From positions 14,942,001 to 15,006,000 of the forward strand of contig OZ059894.1 of assembly GCA_964057225.1 (NCBI GenBank): 64,000 nt of DNA. Reading direction: 5' to 3'. A model generated the notes under the pieces. The model worked only from the letters and a program-made list of their open reading frames with translations, had not been told where the DNA came from and did no database searches. Positions 1-64,000 of this stretch are shown piece by piece (within the stretch, counting starts at the first letter, position 1; the number at the start of each line of letters is the position of its first letter). The position numbers and the translations under genes were made by a program. Origin of the DNA: Auanema rhodensis. Lineage: Eukaryota; Animalia; Nematoda.

Positions 1-188
1 TGAAGTATTGAAAAAAGGTGCTTCAGAATTTTAAAATAATTTCAACTAAATAGAGTACTTTGCTATGTATGGAAAAATTGTTAACCTTTTTTCTACTATT
101 TTGTAGTTTAATCATAACATTTTACCACTATTTGAAACTTTCTCAAATTTTAACATTGCATAGCTTTTTTTCAATGAAAAATACTTAC

Positions 189-448
<260 letters not shown>

Positions 449-1505
449 CTATAATTATAAATTTAATAATAGAAACTATAACCATTTATGCATTTAAGTG
501 AGAGGCATTTTTAAATGTATTTATCTTATTTTATGAAATAACACAGGCGTATATGTTAGTTTATACAGTTAATTTTTATTTTTACATAACTTTTAATTCT
601 AACAATACATTAAAAATCGTTTCTCAGGCTTTAAGCCCTGTAGACACAACGTTGATGTTTGAGAAACTCACCAACAAATCAGCCTTCAGCGTGGGCAATC
701 GGTTCAGGACCAATATTCTCCAACCCCCTCATTTAGATTTAAGGAAAATTGAGTTTCATTATTACTCATATCTATTACGACTCTTATTCATGCAGCTTTA
801 TTATATGTATATATTTTAAAATATTGCTTTAATATAAAAATATTATATACTTTCGTTTTTTAAATAATCATCCTAATATTCATATAAAAAAAACATTGAA
901 ATAGCTTCAAAATATATTTTGTTTATTAATTTGTATGCTGGAACAATCCTAACAATATAATTTGTGAATTTTTAAAATTTTCCTTTCTATTGGCGGTTGG
1001 ATGTGAAAGTGATTATGGCATATTTGAAAACGGCTATCGCAAGGTCATCTTTATCCTGTCTTTATTTCACTTGTTTATTCCTTCAATTTTCTGGTTTAAA
1101 ATTTATTATAAACCTGCCATAATGAATTTTTCTTCTCTTATTATGCAATTCCTCCAGTATATGTGGGCTAATATAGACAGGCCACAAAGCAGCTTCCCGG
1201 ATCAGATAAGTGAACGACTCGTTTTCTGTCGCGCAATAGTGCGGTGCAAACATCTGATTGCGTGAACCAGCCTGCTGCCTGAGGCGATGTTTCTGCTACG
1301 CTTCTACCTTTATTGACATTTTGACACTGCCTACCAGTCTTAGCTCAGATTGACGTGTTCTTGTGTGAACTCTCTCTGACTCTTGTAAAATCTTACTATT
1401 CGCTTAATTCAATTTCATCGCTTGAAAAACTTGCCTTTGCGCCAACCATACTTAGTAAGTTCATTTAATTCTTGGATTGTTGTTCAATATCATCATATAG
1501 GATTG

Positions 1506-4500
1506 ATGCTTCCTGATAAAGATCCTCCGTTACCTAATAACCGTCCTGGTATTCGAAATTTTCGACTTCCTCAGAGTAGTCCGCCTGCTATACAGGTAGT
1601 GTACTATACAAAACGCTTCTCTTGTATCATTTTCACTATCTAACGCCACAATAGTTTTCTTGTGTATTCTCAAATCGTTTATATATCTGTTACATTTTTC
1701 TTCGATTGGCTTAATGCTAACTGTTTGTCTTTCTCAATTTCTGGTTGACTTTCCCCCCTATTATTCAGTGAAATGTCAGATCGGAAAAGAAGTCACGGAC
1801 GGTGGAATAATAGGTAAGTTTGTTACCAAAAATTTTTTGATATTGCTCTCTCAGTGTCAAGCAAAAATGTGTTGAAGCTGGTCTTTCGGGCTTGTTTATT
1901 ACTTGTGATGGCCAAGAAAAACAGTCTATTGCCGAGGCTTACAATCTAATTGATTCTATCTTGGATAATCAGCCATGTTCGGTTTCTTATTCTTTTACCA
2001 AAGATGTTTTGTGCTGCTTCAGCTGATGACAAGCAGGTTGATGCAGATGAATCAGCAGATAGTAATGATGAAGACGTAGCTGATTCTATTAAAAGGATCT
2101 GTAACGATACTAGAGAAACCAAATCCAAAGCGAGACGCTGTAAACAAAGACCTACTGGAGTCAAGAATTGCCTTTTTGTCACAGTAAATGGTTGTTTTCT
2201 CTACTTTTCGCTCATTAAAAATGGTTTCCTCAGGAGCTGATATAGTAGATTTGGCAGAAAAACTTGTTGTCAAGGCTCAGGGAGCCCCATGCTGTCGTCA
2301 CTTACAGGCACTTTCTAATGACATCTAAGACTATTTGTAAATATTCATTTTTTGTTCCAGCGTGTCCTTCCTGTAGAAGAAACTGCCACTATTGATTTGA
2401 AAAAATTATCTGAAATGATCACTTCAGTAATTCGAATTTCCTATTTTTAATATCAAATTTCCCGTTTAAGTGTGTGTCTAGACATTTGAAAGCGAAAGAA
2501 GACGGATCATATCCTAGTTACGCTCTCGAGTTTAAGGTATTCCAATCTATGTAATTGGAAATAACCTTTTAAAATTAATTGCTAGACTCGAAACAATGAT
2601 ACCGTAAAGAAAACTGAAGTTCTGGAGATGTTGAATGACGCTATAAACGCCATAGCCCCCTCTGCTAAAGTAGATTTATCTGGTTTGTTGATTGTAAATT
2701 TAGTTTTTGGACGTAACATTTGGATTAAAGGTGCCGAAGTTCTCTTTTATGTGCAAGTTGTTAGAAAAACTTTGATGGTTGGAGGAATGAAAAATTATTT
2801 TAAATTGAGAAAGTATAGCATGAGACCAGCAGAAAAGTCATGATGTAATTGTGATTCATCTTGTTAAACTTTGTTAGTTTTTATTGTTGTTTCAATATAA
2901 ATTGTTGGATATTGCTGAATAGAGTCCGAAAAGTACTGGGATATTTATTCCTATTCAATATCTTTTCTTTTTATTGAGATATGCTTGTTGAAGCGCTTCT
3001 TGTTTTCTTTACGTGACCGGTTCTTTTAAGTGTCTGTCATCATTTGTCTGACGGCAAGAGCAAGTAGTCCTTCTAGTTCCAACTTAACTCATATGAAATT
3101 CTTTTCTTGGACTTTGTAATCTTGATATTTTACTTTTGATGTCATGCATTCAGCATATGATCATATGCTGCGCCATCTGGTGCCAACGGATAGTTTAATG
3201 GGAAGCTCTATCCTATTTAGAGTATCTTCGTCGCTTATTGATCCTTCTCATTTTGTCTCATAATCTTCTTAGTTAAGTATACTCCGTTAACCTCATGTTT
3301 TATGTCCTAATATTTAACTGCATGTTTGCTTTATTAAAAACTCGTCATTATTTCGTATGATTATTATATAATTTTAATTGTTTCGTGTTTCTAGAAGCAC
3401 TTTCTATTTTTGTCTTTTTTATTTAAATTGTTTTTCAGAGAAGGATATATCATTGGTCCGCATCTTCTTCTCATCGTTTAAATAACTGGGAATCATCTCC
3501 TGCTCCTGTTTTATCCGATCCTCCTGAAATTCATAATCGTCGCAGATTTTATGCAGAAACACAGCCCAGACCCATAACTCAAGGTGATATGCCCTTGTTG
3601 TTTTCTTAAATATTTGATCTTGTAGGTGTTTCATCTGGATTAATTTGGAACCCTGCACCTATTCCAAGAATGGAATATGAAAGTTTTGATGATGGTATAT
3701 ACACTTTAATATATTTTTAATTTATATGTCTCACAGAATGTCCTAGTACGTCTACTTCGGTAAAATTAAACTCATTGCCATCACTTGTATCTTCGACATT
3801 TTACAATAATGGTAAACCTTAATTATATTAACGTGGAAAGATTTTGGAAAAAAACATATATGGAGCAAAGCTTTATAAAAATTCTGATGCTCAGTGCAAA
3901 ATGAACATCATGCATGCATGAACCGTTTTCATTGAAATTAATGTCGACTATAATATTATTTCAAAAATTATTTTAAGATTCCAATGGAACTCAAAACCAG
4001 CAAAGTGCATTAGACTCGTATTGTTTCTATGATCAAGGTCATCCTATGGGCTTAATATCGCAACTTGCTGAACTGCGTTCTGATAACACAATGTGTGATG
4101 TTGAGCTAGTGGTTAGAATGGAAAAGCTTTGCCAAAAGTTATACTTATTTCTTTAGGTGGACGGATGTTCTATCATGGCTCATAAATGTGTTTTAGCAGC
4201 AGCTATACCTTACTTTCGAATCATGTTCACAGGAGCCATGATTGAGTCTAGGAAAAACAGAATCACAATTAATGTAAGAATTAGCTGTTTATTTTTAAAA
4301 ACTTTAATTTTATAGGATATTGAATATGAAGCGTTGAAAGCATTGGTGGATTTTGTTTACACAAGCAGTATTCGAATTAACAGTGAAAATGTACAAAATA
4401 TTCTGTTTGCCGCTTCAATTTTGCAGGTTTCATAACACTTCCCATGTAACAAAATTAATTTACTGTTGGCTTAGATGGACAATGTTTGTGGGGCTTGCCA

Positions 4501-6552
4501 ACAATTCTTGTCAAGGTTTTTAACCACTAATAACTGCCTATCAATTCGGCAATTTGCTGAAATACATAATTGTACAGATTTACTTGGGAGTACTGAAGCA
4601 TTTGCCATCGATCACTTCTCCGTAATTGAGTTCGAATAATCTGTAAGGTTGTTGATTTCGTTATTTCAGGAATTGAGAAAGAACGATGAATTTTTACATA
4701 TTCCATTCAATCATTTAGAGAGCTTGATAAAAAGGGAAGACCTTTTAATTAAAAAAGAAAATGAGGTATTATATCTTCATGTTTTTTTTAAAATTTTTTC
4801 TATTATTAGGTATTTGATGCCATCGTTTCATGGGTTGACTGTAAACCTGACGAGAGAAAGAAACACTTTTTTGATTTAATATCCCACCTAAGATGGTCAC
4901 AAATGTCAATTAGGTTTTTAAAAACTATTGTCAAACAAAATAACTATATTAATGTAAATATTGTAATAGCTTGCTAATACAAAAGCTTATTCTTTAGGAA
5001 GACTTTCGGTGTAAAGAGCTTGTTTCTGAGGCTGCCTTAGAAATGCTTACTTCTCAGGACCTATTGGTGCCCTTGCCTCAAAAAGTTATTAATCAGGAAA
5101 ATGGGGACCAATATGCTGCATCGTCTTCTGTATGTTATTTCGATTATTTTTGCAAGTATCATATATTTATCATAGACTAATGAGCCCATTAATATTTCAA
5201 AACCATTCCATAATAGAATAGCTCCAAGAAAATCTCTTGCTGGTGTTATATTCTGTGCTGGTGGTAGAGGTACTTGTTCATTTATTAAGCTTAGACTCAA
5301 TTTGATTTTGAAGGAACTGTTGGAGTACCCTTCAGAACAGTGGAAGCTTATGATTGGAGAAAAAACAGCTGGATAGCAGTACCAGAAATGATTCAACAAC
5401 GTAGACATGTTGGGGTGGTTAGTGCTCAGGGAAAATTGTAAGTAAAATATCTTATACGTTAGCTTTAACGGGGATACATATTATAGATATGCCATTGGAG
5501 GGCATGATGGGCATGTTCATTTAGATTCAGCTGAGGTTTTTGATCCTGAAATTGGTGTTTGGAGATCCATAGCTCCGATGCATACAAGTAGAAGGTGAGT
5601 TCTTATTTTCTTCAAAGAAGCTATTTGTTCTAACCACTGCAAATATATTAATGCTTAGGGGAATTGCTGTTACGGGGCTTGATGGGGCTATATATGCTGT
5701 TGGTGGATTGGATGATCATACATGTTTCCCTGTATGTTACGAGGTTTTCTTTCAATGTTTAACTCTTGTCTTTGAAGACGGTAGAACGCTATGATATTGA
5801 GTTGGATCAGTGGACGGAAGTAGCTCATATGTGCAGCCATCGAGGTGGTGTTGGAGTTACAGCATTCAGTACGTATTTTCTCTCATTTCTATCAAATAAT
5901 CACCTTTCAGGAAATTACCTCTTTGCCATTGGTGGTAATGACGGAACACATTCTTTAAATTCTTGCGAACGTTATGATCCTTTGTTGAACAAATGGAAAA
6001 TGATCAAGAGTATGTGCAATAGAAGGTAAAATTTAGTTCAAAATATATATTTATGCAACTTATAAAATTTCAGAGCAGGTGCTGGTGTATCAGTATTGAA
6101 CGGGTTTCTCTACGCTGTTGGAGGCTTTGATGACAATGCACCTTTAGCGACATGTGAGAGATATAATGTGATCACAGATACCTGGGAATCGCTTGATAAT
6201 ATGAGCTGTCCCAGAGGTAAAGTTCAATACCTTCGTTCTCATTAACTTATTTTTTTTGTTACAGGTGGCGTCGGTGTTGCATCCATGGGTGGACTTCTAT
6301 ATGCTATTGGTGGTCACGATGGTGTTAAGTATTTGAATACTGTTGAATGTTATGATCCATATCTTAATCGTTGGTCTCCTGTAGCTGATATCAAAGAGTG
6401 TCGAGCAGGAGCCGGGGTAGCTTGGGCTGATGTCAGGTTTGTGTTCTTAAAGCATTTTGGTCTTTTAATCGTTGTGTTCTAGAATCGATGATATCCAACC
6501 TCGACAAATGGATAGTGTTTGTGGCCCATTTGGAGCTGGACAATGTATATAA
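1506..6552 (+). CDS. kel-8: BTB-BACK-Kelch protein, KLHL8/KEL-8 orthologue (multi-exon)
   Basis: BTB motif (MCDVELVVDG...HKCVLAAAIPYFRIMFTG), BACK region, and Kelch repeats (RKSLAGVIFCAGGRG, RRHVGVVS, YAIGGHDG, RRGIAV, GGLDD, RGGVGV, GGNDG, RRAGAGV, GGFDDNAPL, CRAGAGVA) closely follow KLHL8. Stop TAA at 6550-6552. The body from 3439 is secure; the first exon 1506-1595 (MLPDKDPPLPNNRPGIRNFRLPQSSPPAIQ, phase 0 into RRIYHW at 3439) is inferred. Confidence 0.9.
1773..2843 (+). CDS. THUMPD1: THUMP domain-containing protein 1 (Tan1/THUMPD1-like tRNA acetylation adaptor)
   Basis: Spliced translation MSDRKRSHGRWNN..GLFITCDGQEKQSIAEAYNLID..acidic linker..TGVKNCLFV..RHLQRVLPVE..YALEFKTRNN..KVDLS..VQVVRK..NYFKLRKYS. 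TTATTCAG acceptor 4 nt upstream of the ATG. Confidence 0.88.
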
Positions 6553-8509
6553 TGTCAAATCTGTACATATGAGCATGTCATATAAGAACAGATGCTTTGA
6601 AATCATGTGCCATGCAAGCTTGAAAGTTTTACTGTTCTTTGATACAGTGTTCATAATATTTCTTTTTAATGTTTTTTCTTTCATAGCTTCGCATAGATCT
6701 TTCTATTTTTGTTTTCTCAAGTTTTATCATTTACACTTACTCATACCTTGCTGGTTTTCTCTTCGGTGCGTTTATTAGTTTTTGAAAATTCTAGTTGTGT
6801 TTCATCTCCTAACATGGAAAAGTAAATGAATTGTATTCAGTTTGAATTCTCTTTCTCTAGGATGTTTTTAGAATTCGAGGGCGGCGCATGACTAAACTGC
6901 CAATTTGCATTCTGCATAATTGGCTTCTTTTGTTTGGCGCCACGACAAATTTTTCGAATTGTTAGACTTTACAGCGGTTATGATAGTAGCATATCTTAAT
7001 GATATTTTCCGACAATTCAGTAGATTCATGTTCATAACATGTACGTGAATACTGCTTGCCCTCCCAGTAATCAGATGCACACACTGCATTCTTTGGGAGA
7101 ATTGGCCGTTCAGATAATGCTTCGTGGGAGAATACCCTGAGGGTTGGAAGGTGATTAAGATCTACATCACATGCACATGCACATACACCAAGGAATAAAC
7201 AGATAGAACAGAAAAGGAAGAACGAAGAATAGAAGATAGAAAACAATTTACACCTTATCCGGTAATGAAAACGATAATCCCAAAGGAGATGGTCATCCTT
7301 CTTTCAAAATAGTTTCGTCTCGTCAATAGTTCTATCGTATATTTGAAAGAATCAAAGTTTAACGTATATCTCCGAATCATTTAAATAGGAGTCGTCTAAG
7401 TTTTGCAACTTTTGCTTTTTTGCATATTCCTTTCAGTTCTTCGAACGTTGCTTCTTCAAAACACTCAACAACGTGCAGACCTACCACTTCCAAAAAAAAT
7501 GTCAGCTGATTGAGATATATAGAATGTTAATAAGGTCGTGACGAAAAGTTTCTTAATCTTTCCTTTCTACCTCTTCCGTCTTTTCATGCCTCTCCCTTTT
7601 TCTCTCTTTCCCAGACACTCTCGTTGCCATTTTCAACCAGTAACTACATCAGCTCACTTCCCTGTAATTGTCAATAAGGAGCCATTTCCTGTCCGTCACA
7701 TCCTCTTTTCTCTTTATTTTTCTCTCTAATGCTCTCACTTCTTCTCAATTTTCTTGCCTATCCTCGTCTCCATCTTGTCTCTCAACCCTTTCCACTCCTC
7801 TGCCGAAAGCTAATTTTCATATTACCACCCCTCCCTCCCCTTCTTCTTCCTCTCTTTATATTCCCTGCTATCTCTTACTTTTTCTTCATCTTCCTTCATT
7901 TTTCTCTTTTGCACTACTGCTAGTCACTTTCCTTGTAAAAGGAAGCCCGTTGATCGGTTTGACCACGACCTGGTCTCAGTCATCTTTGCAATAAACTCAT
8001 CATTTTCATCTTCCTGTCTTGTTTCTCTTGCGTTTGCATAGTTGATCATTTCCCGATCTTCCACCCTCTACGCTCATTTTCTTCATCACTTAATTTTTCC
8101 CTCAACCATGCTCTGATGCTTAACTTATCCACTTGGCTACCAGCCAATTTTCACCCCGACTCTTAAATTGGAAGTTGTCATTCATTATGAGTTGCTGGAA
8201 GTTTATATCTTTCTCCCATACTCATAATTTTGTATTTTAATGAATTATACCCTTTGAACGTTTTAAGCCTTATTATCATTTGTGGTTGTTGTCTAAAAGT
8301 CACTGAAATTCCAGAATATTTTTGTTTTTGTTGTTCTAGCTTTTCACATATTAGGTTGCAATCTCTGTATACATACATATATGTATATCTATGACATACT
8401 TCTGAATTCGTCTGATGTATAGCTAACATTTCTTCCCAAAGTTTAGATGATCTCAGTCGACTTTTTCCTATTCGTCTAGAGCACTGAGACCAAGAAAGCC
8501 TAATCCACT

Positions 8510-11500
8510 ATGTCAACCCGAGATTCGGAGGATGTAACTGTCATTCGATTTACCGTACCATCCACTGATGGTACGGCAACAAGATCTTCAACATCATCTT
8601 CTGCAATTTTTCAACTGCGGCTGGGTTTATGCATCGCTTTTCTGCTTATTGCTATTGGTCTATATTTGATTCTTCTTCATCCGAGTGGTTCTTCATCATC
8701 TGACGCTTCTACGGAAACCGATAATCTGCCTGTCGGAAACGTCATTCCGACTGATCTACTAGAAGATTCAGCACTGAATGTCGAAGAGCTAGAAGAATAT
8801 GAAGCAGCTTATAGTTTTCTGAACGATACCCACGATCGGCATCAGATTCCGCTGTTCAACTTGCCTTTGGTCTATATGATGGAATTAAAATTTTTTCTTC
8901 CTTGGAAACCGTGGGTTTCAAAGTATTCAAATGAATAAATTAATCTTATAAACCTATAGATCTGTGGATTTCGGTGTTGAAAACTACACTATGCATGGAA
9001 AATCACGAATGTTATTCACAGTTGCTAAAACAAACAAACGGGTACAGGTTTGTGAAAAACGTTACGTTTTTTCAAAGTTATATCCCTTACGTGAAATTTA
9101 CGTGAAATACGTGTGCCATGTCGGTTAAACGTTTACGTGGTCATATTATGTTCATTTAAAAAAATTTTTAAGCTTCTATCCGGTTGAATTTAATTTTTTT
9201 TAAATTTTGTTTTAATATTATGTCTCCAGGTGCATACTCTTGAGCTACATGTTGGAGAAGTAACATTGGAAGATGATTTTGGACGTCATGTTCCTATTGA
9301 ACAAGTATTGTTTCCCAATATACTATGAAAAAGTTATTTTTGTTTCTTTATAGATTTCTCGAGAGTATCCTCATGTACTCGATGTACATACAACTAATCT
9401 TTTAGTAGAAAATATGAACTATACTTTATTTATCTCATTTACCGGCAAAATTAGTCGTAAAAGTGGAGCAGGTATATTCTCATCTCCATATCAAGCAGAT
9501 GGTCAAGAAAGGTTTCTCTAGATATAACTAAGTTCCGGTTTAATATACTCATTGACAGACAGTTACTCTCAACACATGGTCAAACGCAACATGCTCGGCG
9601 CATTTTTCCATGCATAGACAACCCTGAGGCTAAAGCTCGATTTGAAGTGAAGGTGATTCACCCGCACGGAACAACTGCTGTTAGCAATGGAATGGAAAAC
9701 AATTCAAGTACAGATGGGTAATTTGATATACAATTTGTCATTAATCTGATAAATTCATATATTTAAGTGAATGGACAACCACATGGTTTCAACAAAGCCC
9801 CATGATGTCTACATACTTGTTTGCATTGGCAGTTAGTGACTATTTATATCGGGAAACGATTCGAAATGGTGTTAGAGTAAGTGGCTATTCATATTTTTCA
9901 AACATAGCTAACACTCAAAAGATCATATTTTCTTCTTTTAGCTCCGTGTTTATGTTCCAAGTTCAAATATTGAAGATGCTTCATTAGCTATGGAATGCCT
10001 TCCCCGTATTCTTGACTTCTATGAAGATTATTTCCAAATGCCCTGCCCTATTGACAAATTAGGTATGTGGTTTTTATATTAACAACGGATAGTTAATTTT
10101 CTTATTTTACTATCAAAAATAGAAAATGATCAGAAAAAATTCAGAACATTAATATTGAACATATATTAAACATGATTCAATTGAAAAAAATTATAATATT
10201 TCTCACCAGAAATAGGCTAGCTGGCAACCCGCATATGTTTTTCTGTCTCCGAAAATGTTTCGAGAACCTTATCAAGCTAATCCAAGTTCAATTATACGAA
10301 CTATATGTTGACAAAGTAATAACATCCAGCCCGTATGAACATTATGTTGACGATCACGCTCATTTGTAAAGATGACAACCTGAATATTAAGCATTATTGT
10401 ATCAACCATATACTAAGCACTAATAACCTGTATATCATTATGTGTATATGCTATAGCTTCAACTCCAGTCAATGATCCCAAATGATAAAGTCCTCCAGAT
10501 GAATCTGGAGAAAATGACAAAAAATTAAAATAATCCTAATCAGACAGCTCATTTTCATATATTTTGGCTGTTTGAGACATATCATTTATGAAAATCGTTA
10601 CCAATTTGAATGCCTAAACCATGACTTGCTGACAGACGATTTCTCAAAGTCAAAATCACATATTCGTTATTTCGACCAGACTCCAAGTGTTGGAATAATT
10701 TGGCAAGCTTAAAATATTATTATATTTAATGCTCATAAAATATGAAAATCAGAGAACAAATTCAAAAAAACTCACGTCTTCAGCTCGAAAAACCCAACCA
10801 GCTGCTGAATCGAGTAAGTAGGGATTCCAATGTTCATAAGGATTTGCATTATCATGTGAATAATACATAACCTAGAAAAGCAGAAATTATTCAAGAAGTT
10901 CGGTATTCATACGTATTGAGAGTATTATCTTCGTTTATTTGTTTTGAATAACTGTGTTATGGCAACAACTTACTTCATCTTCTCCTGATGTATTTCCTCC
11001 TATTCTGGCATCAGTATTCAATGGCCATAGTATATTATGACGTACAAAATCTTCATATGTTTCTCCAGAAACCTAAAATATCAAGTTCAAAAAGTTCTGA
11101 ATAACAAAGAAAAAAATTGAAGATCTGACCTTTTCGATTATTCGTCCAAGAAATACATATCCAATATTTGAATAGACAAATGCTTGTCCTGGAACATTTA
11201 TTGGTACATATGATTGAACCAGAAATTGAAGGAAATCGATTTGACTTGTTTCTATTCTGAAAATGTATTTTTATCAATCTACAAGTTGTTATGGATCAAA
11301 CCTATCGAATTCTCGTTGTAGAAGATGACTCCATCCACCTGAACTATGCTCCATTAGATGACCTATCGTCATTTGTTGTAAAAATGGGTGAACTTCAAAT
11401 GAATTCAAAATACCTAAAAACTTTGCTTTTCAAACTCAAATTGTACATAAATGAAATTCATTTATCATACCCCGTTTTCCAAAAACTAATGTTCTCATTG

Positions 11501-14500
11501 ATAATTTGCCTTGTGAGATCAATTTAGCTATTGCCATAGCCGTAAGTGTTTTCGATATCGATGCTATACGATATCGGTTAGTTGGTAAAGCCTATAAAAG
11601 GTGTTTTGAAGATGAATAATGCAATTTCTTTAGCAGAATTTCAAATTTATTACCCTTTTCTTGAGTAATAGATCGGAAAACCCATAAGCAGTACTAAAAC
11701 GAGTTTGCCCAGCTTTAGAGATGTGTATATTAATTGATGGTAATTCAAATTTTCTCATCTGAATCAATGAATGATCATTAAAGTTTTTTGTCATGTGATT
11801 TATATACGTGGGATTCTATTAAAGATTCTACATCACCCCATTCTCTAGATGAAACACCATATGATCTGGGGATTTCACGATTTCTCCATGTAAATTCACT
11901 TCCTCGCCAGATTATCCAAAATTCTTTGTTCTCTCTTGAGGACATTCTAAAAATTAAAATTATATATTTCTAAACATAGTAAATCTGGCTGTGTTAACCG
12001 TGGTTTGCTAGCGAAAAGTGCAGGTTGAAGGCTACTTTTGGACATATAGTTTGTCATTTCATTTAACAGATCCCCTTCCTGTATCTGATATCTTGAAAAT
12101 AAGAATAAAATCCAATGTTTTCAAAGTACTCTTTAAAATACCTGATGCCAAATCCTTTTCTCCAAATTGAGAGAACCATCGTTGTTTTATTTCTCACAAA
12201 AACCTGGAAAAAATAATGTTTTCATTCTTTTATGCTTGTCCGCATAAATCACGGACAAGTGTGATCCACATAAAGTTTTTTCGATTCTCTCTAGAATCTT
12301 GGCTAGTTTTTTCTATGTTAAAACAACATCTGATTCATATTTTTCCCTTTCATCTACTTTCTCCGAAAGAAAAAATCGAATTAGTGCTATGAAATCCAGT
12401 ATGATTAAACATTGGCAAAGCGCCTTATCTGTCAAATAGATGTCAAGATATGAATAGTTTAGTGACAATTATAGATTCTTGCATAATAAGATATTTTCAT
12501 ATAGAAAGAAATTGAGAGATAGAGAGAGTGATAGAGGAAAATTAAGAAAGCGATTAAGCTTGAGACAGTGAATTACCGACCTGCCAACAATCCGGAAAAT
12601 ATCCATTTTTCGTCATATTCCTTTGTACCGAATCCATCTGCTTTAGAGGCTGGGAGAGGATAATGAAGTGACGCAATCGACGAGGTTTCCTTTTCCAGAC
12701 TGCACTGTCATAAGCTCGATAATACTGATAGATCATGTCTGGCAAGACAAAAATTGCCATTTAAGGCTTCTTACCTGAACTTTTGGCCAGATCTATCCGC
12801 TGAGATGAATAAAGGATCTGCTCTGATTCCGGTCATTTTATCAGCTTCCACGTGTAGCTCGTCCAGACTCATTTCCATCTTCACAACGTAATCTCCAGAT
12901 TCCTCACGAACATTGAGAATGTAAAATTCATCTTCGAGATATGTATACGCGAGTACGGATTCTGGGTTCATCTGTTGACTCAGTAGATTCACATCATCCT
13001 TTCGTAAATGTACAAAACTAGCTGAGCCTACGGTCTTCGGAACAGCAACATATTCTGGATAAACGGTACTACCGTGTACCGGATAAACATGATATCCAGT
13101 AAAATTTCGAGTTTCCCAAATTTCGGATAATGTCAGTTTTTGAATTCTGCGATCTGAATCCAGACGCTGCTGTATCATCGACGGTGAGGTATCATTAGAG
13201 GCTTGGCAAAGAGATTGGCAGAAAAGCATAAATGATATATACACGATAAGCACATTATATAAAAATCTTGAAGAAACCCAACAGAAACTGAAATATCGCC
13301 CGCAGATAGGACCGGACCGCATGGAAATAATCCACAGAAATGTAGTCGAGCGCTAACTGTGAATATAAGGGGCTTGACGGTAGTTGCTTAGCTCAACAAC
13401 GATAACGAAAGCGATGGTTGATGGCTGATGGCTGATGATGATGTTGATGATGACGACGACGACGACAACGATGAAGGAGAAAGCTAATGGTTGTGATCAG
13501 TGTTTTCCTCCTAGCTTTCTTTCTTTCTCTGATCGACTGTCCTTGCTTCCTTCTACACTTATGCCTAACTGTTTTCGTCTCTAGATTCACATTCTATTCC
13601 AAATGCTTTATCAAGCAATCCTTTTCAAAAGAAAGCTTGTTGGTTGGTCTGGCCACTAGGATGCTTGTCAACTGATCAAGCTATATCAGGACAAAAGCTG
13701 ATTGTGTGGTGTTGGTTGTGGCCTCTAAAAACCAGCTCATAGACATTGCAGACATTATATTGAAAGGATATATGAATGACTTCACGATTAAGATTTCTAA
13801 AGTTGCAAAACACAAGCAACGACATTTCCATGAAGTGAAAAAACAAGTACAGTTTTTGAACATAGCTGTAGTTAAAGCTTTTATAATTTAAAAAAATTAA
13901 GAAAACTTTTAAAGCATTTCCTAAAACTTGGTTAAGAATGACATGATTATGATCAGAAAGTGCGAAAACTTTCTAATTTCTTAATCGATCTGATTGCATC
14001 TTAACATTGATTTGATAATGTTTACAAAAAAAAACAAAAGTGAAAGCTAGTGAGTGGCTGATGAATTTTTATCCCAAACATCTAGGATTTCATAAGGGAA
14101 ATCTTAGTAAACTGAACTTATGTTGAATTTCTTTCAGATATTTATGCTGTACCAAATTTGAAAGTTTTGGCAATGGAAAACTGGGGTTCGAGAGGATATT
14201 AAACTAATTATAACATAATTAACACATTTCAGGATTAATAATGGTTCGATCGCAACAACTTTTTTATAATCGACACGTAACTGGTCCTGCAGAGAAAAAA
14301 GTTACATTTGAAGTATTAGCTCATGAAATTGCTCATCAAGTGAGAAAAAAAAAGAAGAAAAAAAATAAACAAATTTAATTTTTAAGTGGTTCGGAAACTT
14401 GGTTACAATGAAGTGGTGGAATAATCTTTGGCTTAATGAAGGCTTTGCAACAATGATGGCTCACAAAGCAGTACTCAAACTATTTGGACCAATTGTAACG

Positions 14501-17116
14501 AAATAAAAGAATTTTAGTGACAATAGTCAATTAATATTTATCTAATTACAGTCATTGGCAAAAAGTGCTGCACAAAGTATGAGGGATGATCAAACGGTTT
14601 GTTTCATTTTCTCTGAAAAACTTGAATAATTAATTTAATAAAATTGAAATGTACTGTAAGTATGTATATACAACAACTCGTATTTTCCAAATACAATTGC
14701 TGTTATGAGGAAGATTCTTTTTAATTTTCAAACATTTGACTGTATAATCCTAGTCATAAGCAAAAATTTTTTATTTTTAGCCAGCTTCTTTTCCAATTAG
14801 TCGTCCTGACAAACCGTCATTCGATCCAGAAGAGCAATTTAGGACACAATATATTAAAGTAGAATTATTTCTTAATTTTCAAATTTGAATTATGCAATAA
14901 TTTGTAATTTAAATTCTTTTATTTAAGCCTTCTCTTCTAATGCGAGCTGTTGAAAAATTAGTTGGAGAGGAAACATTCAGGGCAGGAGTAAGCCGTTTGT
15001 TGAAGCAGTTTGCTTATAAGAATGTTGATCATACAGATCTTATGGAAGCTTTAACATAGTAAGAAGATATATATTCGTATCTTAGATCTCAAGAAAATAC
15101 TCGAGAGTTTCAGTGCCTATGATTCGTCTGCAGGAAATTTTTTTGCTGGAGAATCATTCTCATTGAATAATTTTATTGCAACATGGATCTATCAGCCAGG
15201 TTATCCTCTGCTTAATGTAACTGAACGTGAACCTGGAGTGCATGTTGTATCTCAAATAGCATTTCGGGTAATTATCTTTGTTATTCAATGTTTTCATGAA
15301 TATTCATATGAATTTTTAGTTTTTTACATCTAAAGGTCGTCTTGATAAATACCGACAATGGAAAGTTCCAATATTTCTAACACATCCTGTAACTAAAGAA
15401 AAGGAACTAAAATGGCTTTTAGAAAATGAAACAAGTTGTCAAGAACTGCTTTAAGTTTTACATAAAATTATTATTTAAGTGGCTGTTGATTTGGAAGATG
15501 ATTATGTGTTAGATGGCAACAATTTGTTCCGAATTTTGTAGTTGAAAATTCGATTTTTTTTAAAATTATAAATATTTATAGGTATTCAAAGACACATTAT
15601 GATACAATTATAGAACAACTTCATACAAGACCAGCTAAAATCCCAGAGCAAATGAGGTTTGTAGAAAATGATCAAAAGATATTCTTTTAAGAAAATTAAA
15701 ATTTTTTTTTAGATCACGATTAGTTGATGATAGCTTTACATTTGCTGAACATGGCCTTGTTTCTTATAATGTTCCTTGGAATTTAACAGCTTATATCACA
15801 TCTGAGGTTGGATTTGTTGTTTGAATTTTTTTTAAATAAAATTAAAAAATTAAACTTTAAAAATAAAATTTTTGCAGACATTTGATGCAATTCTTGATCC
15901 AACCATTATATTCAGTGCTCATATGGATCTGATAATCAGTAGACTTAAACCACATGATAGATTTGATACTGTTAAGGTAACTATACGACATAAATTATAA
16001 ATAAAAAGGTTTATATACCACCATATATGTACAATGAATTCTTGCAGAAATATTTTCATGTGGTATTAGGACATTGGTTTAATCAATGTAATGTAGAGAT
16101 CTTTGGAGGAGGTGATTCTAGTAATGCATAGTAAGAAATTGTACTTTATCCTTCATTAAAATTCAATTTTGCAGTGGAGCATGTGAAGTCATCTATAAAC
16201 GTTTATGTATATTTGGATTTCCAAATTGTATTGAAATGGCCCGCACAGAAATGAAAAAACTAATTGAAAACTGTGGTGATAGGCCATTAAGCAGTAGCTG
16301 CAATCAGTTAGCATATATAATAATTTAAAACTATAATGATGTATTTGCAGCATTCCTCAATTAGTTCGTATGCCTATATATGCGGCTATATCTAAGTATG
16401 GAGAAGAACATTTTTTCAATTTTTTGTATGAAAAATTCATCGCAGAAGAATATTCAACGGAAAGAGCTAAATTATGGGAAGGATTAGTTGGTAGTTTTAG
16501 AGCAGAGAACATTCACAGGTGATAAAAATGATTTTTTTCCTTAAAATAAAAAAAATATTTTAATGATTCCTTCAGGTTATGGTATTATTTTCTGTTCAAA
16601 AATCGACTAGCTGAACCATTTAAGCTCAGATGTTTTGATTATTCCAAGTACAAAAGCTCAATATTTCAATTAAATTAATAATTTTCTTTTCTATTTAGAC
16701 ATTATCATTGGAAAACTCATTTAATTAGCTTTATCAAGAAATATATGGATAAAATGATTGAAGAGTTAGTAAGATCATCTAATTGCTAAGCTTAAATTCA
16801 TATTTAGGCTGTCACAAGATGAGATCTTACTCATTTTCACTGTTTTGTCTCGATCCTTATTCCGTCAAGATGAGATACCAGAGGTAGTTTAAGAAGGAAA
16901 AATAATAATTATTCTTACTAATTCAATAAATTTTAGTTCAAAGAAGTAGCTGATATAGCTGCTGCTAAATTTCCTATAATAGCTACTAAGATTAAAGGTT
17001 ATACAGATAGAGTTATTGAGGTTAATAAATGGAGAGATTTAAATGGAGATTATATTATTGGTAATATATCTGCAGTTTTGGATACTTTGGAGAAAAGATT
17101 CATCGTTGATTTGTAA
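8510..17116 (+). CDS. Membrane-anchored (type II) M1 family aminopeptidase N-like metallopeptidase
   Basis: N-terminal TM helix ([19 protein letters not shown]); [18 protein letters not shown]; [10 protein letters not shown]; LAMENWG (~14157-14190); [28 protein letters not shown] (HExxH-x18-E); [10 protein letters not shown]. Large intron 10063-14137. Stop TAA at 17114-17116. Confidence 0.92.
10272..13322 (-). CDS. Secreted serine beta-lactamase/penicillin-binding-protein-like (LACT-family) protein, nested antisense in the aminopeptidase intron
   Basis: Hydrophobic signal/anchor; [16 protein letters not shown] (SxxK, ~11530-11575); [12 protein letters not shown]; [24 protein letters not shown] (YxN); LDSAAGW; YHLGSLTG (HxG). 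Multiple GT-AG introns. Stop TGA at 10274-10272. Confidence 0.88.
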
Positions 17117-17572
17117 ATGAAATGAATTTTTTATTCAAAAAAAAAAAGAAAAAAAAAGAAAAAAAAATCTTATGAACGGGAAATCAAGTATACATACATA
17201 TACATATACTATACATATTACTTTTAACTATATATATGTATGTTATGTGATTTCTTCTTAATTATATTATATTTATCTTCAATAGTAATCGTCTCATGCT
17301 TAGCATCTTCTTGTTCTTTTCATATTTTTTTTTGTTTTTTTTTTTTCAATTTCGATGTTAATTCTTGTTTCAATGGGTATGTGTTTTCCCGGATATTTTC
17401 TGATTTCCAGCATTGGTCTTTTCAATTTTCATGATCACGATTGTCTCTTTCTTCAAATTAAACATGTAAAATGAAGTTTTTTTTTCAAAAATTTATAGAA
17501 TTCAGGAGATATGGCACATATGTATATGTATATTTCATTATGAATAAATATAATTAGTAAATAGTGAGATTT

Positions 17573-18210
17573 TTAGTTCTTCTTATGTTGTTTCTTTTGG
17601 CTTCTCTTAGCTTGAGCAGCAACGTAGTTAAGTCCTCCAAAAGTACGAGCAGTAGCGCAGAAGTTGTTCATGTGAAGCTAAACATGTGTTGTTAGCCAAT
17701 CAAACTTAATTATTGTTAAATCTTACTCCACAGGCTGGAAGTTTCTTAGCAGCATTGTTGGCACACTTGCAGAAATTATCGTCACAGACCTTTTGAGGCT
17801 TTCCTTGGTTGTAACAACGAGAGTGCTTGACGCAACACATGTTTACAACTCCTGGAAAAATTAGCATTTTTTTGAATCTTTTCTTGTTTCTCCATTTCAA
17901 TTAGAAGACTGATAGTAATAGTTTGGTTAACTTGAAAATCGTATTATCGAAAAATCGGTCAATTGTTCGTTCTTATGAACAGGATTTCTCGATTTTTCTC
18001 AAAACAACACAGCTTTTTTTAAATTGAACAAGATAAAAATGATAATTCTTAGTTATATTATATAATATACTTACCAAGTCTTCCTTTACAGTCATTTTTT
18101 AAAAGAGCCTCAGCAAATCCTTGTTGAAGCTTGTCATTTCCGCAAGCAAAGTTAGCATAAGCTACGGAAGCGCAAACAGCTAGAAGGAGTACAGTAGCAA
18201 ACGAGTTCAT
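17573..18210 (-). CDS. Small secreted phospholipase A2-like protein (nematode type), 3 exons
   Basis: Signal peptide MNSFATVLLAVCASVAYA, then FACG..DC..VNMCCVKHSRCY..CDDNFCKC..C..FCATARTFG, the PLA2-like Cys pattern. Exons 18210-18075, 17851-17727, 17677-17573. Confidence 0.85.
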
Positions 18211-19448
18211 AATTCTAAAAAAATATTTGTTTACATTTCAACATCAAATAAGCATGAAATCAGAAAAATAATATAGAGATTGCCGTCGAGAGAGCTGATC
18301 CATGTGGGGAATAAACAGCCCGCGGCTATTTTGATGACTTCATTCTCAAGAATGCCTATATAGGGGATATAGGATAGCCTTCTTTTCACATCCAGCCCCT
18401 TTTACGAGATTGTTCAAGGTGAATTCATTACCCGATAGCCACTCAATATCTATCATGTTTAATCTCTAGTCAATCTTTCAGAAATACGAAATCCACTAAA
18501 CTGTCCTTTCATTATCGAGCGGATTGTCTATGATTCTCTTGAAAATATTCAGTATTTCTCATCGAATTTTCTCGTAATCATCCGGTACATTTTGTAAAAT
18601 TAGCAAAATTGCTTTGTTATCAATGGAATGCTTGACTAAAAGATATTTGAAACAGCTATAAGAAGATATCAGATAATCTAGACAAGATGTCTGAAAGAAC
18701 TTTTTCTATTCATAGTCTAGTCTCGGCTAGCAACTTAAGTGAACAAAGAATATCTTTTTATGTATGAAACCAAAATCCAATGATAAACATCAATGCTTAC
18801 CGTAATTATTGAAAATAAGATAAAAAATCAAAAAAGATAAATGCTATGTGTGTTAGATAAAAGAATTTTTTTTTGCTTTTCACAAATGATTTATCTTAAT
18901 CAGCTACATCATCAGAATCAGTTATATAATATGCTTTATGCTTCATACTTGTTTTCATATGAATTATGGTAAAAACATTAAACTTGTGTATGATTCATCA
19001 TGTATGTATATACATATTTGTGCATATCATATATGACTTATGAAGTATAAAAATCAAAAAATTATATAAAAATGAAGAATAAATTATAAAATTCATTTGT
19101 CTTATATGTCAATTACAATCTTATATTACTTGGCTTATTTGACTATAATAATAATTATAACTAGATGTATGCATATGTCAATGATTGTAGTAGTTTTATA
19201 TAATTTTTAGAAAACATTTTCAAAATAATCTCTAGATCATAATTTTCAGTAATCATGCTTTTTTCTTTTTTTCTTAATTTTAAGCTTTAAAATTATATTT
19301 TTATATTCATATTTCTATTCCCATTTTCTTTTTTTTTTGTAAAATTAATTAATAGTCCTGATAATTTGATAAGAAGATATCCGCTATAACTTGATATGTG
19401 ATCAAACATTATATGTACATGTAAGTGTGTATGTTGTATAAGTTGTAT

Positions 19449-19938
19449 AGAAAGTATTGACGCTAAACCAAACTTTTTGGCCATTTCAACTTTTCTCAAT
19501 TTACACCACTTTTCAGAAATTTTTGAAGCAATTTTGTAAACAAAACAGTAAATTTTAAAAAAAGTTTTGTTTTTGCCCATCATCGAGCCTGATCAGGTCG
19601 AAACCATTTTGCCCAAATACAGTAAAACAGCAGAAAAATAAAAATTCCAGACTTTCGAGGTGTTTTTATGAGAAACACTTTATCAGATGAAGATATGTTG
19701 GAATTGTAAATCTTAACTCTTCAAATAGTAAAGGGAATCATTGAGTTTGTTAATCTAAGAAAAACAAAGAATGATGTTACTTTGACTCTTTCGGATTAAA
19801 TTCTCCAATAAAACTTCAAAAATATCTAAAAAATGATAAAAACAAACAAATAGATTGTTTAACATTTCAAATACAAAAACACATTATTGCAGATACTATT
19901 ACTTATTATTTCGAAAATTATTGGAATTTCATGACTTC
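19449..19938 (+). repeat. Left inverted arm (490 bp)
   Basis: AGAAAGTATTGACGCTAAACC...GGAATTTCATGACTTC; no mismatch to the right arm seen by eye. Confidence 0.95.
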
Positions 19939-19960
19939 TTACTTTTAAAATTACTTTTCC
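19644..19960 (+). pseudogene. Decayed Maverick adenain-like cysteine protease (left copy)
   Basis: IPDFRGVFMRNTL / GIVNLNSSNSKGNH*VC* / CYFDSFGL (19778-19795) / FQIQ / HYCRYYYLLF corresponds to the H-W, YFDSFG, Q and C motifs of Polinton PRO. Contains stops and frameshifts. Confidence 0.8.
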
Positions 19961-20028
19961 GACGAAACGACGAAAATTACTATTTTATAACTCCTAAACT
20001 TATATTAGTTCAGGTTTGATAACAATTC

Positions 20029-21398
20029 CTAAAACCCTGGTTTGATATGAACAATACCAAATGCCATAGTATGACTGTCTTCTAAAATATAACGCTTATA
20101 TTCTGTCAGAACTACATCTTTATTTAGAGTTACTTTATACTGATATTGAGTATAAATTTGATGTTTCACACTTATGATTGTGAATTATTTCTTTCTAACA
20201 ATAGTTTTGTCAAAGAGACATTTTTTATAATACCTTTACTTTTTTTTTGATTTCATCATCAGGTTTCATTTTTTTTGGAGCATTAGGATTCTCTTTTTCT
20301 TTCTGTTTTATTTTTTGTAAAGTTCTATGAAGGATTTGCGGGTTTCTTCACCAACTTTCAAAGCATATTGTTTTGGCTTCAACGCTTCCATTTCTTCCAT
20401 TATCAATCCACTGAGTTCATTCTTAAATTTTCTGACAACTTTCTTATTCTCATCGTTATACAGTACTTGATCTTTTGGATAATCACTGAAATTAAAATTT
20501 CTTCCAAAAGAGATATATTTTTCAATATCTTTGTATACATCTTCAGTCTGGATGTTATATGTATATGAGACTGTCAGTATCTTGATAACCCAGTTTAATA
20601 TTTACAAATCCATACTTCTTCTGTATTATATTGTAATGAAAGTCATACCTCAACCACTTACTTTATTCCAAAATAGCAAAACCAACATGGTTTTATCAAG
20701 AACAATATATGTTTTCTCCATTTCTATGGCTACCAACTATTTATTATACATGATAGTTCTATTATAATTTGTTTTAGAAGCCAACTTGACTATTTTATTT
20801 TTATCTGTAATGAATCTAACATCTACCCTTTCTCTCACATTTTCCATAAGCTTTCTCAAATACAGCATTAACTTATGAAATCTTTCTCAAAATCATTTTT
20901 AGCGTTTTTTCTGAAACTACTATTAATTTCAATATAAGGAGCTAACCAACAAGATTCATCAAATTTGATGATTCTTTTTGGTTTTGTTTTTTCTTTCTTT
21001 TTCGAATTTTCTTTAACTTTATTCCAAGTTCTAAAGTGGGAAGTCTTCACTATAAAAACTTATATACCTTTCTATAAAACCCTTTATATATTCATCAGAT
21101 TTAGTAATTGCATTATTGATTCTGTCCAGGATATCATCTTATTCAAATTGGAATATCTAGTAGGTAACGTTTGATTCATTACCAATCCATATAAATTATT
21201 AGCAAAATACATCAGCATGGAATTGATTAATCAAAGTTCGGAGTGTATTTATTACCTTAGAGTATCTTTGAACAGCATTAACCATTCCACCTCTAATTCC
21301 TTTTTCAACCATCGAGTATTTTTCAACATCTTGAAGCACTTCTAATTCTACTTTGGTCTTTTTCAATATAGCATCTCAAGCTAAACCTGGGCTTGTAT
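20029..21398 (-). pseudogene. Decayed protein-primed family B DNA polymerase (Maverick PolB), C-terminal half
   Basis: TSPGLA*DAILKKTKVELEVL..EKGIRGG..ANNLYG; WLAPYIEIN..RKNAKNDFEKDF; MENVRERVDVRF; YDFHY..GYQDTDSLIY (20568-20590); NKKVVRKFKNEL; YKKCLF; KRYILEDSHTMAFG. Many frameshifts and stops. Confidence 0.9.
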
Positions 21399-21693
21399 GA
21401 CGCAACGCGACACGCGGCGCTTTTGGCTAGAGAGAAAGTCGTTTTCCCTCTTTGTCTCTGGTTTCCTATGCATTGATTCATTACATATACTAACAACACA
21501 ATAAATACAATTGATTAGCTTTTCTAGTTTAGGATGTATGTGGTTAGGACCGGGGAATGATTCATTCGAGGTTAAATTTAGAATAACCGTTCATAGATGG
21601 TGAACTTTTGAGTAACAATATTCTTTGTGTCAGCTTTTAACATGTCACTTTTCTATTGCTCTACTATTTTTATTTTGCTTTATTTTATAGAAT

Positions 21694-22226
21694 ATGAGAT
21701 TGCAAGATGATGTTCGAGTTCAAAAGTTGTTGGATAAGGCAACGATTGAAAACCTTTTGAAAAATTTTTTAGAGAAATCTATGGAGCGATCTAGCAAATG
21801 GAAATTGGGTTGAAGAACGCTTTAGCCAAATATGATAAGAAAGAGAATTTACATGAGGTGTTTTTGAAGGATTGTCTGAAGGTGATTTGCGACGTAGAAA
21901 AATCTTCATCATGGTAAAAGCCATACTTCTGAAACTCTTCTGGTAGTGTCGAAGTTTTTTGTCAAAGTTGGTGATTATCGAATTGCTTGCGAGATTCTTT
22001 GGGGTTTTGAGTCGCTTTCGATTCAAGGTAATTTTCATGAATTTCTTGGTATTTATGTAATGTATCATTTTCAGAATTTATCAAAAAGCACAAGCTTAGT
22101 GTAGAGCTTCACTCCCAAGAGTCTAAAAGGCGCTTTGCGTGTACTAAAGAATTCATTCAACAGCTTAGTGAGTTTAAAATGTCCGATGAAAAGAAAACGG
22201 AATCGGAAAAACTCTATTTCTATTAA
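21694..22226 (+). pseudogene. Intron-containing cellular-type cargo gene of unknown function inside the element (disrupted)
   Basis: TTTTATAG acceptor then ATG at 21694; probable 47-nt intron 21726-21772; clear 47-nt GTAATT..TTTCAG intron 22028-22074. Reading ..QMEIGLKNALAKYDKKENLHEVFLKDCLKVICDVEK/HGKSHTSETLLVVSKFFVKVGDYRIACEILWGFESLSIQEFIKKHKL..KLYFY*. In-frame TAG at 21792-21794 and a frameshift in the A-run at 21898-21902. Confidence 0.65.
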
Positions 22227-22279
22227 AGCTTGACACTTGTTTAATTTCTGTATGATAAGAATGATTAAAAAATTACTCA

Positions 22280-22435
22280 AACATTGATAGTAGTTGATGA
22301 GAACAAAATTACCGGAGATCTTAAAAATGAAATTATTGAAAACGAAAGACAAAAAAAAAGTTTACAAGTTTGATTATCATAAAAGGATCGAGTGATACAA
22401 TGCCTTACGGATTTATTGATACCCTAAGGAATTAA
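22280..22435 (+). pseudogene. Second, different Maverick PolB extreme C-terminal fragment
   Basis: KKVYKFDYHKRI then, after a frameshift, DTMPYGFIDTLRN*. This resembles the K.Y...YDKR....TLPYG(Y/F) terminus of Polinton PolB and differs from the left-hand PolB terminus. Confidence 0.6.
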
Positions 22436-22453
22436 AGGTAACACGGTTTCAAC

Positions 22454-22943
22454 GAAGTCATGAAATTCCAATAATTTTCGAAATAATAAGTAATAGTATC
22501 TGCAATAATGTGTTTTTGTATTTGAAATGTTAAACAATCTATTTGTTTGTTTTTATCATTTTTTAGATATTTTTGAAGTTTTATTGGAGAATTTAATCCG
22601 AAAGAGTCAAAGTAACATCATTCTTTGTTTTTCTTAGATTAACAAACTCAATGATTCCCTTTACTATTTGAAGAGTTAAGATTTACAATTCCAACATATC
22701 TTCATCTGATAAAGTGTTTCTCATAAAAACACCTCGAAAGTCTGGAATTTTTATTTTTCTGCTGTTTTACTGTATTTGGGCAAAATGGTTTCGACCTGAT
22801 CAGGCTCGATGATGGGCAAAAACAAAACTTTTTTTAAAATTTACTGTTTTGTTTACAAAATTGCTTCAAAAATTTCTGAAAAGTGGTGTAAATTGAGAAA
22901 AGTTGAAATGGCCAAAAAGTTTGGTTTAGCGTCAATACTTTCT
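22454..22943 (-). repeat. Right inverted arm (490 bp), including a second copy of the protease pseudogene (~22454-22748)
   Basis: Reverse complement of 19449-19938. Confidence 0.95.
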
Positions 22944-24235
22944 TGTATAATTCATATTTCTCTATTTATTTACTATATATATATAATACAATATATATAT
23001 TATATTATATATAGTTATAGTGTTTAATCAAGTACATACACATAGTTAAAGAAATTTTTTTATTCATTCCTGCTTTATTATTACCGGAACTGGAGCTAGC
23101 TACATCACAGAAACAACGAATCTGAGGACTAGATTTCGTAAAAAAAAAGAAAAAATGTTGTTCATATTAGAAATAATAAAGATGTCATCATATACATAAT
23201 ATATACATATGTATTTAATATGTATATATTCTATAATGAACAAAAAAAAAGAAAAATTCACAGAGAATTATATATAGAATACAGAGAAATGGAAGACAGA
23301 ATAAAAAAAAGAGAAAAAAGCGACAAAAGAAAAAAATTCAAAACGATTATAGTAATATAAATTTTTAATCATTATTACTATAATTCTGCAAATCAAAAAA
23401 AAGCTGAAAAGAAAACAAAAAAATGGAAACAAACTATTAGAAGTAACTGAAAGAAAAAAAGAATAATTGGAAAGCGTTGTATGCAAGAACTAAGCAAACT
23501 ATATATAAATTCAAATATATATTTTATAATTAAACTTATGGAAAAATTATATTTTAGCTGATGCTTTTGGGAGTATAATGTCTTTCACCGGAAATCCTAA
23601 CGAGTGATCTTGATTGAATATTGTGACTAAGTTGGAAAAAATGAAAATGTTTTAGCAACTTGGAAATCAGAGATACGAGATCATCACAGGAGAAATAGAG
23701 GCATGCGAGATGAGAACCATTGGGACATTATGCTGTTAATCAGCTAAATGCGGTAATTGGGTAGTTTAAAAGGTTGTTTAAAAGGCTTAAATGACTAGAT
23801 TCTAGAACTGAACAATCTGACTCGGTAATACAGATGAACGCATTCTGGCAAAAAGCGATTTGACAACAAGAAAGGAAAGGTTATGACGTCAGTTCGTGGT
23901 GCTATTAAGGTAGTATTGTATGTCAATCATACAAAAGCATGTGCTGTAAAAGATCGAAGAAAGATTGAAAGGAGTACTAGATTAAAGAACATCAAATAAC
24001 GATAATGATGACCAGAATGATATTGATGAAGACAAAATATGCAGAATGAGTATTGAAATTGTGCATAGATGATGTAGATCACGTCATGAATAATGTGAGA
24101 TTAGATGTATTTAAGAGGATATACATATACATATATTGTATCCTTGAAAGATATATATATATATATATATATTCCTTATTTAGATGTTATTTATTGAAAA
24201 AAAGATTATCAGAAGACGTCATGATTCTATGATAA

Positions 24236-24290
24236 TGTTAATAATGATGATGATAATGATGATGATGATGAGGATGATGATGATGATGAA
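24236..24290. repeat. (GAT)n trinucleotide microsatellite; similar tracts at 28864-28883 and 31989-32025
   Basis: Directly visible tandem GAT units. Confidence 0.85.
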
Positions 24291-24712
24291 GACAACGAGG
24301 CTTTCATGATTAGAAGAATCAAAGAAGAATGTATTCATTTGAGACAACTAATGAGTATGTACTCAGCTCAAATACATTATGTTCATTACCATTATGATGC
24401 TTTTCAGAACTTCATTCGATCAAGAAAATTCACAAATTCACTTTCTTCTAGTGGAACCTGATTGCTACGCATTTTCTGAAAAAAATGATAATGAGCATGT
24501 GAAAGGGCAATCCCAAAAATTTTTGTTGCTGATTATGGTCGTTAGCTACATCAGAAACTACTACTTCATGCACACACACACTGAGAAACTGTTGATTAGG
24601 ATTACAAACTCAATGCACTTTCTCTGTTATAAACTCGAAATTCTGATGCTCAGAATTAGGCTTGAACCAAAAAATATTTTCTTCCCTCAGCCTTATTTTA
24701 TATTCAATTATG

Positions 24713-27289
24713 CTATAATAAAAAAGCACCAACTTGGCCACGTACTTGACGTTGAAGCTTTCTCTTACGTTGCAGACGATCGCATTGACATCTGGGCGGA
24801 TCACAGCAAGGTGTTATCTGAAAGAGAAAGGAGAATAACCAGTGATAAGAAAATGAATCATAAATTAAAATAGAATAATTATGTGGAACGGTTGAATAAT
24901 TTGTTCTTTTGATCTTAGCTATCAAGCTATTCAAGTTTTGAAAGAATATTTTCAAGGACATACCGTTTTATTGAATCGTCCCAACTGAGCTGGAGCTGGA
25001 ACAAGTGATTGTCTATGCTGGAATAGCACACTCATTCCTAGCTGTCGAATCTGGAAATTATAATTCAAGTTTTAAAAAAATTAACAAGTTTTATAATGAA
25101 AAACCTCAAGAGATTCGCCATTGTCCTCGAGTGGATAACGTTCAAACGGATCTTTGGTTAAATCGAATATGAGAGGAGGAGAATGAGTTATAAGTTGAGA
25201 ATCAGGGCAAGTTTGAGATACATACCTATAAATAAGAAATATAATTTATATTATACAAGATTTTAAGAAATAACATACCAATCATTGCGTGGTTTACCAT
25301 TCGGACAGAAATATTCCAGATTTGGATCGATTGTTTGATTTAAAAAGATCGGGGAAGTTTTATAATGAATCTGCAAGTTTGATATGAATTGATTGTCTTA
25401 ACATCAAATTAAAACCTTGAAACTTCCAAGTCTAATAGCCATTAGATGAGTATTACAGTAGTATATTATAGGTCGACGAAGACCAAGATAACCAGGCTTT
25501 TCAACTGAAACTCCACGAATTTCATCCCAGATGTTTGTACCGTCAAGGTAACGATCATCCTAAAATAATTTTAATTAAATAAGTTATAATAATATTCTTT
25601 TATTCAACCTCCAAGTCACATACTGCTGGTTGGATATCTCGGAATGTTTGGTATAAGTCCATGCTGGAGACAACTTCATGGCTAACTCGGCCACTTTTTA
25701 CATTTCCTGGTTGCCACATAATCATTGGAATCCGGAAGCCACCTTCGAAACTGTTCGATTTTCCTCCTGAACTTTTATTTTTGCAAAAGGCTATGACGAA
25801 TAAATAAACCTTTCAATCCCGCAGTAGATCCTCCATTCAAGCAAAGCTCAACATGTGGGCCATGATCAGACATCAGAACAACTAAGGTGTTTTCCGCTAT
25901 TCCGGCAGACACAATTGAATCCAATACTTCACCTACTGCCCAAGACATTTCATTAATAGAATCTCCATAGATTCCTTTAAAAGTGAATTTTGGTCAATCT
26001 TTTTTGTGAAATCTCTTTACCTCTGGGTGATGTTCCACGAAAACGAGGACTTGCAAACTGAGTGCTGTGGACATGAGGAAAAGATAAATAAAAGAAGAAT
26101 GGTCTTTCGTGTTGATCCTAATTAGAAATTTATATAAAAATTTAAAAATTTGAAAATGTTACAGTAGCCATCCGTAATCGTAGAAAACGATGCCAATCCT
26201 CAACCAAATTCTCGGTCATATCGTCAAATCTCAATGGCTGTTGAACAATCTCATCCCCATCATAGAGGAAACACATAGCTGGATCAGGACCATCAGCATA
26301 GTATTCCTGAAGAAAATGTCATTCTGAGAATATACTCATGAAAAGAAATACCTGAGTTGTATCACATTGCCAGACATTTGTAAATGGTAAATTAATTCCA
26401 ACCCAGTCAAATCCTCTTCTTGATGGTAAATGCTTACCATCTGATGAATTTTTCTCATTTATTCCCAAGTGCCATTTTCCAACCATTCCCGTTGAATATC
26501 CTGATTAGAATCAAATATTATAATACAGATATGTCTGTATTTACAACTTCCTACCTGCCTTTTTAAGCATTTCAGCCATTGTAATCTCTTTTTTTGGTAA
26601 GCCTCCCATGTCATAAGGTAAAAATACTCGACGACCTCCAACAACTCCTAGTCGAATAGGAAGTCGGCCTGCAAATTCAAATGTTGAAATTAATTGTTTA
26701 AAACCAAAATCAATGTCTATATATAGAATTATTTAATTATAGTAAAGTGACAAGTAACATTTACTATTTAAATTTAAAATTGTGGTTTTAAATATTTCAT
26801 TTGTTTATATAATACCCGTCATGAATCCTGCTCTGCTTGGACTACACATGCTATCAGCTGAATATGATTGAGTGAACCGGGTGCCTTCAGCAGCCATTCG
26901 ATCTACCTGAAATCAAGTTCATTTTTTAATTATTCATTGAAACATCTGTAGGAATTATCAAGAGAAATACCACATGAATTATATTACCTCTGTGTATTCT
27001 TGAGTTGGGTGCCCATAGGACGCAATGTCGCCGTAACCTGAAGAAAAACAAGATTATTTCTTAAAAAACTTTGTTTGAACAATTATTTTTGAACGTTCTA
27101 TTGTTTTAATGATTATTTATAAAAGTTTTAAACTTTTTTCAAGAATGTTTCTTGAATATCTTTAGATAATGAGTACATACCTAAATCGTCGACCATCAGA
27201 ATCACAATATTAGGACGAGCAGGGGACGGTGGCTGAGTACAGCCACTTTCGACTGCTCGAAAGTAAAATAATGATAGAAGAATTAACAT
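24713..27289 (-). CDS. sul-2: Arylsulfatase (sulfatase family, SUL-2-like)
   Basis: Signal peptide; [16 protein letters not shown]; [12 protein letters not shown] (formylglycine CxPxR motif); GKWHLG; [12 protein letters not shown]; SDHGP; [14 protein letters not shown]; [13 protein letters not shown]; terminal [11 protein letters not shown] exon. The symbol is assigned by resemblance. Confidence 0.9.
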
Positions 27290-27467
27290 GAGCAATCTGT
27301 ATATTCACGTAATTTTCAATTTATTGTGTTCCAGAGTACAGTTTTCACTTCAATAATGCTACTGAGCATACACAGAAGAACTAAACAGATTCAATGAAGC
27401 CTACTAGAATGATCAAAAATCGTCTGAGAATAGATAAGAATCCCGAAACTGAAAAAAATAAATATAT

Positions 27468-27565
27468 CCATATACGTACATATACATATATATAAATATA
27501 TAAATATATATATACATATATATATATATATATTTATATATATTATACATGATTATATACATATG
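27468..27565. repeat. Imperfect (TA)n/(TACA) microsatellite upstream of the sulfatase ATG
   Basis: Directly visible. Confidence 0.8.
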
Positions 27566-30500
27566 ATTAATATAATAATTAAAATCAGATGACAAAACGA
27601 AAAGACGAATGATTGAAGCCTGAAGAAAGAAATCAAAAGATGATTCAGTTATCATAAATGAGAAACAAAATATATTCTGAGATAAAAAATTTAAAAAATA
27701 AAGATAATAAGCATAAGACAAAGCTTTGAAAACAAAGATTAGGAACATTACAATAGAATTACATGATCATAACGATTTTAGATATTGACTTACCAGAGAG
27801 AATCTGGGATTGTCTTTAATGAGCTCAGCTTTTCCTGCTGGCAAAGTTTTATGTTGCTAACTTAAGCTCAAAAATGAAGCATGTAAAAGAGCAAAAGAAA
27901 CAAATGAGAGAAAAAGAGGGAGGGGTTATAAGGAAGACAGTTGCGGTGAAGAGGAAAGTAGAAGAGTGGTTTTGAAAAAGAATAAAGAAATAAGAGAGAA
28001 CTAGACAAAGAGTACGAGAGTTATATATGGTATGAAAAGAGAAAAAAAGATCGGAAGTAAAAAAAAGAATAAAAGAAGCAGTCCATGGGAGGGAGAAGCT
28101 CAACCGTTTCTTACTTGCATGATCACTGAAATGAAACAAACGTTACGTGAACTTTACGTGGAGCAAAGTTTTGTTTTAATATATGTGTGCTTTGGGAATG
28201 TGCAAGCATAAAGAAACAGTAGAATATATGATGAAAAGCATCAGGAAACATAAAAATAGGAAAAGCTCTGATCTATTACGCTATGAAACTTCGAGTGATC
28301 AGACAAAACCATGTCCAGCACCCTCATCAGCATATATTGTTGATCAAAGATTGATATAGTCTTTCCAAGTTTAAGAGTATTTCTTTTTTCATTTTGATAA
28401 AAAAAAGTTTATTTTGATTTGAAAATTAAAGGAAACAAGTCGTATACGTATATTATTTTTTCAAACTGCATAAACGTATTGTAAGAAAACAAGTATCTGA
28501 TAATCTGATGATAGACAAATATAAATTATTTTCAGTTATAATATTTTTAAATTTAATTTATAAAATTATTTTTAAAATATATACAAAAGAATATCTATCT
28601 GTAATTATATATTTTTCTTGAAATAATTTCAAATAAAAATATATTTTTAATTATTCTTTTAACTAAAAAATAAATGAGATAGATAGATGATACACTATCA
28701 ATTCATTAGGGAATTAAGATTTTGAAGTTTTTTTTTCAGATTTAAATTATTGTCTTGATCATATGAACGAAATATTTTATAAATTCTTAATACGATAAGA
28801 TGATCAGTACTCTTTGATATCATGAAGTACTCAGAAAATCAACACATACATATGTATGTATGTATGATGATGATGATGATGATCTGGACAAAAATAGAAG
28901 TCAAATAGATTTAATTATGTTTTTATTATTTAAATTAATTTTATAATATCTAATATATGTATGTATTTGAATAGAATGACTTTCTGAAATTGATCATTGT
29001 GATGTAATCCTACGAACATATCTACATCGCTTTTCTTAGTTTTAATTATATATTCATAAATGAAAATTCTTTTAAATGAAAGATTTCATACTGATCCCAG
29101 GTTTAAAAGCAATTCTTGTCCTGATACGTGAGTATATGAAGCAATTTTGAAAAGAAAAGTGAAATAAGCTGGATATTTAATTTCCTTTACCTCTTATGAA
29201 ATATAAATTTGTAGTATTTATGGATTTATAACTATTATCCTAAATATTTGAAATACTCTCAGTGAATGAACTTTGTAGAAGTGATTAGAAGTGTATGAGT
29301 GATTTTATAAAAGATGAACAAGACTTCTTCTATACATCATTAAGTGCCAAAGCCGGAAGTGACGAACTGTTCAGTTTGGACAAGACTTTGTAAGAAGAAT
29401 GATAAATTTGAAGCTGATTAATAATTCAAACAACTAAAGCGAGTAGGTAGATTGAGCTTTTAACTCAAACATAACTCAAACAAACGAAACAATCTCATTT
29501 TAAATGTTTCATTTAATTTATGAAGGAGGTTGTGTATACTCCGTTTAAAGCTCTAATGCAAGGCTGTCCGCAGTATCATCCTATACTTAACAGAACAGGC
29601 ATACTGAGTTAAGTATAGGAGAAGAATCTGAGAAGGCACAAGCTGAGGACATGAATGGCTGATGAGCCTAGCATATAACAGAAAAGACAAAAATGACACT
29701 TTGAAACTTTGTCATTCTCATTCACTACTGAAGTCCAACGTCACGGATTGACTGAAGAATTTGTTCGGAAGTGGATCTGTCAGTTGTCACGATACACGTG
29801 GTTCCAGAGATGAACTGACGGTCGGAGCAAAAGCCACCGAAGCTAATACAAGATGAATTCGAGCATTGTAGCAATATGAACAAACGTATATACACATGAT
29901 ATTCATGATTTAGATGATTTAGGAATATGATTTATCTAACAAAATGCGATAATTTCTCTGAATGAGGATAATCTGTTAGCAAGACGATTCAATATTTTCA
30001 TCTGATGGTCGGCAACAATCAGCTATAACAATGACAGAAAAGAATCTTATACGCAAAACTTACTGTACAATAGATTATTCATAATACATAATATCTCATA
30101 AAGATATCAAATATGAAATAAACTGTTTTATTCAATAAGAGAGATTGAGAGAGGGGGAGAGAGAGAGATTAAGCTTTTGGTTTTAAGAATACTTGTAAGA
30201 ATGTGAGAATTACGATGAGTTTATTAAAACAACAATACTATATATGTATTTATTTCAGTCAGTCATATGTTTTTTTCAAAATATTGTCTGATTAAATGTG
30301 TTCGAATAATACTTCAAATTCTGTAATCTCAGACAAGACTTTTTTTCTTTCACATTCACTTCAAAACGTTATTTCATGAGATTTTCTGACCGGAATCATT
30401 TCTGAAAACACCTGATGCTGAGAAAAGATAGCATAACAGGCAGAAAAACATGTTAATTATTCGAATAAGTTCAAGTTTTTACAGAAAAAATAGGAAACAC

Positions 30501-31988
30501 TTGATGTTATTGCTTGTTGCATTCTAATTACCGACTAGCCGATGCTGATGGACTGCCAGGGTGTTTGGTCGTCGGTTGGCTATACGGATCAACGTTGGTT
30601 CATCAAGAATTCATACAAATGAAGTAGATTGTACATATGATAAATGAAGACTATGGATGATTTTACGTAATCATATCAGTATTAGTAAGCAAGTATTGAA
30701 TTGCAGGAGATTATAGTATCTTGTAGTTTTTTGGATCATACGTTGTTAGAAATAGAAGATTTGGAAGCCATAATAGGCTTATATAAGGCATACTACAACC
30801 GCAGTTTGATGAGTGGATTAGGGAAAAAATGGAGCCATGAAGTGACACATCTTTCAGCTGAATAGAAGATAGTAATGCTATGTTTAGGAGGAAGAATTGA
30901 GAGCGTCAAAGAAGGAGGATGAGGGGGAGGAGGAGGAGGGGGAGTAGAACGAGGACGAAAGATAGACTTGAATCAAGAAAATTTCAAGAGTGCATGTTCC
31001 CTTTTTTTGGTCAACCTGCATATGATAGCTTGTTGCAACTTGAGACATCTGAATGGACAGGAATAAAGTTTCAAGACAGTGAAGCACAGGGGAAAAGAAG
31101 TGAAGAAAGCCAGATCGAGAATTGGGTTCATCAAAACGAAGTGAGAAAGGCATGGAATCACGACCTTAACAAACCATAGTGTGGGCACTTACTGAGATAT
31201 GGAAAAGAGAAACAAAGCTTGAGAAAAATCAAAGTTTGACACAACTTAACTACTGTATACGTCAGAAATCAAAGTCTGTCTTTAGGGATGAAAAAAGAAA
31301 AAAATCAAGTTAGGCCAGTAAAGACGAGTACATGTCTGTCACATGAGAACTGATAAACTTAATAGCTTATGATGTAAGTTAAATAGATAATTGTATGACC
31401 TCTGACCCATGATCTTAACGGTCAAGATGTGGTAACAATATTCTTAAAGTCATTATTAAAGAAAAAAATGTAGAGAAAAACGAAGATGAACAGAAAATTT
31501 AATTCGAAAAAAACAAATTAAAGAAAAAAAATTATTTATTGCTTTATTTGATATTTTAAATAGAAGGAAGTGACAGGTCCATAAAATTAAAGAAAGTCAG
31601 TATTTCGTACAAAACAAAATATGAAACAAACTCTAAATGCAATGTGACTTGCTTGCAAAATAAGCTAACAAATACTCTCTGCAATTGATCTCATGATGAC
31701 GCTTTCATGCAGATATTACATAAGAATTATATCACAAAGCATTCATTAAAGGTTCAAAAAGTCTGAATATTAACAGTATCTTACATACATTTATATATTT
31801 TATATATAGGTACATATATGTATTCTGATTTTAATATAAAAAAAAGTTTTTTTTTAAAATCATGCGAAAAATCTGTTATGCCGCCTCCGTAACCTACAAA
31901 GGCACTTCTCGACTCATAATGCTATATATGTATAAGTAGATATAGATATATAAGTATTGCTGACGAAGAAAGCAAATGGAGAAGGTAG

Positions 31989-32029
<41 letters not shown>

Positions 32030-35000
32030 AACGAAGTCTTGAAGACATCAAGTCATCGATGATGACTTATTCTTGATGAACACCATTGAGTAGGTGAACG
32101 AGTAGTGTACTTGAAACAACGGAAAATATAATGAACATTAATGTAAATGACTGTTGATTATATTTAAAATTTTCAAATTTAAATAAAAATGAATTTAAGA
32201 TTCTTCAACTATCAAAGATCTTCGAAAACATGTTAAATGAGTTCGATGATGTTGAAGAAATACTCGAAGACGAAAGACGTGTAAGATATGGAAAACGAGA
32301 CGAAGAAGAAGAAACAGAAGAAGGAAATAAGAAGTAAGTTCTCACATATTACGGACGGCAGCTAACGATGATGATGATGATATGTTCGAAATTTAGTAAA
32401 AATAATCCTAAAACTTAAGCTGAATGTATATTTGATATGCAAATTACGAGATTTGAGGTTCGATTAATATTATTTCATTTGAACTGAACTTCTTCGTAAT
32501 ATTGCAAATTTTTTTAGCAACAAAGGTTATTTCAGAAATATTTACCTATGCATAAAGCAACGTTATTATTTATTTATGAAATTCTTCTATAAATGATTAC
32601 GAAGAGTCAATCCGAATTAGGATGTTGAAGCTAATCATACTGAAAATATTAGTATGGGACGATGACGTCAGCTCAAGTTGCAAAAAAAAGCTTAAAAGAA
32701 GAAAGTGTATTTTCTCTTTTCTCTCATAAATAGAACAAGTTGTAAATTTTCTTATTTATTGTCATCAATCGAATTGATTGTTGTGACGAAAAAAAAGGAT
32801 AACAACATTTTCCCATGCTCACATTCTTCCTTTCTCTAATTTTTTATTTTCAAAAAAAAAGTGTTGTTAACAAAATATAACAATTAATTGTAAAAAGTAG
32901 AAATACTTCATCACAGATTAATTAGAAGAAAATGAAATTATTCTAAGGATATTGAAAGAAGATATGATTGATTATGATAGAAATTTTGCATTAGCTATTA
33001 TGAAAATTAAAGAAAAGATAGGTTCTCGAGAAAATATTCGAAAAATGTATGTACCTGTACCGACGACATCATCAATAATCAAGATACGAGCTGTCTCTCA
33101 TGATCATATAGAAAGGAAATATGTTGGGTTTAGTTAAAAATCAAGAAAGTGGAAAAGAAAATTAATTCCAAAGGACTTCTGGACAGAAAATAAAAATCCT
33201 CGTCCAAACATCGACTACAGACATAATCAAACAGCAGGCAGAGAATGTGAGAGAGAAAAAAGAAACTAAGAGCAGCCGAGCCAGCTTGAAGTTAGGAGGT
33301 TTGGAAGACGTGAGAAGATAGAGAAATAGAAGGAGAAAGTTAAGAGAGAGACGGGAGAAATTGAGATGAAGAGAGTTTTTGAGAGAATAGAACTAAAAAT
33401 ATGTTCCTTAAGGCACTTTATCAACATAAATTCACATCACTATCAATGGCATAAAGTGCAATATGTTGATATGATATTCTTAAATTTTAAAATTTCTTCC
33501 AAATACCATCTTGATGAATAAGTTTATGAGAATATATTTTTCACTTTCTCTTAGAATGTGGAAGAGGAGAAGTACAACAACGATATCTTTTGGTGCAAAT
33601 GCTATGCTTTGTGACGTCATGCACGTGCTGATACCTGAAATGCAATCCGGTCAGCAAAGGAACATACATCAAATTCCTGTGAATTTTTTTTTGGCTTGTG
33701 TTGGTATTTCCTACGATAGATTTAGAATATTGCTAAAAATCCAAATAAGTCAACATCATTGTTTTCAGATAATTCCAGTTGCATTATTCATCTTTCTTGT
33801 AGATACTCATGCAAATTTCTCTAACTATATGGTCGAAAAATAGGTCCCAATGTGTGTTTTTAGGCTCCAACGTGAAAACATACGAGCTTCGTCATCTCCA
33901 GTGTATTTTTTTTCATCATGGTATATGAATGGTGAGCTGACAGATGAATTTTATGTGTTACGAGTGTTATCACGCAATCTAAACGTTGTTCGAGTCGCTC
34001 AAAAGAATGTTGTTTGTCAGTTGGCGTGTAACAAATAAACAAATAGCCTTCAGGCACAAATCTTATTTAACTAGTGGGCAAAAGTTGTAGTCGTAGTGTC
34101 CATCACAAATCTTGAAGAAACAAAAGATTTAGATAACCGAGTGATTAGTTATAGCTGAAGCCAAAAATTTGCGACGAGAAATGAAGAGAAAGACACGGGG
34201 CATACGAGACCGGAACGGTGTAGTCGTCAGAATGATTGAGTGAGTGAAAGATGAATAGAAAATTGGGATGAGAGGTGAATTTGAGATGTGTTGGAATGAG
34301 ATGAAGAAATGGAAATCCAACCGTTCCATGCGAAATTGCAGATCAAAATGATTCACGTGAATTATGTGAGTACCACGTGGATCACGTAAATAAGCAAGAT
34401 GCTATACACGTATATAGAAGAAATTACATTATTTTTCTTATTTTTTAAAACGAGGAAAGGTATGCGCTTGCTCAGATTTATAGCAATCTTCACGGATTTT
34501 CATAGATTAAAATAATTTTTCATAGCAAGTTTCAGTATATGATGAAGATTAGAAAAATGACAGATTTCAACAATGATGGTCTTCTTTTTGAAGCAGACAT
34601 TAAATATTATTTATAGCAATATGCAATCGCTCAGCAGTATTAGATGGCAAATAGCAAACAGTATGATGCATCAGCATAGCCTATCGTTGAAAACTAGCAA
34701 GATAATCTTTGAGAAAGCTTGATTTTCTACTGGATAATTAGTGGCAGTTCAAAATGTGGGAAAGCCTGTTCAAAAACAGAAGTAATAAGCGGAAAACGTA
34801 GTACAATAGTCTTAGTTAGTTAGTTAGATTATAACATTATTATATCTTCAGTAAATATTCTATAAAACAGCCAACATGTACTAAAATAGAAAAGCACATG
34901 TGAAAATTAATGAGATGCTATATCCGACTACTGGCTTAGCTGCATCAATGCTGATATAAGAATCTCAGATGTAGATGCCTGATGTGAGAATGTTAATGAG

Positions 35001-38000
35001 TATGTTCCAAAAATATGATATGTAATGACGACTTGGCAGTGAGTTTTCGAAAGAAAAAAAAAGAAGCAAATAATGTGAAAAATAGCCAAGATAATATTAG
35101 AATTCTATTGTGTGTTGATGGAACGGGTGGACAACACATGGTTTTGAACACATGGTTTATGCTTTTTTTTATTGAATTTTCTAATTTCGTCCAACACTTG
35201 AGAAAGGTGTTGAACAACTACTTTATGGAACATGTTAATGATTATCTGATTGATATTGAGAAAGTAAGAGAAATTGAGAGAACGGAAAAAGAGAAAGAAG
35301 ATATCTGAGAAGAGAGAAGAAACACTAAAAATTAAGACAAGAGAGAAAGGTAAAAATAAAAATTATGGAAGGAAAAAGAGAAAGAAAGAGAAAGAGAACG
35401 GTTAGCTGTAATGAACAGAATCATTCACGTTTACTACTATTCGATACGGTAATGCACAAAGGAATCAGAATAGATGATGTAAGCGAGGGGGAGACAACCG
35501 GGTTGCAAGCGAATTGATGCAAAAAAAATATTTTTTTGAAAACAGAAAAAAAAAACCTATAGGAAAAGTGTAGCAAATAATTAATTAACGCATTAATGAT
35601 TAAAGATTATCAGAGCAATATTCACAGCACTATCCGGGAACTGTATTATATAGTTATAAGTGCTGTCTATTGTCTACAACTATTTCTAATATTTTCTCAA
35701 GCAACTATAATAAAAATAAATTGAAAGTAAATTATGTGTAGTAAAATTTACAAGTTCAAACTGATCAGAAATCTATAATTCTACAGCCGGATGGGAAAGT
35801 TGGAACATAAGTAGTTAAAGGTTTGTTTTGCTTGCTGTTATTTATTTTTCATTTGAATGACAAAGAGTTCAGAAGAAATATTCGTTCAACTATATTCTTG
35901 ATTGAATTTACGAATAATTATGAATACAAAAAAAAAGAGAAAAATAGGGGTTGGAAAGAGGAAATATGATGAAGTTTGACTCGTTTTGTATAAAATAGAA
36001 TTATAAATAGAAAAACCTACAATTAACTAACATGAAAAGGAATAAGAAAATGATTACAAGTAATTTTGAGAAAATTTATATAAACTCTAGCCCATGAAGA
36101 ACATGATGACGTTTTATATCACGAACTATTAAAGCTGACACACCTTTTAAATAAATTTCATATCAACTAATTAAAATTAATACCTTTAATGAACTAAAAT
36201 GGTATTAAAACTAAAATTTTGTTTATATAAACTTGATTAAAGTGTGAGATTGGTTTCTTATCTAGAAATAAAAATAATTTGAAGGAGAAGGTGAAAAAAA
36301 TTTCAAAAGTACTACTAAGCTTATGGCAAACAAACTAAAATTGTCATGACTTAGAACAAAAGTGAAAATAAAGGTTGTACAAATGTTCTTCCTTCCTTCA
36401 TAATTATAAATAAATGAAACAAGCTGTGTTATGAACTTTATGGCCAGAAAGAATGCAAAAAATTCATATTTTCTATTTGCATTGCTTTAGTACTCTCTTT
36501 AAATCATTAACTCCCACCCTCTCTTTCTCTTTCTCTCCCCTCTTTTCTATCTTTAATATGGAACTTTCAAAATCATCCTACCCACCCACTAAGTCATGAT
36601 GGCAACTTAATCTAATATTGCTTGACGTATATTTCATAAAAAAAGTTGAAATACTTTTAACGACAAATTCAACGAAAAAAGATATATGTATTCTCAGAGA
36701 TCTATGTAAAATTATTGAAAATCTTCCTCTTTTCAAGAAATGAGATAAGAAAACCTTACAATAGCTGGCTATTTTGGATTTTAAACATGCTCAATGATCA
36801 GCTTTGCCTCTAAAGAGTTAATCAAGTATCAGTTTTTAGTATTTATAGTTCTCGAATCTGTCAGGTTAGCTGATTAAACCATCTGAAGATCAGAGCTCAG
36901 TTAAAAAAAATCTTTTGGGAAATTGTATTTAACAATGAAAACAGGAAAGAGATATGCATGTTAAAGAGACGATTAATTTGAAAAATAAATGTCAAACTAG
37001 TATCATAACTTCATTTCAACTTTGCCAAGAATATGATCTGTGATGCTGGCAACGATTACGACAGAAAACATTGTTGACTGGCTTTTTATAAGTTGGACAT
37101 AGCATGAAACTGCAACTAAAGATATACATGAATCGGAGTAATACGTTTATGAAAGAGGAAGAATTTGGAGAGCTCGGCCAGGGGAGATATGTGTGAGGAA
37201 TATCTGACGTCATCATGTTCTGCACATTCATATAAGCGCAGCCAATCCTTTATAATGAGAAACAACTAGTCTAATTATAAGGAAATTAGTGTGAAGAAAC
37301 TTCAAAAGAAGTGTAGAAAACATAAAACAAAAGCAAAATTTAATACAATCATTCTGGCGAATACGAAATGAGGAAATAATGAACATTTTGGATGTATCTA
37401 CATAACTATATATATATATATGGTTCAAATTGTTTATTAATAGTAATACAAAATAATAAAAATTCGTCAGTTTTCCTACGAACTTCATGTTTACAAATCC
37501 AATATCATACATCGAATCTTATGTTCAAATATGGATACATACAAATGAGTTCGTGGGTAAGGGAATGTACCCGACTGTTGATGCTATACCGCTTGAACTT
37601 CATCCTACGATATTCTCTTGCACTCAGTTGCGTTCTCTCTCTAACTCGCTTTATATATTTCTCTTGCTATCTCTATTTCACTATATGTTTCAGTTCAATT
37701 ATCTCATGCTCAAAAGGTATCTAAACATTTTTTTTTGAAAAACTTTTTCTAAATTGTAGAGAGAAAAAGAAAAATTGTGACTAATGAGCATTCAAAATAT
37801 ATAAAATCTTCTAAAATCGGGTAATGCCATGAGGCCGAAACACTGAAAGGACGCATCTGTTTCTGAAAAGGATGAGTAAAATGCTTCAAATATTTCCTTA
37901 TATAGGGATTCAGTTGAAAGACATACGTGAATCTTCTTTCTTTCTCCAAAATATGAATAGTCAGTTCAAGATTACGGTAAAGCATTGAAATAAAGGACAC

Positions 38001-39773
38001 TAATATACTTCATACTAGACCATTTCGGTTGCAGTTCAGCTCAGACCAACTGTTGTTCCGGATTTGAACTGCCTCTTCTATTATTCTCTGATTAAATAAA
38101 AATGTAAATGGACAAATAAGAGCTGGAAAAGGACAAAACCGAAAATATGGAATTATAAAACAGAAACTGAGAAGATTTGCAGGATAATCCGATTTTCAAT
38201 TGTTCATACAATAATATGTACAAACTAATTTTATGTTTTTTGAAAATCGCAAGTGAATATTATATAATTGGAAGCATATTACGGGGGAGTAACAAGACAT
38301 CATGGCTTTGTTTCGTTTTTGGCTATTATAATATTTTATTCTGAACAAGAAAAAAAAACGAAGATATTTACGTCGTATAAATATAGAAATTCTTTGTACC
38401 ATGAATGTCATTTATATTTATTTATATAATTAAAACTGAAGCATCATTTTTTTCTTTTTCATATTAACTTAATCATTTATTTAGAAATTATAATTTGATG
38501 ATGCTATTAGACGAACTGTCGATTTTCTATTCGTCAACTGGATTCTTCCATTACTACATAGAATATTTCTACCAATGCCAATCTTTTGGAAGTAATTTTT
38601 CAAATGCTCTTCAAATATTTTTATGTCATTTCCGGTTAAACGTTTTTTTCAGCCTTAAGCTTTGCATTAACGCTTTAATTCCCTTTTATTTTTTGAAAAA
38701 AAAATTTTTGTTGACAGTTATCAAAATCTATAAATATATTTAACTGCTTTATTATTTGAGGATATCGAACTTTCGTGTCACTTAGCTACATTGCTACTAG
38801 CATTTATAATGAAAAATTTAATGTCAACTACCACATTTCTTGAATTTCTTTGATTAAATATTGTATTATCAATGGTTAATTTAAATACTAAAAAGGATCA
38901 AGTTACTGAATGTGAGTATAAAATAAATTTTCGAAATATTTAAAAGCTTAAATTGGTAGTAAGAAAAATAAATTTCGTACAATTATTTCATTTTCTGTAA
39001 TATTCACAGATATGATTAGATTTGTTCAAAAAGAATTTTTTTAATTGTATGTTGAATATTCTGAATTTTATTTTTCAAAGAAATTTTTAATCTTAGCAAA
39101 TATGTTTATATAGAAACCAACCGTAATTATTACTATTACAACTACTGTTTAATATTCAAAAGATAAGTATATACATTAAAAAATTTCTGATAAAAATTAA
39201 ACAGAAAGACGAAGCAAAAATAAGCAAAAAGAACCTATTTCTGTTCAGATTAATTAATGAAACGATATTATTACTAGTATAACGTTCTTAATATTTTTAT
39301 CTGTATCAGCTTATTAGCATATAAAACGAGTTCAATTTGTAATCTTAAAATATGCAAATTTTGTAATCAATTCATTTTGAGTTAGCCTGCCATGCAGAAC
39401 GGTCGCTTTTTAATTTATTTACTCGTTCAATATATCTAAAAAAATTGTTTCAGGCTTAAAAGCTCGAATCAATATGGTGAAGTAGATAATGATTTAGATC
39501 AAATGGGATAGAATTAGAAATGTAGGTTCAAATGTATTTTTTTAAATTACCAATACATTCATGTTGCAATTCAAACAGAAAATTGCAGATTTTTAGACAT
39601 TTATGGCAAATTAAATTACGGCTTCATTTTGGCTTACGGTACACATTCGTACGTAAAGTATATTCTGCGAACTTTGCCATTAGCTCCGATCGAAACCGCA
39701 AAGCTTCTTAATAAACGTATTTATTTTAATGTTTTATATGTTTTTATAAGTTAAAATTATGTAATTTTCAGTC

Positions 39774-41000
39774 ATGACGTCGACTGATTGTATTGGAACA
39801 GAAACATTATCAAAAGAACCAATATCCGTTGACCATATTTGTAATGTGAATGTAAATAAATTAATTTCGGATGTTCAACATCTTGTCGTCCAGCTCAAAG
39901 AAAGTAATGAGGTAAGCTAATTATCGATTTGTAATCATTGTAAATGAATTTTAAACCTAGTTTGCCAGCACTATCAATGCAGCTACTACTGTGCGGGATA
40001 TTGTTCGACAAACTAATGAGGGTCACATGCTATTGGTAGATTTGTCATTATCAGTTTCCTACATTTCATTTTTTATTATAGAAAAGGCTTGATTCTTCTT
40101 CTGGATACAATTTCGAGTCAGTGGATATGGAGTCAAGGCCAAACTGCACTTATCACGTATACTTTTAATTTATTTCTACTTCAGAAAGATAGCATTTCAG
40201 TTACGAGAGTTGGATGCAGAAAATCGTCATTTGAGGAGCTTGTATGAGGACGGTCAATTAACTCTTCTGTTAGTGATGCAACAGCATCGTAAAGCTATTC
40301 TTCGCTTTTCCAAGAGTGATAGAGAACGGACATCTAGTAAAGCAACTAAAGAAATGTATGAAAAATTGGCAGATCAAGAAGTACGTTCTTTTGTGCTTTA
40401 AATTAATTTTCTTCTTTTCTAGACAAAAATGGCTTATAATAAATTTGCTGATGTTGCTGTGGGTATTAATGAAATAATGAAAAGTGAAGAAAACAGACGA
40501 AAACTAGCTCAAGAGGTAGGGCTTATACTATTTCGACTATATGCATGAATAACACAAATTTTATTTTAAGGAGATCGAAGATTTGATGATTAAAAACACT
40601 ATACTTCGAGAATTACTTAATTCGGAAGATCCTCGTAATATCGACATTGATGCTTTGATAGATAAAATGGAGAACAAGTACGTTATGTTTCATTTTACTT
40701 TATTATCTGATATGGCTACTTATTCGGGCATATATTAATTATTAATTTTAGTTTTTAAAAAAGTTTCTTTTTCTATTTTTGGATTTTTTTCTCATAACTT
40801 CGTAATTTGAAAGTGTACTCTTCAGAACCCCTGTCCCCACTCCTAATACATCAGTTGTGTATGTGGGTCCTGTACAAAAAGATGAAAAAGATGAAAAAGT
40901 AGAAGATGAAGAGATAGTAGAAGACCCTGATCATAACAAAAGTCAGCCGACATCTTCTACTACACCTGCTGAGTCATCGGAATTCGTGCCATCGTTTTAA
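39774..41000 (+). CDS. FGFR1OP2/SIKE1-family coiled-coil protein (STRIPAK-associated family)
   Basis: KLISDVQHLVVQLKE..LRELDAENRHLRSLYEDGQLTLLLVMQQHRK..EIEDLMIKNTILRELL parallels the SIKE-family pattern (IRELQQEN.ELR.SLEEHQ.ALELIM.KYR; ..LE.EN..LRE.L). About 7 exons; TTTTCAG 2 nt before the ATG; stop at 40998-41000. Confidence 0.75.
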
Positions 41001-41281
41001 ACATATCAATTTATATAATTACTTGCATGTACAAATGATTTATTACTTTCACTTATTATCCTTATAGTATTTCTCCTAGATTACGTGTGTGTAATTAATG
41101 ATTTAAAAATATTTTCGATCTCTCTAGCATGTTTAAACTTTATTCAGATATTATGATTACAATAAATGGAAATTAACGTACTGTTTCATAGAACACTCTT
41201 TATCCTTTTTTTGGGATTCATACGAGAGTTGTTTCCTTGAGATCTGTCAAGAGCAATGGTTTGATACTTCTCATTATAATT

Positions 41282-42873
41282 TTACATAAGATCCAAGGGT
41301 AACGATGTAGTTTTTTGTGACTTCCATGAGCTTCTTCTCTTCTTATTATGACAAGCCAGCCAGCGTGTTCTTATAAGATTGCGGAAGTGTTCCGAAGTTA
41401 AAAAAAACAATACGAAGTTCAAAACCTGAATAATCGAGGTTTTATATGAAAAACTTTCTATAAAACTAACCTTTCCCATAATCGCTAATGTATTTGAGAT
41501 AGCTTTTGCTGATGAAAATCTCAAATTAGTCTAAAATGATAGAATAAAGACTGAAGTTCACAATTTAACTTACTGGATCACTGACAAAGTTTTGTATTAT
41601 ATATAATATAGCACTTGGTACATTGAATACCACAAAACAAGTAATTATAGCACTAACTACTATGGTAACCTTAAGAAATCATCTTCAGTTCATTCAATCT
41701 CATTGAAGTTTTACCTTTCTTTCAACTTGGGCTCTGTTTCTCACTAAAGCTTGCTGATGAGTTTGCGAATCATCAAGTGCGGACCAGTTTCTAAAGAAAC
41801 AGTATTTAGTTAAAAGAAGATTAATTTTTTTCTAAGAAAAGCAATTTTTTATTTTTGAGGAAGAAACCTGTTATTTGTCCGTAGAGCTTGAACCAAATGC
41901 CAATTAGAGCAAGTGCATATGACAAGAGGACCGTAGACTACTAACACTGTGTTGACGTACTGAAAAAAAATTTTTTTTTATAAAAGTGAACGTAGATCAT
42001 ACCGTAAGAATTTGAATAATATGCATATGTGTTCTAGGTATAACATGATAAACTATAAAGAAATTATAAATTAAAATGAAAGAATAGAATTAATTCTTAC
42101 GAGAAAGTATAAAAGCTAGAATCCATATAACAGCAAGAGATAGTAAAAATCTCAGGGAAACATGTCGATTTGAGGATCTGAAAGGGCTTCGAATAACTTG
42201 AACCCTTTCTAATGTTGCATACGTCATTAACCTAAATATTAAAAGTTATAAAATATATTTATTATCAATAATACCATATAGATGTTGTACTGAACCAATT
42301 GAGCATGAAATTGAAATGAGATCTATGTTGACGCGTCCATTCATTATTTCGAAGGATCCCCTGAATTATAATATTAATTGGCATCAACTTTCATGTATTT
42401 TTCTTGATTTTTAATAAAATTTTTAAAACAAATATAGATTTTAAGTTTCTTTTTTGCATGGGAAAAGATACAGAAGAATGGGAACTTACCGTAAAAAAGA
42501 GAACAACATATGACTGAAGTAATAAAAATGTTAAGTCTGATAAAGCCATAGCAGCAAAAATCTAAAAAAAAAAAAAAACAATTTCTAATTATACAATTAG
42601 TTGATTTCACTTACTATATTAGTTTTTGACCTCATAGCTTTATTTAATAACACAATCAAGTTTAAAATATTTCCACCAGCACCAAATAGTATTTGAGGAA
42701 TTAATACCCATGTTGATAAAATATACATTAACTATAGAATTGAAATATAAGATAATGTTGTTGTAAGAAATGGAAGAACAAACCTTATGATCGGCAGTAA
42801 CAGTAGCCAAAGTCATATTCAACACAGAAACTGTAGTAGCTTCTACCATGTCTAAAGATTTGAAAGCTGACAT
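41282..42873 (-). CDS. Class A (rhodopsin-like) peptide-type GPCR, FMRFamide-receptor/FRPR-like
   Basis: TM1 GAGGNILNLIVL; TM2 AMALSDLTFL; TM3 SIWLMTYATLERVQVIRSPF; TM4 AVIWILAFILS; TM5 VYGPLVICTCSNWHLVQAL; ERKVT..TM6 CFVVFNVPSAI; TM7 LNFVLFFLTSEHFR. Confidence 0.88.
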
Positions 42874-43195
42874 AGCATATAAAGTATATTACAAGACTTA
42901 TAGAAGAGGTTATCACAATTAAAATTCAAGAATATTTAGAATAAGAAGTTTATGATTTATAAGAATAATCAGTATAAACTAATTAAATGGCAATTAAATT
43001 GTTGTTTGGTGATGTACTTTACTGAATTCATCAACTACTTCAAAGAAAATGCCAGGGTGAATAAGTAAATGAGAGGAAAGCAGCCAACAACATCAATTGA
43101 TAAAGAGTCTGTATGTATGTGTGTCTGTGCATATGTATGTTAGAGAGAAAGAAAGAGAGAGAGAAGTGAAGGCTTACAAAGAAAAACAGAGAGAA

Positions 43196-43202
<7 letters not shown>

Positions 43203-43234
<32 letters not shown>
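43203..43234. repeat. (GA)n microsatellite
   Basis: Directly visible. Confidence 0.9.
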
Positions 43235-43237
<3 letters not shown>

Positions 43238-46200
43238 CGGTATAAAAAGTAAGAATTATAGCTGAACGTTATAAAAACGAGTGAGAAAAATTAAAAAAAA
43301 AGTGAGAATGAGAGATTGAATAAAATTCTATAATTTCATAAATAATAATATTATAGCTAGCTTAAAACATCTGGAGTATAGAAACAAAGAGAAAAAATTG
43401 TTATTGGCATCAAGCTTGAAACATTAGTTGAAAAGTTGGCAAAGTTTATAGTATTGACTAGGCTATAATGGATATAAATGATAAATATTTTTCAACAAAA
43501 CAAAGAAACAACAAAACAATATTACTGTTAGATCTATGTATATATCTCATTATCCTATTTTAATTGTATTGATATTAAATTTGTAACAAACATAACAAAG
43601 AGTACATTCTAAATTAAAATTTTATTGTGTCAAATAGATTCAGAAACAGCTGACTTGAAACTTTTTATAACCTTTTTAGAACAATTTTCATTGAAAAGAG
43701 CTTTTTTTTAAGTTTTAAGTTCTAATGTTTGTGAATTGAAAATATTCGAATCAGCTCTTATATCTTTCATTGTCTGTATTTGACAGGAGTAAAATATTCG
43801 AAAAGAGATCGATCTCCAATTATTCAAAGAAATTATACATCTGGAATGGACATAAGAAGGCTTCGGAAGAAATTTCTGAGAAATACTTCATCAAAGAAAA
43901 AAAAAGAAAAAAGTTTCATACATATTTCTTGGCTTCATTGAAATTGGTATCCACGAAAGGTGAGAACACACATACTATGTCATAATTATGTTGGAAACAA
44001 CTTTGGATATACATATACATCCATGTATACATATATTAAAATTCAATTGAAAATTCAAAAAAACCAAATATAAACAAATAAAAAAAACAAAACTCAAGAC
44101 CAGTTCATAGTCTATGAGCTGAATAGTTCAGTCAATGAACTTTGAAAACTAAAAATTATTTATTAGCTAAAGATTGGAAAGTGTTCGTTTGGAAAGCAGT
44201 ATTAATGTGGACAAAATTCGTCATAAAAATGAAAAAATTCAAAATTGTTCACAGTTCACGAATTGTTTTTGTGCAGCATGACGTAGAAAAGAAGAGAAGT
44301 CAAGAAAGCTAAAAGAGAAAGAAGAGAGAGACAGTAGAAAGGAATTTTAAAAAAGTTTATTCTCATCCTATAAGTACATTTTTTCAGAATTAAAATAACA
44401 ATAACCAAAATGATTAAAATGAAATTTGCAGGAAAAAAATGAATATTAAAAAGCGGGAAAAAGTGAATATTTTACATGAAAAATCATAGAAAATCTACAT
44501 GTTATATATTTTAATATCTAATTTAGCATTCAAGCACACTGGCGTCCTTCTACTGATGTAATGAAAAATTGAGAGACACCTGCTCTGTTGTAACTGAAAA
44601 CGTTAATTTTCACGTATATCTAGCATGGAACTATAACTCAGAGTTCAAGATATAATATGTGTAGACAATATTCTTTGAATAAGATCGAATAGTAGAAGAA
44701 CTGAACATATTGGCACATGGGCACATATATATGAATACTAGCATTTGCTAAAGGAGAGCCTTCTTTTGATGAGCTTCTGTTAAAATGATTGAGCATAATA
44801 TACTCCCACACTTGGAATTTGACGTAATATTATAACATGCAAACATTTTTTGTATACTTCTATCAACAATTTATTAGATTTTGATCCAAATATGAGCTAT
44901 ACGCTGTAACATGCTCTGAAGCACTGCAGCTTGGAAGTCTTCTTACAAGCGTCATGATGCCCAAAATAAAAAAGGGAATATGAAACATGTGAGAAAAAAT
45001 GACAGAGAATTAGGGAAAAAAGTGAATACAATGGAGATAAAAACAGAAAAAAAACCAATGAGAATGAGACTGACGTATGTGATAATTGAACTGAAAATGT
45101 CTCATCAAGGCAAATTGATCGAGTTGCAAGCTGTCGTTAAATTGAAAATAAGGTATAATGATTATTGAAGAAACCGTTGAAAAGTGATTTATCTGTTCTA
45201 AAGAAGAAGATGAAGATTGTTGATATGGCTGCAACAATGGAACAGCCTAACAGAATGTCTGTATAGTAATTAAGCTCAATGAGTAAAATTATCAAATGAA
45301 TACTAAATGGTATATACATATATAGATATTTATATATTTATATAATACATAATAATAAGAAAATGAGAATAAAGGTGAATGAATTATAATAAACATTTAC
45401 TCGAAATGTCAAGTGATTTTCCAAATGTAACATGAAATCTCAATCTAAAATGGATAGATAGATAGATAGATGTACATATACATACATAGTATATGTATGT
45501 ATATATACATATAGTATATAGTATATATAGAATTATGATAAAGTAACACAAGATGAAGAAGAAAATAATCATTGTTATTAGAAATTGTGATTGTATGCTT
45601 AGTACACTTTAGATTATTTAGTTTTAAAAAGAATATATTACTCAATAAAAACGTTTAAATATGTGCTTTCAAAATATTTAATTATACATAGATATCTAAA
45701 GATTATATAAAATTATTTTGTTTTTATATATTTATGTACATGCTTATATACATGTATATGTTTTGATACTTTTTCAACAAAATAATACAATGATATGTAG
45801 AGAGATCAAACAATTATAGGAAAAAAAGCAAAATTATCATTGGAATGTATGAATATAAGATGTTGTTTCCGCTAAATCTTAGATGAGACCTCCCTCAAAA
45901 CTGGGCAAAACAAAAAATTTCTCAGGTAAGATTATTAATTCATTCTTGCAGAAAAGAATCCATGCAGCACATAAATACGTATATAACAATCTTCTGAAAA
46001 TCTTTAACCAACTTTTTTAGGAAAAGTTGCTGAATCAATTTCTGTTCAAGAGATTTGTTATGTAAATTACTCGAATGACTATGTTGATATTCAGCTGAGG
46101 ATAGCATGGTCGAGATAGATAGCTTTCTTAGAGTTTATTCAAACTAGAAAGATCAAATGAAGAGCAAACGTGGGAGTTACTTGAGATAAAGAGAGAGGGG

Positions 46201-49200
46201 AAGTGAAAGAGAGTAGTAGTAAGAGAAGAATCCTGAGATAGAAATGAGTACATGGAGAGATAAATAGATAGATACATTGACGAAAGTGGTGTAAGTATAT
46301 GTAAGTCAAAAGATTATTAAAGAGACTGAGAAGACGACGATGAAGAAGAAAAGAGGAGCATTGCTCAATTCTCTTCGTGTCAGTACCTATGGAATAGATT
46401 TTAGATAAAGGCAAAAATGACTCTCATAGAGAATTAGATTGAAAAGGAAGTGAGAAGAAAAGAGAAGAGACGCTCTTGCTTAATTCTCTTTCTGAATATT
46501 CAGACTAATAAAGGGATGTCATGAGACAGCAATATTAGAATTTTGAATTAAGTTTCGAACCTCTGTGTGACCAAGTGGAATAATATAAAAAAAAGAAATA
46601 TTAAGTCTTTATAACTGAAATGAGTAAGATGAGGGAGAGGTAAAAAGTGCTGGCGGCCTTTAATTGAAAAAAAGGCGTGACTAATAACAGAAAATATGAA
46701 AAAAAGCAGTAAACAAAGCAAAATTTTATAAATGTATGCATAACTATGATTTATAGCTTTAACAAAAAAAGCTGTGATTACATCAGAAAAAACACATAAA
46801 TATACTATTTTGAATTGTAATCGTAAAGAATTTTTTCATTAATTTTTCATAGGCAAAATGTCCGAGACAATCAGAATCATCAGTGTTTTTGGAATGGAAA
46901 AGAAAAAAATTTCAATAGGAGATTTAATTACGCTGCAAATGAAAATTAGATCAAATGTGAACTGTCTAAGCCGTAATTTCATTATTCATACAAAATTTTC
47001 GGGTGGGACTAATGTAATGAGCACAACAATTATTTAGGAAATGTACAAGCTTTAGATTTTCACCGAGCAATATGGGTCGAAAAGCTCAACGGATGATTAG
47101 CCGAGACACTTATTCAAGAACAGAATAGCTATAATGCAATTTATAGTCATGAGACAAACGATTATTAGTGTGTTGAAACTAATTTAAATTGATAGTGAAA
47201 TGGTTCACGTGCGTGAACTTGTAGAGCGAACGCCTTTCATTGCATCTTATGCATATGTGTGAAGCGGTTGCATTATCTCAATTCATATATTTTATTATAG
47301 TTTAGCTATTTATATACAAAAATAATAATGAATTATATAGAGAAGCATACAAAAATGACAACAATCAATCATTTTTTATATTCTGAAAGAACGCAACAAG
47401 TGAATGCATCAAAAATGATAATTCTAGAATGTTCTGTAAAATTTGTATAGTAAATCGTATTATTAGAAAACAACAAATTGCTGAGGAATACTACTTATTC
47501 ATTATATTCTTCAAAGTACTCTCAATTACAAGAACATTGAATTGTAAATCAACAGAATGTTACTTGAAAGTATGTAAATTGATGAAAAGAATGGATTGAT
47601 AAATTGAAAATGCTTTAATATTATTTCAAATATTCTATATTAATATTATAAAGAAATTAAAGCAAATGTGCATGATTTTTTCTAGGAATTGATAAAGAAC
47701 ACTTTTCATACAAACATCTGGTGGTGTTTAATTCAGAAGTTGAATAAATCTCTCTGAACTTCAAATAGTTTCTGATCGTTTCGGAATAATTGTTCTTCTC
47801 TTTTTTCGTCCAATCACAATGACTGTGCTCATTCTCACCTAATTATGGCTACCGTAACATTTGAAATTACATTGATTTCGCAGATGATGCTTCAAATGTC
47901 ACGGAATATTTGGTCAGAAATCTAGCTGGCGGATGCAGAATCTTCTGAATAAACTCAAAGAAAACGAAGTGACATAAATTTTTATTATCAATATGATTTT
48001 GATATTATTAACCAAATGAAAAAATAAGTTTGCTATTAATTGATTCGAATCTGACTAAGCATGATTATCGGTTTCATTCTTGTAGGCAATTTCGGATCAA
48101 TTGAAGTTTCCGTCAGAGTTTACGTTTATATTTATCTTCGAAAATAACCATGAAATGAAAAATTTCCCAGAAAAGATTTTATATAATTTTGGCTGCTTTT
48201 CTTACTCATTTCGAAAGAAAAACTCTCTTCTGGTTCTAATGATTGGTCCATGGAAAGCGTGAACTACCAAACTTCAACTAACTTCAGGATCATCATATGA
48301 AATGCGTGAAAGATAAATATGAAATGAATGAAAATAGAGAAGAAGAAAGCATATTAAAACTTGAACTTGATTAGAGGTCAAGCTTATTCTTCAATCATAT
48401 GACGTAAAAGGGATATGTTATAATAGCAATAACAAACATACTTACTATAACATGAGAAAAAACTGCCAAACCAGGGAAAAGGTATTTTCATGTAAACTAG
48501 GTTGTATGAGAAGAATTTCCAAACGTTTTGATAGTATGTATCTATGGAAAAGTTGGTCTATCAAAACTTGCAAATATCAAAAAGGATTCTCTTAGAATAT
48601 GAGGAAGAAGCCAGATTTATTTTAATCAAGGAAAGGCTTAATACAAGATTAATTTGCGGATGAAATTTTACTGTGGTAGTTTTAACTATGAATGTTCCTA
48701 ATACAATTGTATTATAAAGAAAACACCATGAAATACTAAAAATATAAAGAAATTATTCTTATTTAAGTTATAAATAATCTTTGAATTTACTTCGGGAATA
48801 TGAGCCAAAAAAATAAAATAAGAAAATTGGGCAGAGCTTGGGAATTATTTAAAATAGAATTGAATGATTGGAAGTAATAATCATAGGGCGAAAATGACAT
48901 AGATATGTATATATAATATATACAAATATCTATATATATATATAAAGAGAAAGAAAATAGAAAAAAGAGAGAATAATTGAAATTTCTAAATGCAACCATA
49001 TAATTAGAAAAAAACTATATGAATGGATATTTACCCGACGTGATGCACCACGTGGATGGAAGATATATTATGTTAATGAGCATCAGAGAAACATCATATA
49101 GATCTCTGGCATATTGTCTTGCGAAGAATATCTGAATCAGCTTAAACTTAAAGCTTAACTTATTTAAAATAAAAATTAAATATTAATTGTATCACCAAAC

Positions 49201-50618
49201 ATATCTTTAGTCTGGGTTTTAATGTTGACTACCTAATATGTATATTTCTTGGTAAGTAAAACAATATGGAGGAAAAACATTTATATATTGAGAATTACAG
49301 TTCAAAAAGATAAAGCTAGCATTATGTAAAATGATAAAAAGTTTGAAATATAATATATATATATATATATGGTCTATAGAAGATAATAATAATGATAATT
49401 TCTAAACTTTTATTGAAATATCATCAGCATAGTTATACTAATAACTGAATATATTTCAATCATAACATTCTTAAGAAACATAAGCCCTCATCAAAAATGT
49501 AAATATTATTTTAACAACATTGTATAAATTGATAACACAGTTTAACGGATTTGATTTCTGAGCTATGAAAGCTTTGAACTTTTATTTTATTTTATAATAA
49601 AGAAAATTCTTTCATTTCCCCAGAAAATTCTCCAAATATGTTATCTATTGATGATTTGATGGATAATAATCGATGATACTCTTTCAGTTACCAAAACTAT
49701 TGTTCTAAGATTTTGGTATAATTGAGTTACAAAAAAAACAAAATATCTATCGAACACCTAGACTCGAAATAAATATTAATTTTTGATTTTCCATGACTTC
49801 AAACTGAGAAATCACGCGTTTTTCTAATTAATTGTGAAGATTTCATTACAAACTTCAGACTTCTTAGTAAATCTATTGTTAAAATTTCATTAATTTCATT
49901 TAATATTTGATTGTTCTTATATAGCTGAGCCAAAGGAAGTCAGCGATAAATCATCTTTTAAAAACTTTCAGACATGCCACTGAAATGTGATTTCGCACCA
50001 AACAATTATATTATATTATTATAAATTCCATGAATATAATACTGGATTATGTTAGGGAATTTACTTATTATAAAACTGGGGAAACAATAAATATTAAAAA
50101 TAAAATAAAAGAAACACGAAAAGAAAGTTTTTTAACAAAAGCAAAAAGTTGAGAAAATAAGTAAAAAAGAGATTGTAGAAGAGATAATGGACAAGATGTT
50201 TATGACAGAGTATCATCTCTATCATCTACACCATTGTGATGAGAAAGCAAAGCACAGTTTACTGATTAAAGATATCACATTATTAGAAAATGAAAGATGA
50301 AAAACTACATAATTGCTAATAAAGACTGTTGCATTTCAAAGGAATTTCAATAGAAACTCAAGTTTCAATTGAAATTATAAAGATATAGACATGTGAGAAC
50401 AGATATGTATCAAAAAAAACAACAAAATACAGAAACAAAAGAGAGAAGTTGATTGAGAAAAACAAAAAAAGGAAATATATTTAGACGATAAGAATTAATA
50501 CTTTGAAAAGAAAGAAAATGTATGAAAACTAACTCATTATCATCATCATATATTCTGATTATTAATATCGTTGACAAAAAAAATATATATAAAGCTTGAA
50601 ATTGAAAACTTCATAGTT

Positions 50619-50731
50619 TTATTCGGCTTTAAGTACATATAAGAACGGATTCAGTTGTTCAGGGCGTTTGGCTGGAACCCAGTTGATTTCTGAAACGAAT
50701 AGATATAGATTTGAGGACAAAAAGGAAGATT

Positions 50732-50824
<93 letters not shown>

Positions 50825-51242
50825 GGTATATATTCATAATTCTATATATACATAGATATATATAATACGAAAAAACAAACAATTGCTCTAATAATAAAAA
50901 AATATATTAATAAGTCTTGCTGTCTTCATCATAGGGTCGACTAATTCAGTTTTGAAATATTTATATAGTAATATGCTCAAGAAAAAAATTAATATTTTTA
51001 ATATATGTATAATAATACAGATTATTTTAATTAAATTTATGCATTAATTTGTGTTTTAAAAGTCATCTGAATGATATAAATAGCAAATAGACTTATATTA
51101 AGTATTATATAATGTGAGAAGATTCATTCTCATGAATTTCATATAAACAATGAATTGCGTATTATTTCCAATTATTCAAAGGAACAGTTATAGCATCTAA
51201 AAGAAATGAAACCGGGTAATGACGTAATATGAAAGTAAGAGT

Positions 51243-51294
<52 letters not shown>

Positions 51295-53157
51295 TGGTGG
51301 GGGATTGAAGAGAAAAATGGAAGAGAGAGTAAGGTTTAAAAGGTGAAGATAAAAGATGATAAATTATTTATTAGAAATAGTTTGAAAACGTTTCAGCTCA
51401 ATTAAAACAAAAACAAGTTTTTAAAAACTTCCATCGAATTTACTTATATGGAAAAAAATTATTTGTTTGATATTGTTGAACATTGAATTTATTCCAGGAA
51501 AAAAGTAAAATTAAAAAAAAAAGATTAACATGGAACAACAATCCTTCTTTCCTTCAATTAATTCAATTAATCTTTTTAATTTTTGTTTTATTATTAGAGT
51601 TACATGCATATCTAATTGATGTTCAATCTTTCAAGATATATAAAAAGAAGTTTCACAATAATGTTTTTTGTAAATAATAGAAATATTCGTGAATATTCTT
51701 TGATTTTTATGAATAGTTTGATGTGAAAATAGTGAAAAGAGTTGTTAATGTCTCGATTACAGCTTCACAATATCCATAAAAGAAAGAGATTTTTCATTAA
51801 AAAAAACAAAATTAGCTATGCAACTTTCTATTAATGTTTTGACGAGAAGTTTGGAATATGTAAAACCTTACTGTTGCAAAAATTTTGAAGACTAATAACT
51901 TTTTTGATTAAAAGAACGAAATATAACAAACCTTTAACTATACATGATTCCCATTCATTCTGAGTTAACTTCTTATTTCCATCATTATCACATGTTTTAA
52001 ATAAACTTCGACTGCATGTTCGAAATCGTTTCCATTGAAGCAATAGAACCTTGTAAGGTCGCCATTCAGATCTTTCTAATACCTCAAATTATTTATTTTT
52101 TATAAATATTATAAATTATATTTAAAAACTAACTTTATTTTTATTCTTATCTAATCGATTAAATTTCCAAATCAAGGCTGCATCCCGATCTATTTTATTG
52201 CTTGTCACATTTCCTAAATGTCATTTTTTTTTTCAAAAAAAAAAGAAAGAAAATAAAAATTATCCAAGCTTTTTAAATTGAATAGGTCTATTCGACTTCA
52301 GAAAGATCAATGAACATTTCTCGAATTTATTTCATAGAAAATAAATTTTACCGCAACAATTAAATTTTTCTAAGAAGCATGATCTTATGCTTGAAAATAT
52401 AATTATTTGAATTATGAAAAGTTTTTTTTAGCTTTTTTATGTCAAATATACCTGCCATTATAAGTTCTGTTTCTAACGAGGAGACTAAGCGACGAAGAAA
52501 CCTTAATCGTCGATGAGCCGCACACCCTAAACATTTATCCATTTACTTTAACAACTTTCATAAACTCCATTGAAACGAACTTTGCTTTGGTTTGCGTTTA
52601 ATAGGCTTTTCCTCTGGGCATCTCGGCTTATCAATAAGTGACGTTGTACCTAAAATTGGAAAAGTAATAAAACAAGCTGATTTAAAAACAATAAAAAACC
52701 TGGAATTGGCTCGCCACTGTTACTATGAACACACCAACAGTATTGTGTCTGTTCATGGCACTGCACTTGTTGGTAAAGTCTCAAAAAGGTATGCATCGAT
52801 AAGTAAAGACTTCATGGGGGAAAAACGTACGAGCTGTTTTTAGAAGAACAAGCTGGTATGTAAACTATAAGATCTCCGGCTGCCCGTCGTGATAAGCTCT
52901 TTTGACGCTGGGAGAAACAATCCAATTGAATTAAATTTGACTGAGTAGGTGAAGTTGTAGTGGCTTCATTGTTAGGTAAAACTAATTTTGCTATAATAAG
53001 AAGTATCGTGATATTTCTCCAGTACAATGAATTTGAAGACAATACCTAGTTTAGAATCTTGACTAGATATAGAAAGAATAGAATATTCATCCAATGGAGA
53101 TCCGAAAACACGGGTAAGCACAACAAATAGATAGGAGTACAGTATCAATAAATGCAT
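50619..53157 (-). CDS. smoc-1: SMOC-1 (secreted modular calcium-binding protein: thyroglobulin type-1 plus SPARC EC domain)
   Basis: Signal peptide; TY domain DC..YIPAC..QVQCHEQTQYCWCVHSNSGEPIPG; EC domain WKFNRLDKNKNKVLERSEW..CSRSLFKTCDNDGNKKLTQNEWESC. The distant last exon (50689-50619) PAKRPEQLNPFLYVLKAE resembles the nematode SMOC-1 C-terminus. Confidence 0.92.
50732..50820. repeat. Compound (TC)n-(TA)n-(TC)19 microsatellite in the smoc-1 last intron
   Basis: Directly visible. Confidence 0.95.
51249..51286. repeat. (AG)19 microsatellite in the smoc-1 last intron
   Basis: Directly visible. Confidence 0.95.
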
Positions 53158-55375
53158 TCAATGTAATCTGGAAAAATAAAATTAGATATGAATATCACAT
53201 ATAAAAAACGAGAAAAGAGTGAATATCAATATCTTATCATTATTTTTATACAGTGTTAACCGAAAATAAGAAAAAAGGAATAGGATTGTTTCTTTTTTAA
53301 ATTAACAAAATTTTAAATTATCAGGTACGTTTCATTTTCTAATTTGCATGAAATACTAATATGGATCTGATCATTAGAGCCAACAAGAACCAGTAATTAT
53401 AAATGAAGATGAATACTAGGAAATCTTGCAAATATTTGCAGAAAATCCAGAAGACGATGCTTATGCTCAAAGATCTGTGCATCTAGTTATATTTAGAGCT
53501 AGTCAAGGCGAAGCTTTCTTTAGCCAATTGAAGCCACCCACACAATAAAAGTAGTTGAAACCTATGTTATATACTCTTTCAATGTTCTTGAAGTACTTAG
53601 ATCGGAATGATAGCATAGGATTGAGCTAGGAATAGAGCCAAGTTTAAAGGTTTTGGGAGAGTACAAACCAAAACGTTTTCAACTTTAAATGAGTTGGAAA
53701 GAAAATAATTATACGCATATTAAACGATATGACATTTATACCGTTTGAAATGAGATTGGGCTGTTTTATGAAAATGAATAATTGAGAATCATTGAGAGAA
53801 GAAAAAGAGAATAAGATGAAGAAATAAGAAGACAGTGTAGAGATATACAAACGAGAAAAGTTATAGAGCCGTTAAATCGTCATTGCTGTCGTTAAATCCG
53901 ACCTCAGTAGAGCCTGATCATTCACCGTAAACTACATAGTTGTCCTCGGCATCTTATGATCAACACATAGAAGGCCAATGTGCCTTCATTCACACATTGA
54001 ACACTACTGTCTGTACGAAAACGTATTTTCTCATCTGCTAATTATTGTTTCAGCTTGAGAAACAACAGGCATGTCAGATGGGTAGATCCTTTTCATGGAT
54101 CTGCTTGCCATCCGAAATTTGTAAAGTTTCAAAAAACATGAAAATAATAGAGGGCAGATGTAACATATTTTACGGTGATGATTCACATAAAATGACGTCA
54201 TTAGTCAGCTACTTAGGCCGACAGAAACGGTTGTTAGCATCATCGCTATCATCTGATGACGAGAGTTCAGGAAAAGAGGATAAAACAAAGTTTATAGTGG
54301 ACATTAAATTCCGTTTAAAAATATTCGATGATTTGAAGAAGTTCGTACAAGAAAATCTAGGCCCCCAAAACCACATTAGACTCAATGGTAATTGAAAAAA
54401 ATGTAGATGCTATGATCCAGAAACATTGTGACATTAACACAACTGGAAAGAAAAGGAAGAAACTTGAACACCTGGACCAAAGCATGGCCAGTCATAGTAG
54501 AGAACTTGTAAAATAATGAATATTCGCATAACAAAACATAAGAAAATCAAAATGTACGTGTCTACGAGAACCGGAGCAAACAATGTAATGCTTTGGGTAA
54601 ACGAATTTGAGTTTAAATTTCGGGACTCAATAACTTTATATATCGATTAACTTCATTTCCTTTTTTTGTCCAGGAATTCAGTTACATACGTCTCAAACAC
54701 TTTTGTACAGAAACGTTTATGGCTAAAAAAAGAAAACAATTTAATACAAAAATAACACAACGTCCAATCACAGAGCACTGGAGAAAGCTGCAAAAAATTC
54801 TTTCAACTCGTGATCAACGCGTTAGAATATTAGGAGAATAGCCTGGTAAGTAAGACAACATGCCTTCCGAATATGAAAACGTAACAAGAGCTCATCAGGT
54901 ATGTAAAATATAAAAACGACCTAAGATACTAGCCAAACAGCAAAAACTGGAACAAATAAAGGGCTAGAATCACAGAATTTGGAGAGGTAAAAACCACGAG
55001 GTCAAAGGTAAAACAAGTGAGACTAATGTAAAGCAAAACGATAGACAATATGGATGAATAAAAATGAATAACAGAAAACTTAAACAACATTCACAAGAAA
55101 ACTCGAAACAGGAAGAAATTTGGAAGGATTTCAAATTATTACATAGAAATCTACATTTTTCAAGTACAAACATTAGAATTATACGAACAGGAACGAGTGT
55201 GCTACCTTTCTGGTCTAGCACATATTTGACATGAAAATTATAAAAAAGTCCAAATTAAGAGAAAAATATAACGAAAACATTAGAAATCTAGTTTCGGCCC
55301 TCAAAGGGTCAAATATAAGAAGGTAAGGATAACAGAGAAAGAGATGAAAAAAAAGTTTTAGTCACCTCTGAGACC

Positions 55376-57160
55376 TTACTTAGGACTGATAGGCGACGAC
55401 GAAGTTGAGCCTGTATTTGGAGCATTGTGCGAAGAAGCAAATAGGTTAGGGAATGAATTGATAAGAGATGTCGCCGTCGGATATTGTAAGTTAGCAAGGT
55501 TCAGATCAGACAGTTGGAAGGATGCCAGGTTAGCTAATGCAGATTCCAAGAGTGCCGGACTAAATATAGGAAGAAAAGGATAACAATAGTATACAGGTTA
55601 AGCTTAGTATCAATACCTTACATAAGGAGAACAGTCAAATTGGGCAGGAGCATTCTTCAGATAAGATGGAGTCGTAGTCTGCAAGCAATCATGCTAAGAT
55701 GGAGATTAGTAAGAAATTCAGAATAACTGTTAGTAGAGTATTAGTAAACTTTAAAGAAACTCAGTCACCTGCACGTAAGTTGGAGCAGGGGTTGGACTAG
55801 ATGTTGGAGACACAAAAAGTTGTCCACGCATAGGAGACATGAGAGGGACAGGAGTAATGACTCGTCCGGAACCTGAACACAATTCCTCAGATCCCGTAGA
55901 AAGTGCGCCAGGAGGCATACCAATATTCGATTTATGATATGGTCTGTAAGTACCATTAATAATAGCTAATTCCATTAGTTGTTTTCTCTTAAGTTCATCG
56001 GTTCCCTCTGGCTAAAATCAAAAAATTATATATATATATGAAAGTTAAAAAACTAACAGCAGGTACTAAGAGTTTTTTAACATGGGTCATAGCAGCAGCC
56101 AATTTCATTCGGGCTCTATTTTCGGTATCTTCACACTGTAGAAGAACATGAAGATCGTCATCAAGATGCTCCCAGTTAGGACGTCCTCTGTTGGCTTCTT
56201 CCTTTAAAAAAATTATATACTATTTTAAATCATTAAACTCAAACCTTTCTTTTGTCTTTCATAGATCCCTTTCCGCGTACCATGATCTTGCAGCCAGTTT
56301 CTTGCTCCAGCTGTTTGGCAGTCATACCTCTTGGACCAAGAATACGTCCAACGAAGTTATACTGAAAATATACGAGATTAATTATTATAAGTAAATACAA
56401 AGCTTACATCAGGATAGTCACGGATAGGAACGTAAATCTTTTCCGTTACAGTAACAACTTCTCCTTTTGGCTCTGGAAGGTCCACTTCGTCGATAACAAA
56501 ATCAGTTTGGAAGAGAGCTACACGAACTCTTGCGATTTCTAAATAATTTTATAAAAATTCTCTAAATCTAAAATGACTCACCATCCTCTACCAAGCGGTC
56601 AGCATGTTGAAAAGCATTGGGAAACATTTCAAGCTGCTTTTTCTCTTTCACAAGGACAGCCAAATACTCCATAGAGCAATCCATATGGCTGGTTACTGGA
56701 GGAGAACCAGATTCTAGAGAGGGGGAACCTGGAATGATAGGATAAACATTATTTTCACAAACTGAATCAGACCAAGAAGGAGATCAGAAAACCTACGTTT
56801 TCCTTCACTTCCAATGCTTTTTAGGCGACCATTAGCTTCAGTAGCTGCAGATGATAGACGGCGTTGTCTTGGAGCCAACATTTGCCTCGGGTAAGAGGAG
56901 AGAGAAGGGAAAACCTGATAAAGTAAAGTTCAATTGAGTATAACTTGAACCCTGGAATTAAACATTCTGGTTAAAGAAAGAACGAAATCTACGTCCAAAA
57001 ATTTAATTCTTTCATAAGCAGACATTTGCGCTCTATTTGTAATGAAGCTTCGGAATAAAATAATAAAACGAACACTGTCGTCATTCCTAATGCTGGAAGA
57101 GTGATATCCCCGAAGAGGTGAGCCAACAGAAGATCGTTGATATGATGCACAGGACTGCAT
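55376..57160 (-). CDS. gld-1: STAR/KH RNA-binding translational repressor GLD-1
   Basis: QUA1 [24 protein letters not shown]; [46 protein letters not shown]; QUA2 [25 protein letters not shown]-terminal [15 protein letters not shown] is GLD-1-like. Confidence 0.93.
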
Positions 57161-57452
57161 ACCAACCTGTAATGATTATTTCCATGTTACTTAGCTCAAA
57201 AATTGTAATACGAGGACGCATATTAAAACCATGAATAACATGCTATCAATCAAACCACTTCTAGCATAGCTAGTAAAAAAGCATAAGTCACAAATAAGGT
57301 CACCTCTAGTTGTAGTAAATATTAAATGCTCACCAGTTTTTATTAGAAATATGACAGAAAGATCGGAAGAATACGACACGCCAACAAATGACTGATTACG
57401 GATATCCGCTGTCATCTACCGATTTTTCATGATCTACGCCTGATACAGGGTG

Positions 57453-57468
57453 TGGCGCCAATTTCAAA
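57453..57468. promoter_or_regulatory. Candidate E2F (TGGCGCCA) plus CHR-like (TTTCAAA) DREAM/germline promoter element upstream of gld-1
   Basis: TGGCGCCAATTTCAAA about 290 bp upstream of the gld-1 ATG; motif match only. Confidence 0.4.
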
Positions 57469-57635
57469 AATAGGAGCACAATTGTTCATATTGCATATAC
57501 ACCAAATCAAAGTCCATGTAAAACGAGCATTTTGTGCTTCACACCAAAGTACAATATAGTTCAAAAATGTTTATTGAATCAAATTTCGTAGCTTACTAAG
57601 TTATACATAGTCAAAACATACAAAATAAAATAAAA

Positions 57636-59214
57636 TCAAGAATAATTATGATATAACAGGATCCTGAATAAAAATATCTTTAAAATTTTCAGAAATAGCA
57701 TGTATATCGTTCTCGAAATTCTGAAATAGTTTAGCAATAAAGTAATAAGTCAGCTTTAAATTACCAATTTTTTGAAAGATAAAAGACTATCTCTTGAATA
57801 TGTATGAACAGAGGACTGACGATTATCAGCTACACAATATTTCTTCTTAATTAATGTATCAGTGATTCCATAACCATCTAAAATGAGCTTCAGTGAGAAA
57901 CAAATTACAAGAATATATTTACTAGTGCGTCCATTAACTACAACTACATTCAATGATTTCCGGAAACCTGTATTCAGCACACGAACATATTGCTCATGCT
58001 TGGACCAATCTCTAAGAACCTACGAAAGAAATTGCAATCAAAATAAAAAATATAGAATAAACAAGTATACCCCTCTAACTGTTGCATAAGATCCTACATC
58101 ATTTTTAAGCCAATTGACTCCTGATATAGTGCAAGGAATAACCTTCAAATAACCTCACTAAATTTTAAAATTTAAAAATACACTACGTACCAACGCAGGT
58201 AAATCAGTAAACCTTTCTACCATAGGCCAGCTCATACTACGATCATATTTAACAGTTTGCCCAATATCAATAAGATAAGCTTCTGTATTTGAAATACGTT
58301 GAGCTCGATGATGAAGGCCTTCATGACAGCAAATAAAGAAGTGGCCAATCTTCAAAATAGAAGAGGTGATTCAAAAAACATAGTAATATTCCAAATCAAC
58401 TGAATTCAGAACAAACCTTAACATCAGTGTCAATCTTAGACGCATTACTGTGGCAATAGTCCAATATCTGTTTCTGGAGCTTCTCATAGCTTTCATTGTT
58501 ACAGTTAGTTTCAATAATATGGAAAGCGAACTGTTCGCTTGGAGGATATGGGGAAGAAACAACTTTGGCCTAAAAACTTGATTACAATTGGCCAACCTAT
58601 TAACCTTACATCTATGGTAACACCAATAGGTAGATCTCTGAACACAATTTTAAAGTTAGAAGGTGGAGACTCCTTGAACTTTTCCGAGCTCTTAACCCTT
58701 TGAAGAGGAGTAGTAGTATTTTGATTAATAGGTGCAAGGACTCTTCTATAAATAATTTTTTCAACTAGGTCCCACAATAAAAATATTACTGTTCAGATTT
58801 TTTGGTAACAGCGCCACGTTCACGTACGTCAGATATCTGGAGAGCAAAAGTTCAAAGATAAGAGCAAGAACAAACGTACAGAGACAGTAACATTGTCGGA
58901 AATTCTCAATTTCTTTTTCATAACACGCTTTCTCACTTCATCAGAGCCTTCATATGTTAACATAGTGAGAAAACTGAATAAAATTGATATTGTTGCAAAA
59001 AATCAGAATAGTTTACCCATATTTAGTAGTAGAGTTTTGAGTGACGGGAATTCGAACATTGTCAACAGGTCCAAATTGAAGAAAACACCGGAAAAGATCC
59101 CACTAAAAACTTTTATCAAGAGAAATAAAATTAGATAAAACGAACATCACTAAAAGTGTTTGGAATATCTCTTATAAAAAATTCCTTTTCAGAAGAAGAT
59201 GTTGGAATGATCAT
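57636..59214 (-). CDS. tofu-6: RRM + Tudor + C-terminal eIF4E-binding motif protein, TOFU-6 (PETISCO/PICS piRNA biogenesis)
   Basis: RRM (EFFIRDIP..FLQFGPVDNVRIP..KYGFLTM); extended Tudor (LHHRAQRI..AYLIDIGQ..FTDLPAL..PCTISGV); YSRDSLL (YxxxxL-phi). The 3' end is either 57756 (read-through) or 57636 (extra exon NFENDIH..HNYS*). Confidence 0.78.
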
Positions 59215-59348
59215 CTAGAAGAAAACAAATTGTCACACTAATAATTATTTTATATATTTATATAAACATATATTATAATAATAAAAATTAGAACAAACGC
59301 AATGACAAGTAGAAATTAATTTTCAATTCTAAGATTTAAAAATAAAAT

Positions 59349-59356
59349 TTTCGCGC
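59349..59356. promoter_or_regulatory. Candidate E2F/EFL-1 site (TTTCGCGC) upstream of tofu-6
   Basis: Canonical TTTCGCGC about 135 bp upstream of the ATG; motif match only. Confidence 0.4.
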
Positions 59357-61495
59357 AAATGTTACGACCGATTGTCTACAGTAATCGTCAAGGCCGTAGC
59401 CTTTCAATGGTCCTTTGCGGCAAAACATTGTCAAATCATATCTTTTCAACAAATTAACTATATCTACCAGTGGACTAGAATTTGATTATATGTTAAGCTA
59501 ATATGAAGAATATTTTTCAATTTGTGTAATTTCCTTATGAATATAGCCACATTCTTTAAAGCTGCGATCGTTATTGTGTCTTTAAGATCTAGCTGGTATG
59601 TAGAAAACCGCGTAGTGTTAATTCCGAGTTTATTCTTATATCGAATAATTCATTTGGAACATAAGGTTTTTTTTAAAATTTATTTCATTATTCTGTTGGT
59701 GTAATAAATGCTAGAAAAAGAGTGCATAGTTTTGAAAAGCTGGCTTCTCCCCCCGCACAACGTGCGATAATCGTCGAATTTGTTTTTTAATTATTGACAA
59801 TCAGTCTTTCTTTTATTCTTTTTTTTGAAAGCCGCCCACACTCTCTGTCCACTCTGAACATTTTTCCTTAAATCAACGGAATTGTTTAAAAAGATACTGT
59901 ATCTGTTTCAGAAATTTTTGATTTCCCTATTTTTCGAACAGCATAAGTATCCAATAAGTTCTATTTTTTATTTTTAACAGTAAAAACTTGATTTTAAAGG
60001 GCATTTCCTCAGCATATGATACCAAAAGTGAATATTAGTCACGAAAATTATTGAGGTAAATAACTTCGGAAAGCATTAAACAATTGATTATTATGACTCA
60101 ATAATTAATGTAGTAAGACGTTTCTTTCATGTTAGCACAGTCATCGAGAAAACTCGTAGAATAACCAGGCCCAATTCTTAGCATAACAAGTTGTTAATTT
60201 TGACTTTTCGATTTAATTGACGGTCTTCCCATTATGAACGTTTTTAAAGCTGTTAGGCATCCCACACAGACACATATGAATCATTCTATACATAGAACAA
60301 ATTTATGTATTTTGTTATAACTTTTCAAGTTAGCGAACATGTACTAGGATAATGTTTGAATCAGAAAAACAGAAAATTTTAGAATAAACATAAAAAGGAT
60401 GTACACGTAAGTGTGCCACGTCAATTTCACGTGGCGTTAGCTGAATGGCCTTTCATTTAAAGCTTTCTTTAACGCGATGAGCGGTTGCAATGCAGATGTG
60501 TCTTGCAAGATATGGTTGAGGAAAATCACGTCTTCAGCAAACTTAACCAGTTTTGAGCTGTGCAGTGTCAGTTGTCTGGTTAGTAAATAGTGGGGGCGGT
60601 TAGTATATACAAGCGTGTGGGAGCTATTTATCATTTGAGATATGTTTGAATAATTTGATATCTCCCAACTACGGTTATCAGTCACCTTACTGCAATCTTA
60701 CATTGTTTTCTGAAGTAGTTCTGTTGTAACTGAAACGAACCTCAACAAGACCTAGCACCATAGATTTAAACTATGTCTTGACTTTGGTGCACATTTCATG
60801 TTACATCACTCCTCTTATTACTGTAGGTTTGATGGTTAAAAGGTCATAAATTTTACTATTGGTTAAACTAAGGTGCTCTTGATTGACTGCCCATCGAGAA
60901 ATATTCTATAGCAAAAATTACAAGATAGAATTACTCTTGTTATTAATTAAAAAACGTAAAGAGATGTAAGGAAAACGTGTTCTGGTCTTGAGAAGCCCTT
61001 CTTATTCGTCAAATACGAATTACGTTACGAAAATTGTTGTATCTATTGTCCGTAAGCTTTTTCAATATTTTTAAATATAATATATAGTTCAATAAACAAA
61101 TTAAAATAGTTTTTAAGTTTATTTTGATTTCAAAGTTTGAAATAACTAACAATTAATATAATAAGAGGAATAAAACAATGAAAAAACCAAATAAGGAAAA
61201 GAATAAATTAGATTAATATGATTGCAGTGTATATGATGCTTGACTATGCTAGAGATCACAATATAGAGCATATGACAGTGGAAACATTAGCTGAGATCAA
61301 AATTTCGACTAAGACATTCGTGTTGATCAATGAAGTAAAGTTCTAGGTGAGTTGAATTTTAAATTTCCTATAAGTAAGGTTGAACAAAACATTGATGTTG
61401 TCCTTTATCTCCGCTGTTATTTGTTTTCTGGAGAGAATATTCCTATTTCTTCTGTTTCGTTTCGAATAATAGTAGAAGCAGACGGCAGAATAGGA

Positions 61496-61895
61496 TTAAG
61501 TGAATGTTGCTAGCATAGAAAATATCTTTTGCACAGGTGCATTTGTAATTGAAGTTGAAGAATTGTTTGTGAATAGTCTAGAGTTTTGAGTAAGACTTGA
61601 ATTCGAAGACTTCATTTTGTAATTGTGAGCGATTTGGGCTCTCTTGATGGAATTGCGAACATCTGAAACATAAGTAATAAGAAAATGAGAAAATAAATAA
61701 ATAAATAAATAAATGAACTAAAACAAAAACAAAAAACTAACCTATAGTACTGTCTGGTAAAGACATCATGAAAGAATTAGATGTACTGAATTCTGGCATT
61801 TTGAAAGTATGGATAGAGTATATAGGTGAGCGCTCCAAAAGTTTAGAATGATAGAAATCAGCTTCACTTGGTGGAAGAGGAAATTCTGGAATCAT
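61496..61895 (-). CDS. Possible orphan two-exon gene (~106 aa, Ser-rich) or lncRNA
   Basis: Exon 61895-61742 (MIPEFPLPPSEADFYHSKLL..), GTTAGT..TTTCAG intron 61741-61663, exon 61662-61496 in frame. Upstream TATATATAG and GCCCCCGCCC boxes (~61998-62028). No recognisable domain. Confidence 0.4.
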
Positions 61896-64000
61896 TGTTT
61901 CCTTATGTGTGGTTACAGTAAGAGGAAATGAGAGAGTGGTTGAGAAGACCTAGTAGGTGTAGGCGCTGAAAGAAGAGACAGACTCTGATTGCTCCGCCTA
62001 TATATACTGATGTCGCATGGGCGGGGGCAAACCCACAAGATTTTTTTTGGTTATAATTTTTATTATATGAATAAAATAATAAACAAAATGAAGTGCTTGT
62101 TAACTAATTCAAAAAAGTGAACAATATCTAATGAGTTTAGTACTTTTTTTTGGATAAAAAGAACTTTTTTGCAATTATGTTGTCCTTGTAGTATTATTTT
62201 GTATTTAGAAGCTGTTCAATAGTAAAGTCAAGTGCAATGATGTTAGCTTCCAGGCTTATATTTTTTTGTTTTCCATCTTGATTTGAAAAAAATTTTTTTT
62301 TTCTCGGTATTTTCACTTTGTAGCACATTTAGTGACCATTATTGCAGGTCACAAAGACATTAGTCATCGTAGTTGACGAAAGTTTTCGCATAATCGGATG
62401 TTTGCAAAGGAAATATGACATCATCTGTATGTTTCCTTTTATATTCATTATGATATTCCGGTGGGAGCAAACCTTTTCCCAAGGAGTGAAGCTCTTTCAG
62501 GTAATTAAGTTTTCTTTATCAGTGAGATTAGAAATATGATAGTAGCTGGAATATTGACCTGTGTTTCCCCCTATAGATAGAACCCACGAATTTCGGTGCA
62601 AAAGCGTATTTCGCAATCGCGAAAAGGGTGGCGTTTTGGGTGCGGACGACTCGAAAAGACAGATCAGAATTCTTCCAATATGAATTATGATAACATTGCT
62701 TGCAGGAACTGCGTTTTCTAAAAGATGTTCGGTGTGCTGACTACAACGACGGGTTATGATAACGATAAGATGACGTAGGTGATGATGAAGGTTAGGGATC
62801 CAACGTCCATCAATATGATTCACAAGCAGTTCTCTTTGTTGATCGCGGAAGCTGGCTTCTCCGGCTCATCATCATCGTTTGGTTCCTTACACCTAACCGG
62901 CAAATAACAACCTGAAGTTGTCGCGGGAGATGGGTTGTTCTTCTGGTTATCAGCCAGCGTTCACCCACTCAGTGAGAGAGCACGCGTATCTCTGTTCTTT
63001 TTTTAAAAATCAAATGAAAGATGTAAAAGATCAATTAAGAATCGGCCATAGAAGAATCATTTCTTACTGGGTACAAGCAAATAATAAGCCCTATTTCATT
63101 AATCATTTCTTCTCTTACAAGAGTTCAACTATCTAATGTTGACATATTTTTGAGGTTGAGAACTTGTACTTTCACGTAAATTATAACAAAGATGAGAGTT
63201 ATAGTTATCATATTGTAATTAAACATCTTACAAACACCTCATACATCATACTGTATGTGTTGTACACAAACGGAACTATTATTATGTGGATCTTTCCAAA
63301 CTTTCAGCAGAAATATGTGTAGGGTTAGAAAGAAAAAAGAAAAAAAAAGATGAGAGTGAGGTATTTTAAATAGATTATGAAGAGAGTTGAAAAGGAGAAA
63401 GAGGGCGATGTTAATAAAGAAATTGCTCCATTGGCTTATCGTTACTTATCAAGATTTTTGATTATGCTGTGGAATGTGGAGAAATTAAAAATAGATATTA
63501 GCGATCCTGTTAACTATATTAAAATAATAATTATTCTAGATATGAAGTATTGCATTCCGAGCTGATTCATCATAAGCTCTTCAATTGATGTATGCTATTA
63601 AGCTCTATTTGAACACAGTACTCCTCCTAAAGGGGAAGGGGAGTTTCAATAAATTACTCATAGCTATTTCACTTTTTCCGTTTTAATCACCAAAATCATT
63701 TTGTGATGTTTTATTTTTTATGATGTTTGTAGTATCTTTTTCATGATGACTATAATCTTAATGCATGATATAACATTCAAACATTCAAATATTTGGTGGG
63801 GGAAATGATCTTAAGGTGATTATATTCTTTCTAGAATATACTGTTGAAAGTCGTTAGATCAGGAAGTAAATGTTCAATTGAGCACGTGTATAAAATAATT
63901 ATTTACATTCCAGATTATATTTGAAATCAGTTCTAGTTCTGCTAATTCGACTTGTGCTTCTGGTAGCTTCGATACGAATGGAAAGAGTCCAAAACACGAA

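What the first reader, a model, noticed from the sequence alone, without database searches (positions are those of the whole stretch)
19444..22948. Compact Maverick-derived element: dead genes but fresh ends, suggesting a mobile non-autonomous cargo carrier
Seen: a 3.5-kb unit with apparently identical 490-bp inverted arms, AG...CT termini and an intact TSD (TGTAT), yet every internal gene is broken. Established: Mavericks are normally about 15-20 kb, have AG..CT ends and 5-6-bp TSDs, and nematode Mavericks have been shown to carry host cargo genes between species. Inference: this miniature derivative transposed after its genes decayed, using integrase and PolB supplied in trans. That would make it a MITE/Pack-like Maverick satellite able to shuttle cellular sequence. 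This is the best candidate for an undescribed system in the window.
Basis: partly seen in the sequence, partly recalled or inferred. Interest (0 to 1): 0.85.

Follow-up and report, generated by a model that had tools for sequence, protein, structure and literature searches.

The report
Decayed mini-Maverick with re-matched ends
A 3.5-kb leftover of a Maverick virus-like transposon, in what is likely a nematode genome, keeps two perfectly matching 490-base ends although its polymerase and protease genes are broken; the ends were likely re-matched by copying from each other in place, and a late jump with outside help remains possible but unshown.

Summary
The structure is real: arms 19449-19938 and 22454-22943 are 490/490 identical, end AG...CT and are flanked by TGTAT. 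It is the two ends of a Maverick/Polinton with the middle deleted: the 3' half of pPolB (7 frameshifts, 5 stops), an adenain protease gene inside each arm, and a GC-richer stretch with a likely 47-nt intron at the usual cargo position. Both protease copies carry the same 3 frameshifts and 3 stops, while independent ageing predicts about 30-150 arm differences, so the arms were made identical after decay. That does not show a late jump: in 4 laid runs the element looks single-copy, shows no empty site, and related polymerase copies lack two of its breaks. Best reading (0.55): a decayed remnant whose arms are homogenised in place. Rival (0.33): re-integration in trans after decay. Protease genes inside TIRs and polB-less mobile polintons are already in print; a MITE/Pack-like family is not supported.

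The parts
19444..19448 (.). Left target-site duplication TGTAT (part of a 7-bp direct repeat 19443-19449)
19449..19938 (+). Left inverted arm, 490 bp, starts AG; about 115-175 bp non-coding tip plus most of a protease gene
19626..19956 (+). Adenain-type (Peptidase C5-like) maturation protease pseudogene, left copy; frameshifts near 19686, 19702, 19878, stops near 19744, 19753, 19774; start probably some 20 codons further out
   Evidence: tblastn with L001 protease E 3e-14, L052 E 7e-11; L001 protease is Pfam PF00770; break count
20056..21399 (-). [quoted passage not shown]
   Evidence: best hits C. briggsae CBG05187 E 7e-59, CBG15088 E 6e-44
21400..21690 (+). GC-richer non-coding stretch (35% GC) ending in a T-rich acceptor-like site just before an ATG; likely upstream region of the cargo gene (inferred)
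21694..22226 (+). Putative decayed cellular-type cargo gene of unknown family, 3' end toward the right arm; needs about two frame changes; end uncertain
   Evidence: 34.5% GC against 28% in polymerase and arms; intron signal; no homolog
22028..22074 (+). Predicted 47-nt spliceosomal intron (AG|GTAA...TTTTCAG) whose phase joins two open frames
   Evidence: 1 such pair in the 1031-bp middle, 0 in the polymerase; chance 0.009 in 2000 resamples
22430..22766 (-). Protease pseudogene, right copy, same 3 frameshifts and 3 stops; its last codons run past the arm
   Evidence: E 2e-15
22454..22943 (-). Right inverted arm, identical to the left, ends CT
22944..22948 (.). Right target-site duplication TGTAT

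Best explanation
This is the two ends of a Maverick/Polinton, in a likely nematode host, that has lost its middle and has broken polymerase and protease genes, and whose two arms were likely kept identical by gene conversion between the close inverted copies while it stayed at this site. Shown: arms, TSD, polymerase and protease remnants, shared breaks in both arms. Inferred: a full-length, cargo-carrying parent (protease inside both TIRs; polymerase at one end and cargo at the other, both pointing to a TIR) integrated here and made the TSD; an internal deletion removed integrase, capsids, ATPase, fusogen and the polymerase 5' half; the rest drifted to about 3-15% substitution; stem-loop pairing of the arms (2.5-kb loop) let repair copy one arm onto the other up to a heterology at the inner edge. 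It is likely inert.
For: Maverick identity. The polymerase/protease convergent pair is native: it occurs in L001 (stops abutting) and in the C. briggsae gene model CBG05187, which runs from PolB into the protease antisense strand. TIR joining polymerase 3' end and cargo 3' end, and GC-rich intron-bearing cargo next to a TIR, are described for nematode Mavericks (10.1101/2022.07.12.499685). Arms reset after decay: same 6 breaks in both copies; 29-149 substitutions and 5-10 indels expected between independently ageing arms, 0 of 490 seen. No sign of amplification: interior depth 0.91 (X8) and 0.67 (X9) of flank, arm 1.44 and 1.79 of interior; 0 of 6 listed joints skip the element and 0 of 24 shown loose ends lie at the outer arm end; related polymerase contigs in the same runs differ at many sites and show gaps at about two of the element's frameshift places, so they appear not to share those breaks. 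Homogenisation of close inverted duplicates has been proposed for selfing C. elegans (PMC3194840) and conversion between TE copies under 10 kb apart is seen in flies (PMC11226609).
Against: Identity runs to the very last base and the TSD is intact; in-place conversion would tend to erode the outer edge (intact TSD alone has probability 0.19-0.74). Conversion itself was not observed. Only 4 of 11 runs were laid, all contigs, with no differences in the flanks either, so they cannot date the insertion; 129 loose ends and 168 pieces were not shown. Contig depth is a rough proxy for copy number. The weak homology past the arm (14 of 16 aligned bases after a 12-bp gap, 1.4% of interior 22-mers score as high) may instead be a local duplication (D2). 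That intact relatives carry the protease in both TIRs was not testable here (none of the 82 loci had such arms).
Confidence: 0.55

Rival explanations
1. Non-autonomous re-integration: the already decayed mini-element was excised or copied, its arms were reset during panhandle-type replication by a helper's pPolB, and a helper integrase inserted it here recently, making the TSD.
For: Perfect identity to the terminal base plus intact TSD; arms reset within the last few percent of the decay time (under 0.3% per arm against about 7%); related polymerase and protease copies that might include a helper exist in the same runs; polB-less polintons that kept moving are reported in butterflies (10.1101/2025.02.07.637071).
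Against: No donor or sibling copy by depth, no empty site, related copies appear not to share two breaks; no helper with the same terminus found (genome not held); replication need not erase arm differences (recalled model).
Confidence: 0.33
2. Assembly or polishing artefact: the second arm or its perfect identity was made by the assembler.
For: The right outer junction is not covered in any of 4 laid runs, and X8's contig crosses the left outer junction without a fork; contigs drop small variants.
Against: Forks at the inner arm end in two studies (X8, X9), arm depth above interior; no contig fits the right arm better than the left; the protease frame continues naturally across the right inner junction and a TSD flanks both ends.
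Confidence: 0.07
3. Another TIR transposon (e.g. a Pack-MULE, reading a 7-bp duplication and G...C ends) captured Maverick pieces, as a MULE captured Maverick cargo in C. briggsae.
For: The 7-bp reading is symmetric; precedent for MULE capture (10.1101/2022.07.12.499685).
Against: The arms are mostly protease gene in its native place next to the polymerase; no transposase remnant; MULE duplications are usually 8-11 bp (recalled).
Confidence: 0.04

Closest known systems
Nematode Mavericks/Polintons (C. briggsae Polinton group; 10.1101/2022.07.12.499685; PMC10748475)
   Same: pPolB 61% and 53% identical to C. briggsae CBG05187 and CBG15088 over the aligned codons; adenain protease; TIRs within 100-1500 bp and 5-8 bp TSD; GC-richer, intron-bearing cargo next to one TIR; most nematode copies are incomplete or pseudogenised. 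The polymerase is likely of the pPolB2 type (its full-length relative L001 has the HNH/Endonuclease VII domain; inferred).
   Different: 3.5 kb instead of 13-25 kb; no integrase, capsid, ATPase or fusogen; cargo matches no searched family; arms identical although they hold a dead gene.
Butterfly polintons with gene-bearing TIRs and polB-less mobile derivatives (10.1101/2025.02.07.637071)
   Same: Adenain inside both TIRs; loss of a working polB.
   Different: Those are long (12 kb or more), multi-copy and polymorphic; this one is small, looks single-copy, with every gene broken.
C. elegans Polinton remnants and TIR-only pieces at eri-6/7 (PMC11414722)
   Same: Remnants from the pPolB end with TIRs and without integrase; deletion after or before insertion left open there too.
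   Different: Here both ends and a TSD are kept, and the site is intergenic.
MITEs / Pack-type non-autonomous TIR elements
   Same: TIRs, TSD, no coding capacity, a captured-looking gene piece.
   Different: No amplification or variable cargo seen; 3.5 kb.

Membership tests
Maverick/Polinton | [quoted passage not shown] | tested here: met
   3' half present as pseudogene, E 7e-59 to CBG05187
Maverick/Polinton | Retrovirus-like integrase | tested here: not met
   No Pfam hit in six frames; no match of L002's ORFs other than polymerase and protease; deleted, so not an autonomous member
Maverick/Polinton | Adenovirus-like protease | tested here: met
   Two broken copies, E 2e-15 and 3e-14, query is PF00770
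Maverick/Polinton | Capsid proteins and packaging ATPase | tested here: not met
   No room and no hit
Maverick/Polinton | TIRs of 100-1500 bp and 5-8 bp TSD (PMC10748475); AG...CT ends (recalled) | tested here: met
   490 bp, TGTAT, AG...CT
Nematode Maverick cargo region | GC-richer, intron-bearing cellular gene next to one TIR | tested here: inconclusive
   35% against 28% GC, one 47-nt intron signal P 0.009; no homolog found, WASP/KRMA not recognised
pPolB2 class | HNH domain in the polymerase | not testable with these tools
   That part is deleted; present in relative L001
Non-autonomous mobile element (MITE/Pack-like) | Several near-identical copies with different TSDs | tested here: not met
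   Depth ratios near one interior and two arms; rough, contigs only; genome not held
Non-autonomous mobile element (MITE/Pack-like) | Empty-site allele | tested here: inconclusive
   0 of 6 joints in 4 of 11 runs; only 27 bp of right flank laid, and runs show no divergence
Non-autonomous mobile element (MITE/Pack-like) | Autonomous helper with the same termini | not testable with these tools
   Diverged polymerase and protease copies exist; termini unknown; 42 exact 16-mer matches in IMG/VR, none longer than 20 bp at the tip

The most novel reading that the evidence does not exclude
A gene-dead 3.5-kb mini-Maverick that still jumped with a helper's integrase and polymerase, carrying an intron-bearing cellular gene piece: the smallest satellite form of the nematode gene-transfer vehicle, defining the cis-sequences that suffice for mobility.
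Probability: 0.3. Interest if true: 0.6.

Novelty: new member of a known kind. Interest (0 to 1): 0.3.

Why it matters
Either way it is a clean warning that identical TIRs do not date a Maverick insertion: a dead gene inside both arms carries the same six breaks, so the arms were reset after decay. If in-place conversion did it, this is a small natural test case for homogenisation of close inverted repeats in nematodes. If a helper moved it, it would be a minimal Maverick satellite and would show that cargo can travel without any working Maverick gene. The cargo stretch may also belong to a cargo family other than WASP and KRMA.

Tried and rejected
Whole genome not held, so no direct copy search. 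Pfam gave nothing for 14 ORF pieces or the six read-through frames of the element. Protease homolog search used a mostly out-of-frame reading and is uninformative. Cargo: phmmer over 1.84 billion representatives gave 2 hits, both repeat-summed artefacts (a fish Ig-repeat protein, a leafhopper repeat protein); word search in longer proteins gave 0 of 54 candidates (proteins under 197 aa were not searched, so this is weak); the PDB hit is a designed helical protein, rejected; tblastx against 82 loci gave nothing; a language-model search of the cargo is left open. Terminal 16-mer: 42 IMG/VR matches, all chance. No terminal protease-bearing arms in the fetched loci of 3 kb or more. Homology past the arm is not significant in an unanchored test (62.6% of shuffles as high). 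X11 (share 0.10) is too thin to use; zero depth over the right arm is a mapping effect and proves nothing. The host species was not established; a candidate genus was looked up in papers only. The Atlas search of a host exon gave no useful taxon. Kapitonov and Jurka 2006 and Thomas 2006 are not held and are used from recall only. Earlier scan notes: none. Literature searches found no report of a gene-dead mini-Maverick with identical arms; subscription journals and Repbase were not searched, and Repbase N-type Polinton names exist (Polinton-N1A_NV seen in PMC11296320).
Full report
Observation. The window holds one long inverted repeat: 19449-19938 and 22454-22943, 490 of 490 bases complementary, 2515 bp apart. 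The ends read AG...CT and TGTAT flanks both sides; a 5-mer match has a chance of about 0.6-0.9% from flank composition, and the direct repeat is in fact 7 bp (TTGTATA) overlapping the terminal bases, so 5-, 6- and 7-bp readings are all possible. The unit lies between host genes: an M1 aminopeptidase with a nested beta-lactamase-domain gene and a small secreted-type gene to the left, an arylsulfatase to the right (the small gene by eye). Short introns and the closest hits point to a nematode host (inferred); the genome is not held.

Anatomy. [quoted passage not shown] A frameshift-aware alignment counts 7 frameshifts and 5 stops against P0003, 8 and 3 against P0002, 7 and 6 against L001. Each arm holds most of an adenain protease gene (E 3e-14 and 2e-15 to the L001 protease; that query is Pfam PF00770; aligned from 19626), so only about 115-175 bp of the arm is non-coding. 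Polymerase and protease converge, as in L001 and in the CBG05187 locus; this arrangement was seen in 1 of the 4 loci with a protease among 82 fetched. No integrase, capsid or ATPase remnant was found. The polymerase is likely pPolB2-type, since its full-length relative has the HNH domain (10.1101/2023.08.22.554363). The stretch 21400-22226 is 35% GC against 28% in polymerase and arms and has one donor-acceptor pair 47 nt apart (22028-22074; 0 in the polymerase; P 0.009 by resampling) whose phase joins two open frames, plus an acceptor-like site just before an ATG at 21694 (consensus motifs recalled). No homolog was found. Widen et al. describe exactly this kind of GC-richer, intron-bearing cargo next to one TIR, and a TIR joining the polymerase 3' end to the cargo 3' end (10.1101/2022.07.12.499685). 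The element is therefore the two ends of a cargo-carrying Maverick with some 10 kb or more deleted from the middle (inferred).

The paradox is real. Both protease copies carry the same 3 frameshifts and 3 stops. From 8 stops in 508 codons, neutral divergence is about 7% (95% range 3-15%); independently ageing arms would differ at 29-149 sites plus 5-10 indels; 0 of 490 differ, which bounds divergence at 0.3% per arm. The arms were thus made identical long after decay began. The TSD says little: it survives such decay with probability 0.19-0.74.

Evidence on mobility. Eleven runs of 3 studies hold the stretch, 9 with half of its words or more; 4 were laid, all contigs. None of 6 joints skips the element, none of the 24 shown loose ends (129 not shown) lies at the outer arm end, and the listed long pieces of X8, X9 and X10 have 0-1 other letters in flank and element alike, so these runs cannot date it. 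Contigs of X8 and X9 break at the inner arm end, as two continuations require; X8 bridges the left outer junction without a fork; the right outer junction is unseen. Depth gives interior/flank 0.91 and 0.67, arm/interior 1.44 and 1.79: about one element, not a family, within the limits of contig depth. Diverged polymerase and protease copies exist in the same runs (up to 5 contigs at 21309 in X8) and show gaps at about two of the element's frameshift places, so they appear to be independent relatives rather than siblings. One X9 contig leaves the left arm at 19557 with a long loose end; whether it is another Maverick tip is unknown. The terminal 16-mer found only chance matches in IMG/VR.

Mechanism. 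Two ways reset arms: conversion between the close inverted copies in place, or replication and re-integration with a helper. For the first: single copy, no empty site, an inner edge that stops at a 12-bp gap with weak homology beyond (possibly a local duplication), and proposals of such homogenisation in selfing C. elegans (PMC3194840) and of short-range TE conversion in flies (PMC11226609). For the second: identity to the last base with an intact TSD, possible helpers, and polB-less polintons that stayed mobile in butterflies (10.1101/2025.02.07.637071). My weighing is 0.55 to 0.33, with 0.07 for artefact and 0.04 for capture by another TIR element; these are judgements, not computed.

Relation to what is known. 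Protease genes inside polinton TIRs, pseudogenised and partial nematode Mavericks and cargo next to a TIR are all in print. It works like a Maverick remnant; it fails autonomous membership (no integrase or capsids) and fails the multi-copy test for a MITE/Pack-like family. Nine searches found no gene-dead mini-Maverick with identical arms.

What I saw of each paper: 10.1101/2025.02.07.637071 passages and section 12; 10.1101/2022.07.12.499685 passages and section 11; 10.1101/2023.08.22.554363 abstract, passages, results parts 1-2 of 3 and its journal version PMC10748475 passages and supplement searches, which hold no sequences; PMC11414722 passages and a supplement search; PMC11296320, PMC6431247, PMC3014272, PMC11226609 passages; PMC3194840 passages and section 19. 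Figures and bioRxiv supplements were not seen; they may show whether intact nematode Mavericks carry the protease in both TIRs and what their termini are. The AG...CT rule, the racket/panhandle model and MULE duplication lengths are recalled.

Noticed in passing
window 19433-19449 and 22944-22951: The left flank holds a further TGTAT just before the TSD; the site without the element would read as a 9-bp tandem pair (slippage, or an older footprint).
   Followed up: partly
window 8504-17300 (+), 9900-12200 (-), 12771-13352 (-): An M1 aminopeptidase gene spread over many small exons, with a beta-lactamase-domain gene (Pfam E 7e-20) and a 193-codon open frame of no known family on the opposite strand inside its span.
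   Followed up: partly
window 24800-26500 (-): Arylsulfatase gene (Pfam Sulfatase and Sulfatase_C), the right-hand neighbour.
   Followed up: partly
window 17700-18250 (-): Small signal-peptide, cysteine-rich gene, the left-hand neighbour; no Pfam hit.
   Followed up: no
runs X9, X10 on window 19235, 19591, 19594, 19785: Several contig ends fall on GATC or GANTC sites (4 of 9 checked), as in proximity-ligation libraries; their loose ends should be read with care.
   Followed up: partly
L072 528-713 and 3325-3473, L093 1691-2157 and 743-1005, L107 11160-11326, L108 10482-10889, L115 2782-2867: Internal fold-back palindromes of 90-480 bp (71-90% paired) in metagenome loci that carry related polymerases.
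   Followed up: no
P0002 (C. briggsae CBG05187): The public gene model appears to be a mis-prediction that joins a decayed Maverick polymerase to the antisense strand of the protease.
   Followed up: partly

What the first reader, a model, noticed from the sequence alone, without database searches (positions are those of the whole stretch)
19644..22748. The inverted arms contain a pseudogenised adenain protease with identical lesions in both copies
Seen: about 300 of the 490 arm bases encode FRGVFMR/GNH*VC*/YFDSFG/QIQ/HYC, with the same stops and frameshifts in both arms. The frame appears to run past the inner arm boundary only on the left (19939 onward). Inference: the right arm was copied from the left end after the protease died, by template switching or panhandle repair during protein-primed strand-displacement replication. 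This expanded the TIR and regenerated a mobilisable end.
Basis: partly seen in the sequence, partly recalled or inferred. Interest (0 to 1): 0.7.

Follow-up and report, generated by a model that had tools for sequence, protein, structure and literature searches.

The report
Dead Polinton with mirrored protease ends
A 3.5-kb dead remnant of a virus-like Polinton transposon carries the same broken protease gene in both of its identical 490-base mirror-image ends, likely because one end was recently overwritten with the other by DNA repair long after the gene had decayed; this is a tidy but mostly ordinary relic.

Summary
The core observation holds. The arms 19449-19938 and 22454-22943 are 490/490 identical and flanked by a target-site duplication. 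About 310 nt of each encode an adenain-type Polinton protease with the same 3 stops and 2 frameshifts. One claim is reversed: the protease's native tail and stop continue past the inner boundary on the RIGHT (p 3e-4 against the 3 nearest homologues, 0.006-0.08 against broader sets), not on the left (p 0.38-0.85). The interior holds a decayed C-terminal half of pPolB (6 stops, 8 frameshifts) and, on the right, the terminal motif of a probable second pPolB; no integrase or capsid match was found. The arms are far younger than the decay, so one overwrote the other recently. The direction cannot be fixed, and nothing shows viral replication or later movement: run contigs point to one copy with two arms. 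Best reading: conversion between the arms at this site (0.5). Both ingredients have precedents: Galileo TIR extension and butterfly polintons with adenain inside their TIRs. The scan noted gene-less Polinton-ended elements on other DNA, and nothing on this stretch. Interest 0.3.

The parts
19444..19448 (.). Left target-site duplication, 5 bp, if the element has AG...CT ends; an equally exact reading is a 7-bp duplication 19443-19449 with GA...TC ends
   Evidence: the only two symmetric solutions among end shifts of -2 to +2 and lengths 4-9
19449..19938 (+). Left arm, 490 nt
   Evidence: one 490-nt contig in runs X4 and X6
19449..19628 (+). Terminal part of the arm with no protease alignment; probable TIR proper, and may hide the decayed protease start (inferred)
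   Evidence: homologue alignments start at arm offset 181-190 or later for the 20 best; no related terminus found in loci or viral contigs
19629..19938 (+). Left copy of the broken adenain-type protease, lacking its native tail; 3 stops and 2 frameshifts; codons at the four catalytic positions are still present (His 19739, Asp 19784, Gln 19874, Cys 19888)
19939..19999 (.). Left junction: 61 nt with short internal duplications, possibly holding a shortened, diverged remnant of the protease tail
   Evidence: 22 nt duplicated, top 0.6% of 61-nt windows; alignment with the right continuation shows a 12-nt gap, low score
20000..21399 (-). Decayed C-terminal half of a protein-primed DNA polymerase B, related to polymerases that carry an endonuclease VII (HNH) domain; 6 stops, 8 frameshifts, one deletion of about 53 codons; N-terminal half absent
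   Evidence: P0108 residues 638-1124 align to 21399-20038 at 63-68% identity; PF02945 in P0108 and in L003's pPolB; stop at 20000-20002 where P0108 ends
21690..22390 (+). Unidentified stretch that reads like decayed coding sequence; a related copy (7 differences in 96 nt) exists in runs X4 and X6
   Evidence: no homologue found; related piece 21895-21990
22394..22435 (+). Terminal motif and stop of a probable second pPolB, tail to tail with the right protease (12-nt overlap)
   Evidence: rank 1 of 80,638 stop-free heptamers of the window against a motif matrix from 10 of 11 pPolBs; longer profiles give only weak support
22424..22763 (-). Right copy of the broken protease, with the same lesions plus the native tail and stop (22424-22426) beyond the arm
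22454..22943 (-). Right arm, 490 nt, exact reverse complement of the left arm
22944..22948 (.). Right target-site duplication (or 22943-22949 in the 7-bp reading)

Best explanation
This is a dead 3.5-kb Polinton/Maverick remnant whose two 490-nt ends are exact mirror copies carrying a broken adenain protease, and the two ends were likely made identical recently, at this site, by host repair (gene conversion) of one arm on the other, long after the genes had decayed. SHOWN: the arms, the duplication, the protease and pPolB relics and their lesions, and that the native protease tail lies beyond the right arm. INFERRED: (1) the element came to have a protease end on both sides, each followed tail to tail by the end of a polymerase gene; (2) it decayed as a whole; (3) conversion between inverted repeats 2.5 kb apart copied the accumulated lesions across and stopped where the two sides differ by an indel, 27 nt before the protease stop. 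On this reading, identical lesions date the last homogenisation, not the origin of the second protease copy, and they give no direction.
For: Age mismatch: 0 of 490 differences (upper 95% bound 0.6% per site) against 5 lesions in about 335 nt of protease and 14 in 1362 nt of pPolB, which are the same density (binomial p 0.56). Related relic pieces in the runs differ by 10 of 70, 12 of 108 and 7 of 96 nt. In runs X4 (a possible source of the window) and X6 (not so marked) the arm is one 490-nt contig at 1.9x and 1.75x the depth of the listed unique pieces, and the flank contig runs straight into it: two arms, with no donor copy or helper with these ends among the listed pieces. No integrase, capsid or ATPase match arose in the element. 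Both sides keep traces beyond the boundary: tail and stop on the right, a possible shortened tail on the left, and pPolB terminal motifs on both, 20 of 30 nt identical. Precedent: Galileo copies extend their TIRs by repair on the other TIR (PMC3573991, passages).
Against: Identity reaches the terminal base and the target-site duplication is perfect, as a recent integration would also give. A donor could have been lost and a helper could be exogenous. The four runs show no allelic differences in the listed main pieces, so the lack of an empty allele dates nothing. One search hid 162 pieces and 134 loose ends, and contig depth is not a copy number. The right junction was not examined in further runs. 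The tail test weakens with distant homologues: of 16 whose alignment reaches the boundary, 5 favoured left, 4 right, 7 tied; summed gain right 28.5 (p 0.04), left 12 (p 0.44). The second polymerase rests on one heptamer that I noticed before testing it; an 85-residue profile ranked the site only 6th of 850 tiles.
Confidence: 0.5

Rival explanations
1. An already decayed element was excised, copied by a helper's protein-primed polymerase (one end templating the other in a panhandle) and re-integrated here recently.
For: Arms perfect to the terminal base and a perfect duplication. AG...CT ends with a 5-bp duplication fit Polintons (5-8 bp). The left side has the protease-pPolB tail-to-tail order of L003, and a nematode Maverick is described with the pPolB 3' end next to a TIR (10.1101/2022.07.12.499685, passage). 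Insect polintons lacking polB are reported to stay mobile (10.1101/2025.02.07.637071, passages). The micro-duplications at the left junction could be template-switch marks.
Against: No donor, sister copy or helper with these termini at >=85% likeness among the listed pieces of four runs. The native tail is on the right, so a copy from left to right that ended at base 490 does not explain it. Panhandle repair of ends is recalled from adenovirus work; three searches returned no primary paper on it.
Confidence: 0.25
2. The parent family natively carried the protease inside long TIRs, so no expansion happened; only later homogenisation made the lesions match.
For: Active butterfly polintons have ~2-kb TIRs holding hexon and adenain in two copies (10.1101/2025.02.07.637071, passage). 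490 bp is within the normal range.
Against: The arm ends inside the gene, 27 nt before the stop, and the polymerase tails just beyond are only 20 of 30 nt identical. None of the fetched loci showed the protease near a recognisable terminus, though most contigs were short.
Confidence: 0.15
3. The arms are real but slightly different, and assembly collapsed them into one sequence written twice.
For: All 11 runs found are held as contigs, which drop rare variants; depth ratios are a little under 2.
Against: The arm contigs of four runs from three studies show no other letter against the window where they cover it (X4 and X6 whole, X9 348 nt, X10 two pieces); a collapsed difference should surface in some of them. 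Collapse cannot hide divergence on the scale of the decay.
Confidence: 0.07

Closest known systems
Polinton/Maverick elements (adintoviruses) and their degraded genomic fossils (PMC8097293, PMC8502044; passages)
   Same: Adenain-type protease, pPolB, TIRs of ordinary length, AG...CT ends with a short duplication in one reading, nonsense and frameshift decay.
   Different: 3.5 kb instead of 13-25 kb; no integrase, ATPase or capsid match; protease at both ends; perfect arms on a heavily decayed body; 5- or 7-bp rather than 6-bp duplication.
Galileo '2RT' copies with extended TIRs (PMC3573991; passages)
   Same: Non-autonomous copy whose inverted repeat includes internal sequence, proposed to arise by repair on the opposite TIR.
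   Different: Galileo is a P-superfamily cut-and-paste element with many copies; here one Polinton copy, and the included sequence is a pseudogene.
Butterfly polintons with hexon and adenain inside ~2-kb TIRs (10.1101/2025.02.07.637071; passages)
   Same: Two inverted copies of adenain per insertion.
   Different: Those are full-length, active and polymorphic; here the gene is broken and the repeat ends inside it.
Nematode pPolB1/pPolB2 Polintons (10.1101/2023.08.22.554363; Results section read whole, figures not seen)
   Same: The left polymerase is related to HNH-bearing polymerases like pPolB2; two polymerase types coexist and swap in such genomes.
   Different: Class was not placed on a tree here; a pPolB1 identity for the right-hand motif is unproven; the nematode host comes from unchecked notes.
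Locus L003 (nearest relative with context, 4320 nt)
   Same: Protease and pPolB tail to tail with overlapping ends (6 nt; 12 nt at the right end here); best match for both genes among the fetched loci.
   Different: Open frames; the contig starts inside the protease, so its terminus and TIR are not seen.

Membership tests
Adenain (C5) protease, Polinton type | Sequence similarity to the family | tested here: met
   Through homologues: 95 hits; 14 of 22 scanned match PF00770; profile hits 1avp at 2.4e-6. Direct Pfam scans of the window's frames were negative.
Adenain (C5) protease, Polinton type | Catalytic His, acidic residue, Cys and oxyanion Gln in order | tested here: met
   Codons present at 19739, 19784, 19874, 19888; columns match 1avp. 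Their catalytic roles are recalled, not from a call.
Adenain (C5) protease, Polinton type | Intact reading frame | tested here: not met
   3 stops and 2 frameshifts in each copy.
Polinton/Maverick | Protein-primed polymerase B | tested here: met
   As a relic only: C-terminal half, 63-68% identical to P0108, broken.
Polinton/Maverick | Retroviral-like integrase | tested here: not met
   No match in single-frame Pfam scans (insensitive to short pieces) or against the ORFs of fetched loci; about 1 kb of the interior is unidentified.
Polinton/Maverick | Capsid and packaging ATPase genes | tested here: not met
   No match against ORFs of fetched loci, several of which carry long conserved ORFs next to the protease.
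Polinton/Maverick | TIRs of 100-1500 bp | tested here: met
   490 bp; range.
Polinton/Maverick | AG...CT ends and 5-8-bp target-site duplication | tested here: inconclusive
   AG...CT with 5 bp, or GA...TC with 7 bp, fit equally; the vertebrate (AG)3 or (AGT)2 end motifs are absent.
Non-autonomous mobile Polinton derivative | Several dispersed copies or insertion polymorphism | tested here: not met
   One copy with two arms, no empty allele among the listed pieces of four runs; tables were truncated and no whole genome is held.
Nematode pPolB2 class | HNH domain and placement in the pPolB2 clade | not testable with these tools
   The domain lies in the missing N-terminal half; the nearest homologues have PF02945; no reference pPolB2 sequence was available.

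The most novel reading that the evidence does not exclude
The element is a hybrid of the protease ends of two different Polintons, one of each polymerase class, joined back to back, with its arms unified and then moved as an integrase-less unit: a snapshot of how polymerase swaps and mirror-image Polinton hitch-hikers begin.
Probability: 0.15. Interest if true: 0.55.

Novelty: new member of a known kind. Interest (0 to 1): 0.3.

Why it matters
As a single dead relic it matters little. It is a clear warning for dating: perfect terminal repeats and a perfect duplication sit here on a body with 10-15 lesions per kb, so TIR identity alone cannot be read as a young or active Polinton. If the two ends prove to come from different polymerase classes, it would give a concrete intermediate for the pPolB exchange reported among nematode Polintons.

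Tried and rejected
Single-frame Pfam scans of the element: 0 of 12. Word-index search with the protease piece: 8 candidates, none passed. Right interior: no homologue by word-index search (114 candidates), by tblastx or blastx against fetched loci, or by frameshift-aware alignment to stored ORFs and proteins of 80 aa or more (best 27 bits on either strand, no outlier); the Atlas could not read it. My by-eye reading of 21810-22260 as a polymerase palm domain was not supported (first-120-column profile p 0.45). Whole-window scan with a three-sequence pPolB C-terminal profile: the site ranked 6th of 850 tiles. Terminal 20-mer in viral contigs: one hit, chance (14 of the next 60 nt identical). No other copy of the element in the window. 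An unanchored tail test was mixed. A broad matrix from 30 of 47 homologues gave right p 0.04-0.05 and left p 0.39-0.49. For one search, 62 of 98 distinct homologue tails could be anchored on an aromatic residue; the other 36 were dropped. The right junction was not examined in runs beyond those. Searches for a primary paper on panhandle repair or racket-type excision returned none; a first Galileo search returned none. I do not claim that this anatomy is absent from print.

Full report
OBSERVATION. The only long inverted repeat of the window has arms 19449-19938 and 22454-22943, 490 of 490 identical, 2515 nt apart. The flanks give two equally exact readings: AG...CT ends with a 5-bp duplication, or GA...TC ends with a 7-bp duplication. 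The window has no N and no other copy of the element. The surroundings are an intron-rich genome, with Kelch, M1 peptidase, sulfatase, SIKE and STAR exon hits in 7 of 95 ORFs scanned, plus one weak midasin hit; the scan covered 95 of 106 listed ORFs. Unchecked notes on other pieces of this genome call the host a nematode; I did not test that.

THE PROTEASE IS REAL AND DEAD. The single-frame piece 19700-19879, stops read as X, found 95 proteins at E<=1e-3 among 1.84 billion, best 8.5e-10. Fourteen of 22 scanned match Peptidase_C5, and a 19-sequence profile hits adenain 1avp at 2.4e-6. Frameshift-aware alignment starts at arm base 181-190 and finds stops at 19742, 19751 and 19772 and frameshifts near 19690-19700 and 19877-19880, mirrored on the right; two homologues split the first frameshift in two. 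The codons at the four catalytic columns remain. Pfam does not see the window's own frames.

With P0033 and P0095 the alignment stops exactly at the inner boundary on the left and runs 24 nt further on the right; L003's protease also aligns to its last residue on the right. I ranked 62 anchorable tails (of 98) by similarity inside the arm only, then scored the 8 residues past the boundary against all stop-free octamers of the window: right p 3e-4, 0.006, 0.011, 0.057, 0.081, 0.039 for the nearest 3, 5, 10, 20, 40, 62; left p 0.38-0.85 throughout. The right frame stops after 9 codons (nearest three homologues 8-11), the left after 26. Against this, an unanchored test on 16 of 146 homologues that reach the boundary split 5 left, 4 right, 7 tied, with summed gain right 28.5 (p 0.04) and left 12 (p 0.44). 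So the right side carries the native tail; support is strong only from close homologues.

INTERIOR. The minus strand 21399-20038 aligns to residues 638-1124 of pPolB P0108 at 63-68% identity, with 6 stops, 8 frameshifts and a gap of about 53 codons; the N-terminal half is missing. P0108 and L003's polymerase carry an endonuclease VII domain, as nematode pPolB2 carries an HNH domain (10.1101/2023.08.22.554363, Results read whole). In L003, the best match for both genes, protease and pPolB lie tail to tail with a 6-nt overlap; it is the only fetched locus seen with that order. The left side has this order, with a 61-nt gap rich in short duplications and perhaps a shortened remnant of the protease tail (weak). 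The right side has it too: a heptamer at 22394 on the plus strand ranks first of 80,638 against a matrix of pPolB terminal motifs, ahead of the left polymerase's own motif (third), and its frame stops at 22433-22435, overlapping the protease end by 12 nt. I saw this motif before testing it; longer profiles gave p 0.002 (last 70 columns), 0.04 (full) and rank 6 of 850 tiles, and 21690-22390 has no homologue found. The two motifs share 20 of 30 nt, so they are old paralogues, not a recent copy.

COPY NUMBER AND ARTEFACT. Eleven runs from three studies hold the stretch or part of it, all as contigs; four were laid on the left flank, left arm and interior. In X4 (possible source) and X6 the arm is one contig of exactly 490 nt at 1.9x and 1.75x the listed unique pieces, and the flank contig runs directly into it. 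X9 branches at the same inner boundary. No listed arm contig differs from the window. Related pieces differ by 10 of 70, 12 of 108 and 7 of 96 nt. This points to one copy with two identical arms among older relics, with limits: depth is not a copy number, contigs drop variants, and 162 pieces and 134 loose ends were not shown. No whole genome is held.

MECHANISM. Lesion density is the same in the duplicated protease and the single polymerase (5 in about 335 nt, 14 in 1362 nt; p 0.56), while the arms differ by less than 0.6%. Homogenisation is therefore recent and later than the decay (inference). Identical lesions do not tell when the second protease copy arose or which arm was the template: gene order favours the left as native, the tail favours the right, and both sides keep a polymerase end. 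I favour conversion between the arms at this site (0.5), because it needs only host repair and no donor or helper is seen; Galileo offers the model of one TIR repaired on the other with internal sequence carried along (PMC3573991, passages). Helper-driven replication and re-integration (0.25) explains the perfect ends and duplication equally well; the panhandle step is recalled from adenovirus work and my searches gave no primary paper. A natively protease-bearing TIR (0.15) has precedent in butterfly polintons (10.1101/2025.02.07.637071, passages), and 490 bp is an ordinary length (PMC8097293, passages). Collapse in assembly is unlikely (0.07).

COMPARISON AND VERDICT. It derives from a Polinton by its protease, polymerase and TIRs, but fails the tests for an intact member (no integrase, capsid or ATPase match) and for a mobile non-autonomous family (one copy). 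Degraded adintovirus relics are widespread (PMC8502044, passages), and Polinton TIR remnants are linked to rearrangements in C. elegans (10.1101/2024.01.15.575659, passages). Earlier notes of this scan describe gene-less elements with Polinton ends in other genomes (unchecked) and nothing on this stretch. Verdict: real, correctly recognised as a dead adenain in both arms, wrong on which side continues, and unsupported on replication and mobilisation. New member of a known kind, interest 0.3; the two-class hybrid reading (probability 0.15) would deserve 0.55.

Noticed in passing
window 20944-20983: A 40-nt imperfect palindrome (90% self-complementary) inside the pPolB relic, at the place where the alignment to P0108 shows a 24-nt insertion and a frameshift.
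   Followed up: no
window 20013-20047: [quoted passage not shown]
   Followed up: partly
window 19475-19615: A TTTTG(G/C)CC motif occurs three times in the terminal 170 nt of the arm (19475, 19571, 19607); possible protein-binding repeats.
   Followed up: partly
window 19729-19798, 21283-21390, 21895-21990: Diverged copies (86-93% identical) of protease, pPolB and the unidentified right-hand stretch exist elsewhere in the same runs, so the genome holds further relics of this family.
   Followed up: no
L003:1-4206: Open protease and a 1300-codon pPolB frame with an endonuclease VII domain, tail to tail with a 6-nt overlap.
   Followed up: partly
protein P0038; P0003: Database proteins in which the protease region is joined to an integrase and chromodomain (P0038) or to a phospholipase A2-like domain (P0003); fusion or gene-calling error not checked.
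   Followed up: no
window 12774-13352 (-): 193-codon open frame with no Pfam match, the longest in the window.
   Followed up: no
window 50744-51294: Opposed (TC)19 and (AG)23 microsatellites 429 nt apart form a 39-nt inverted repeat; simple repeats.
   Followed up: no
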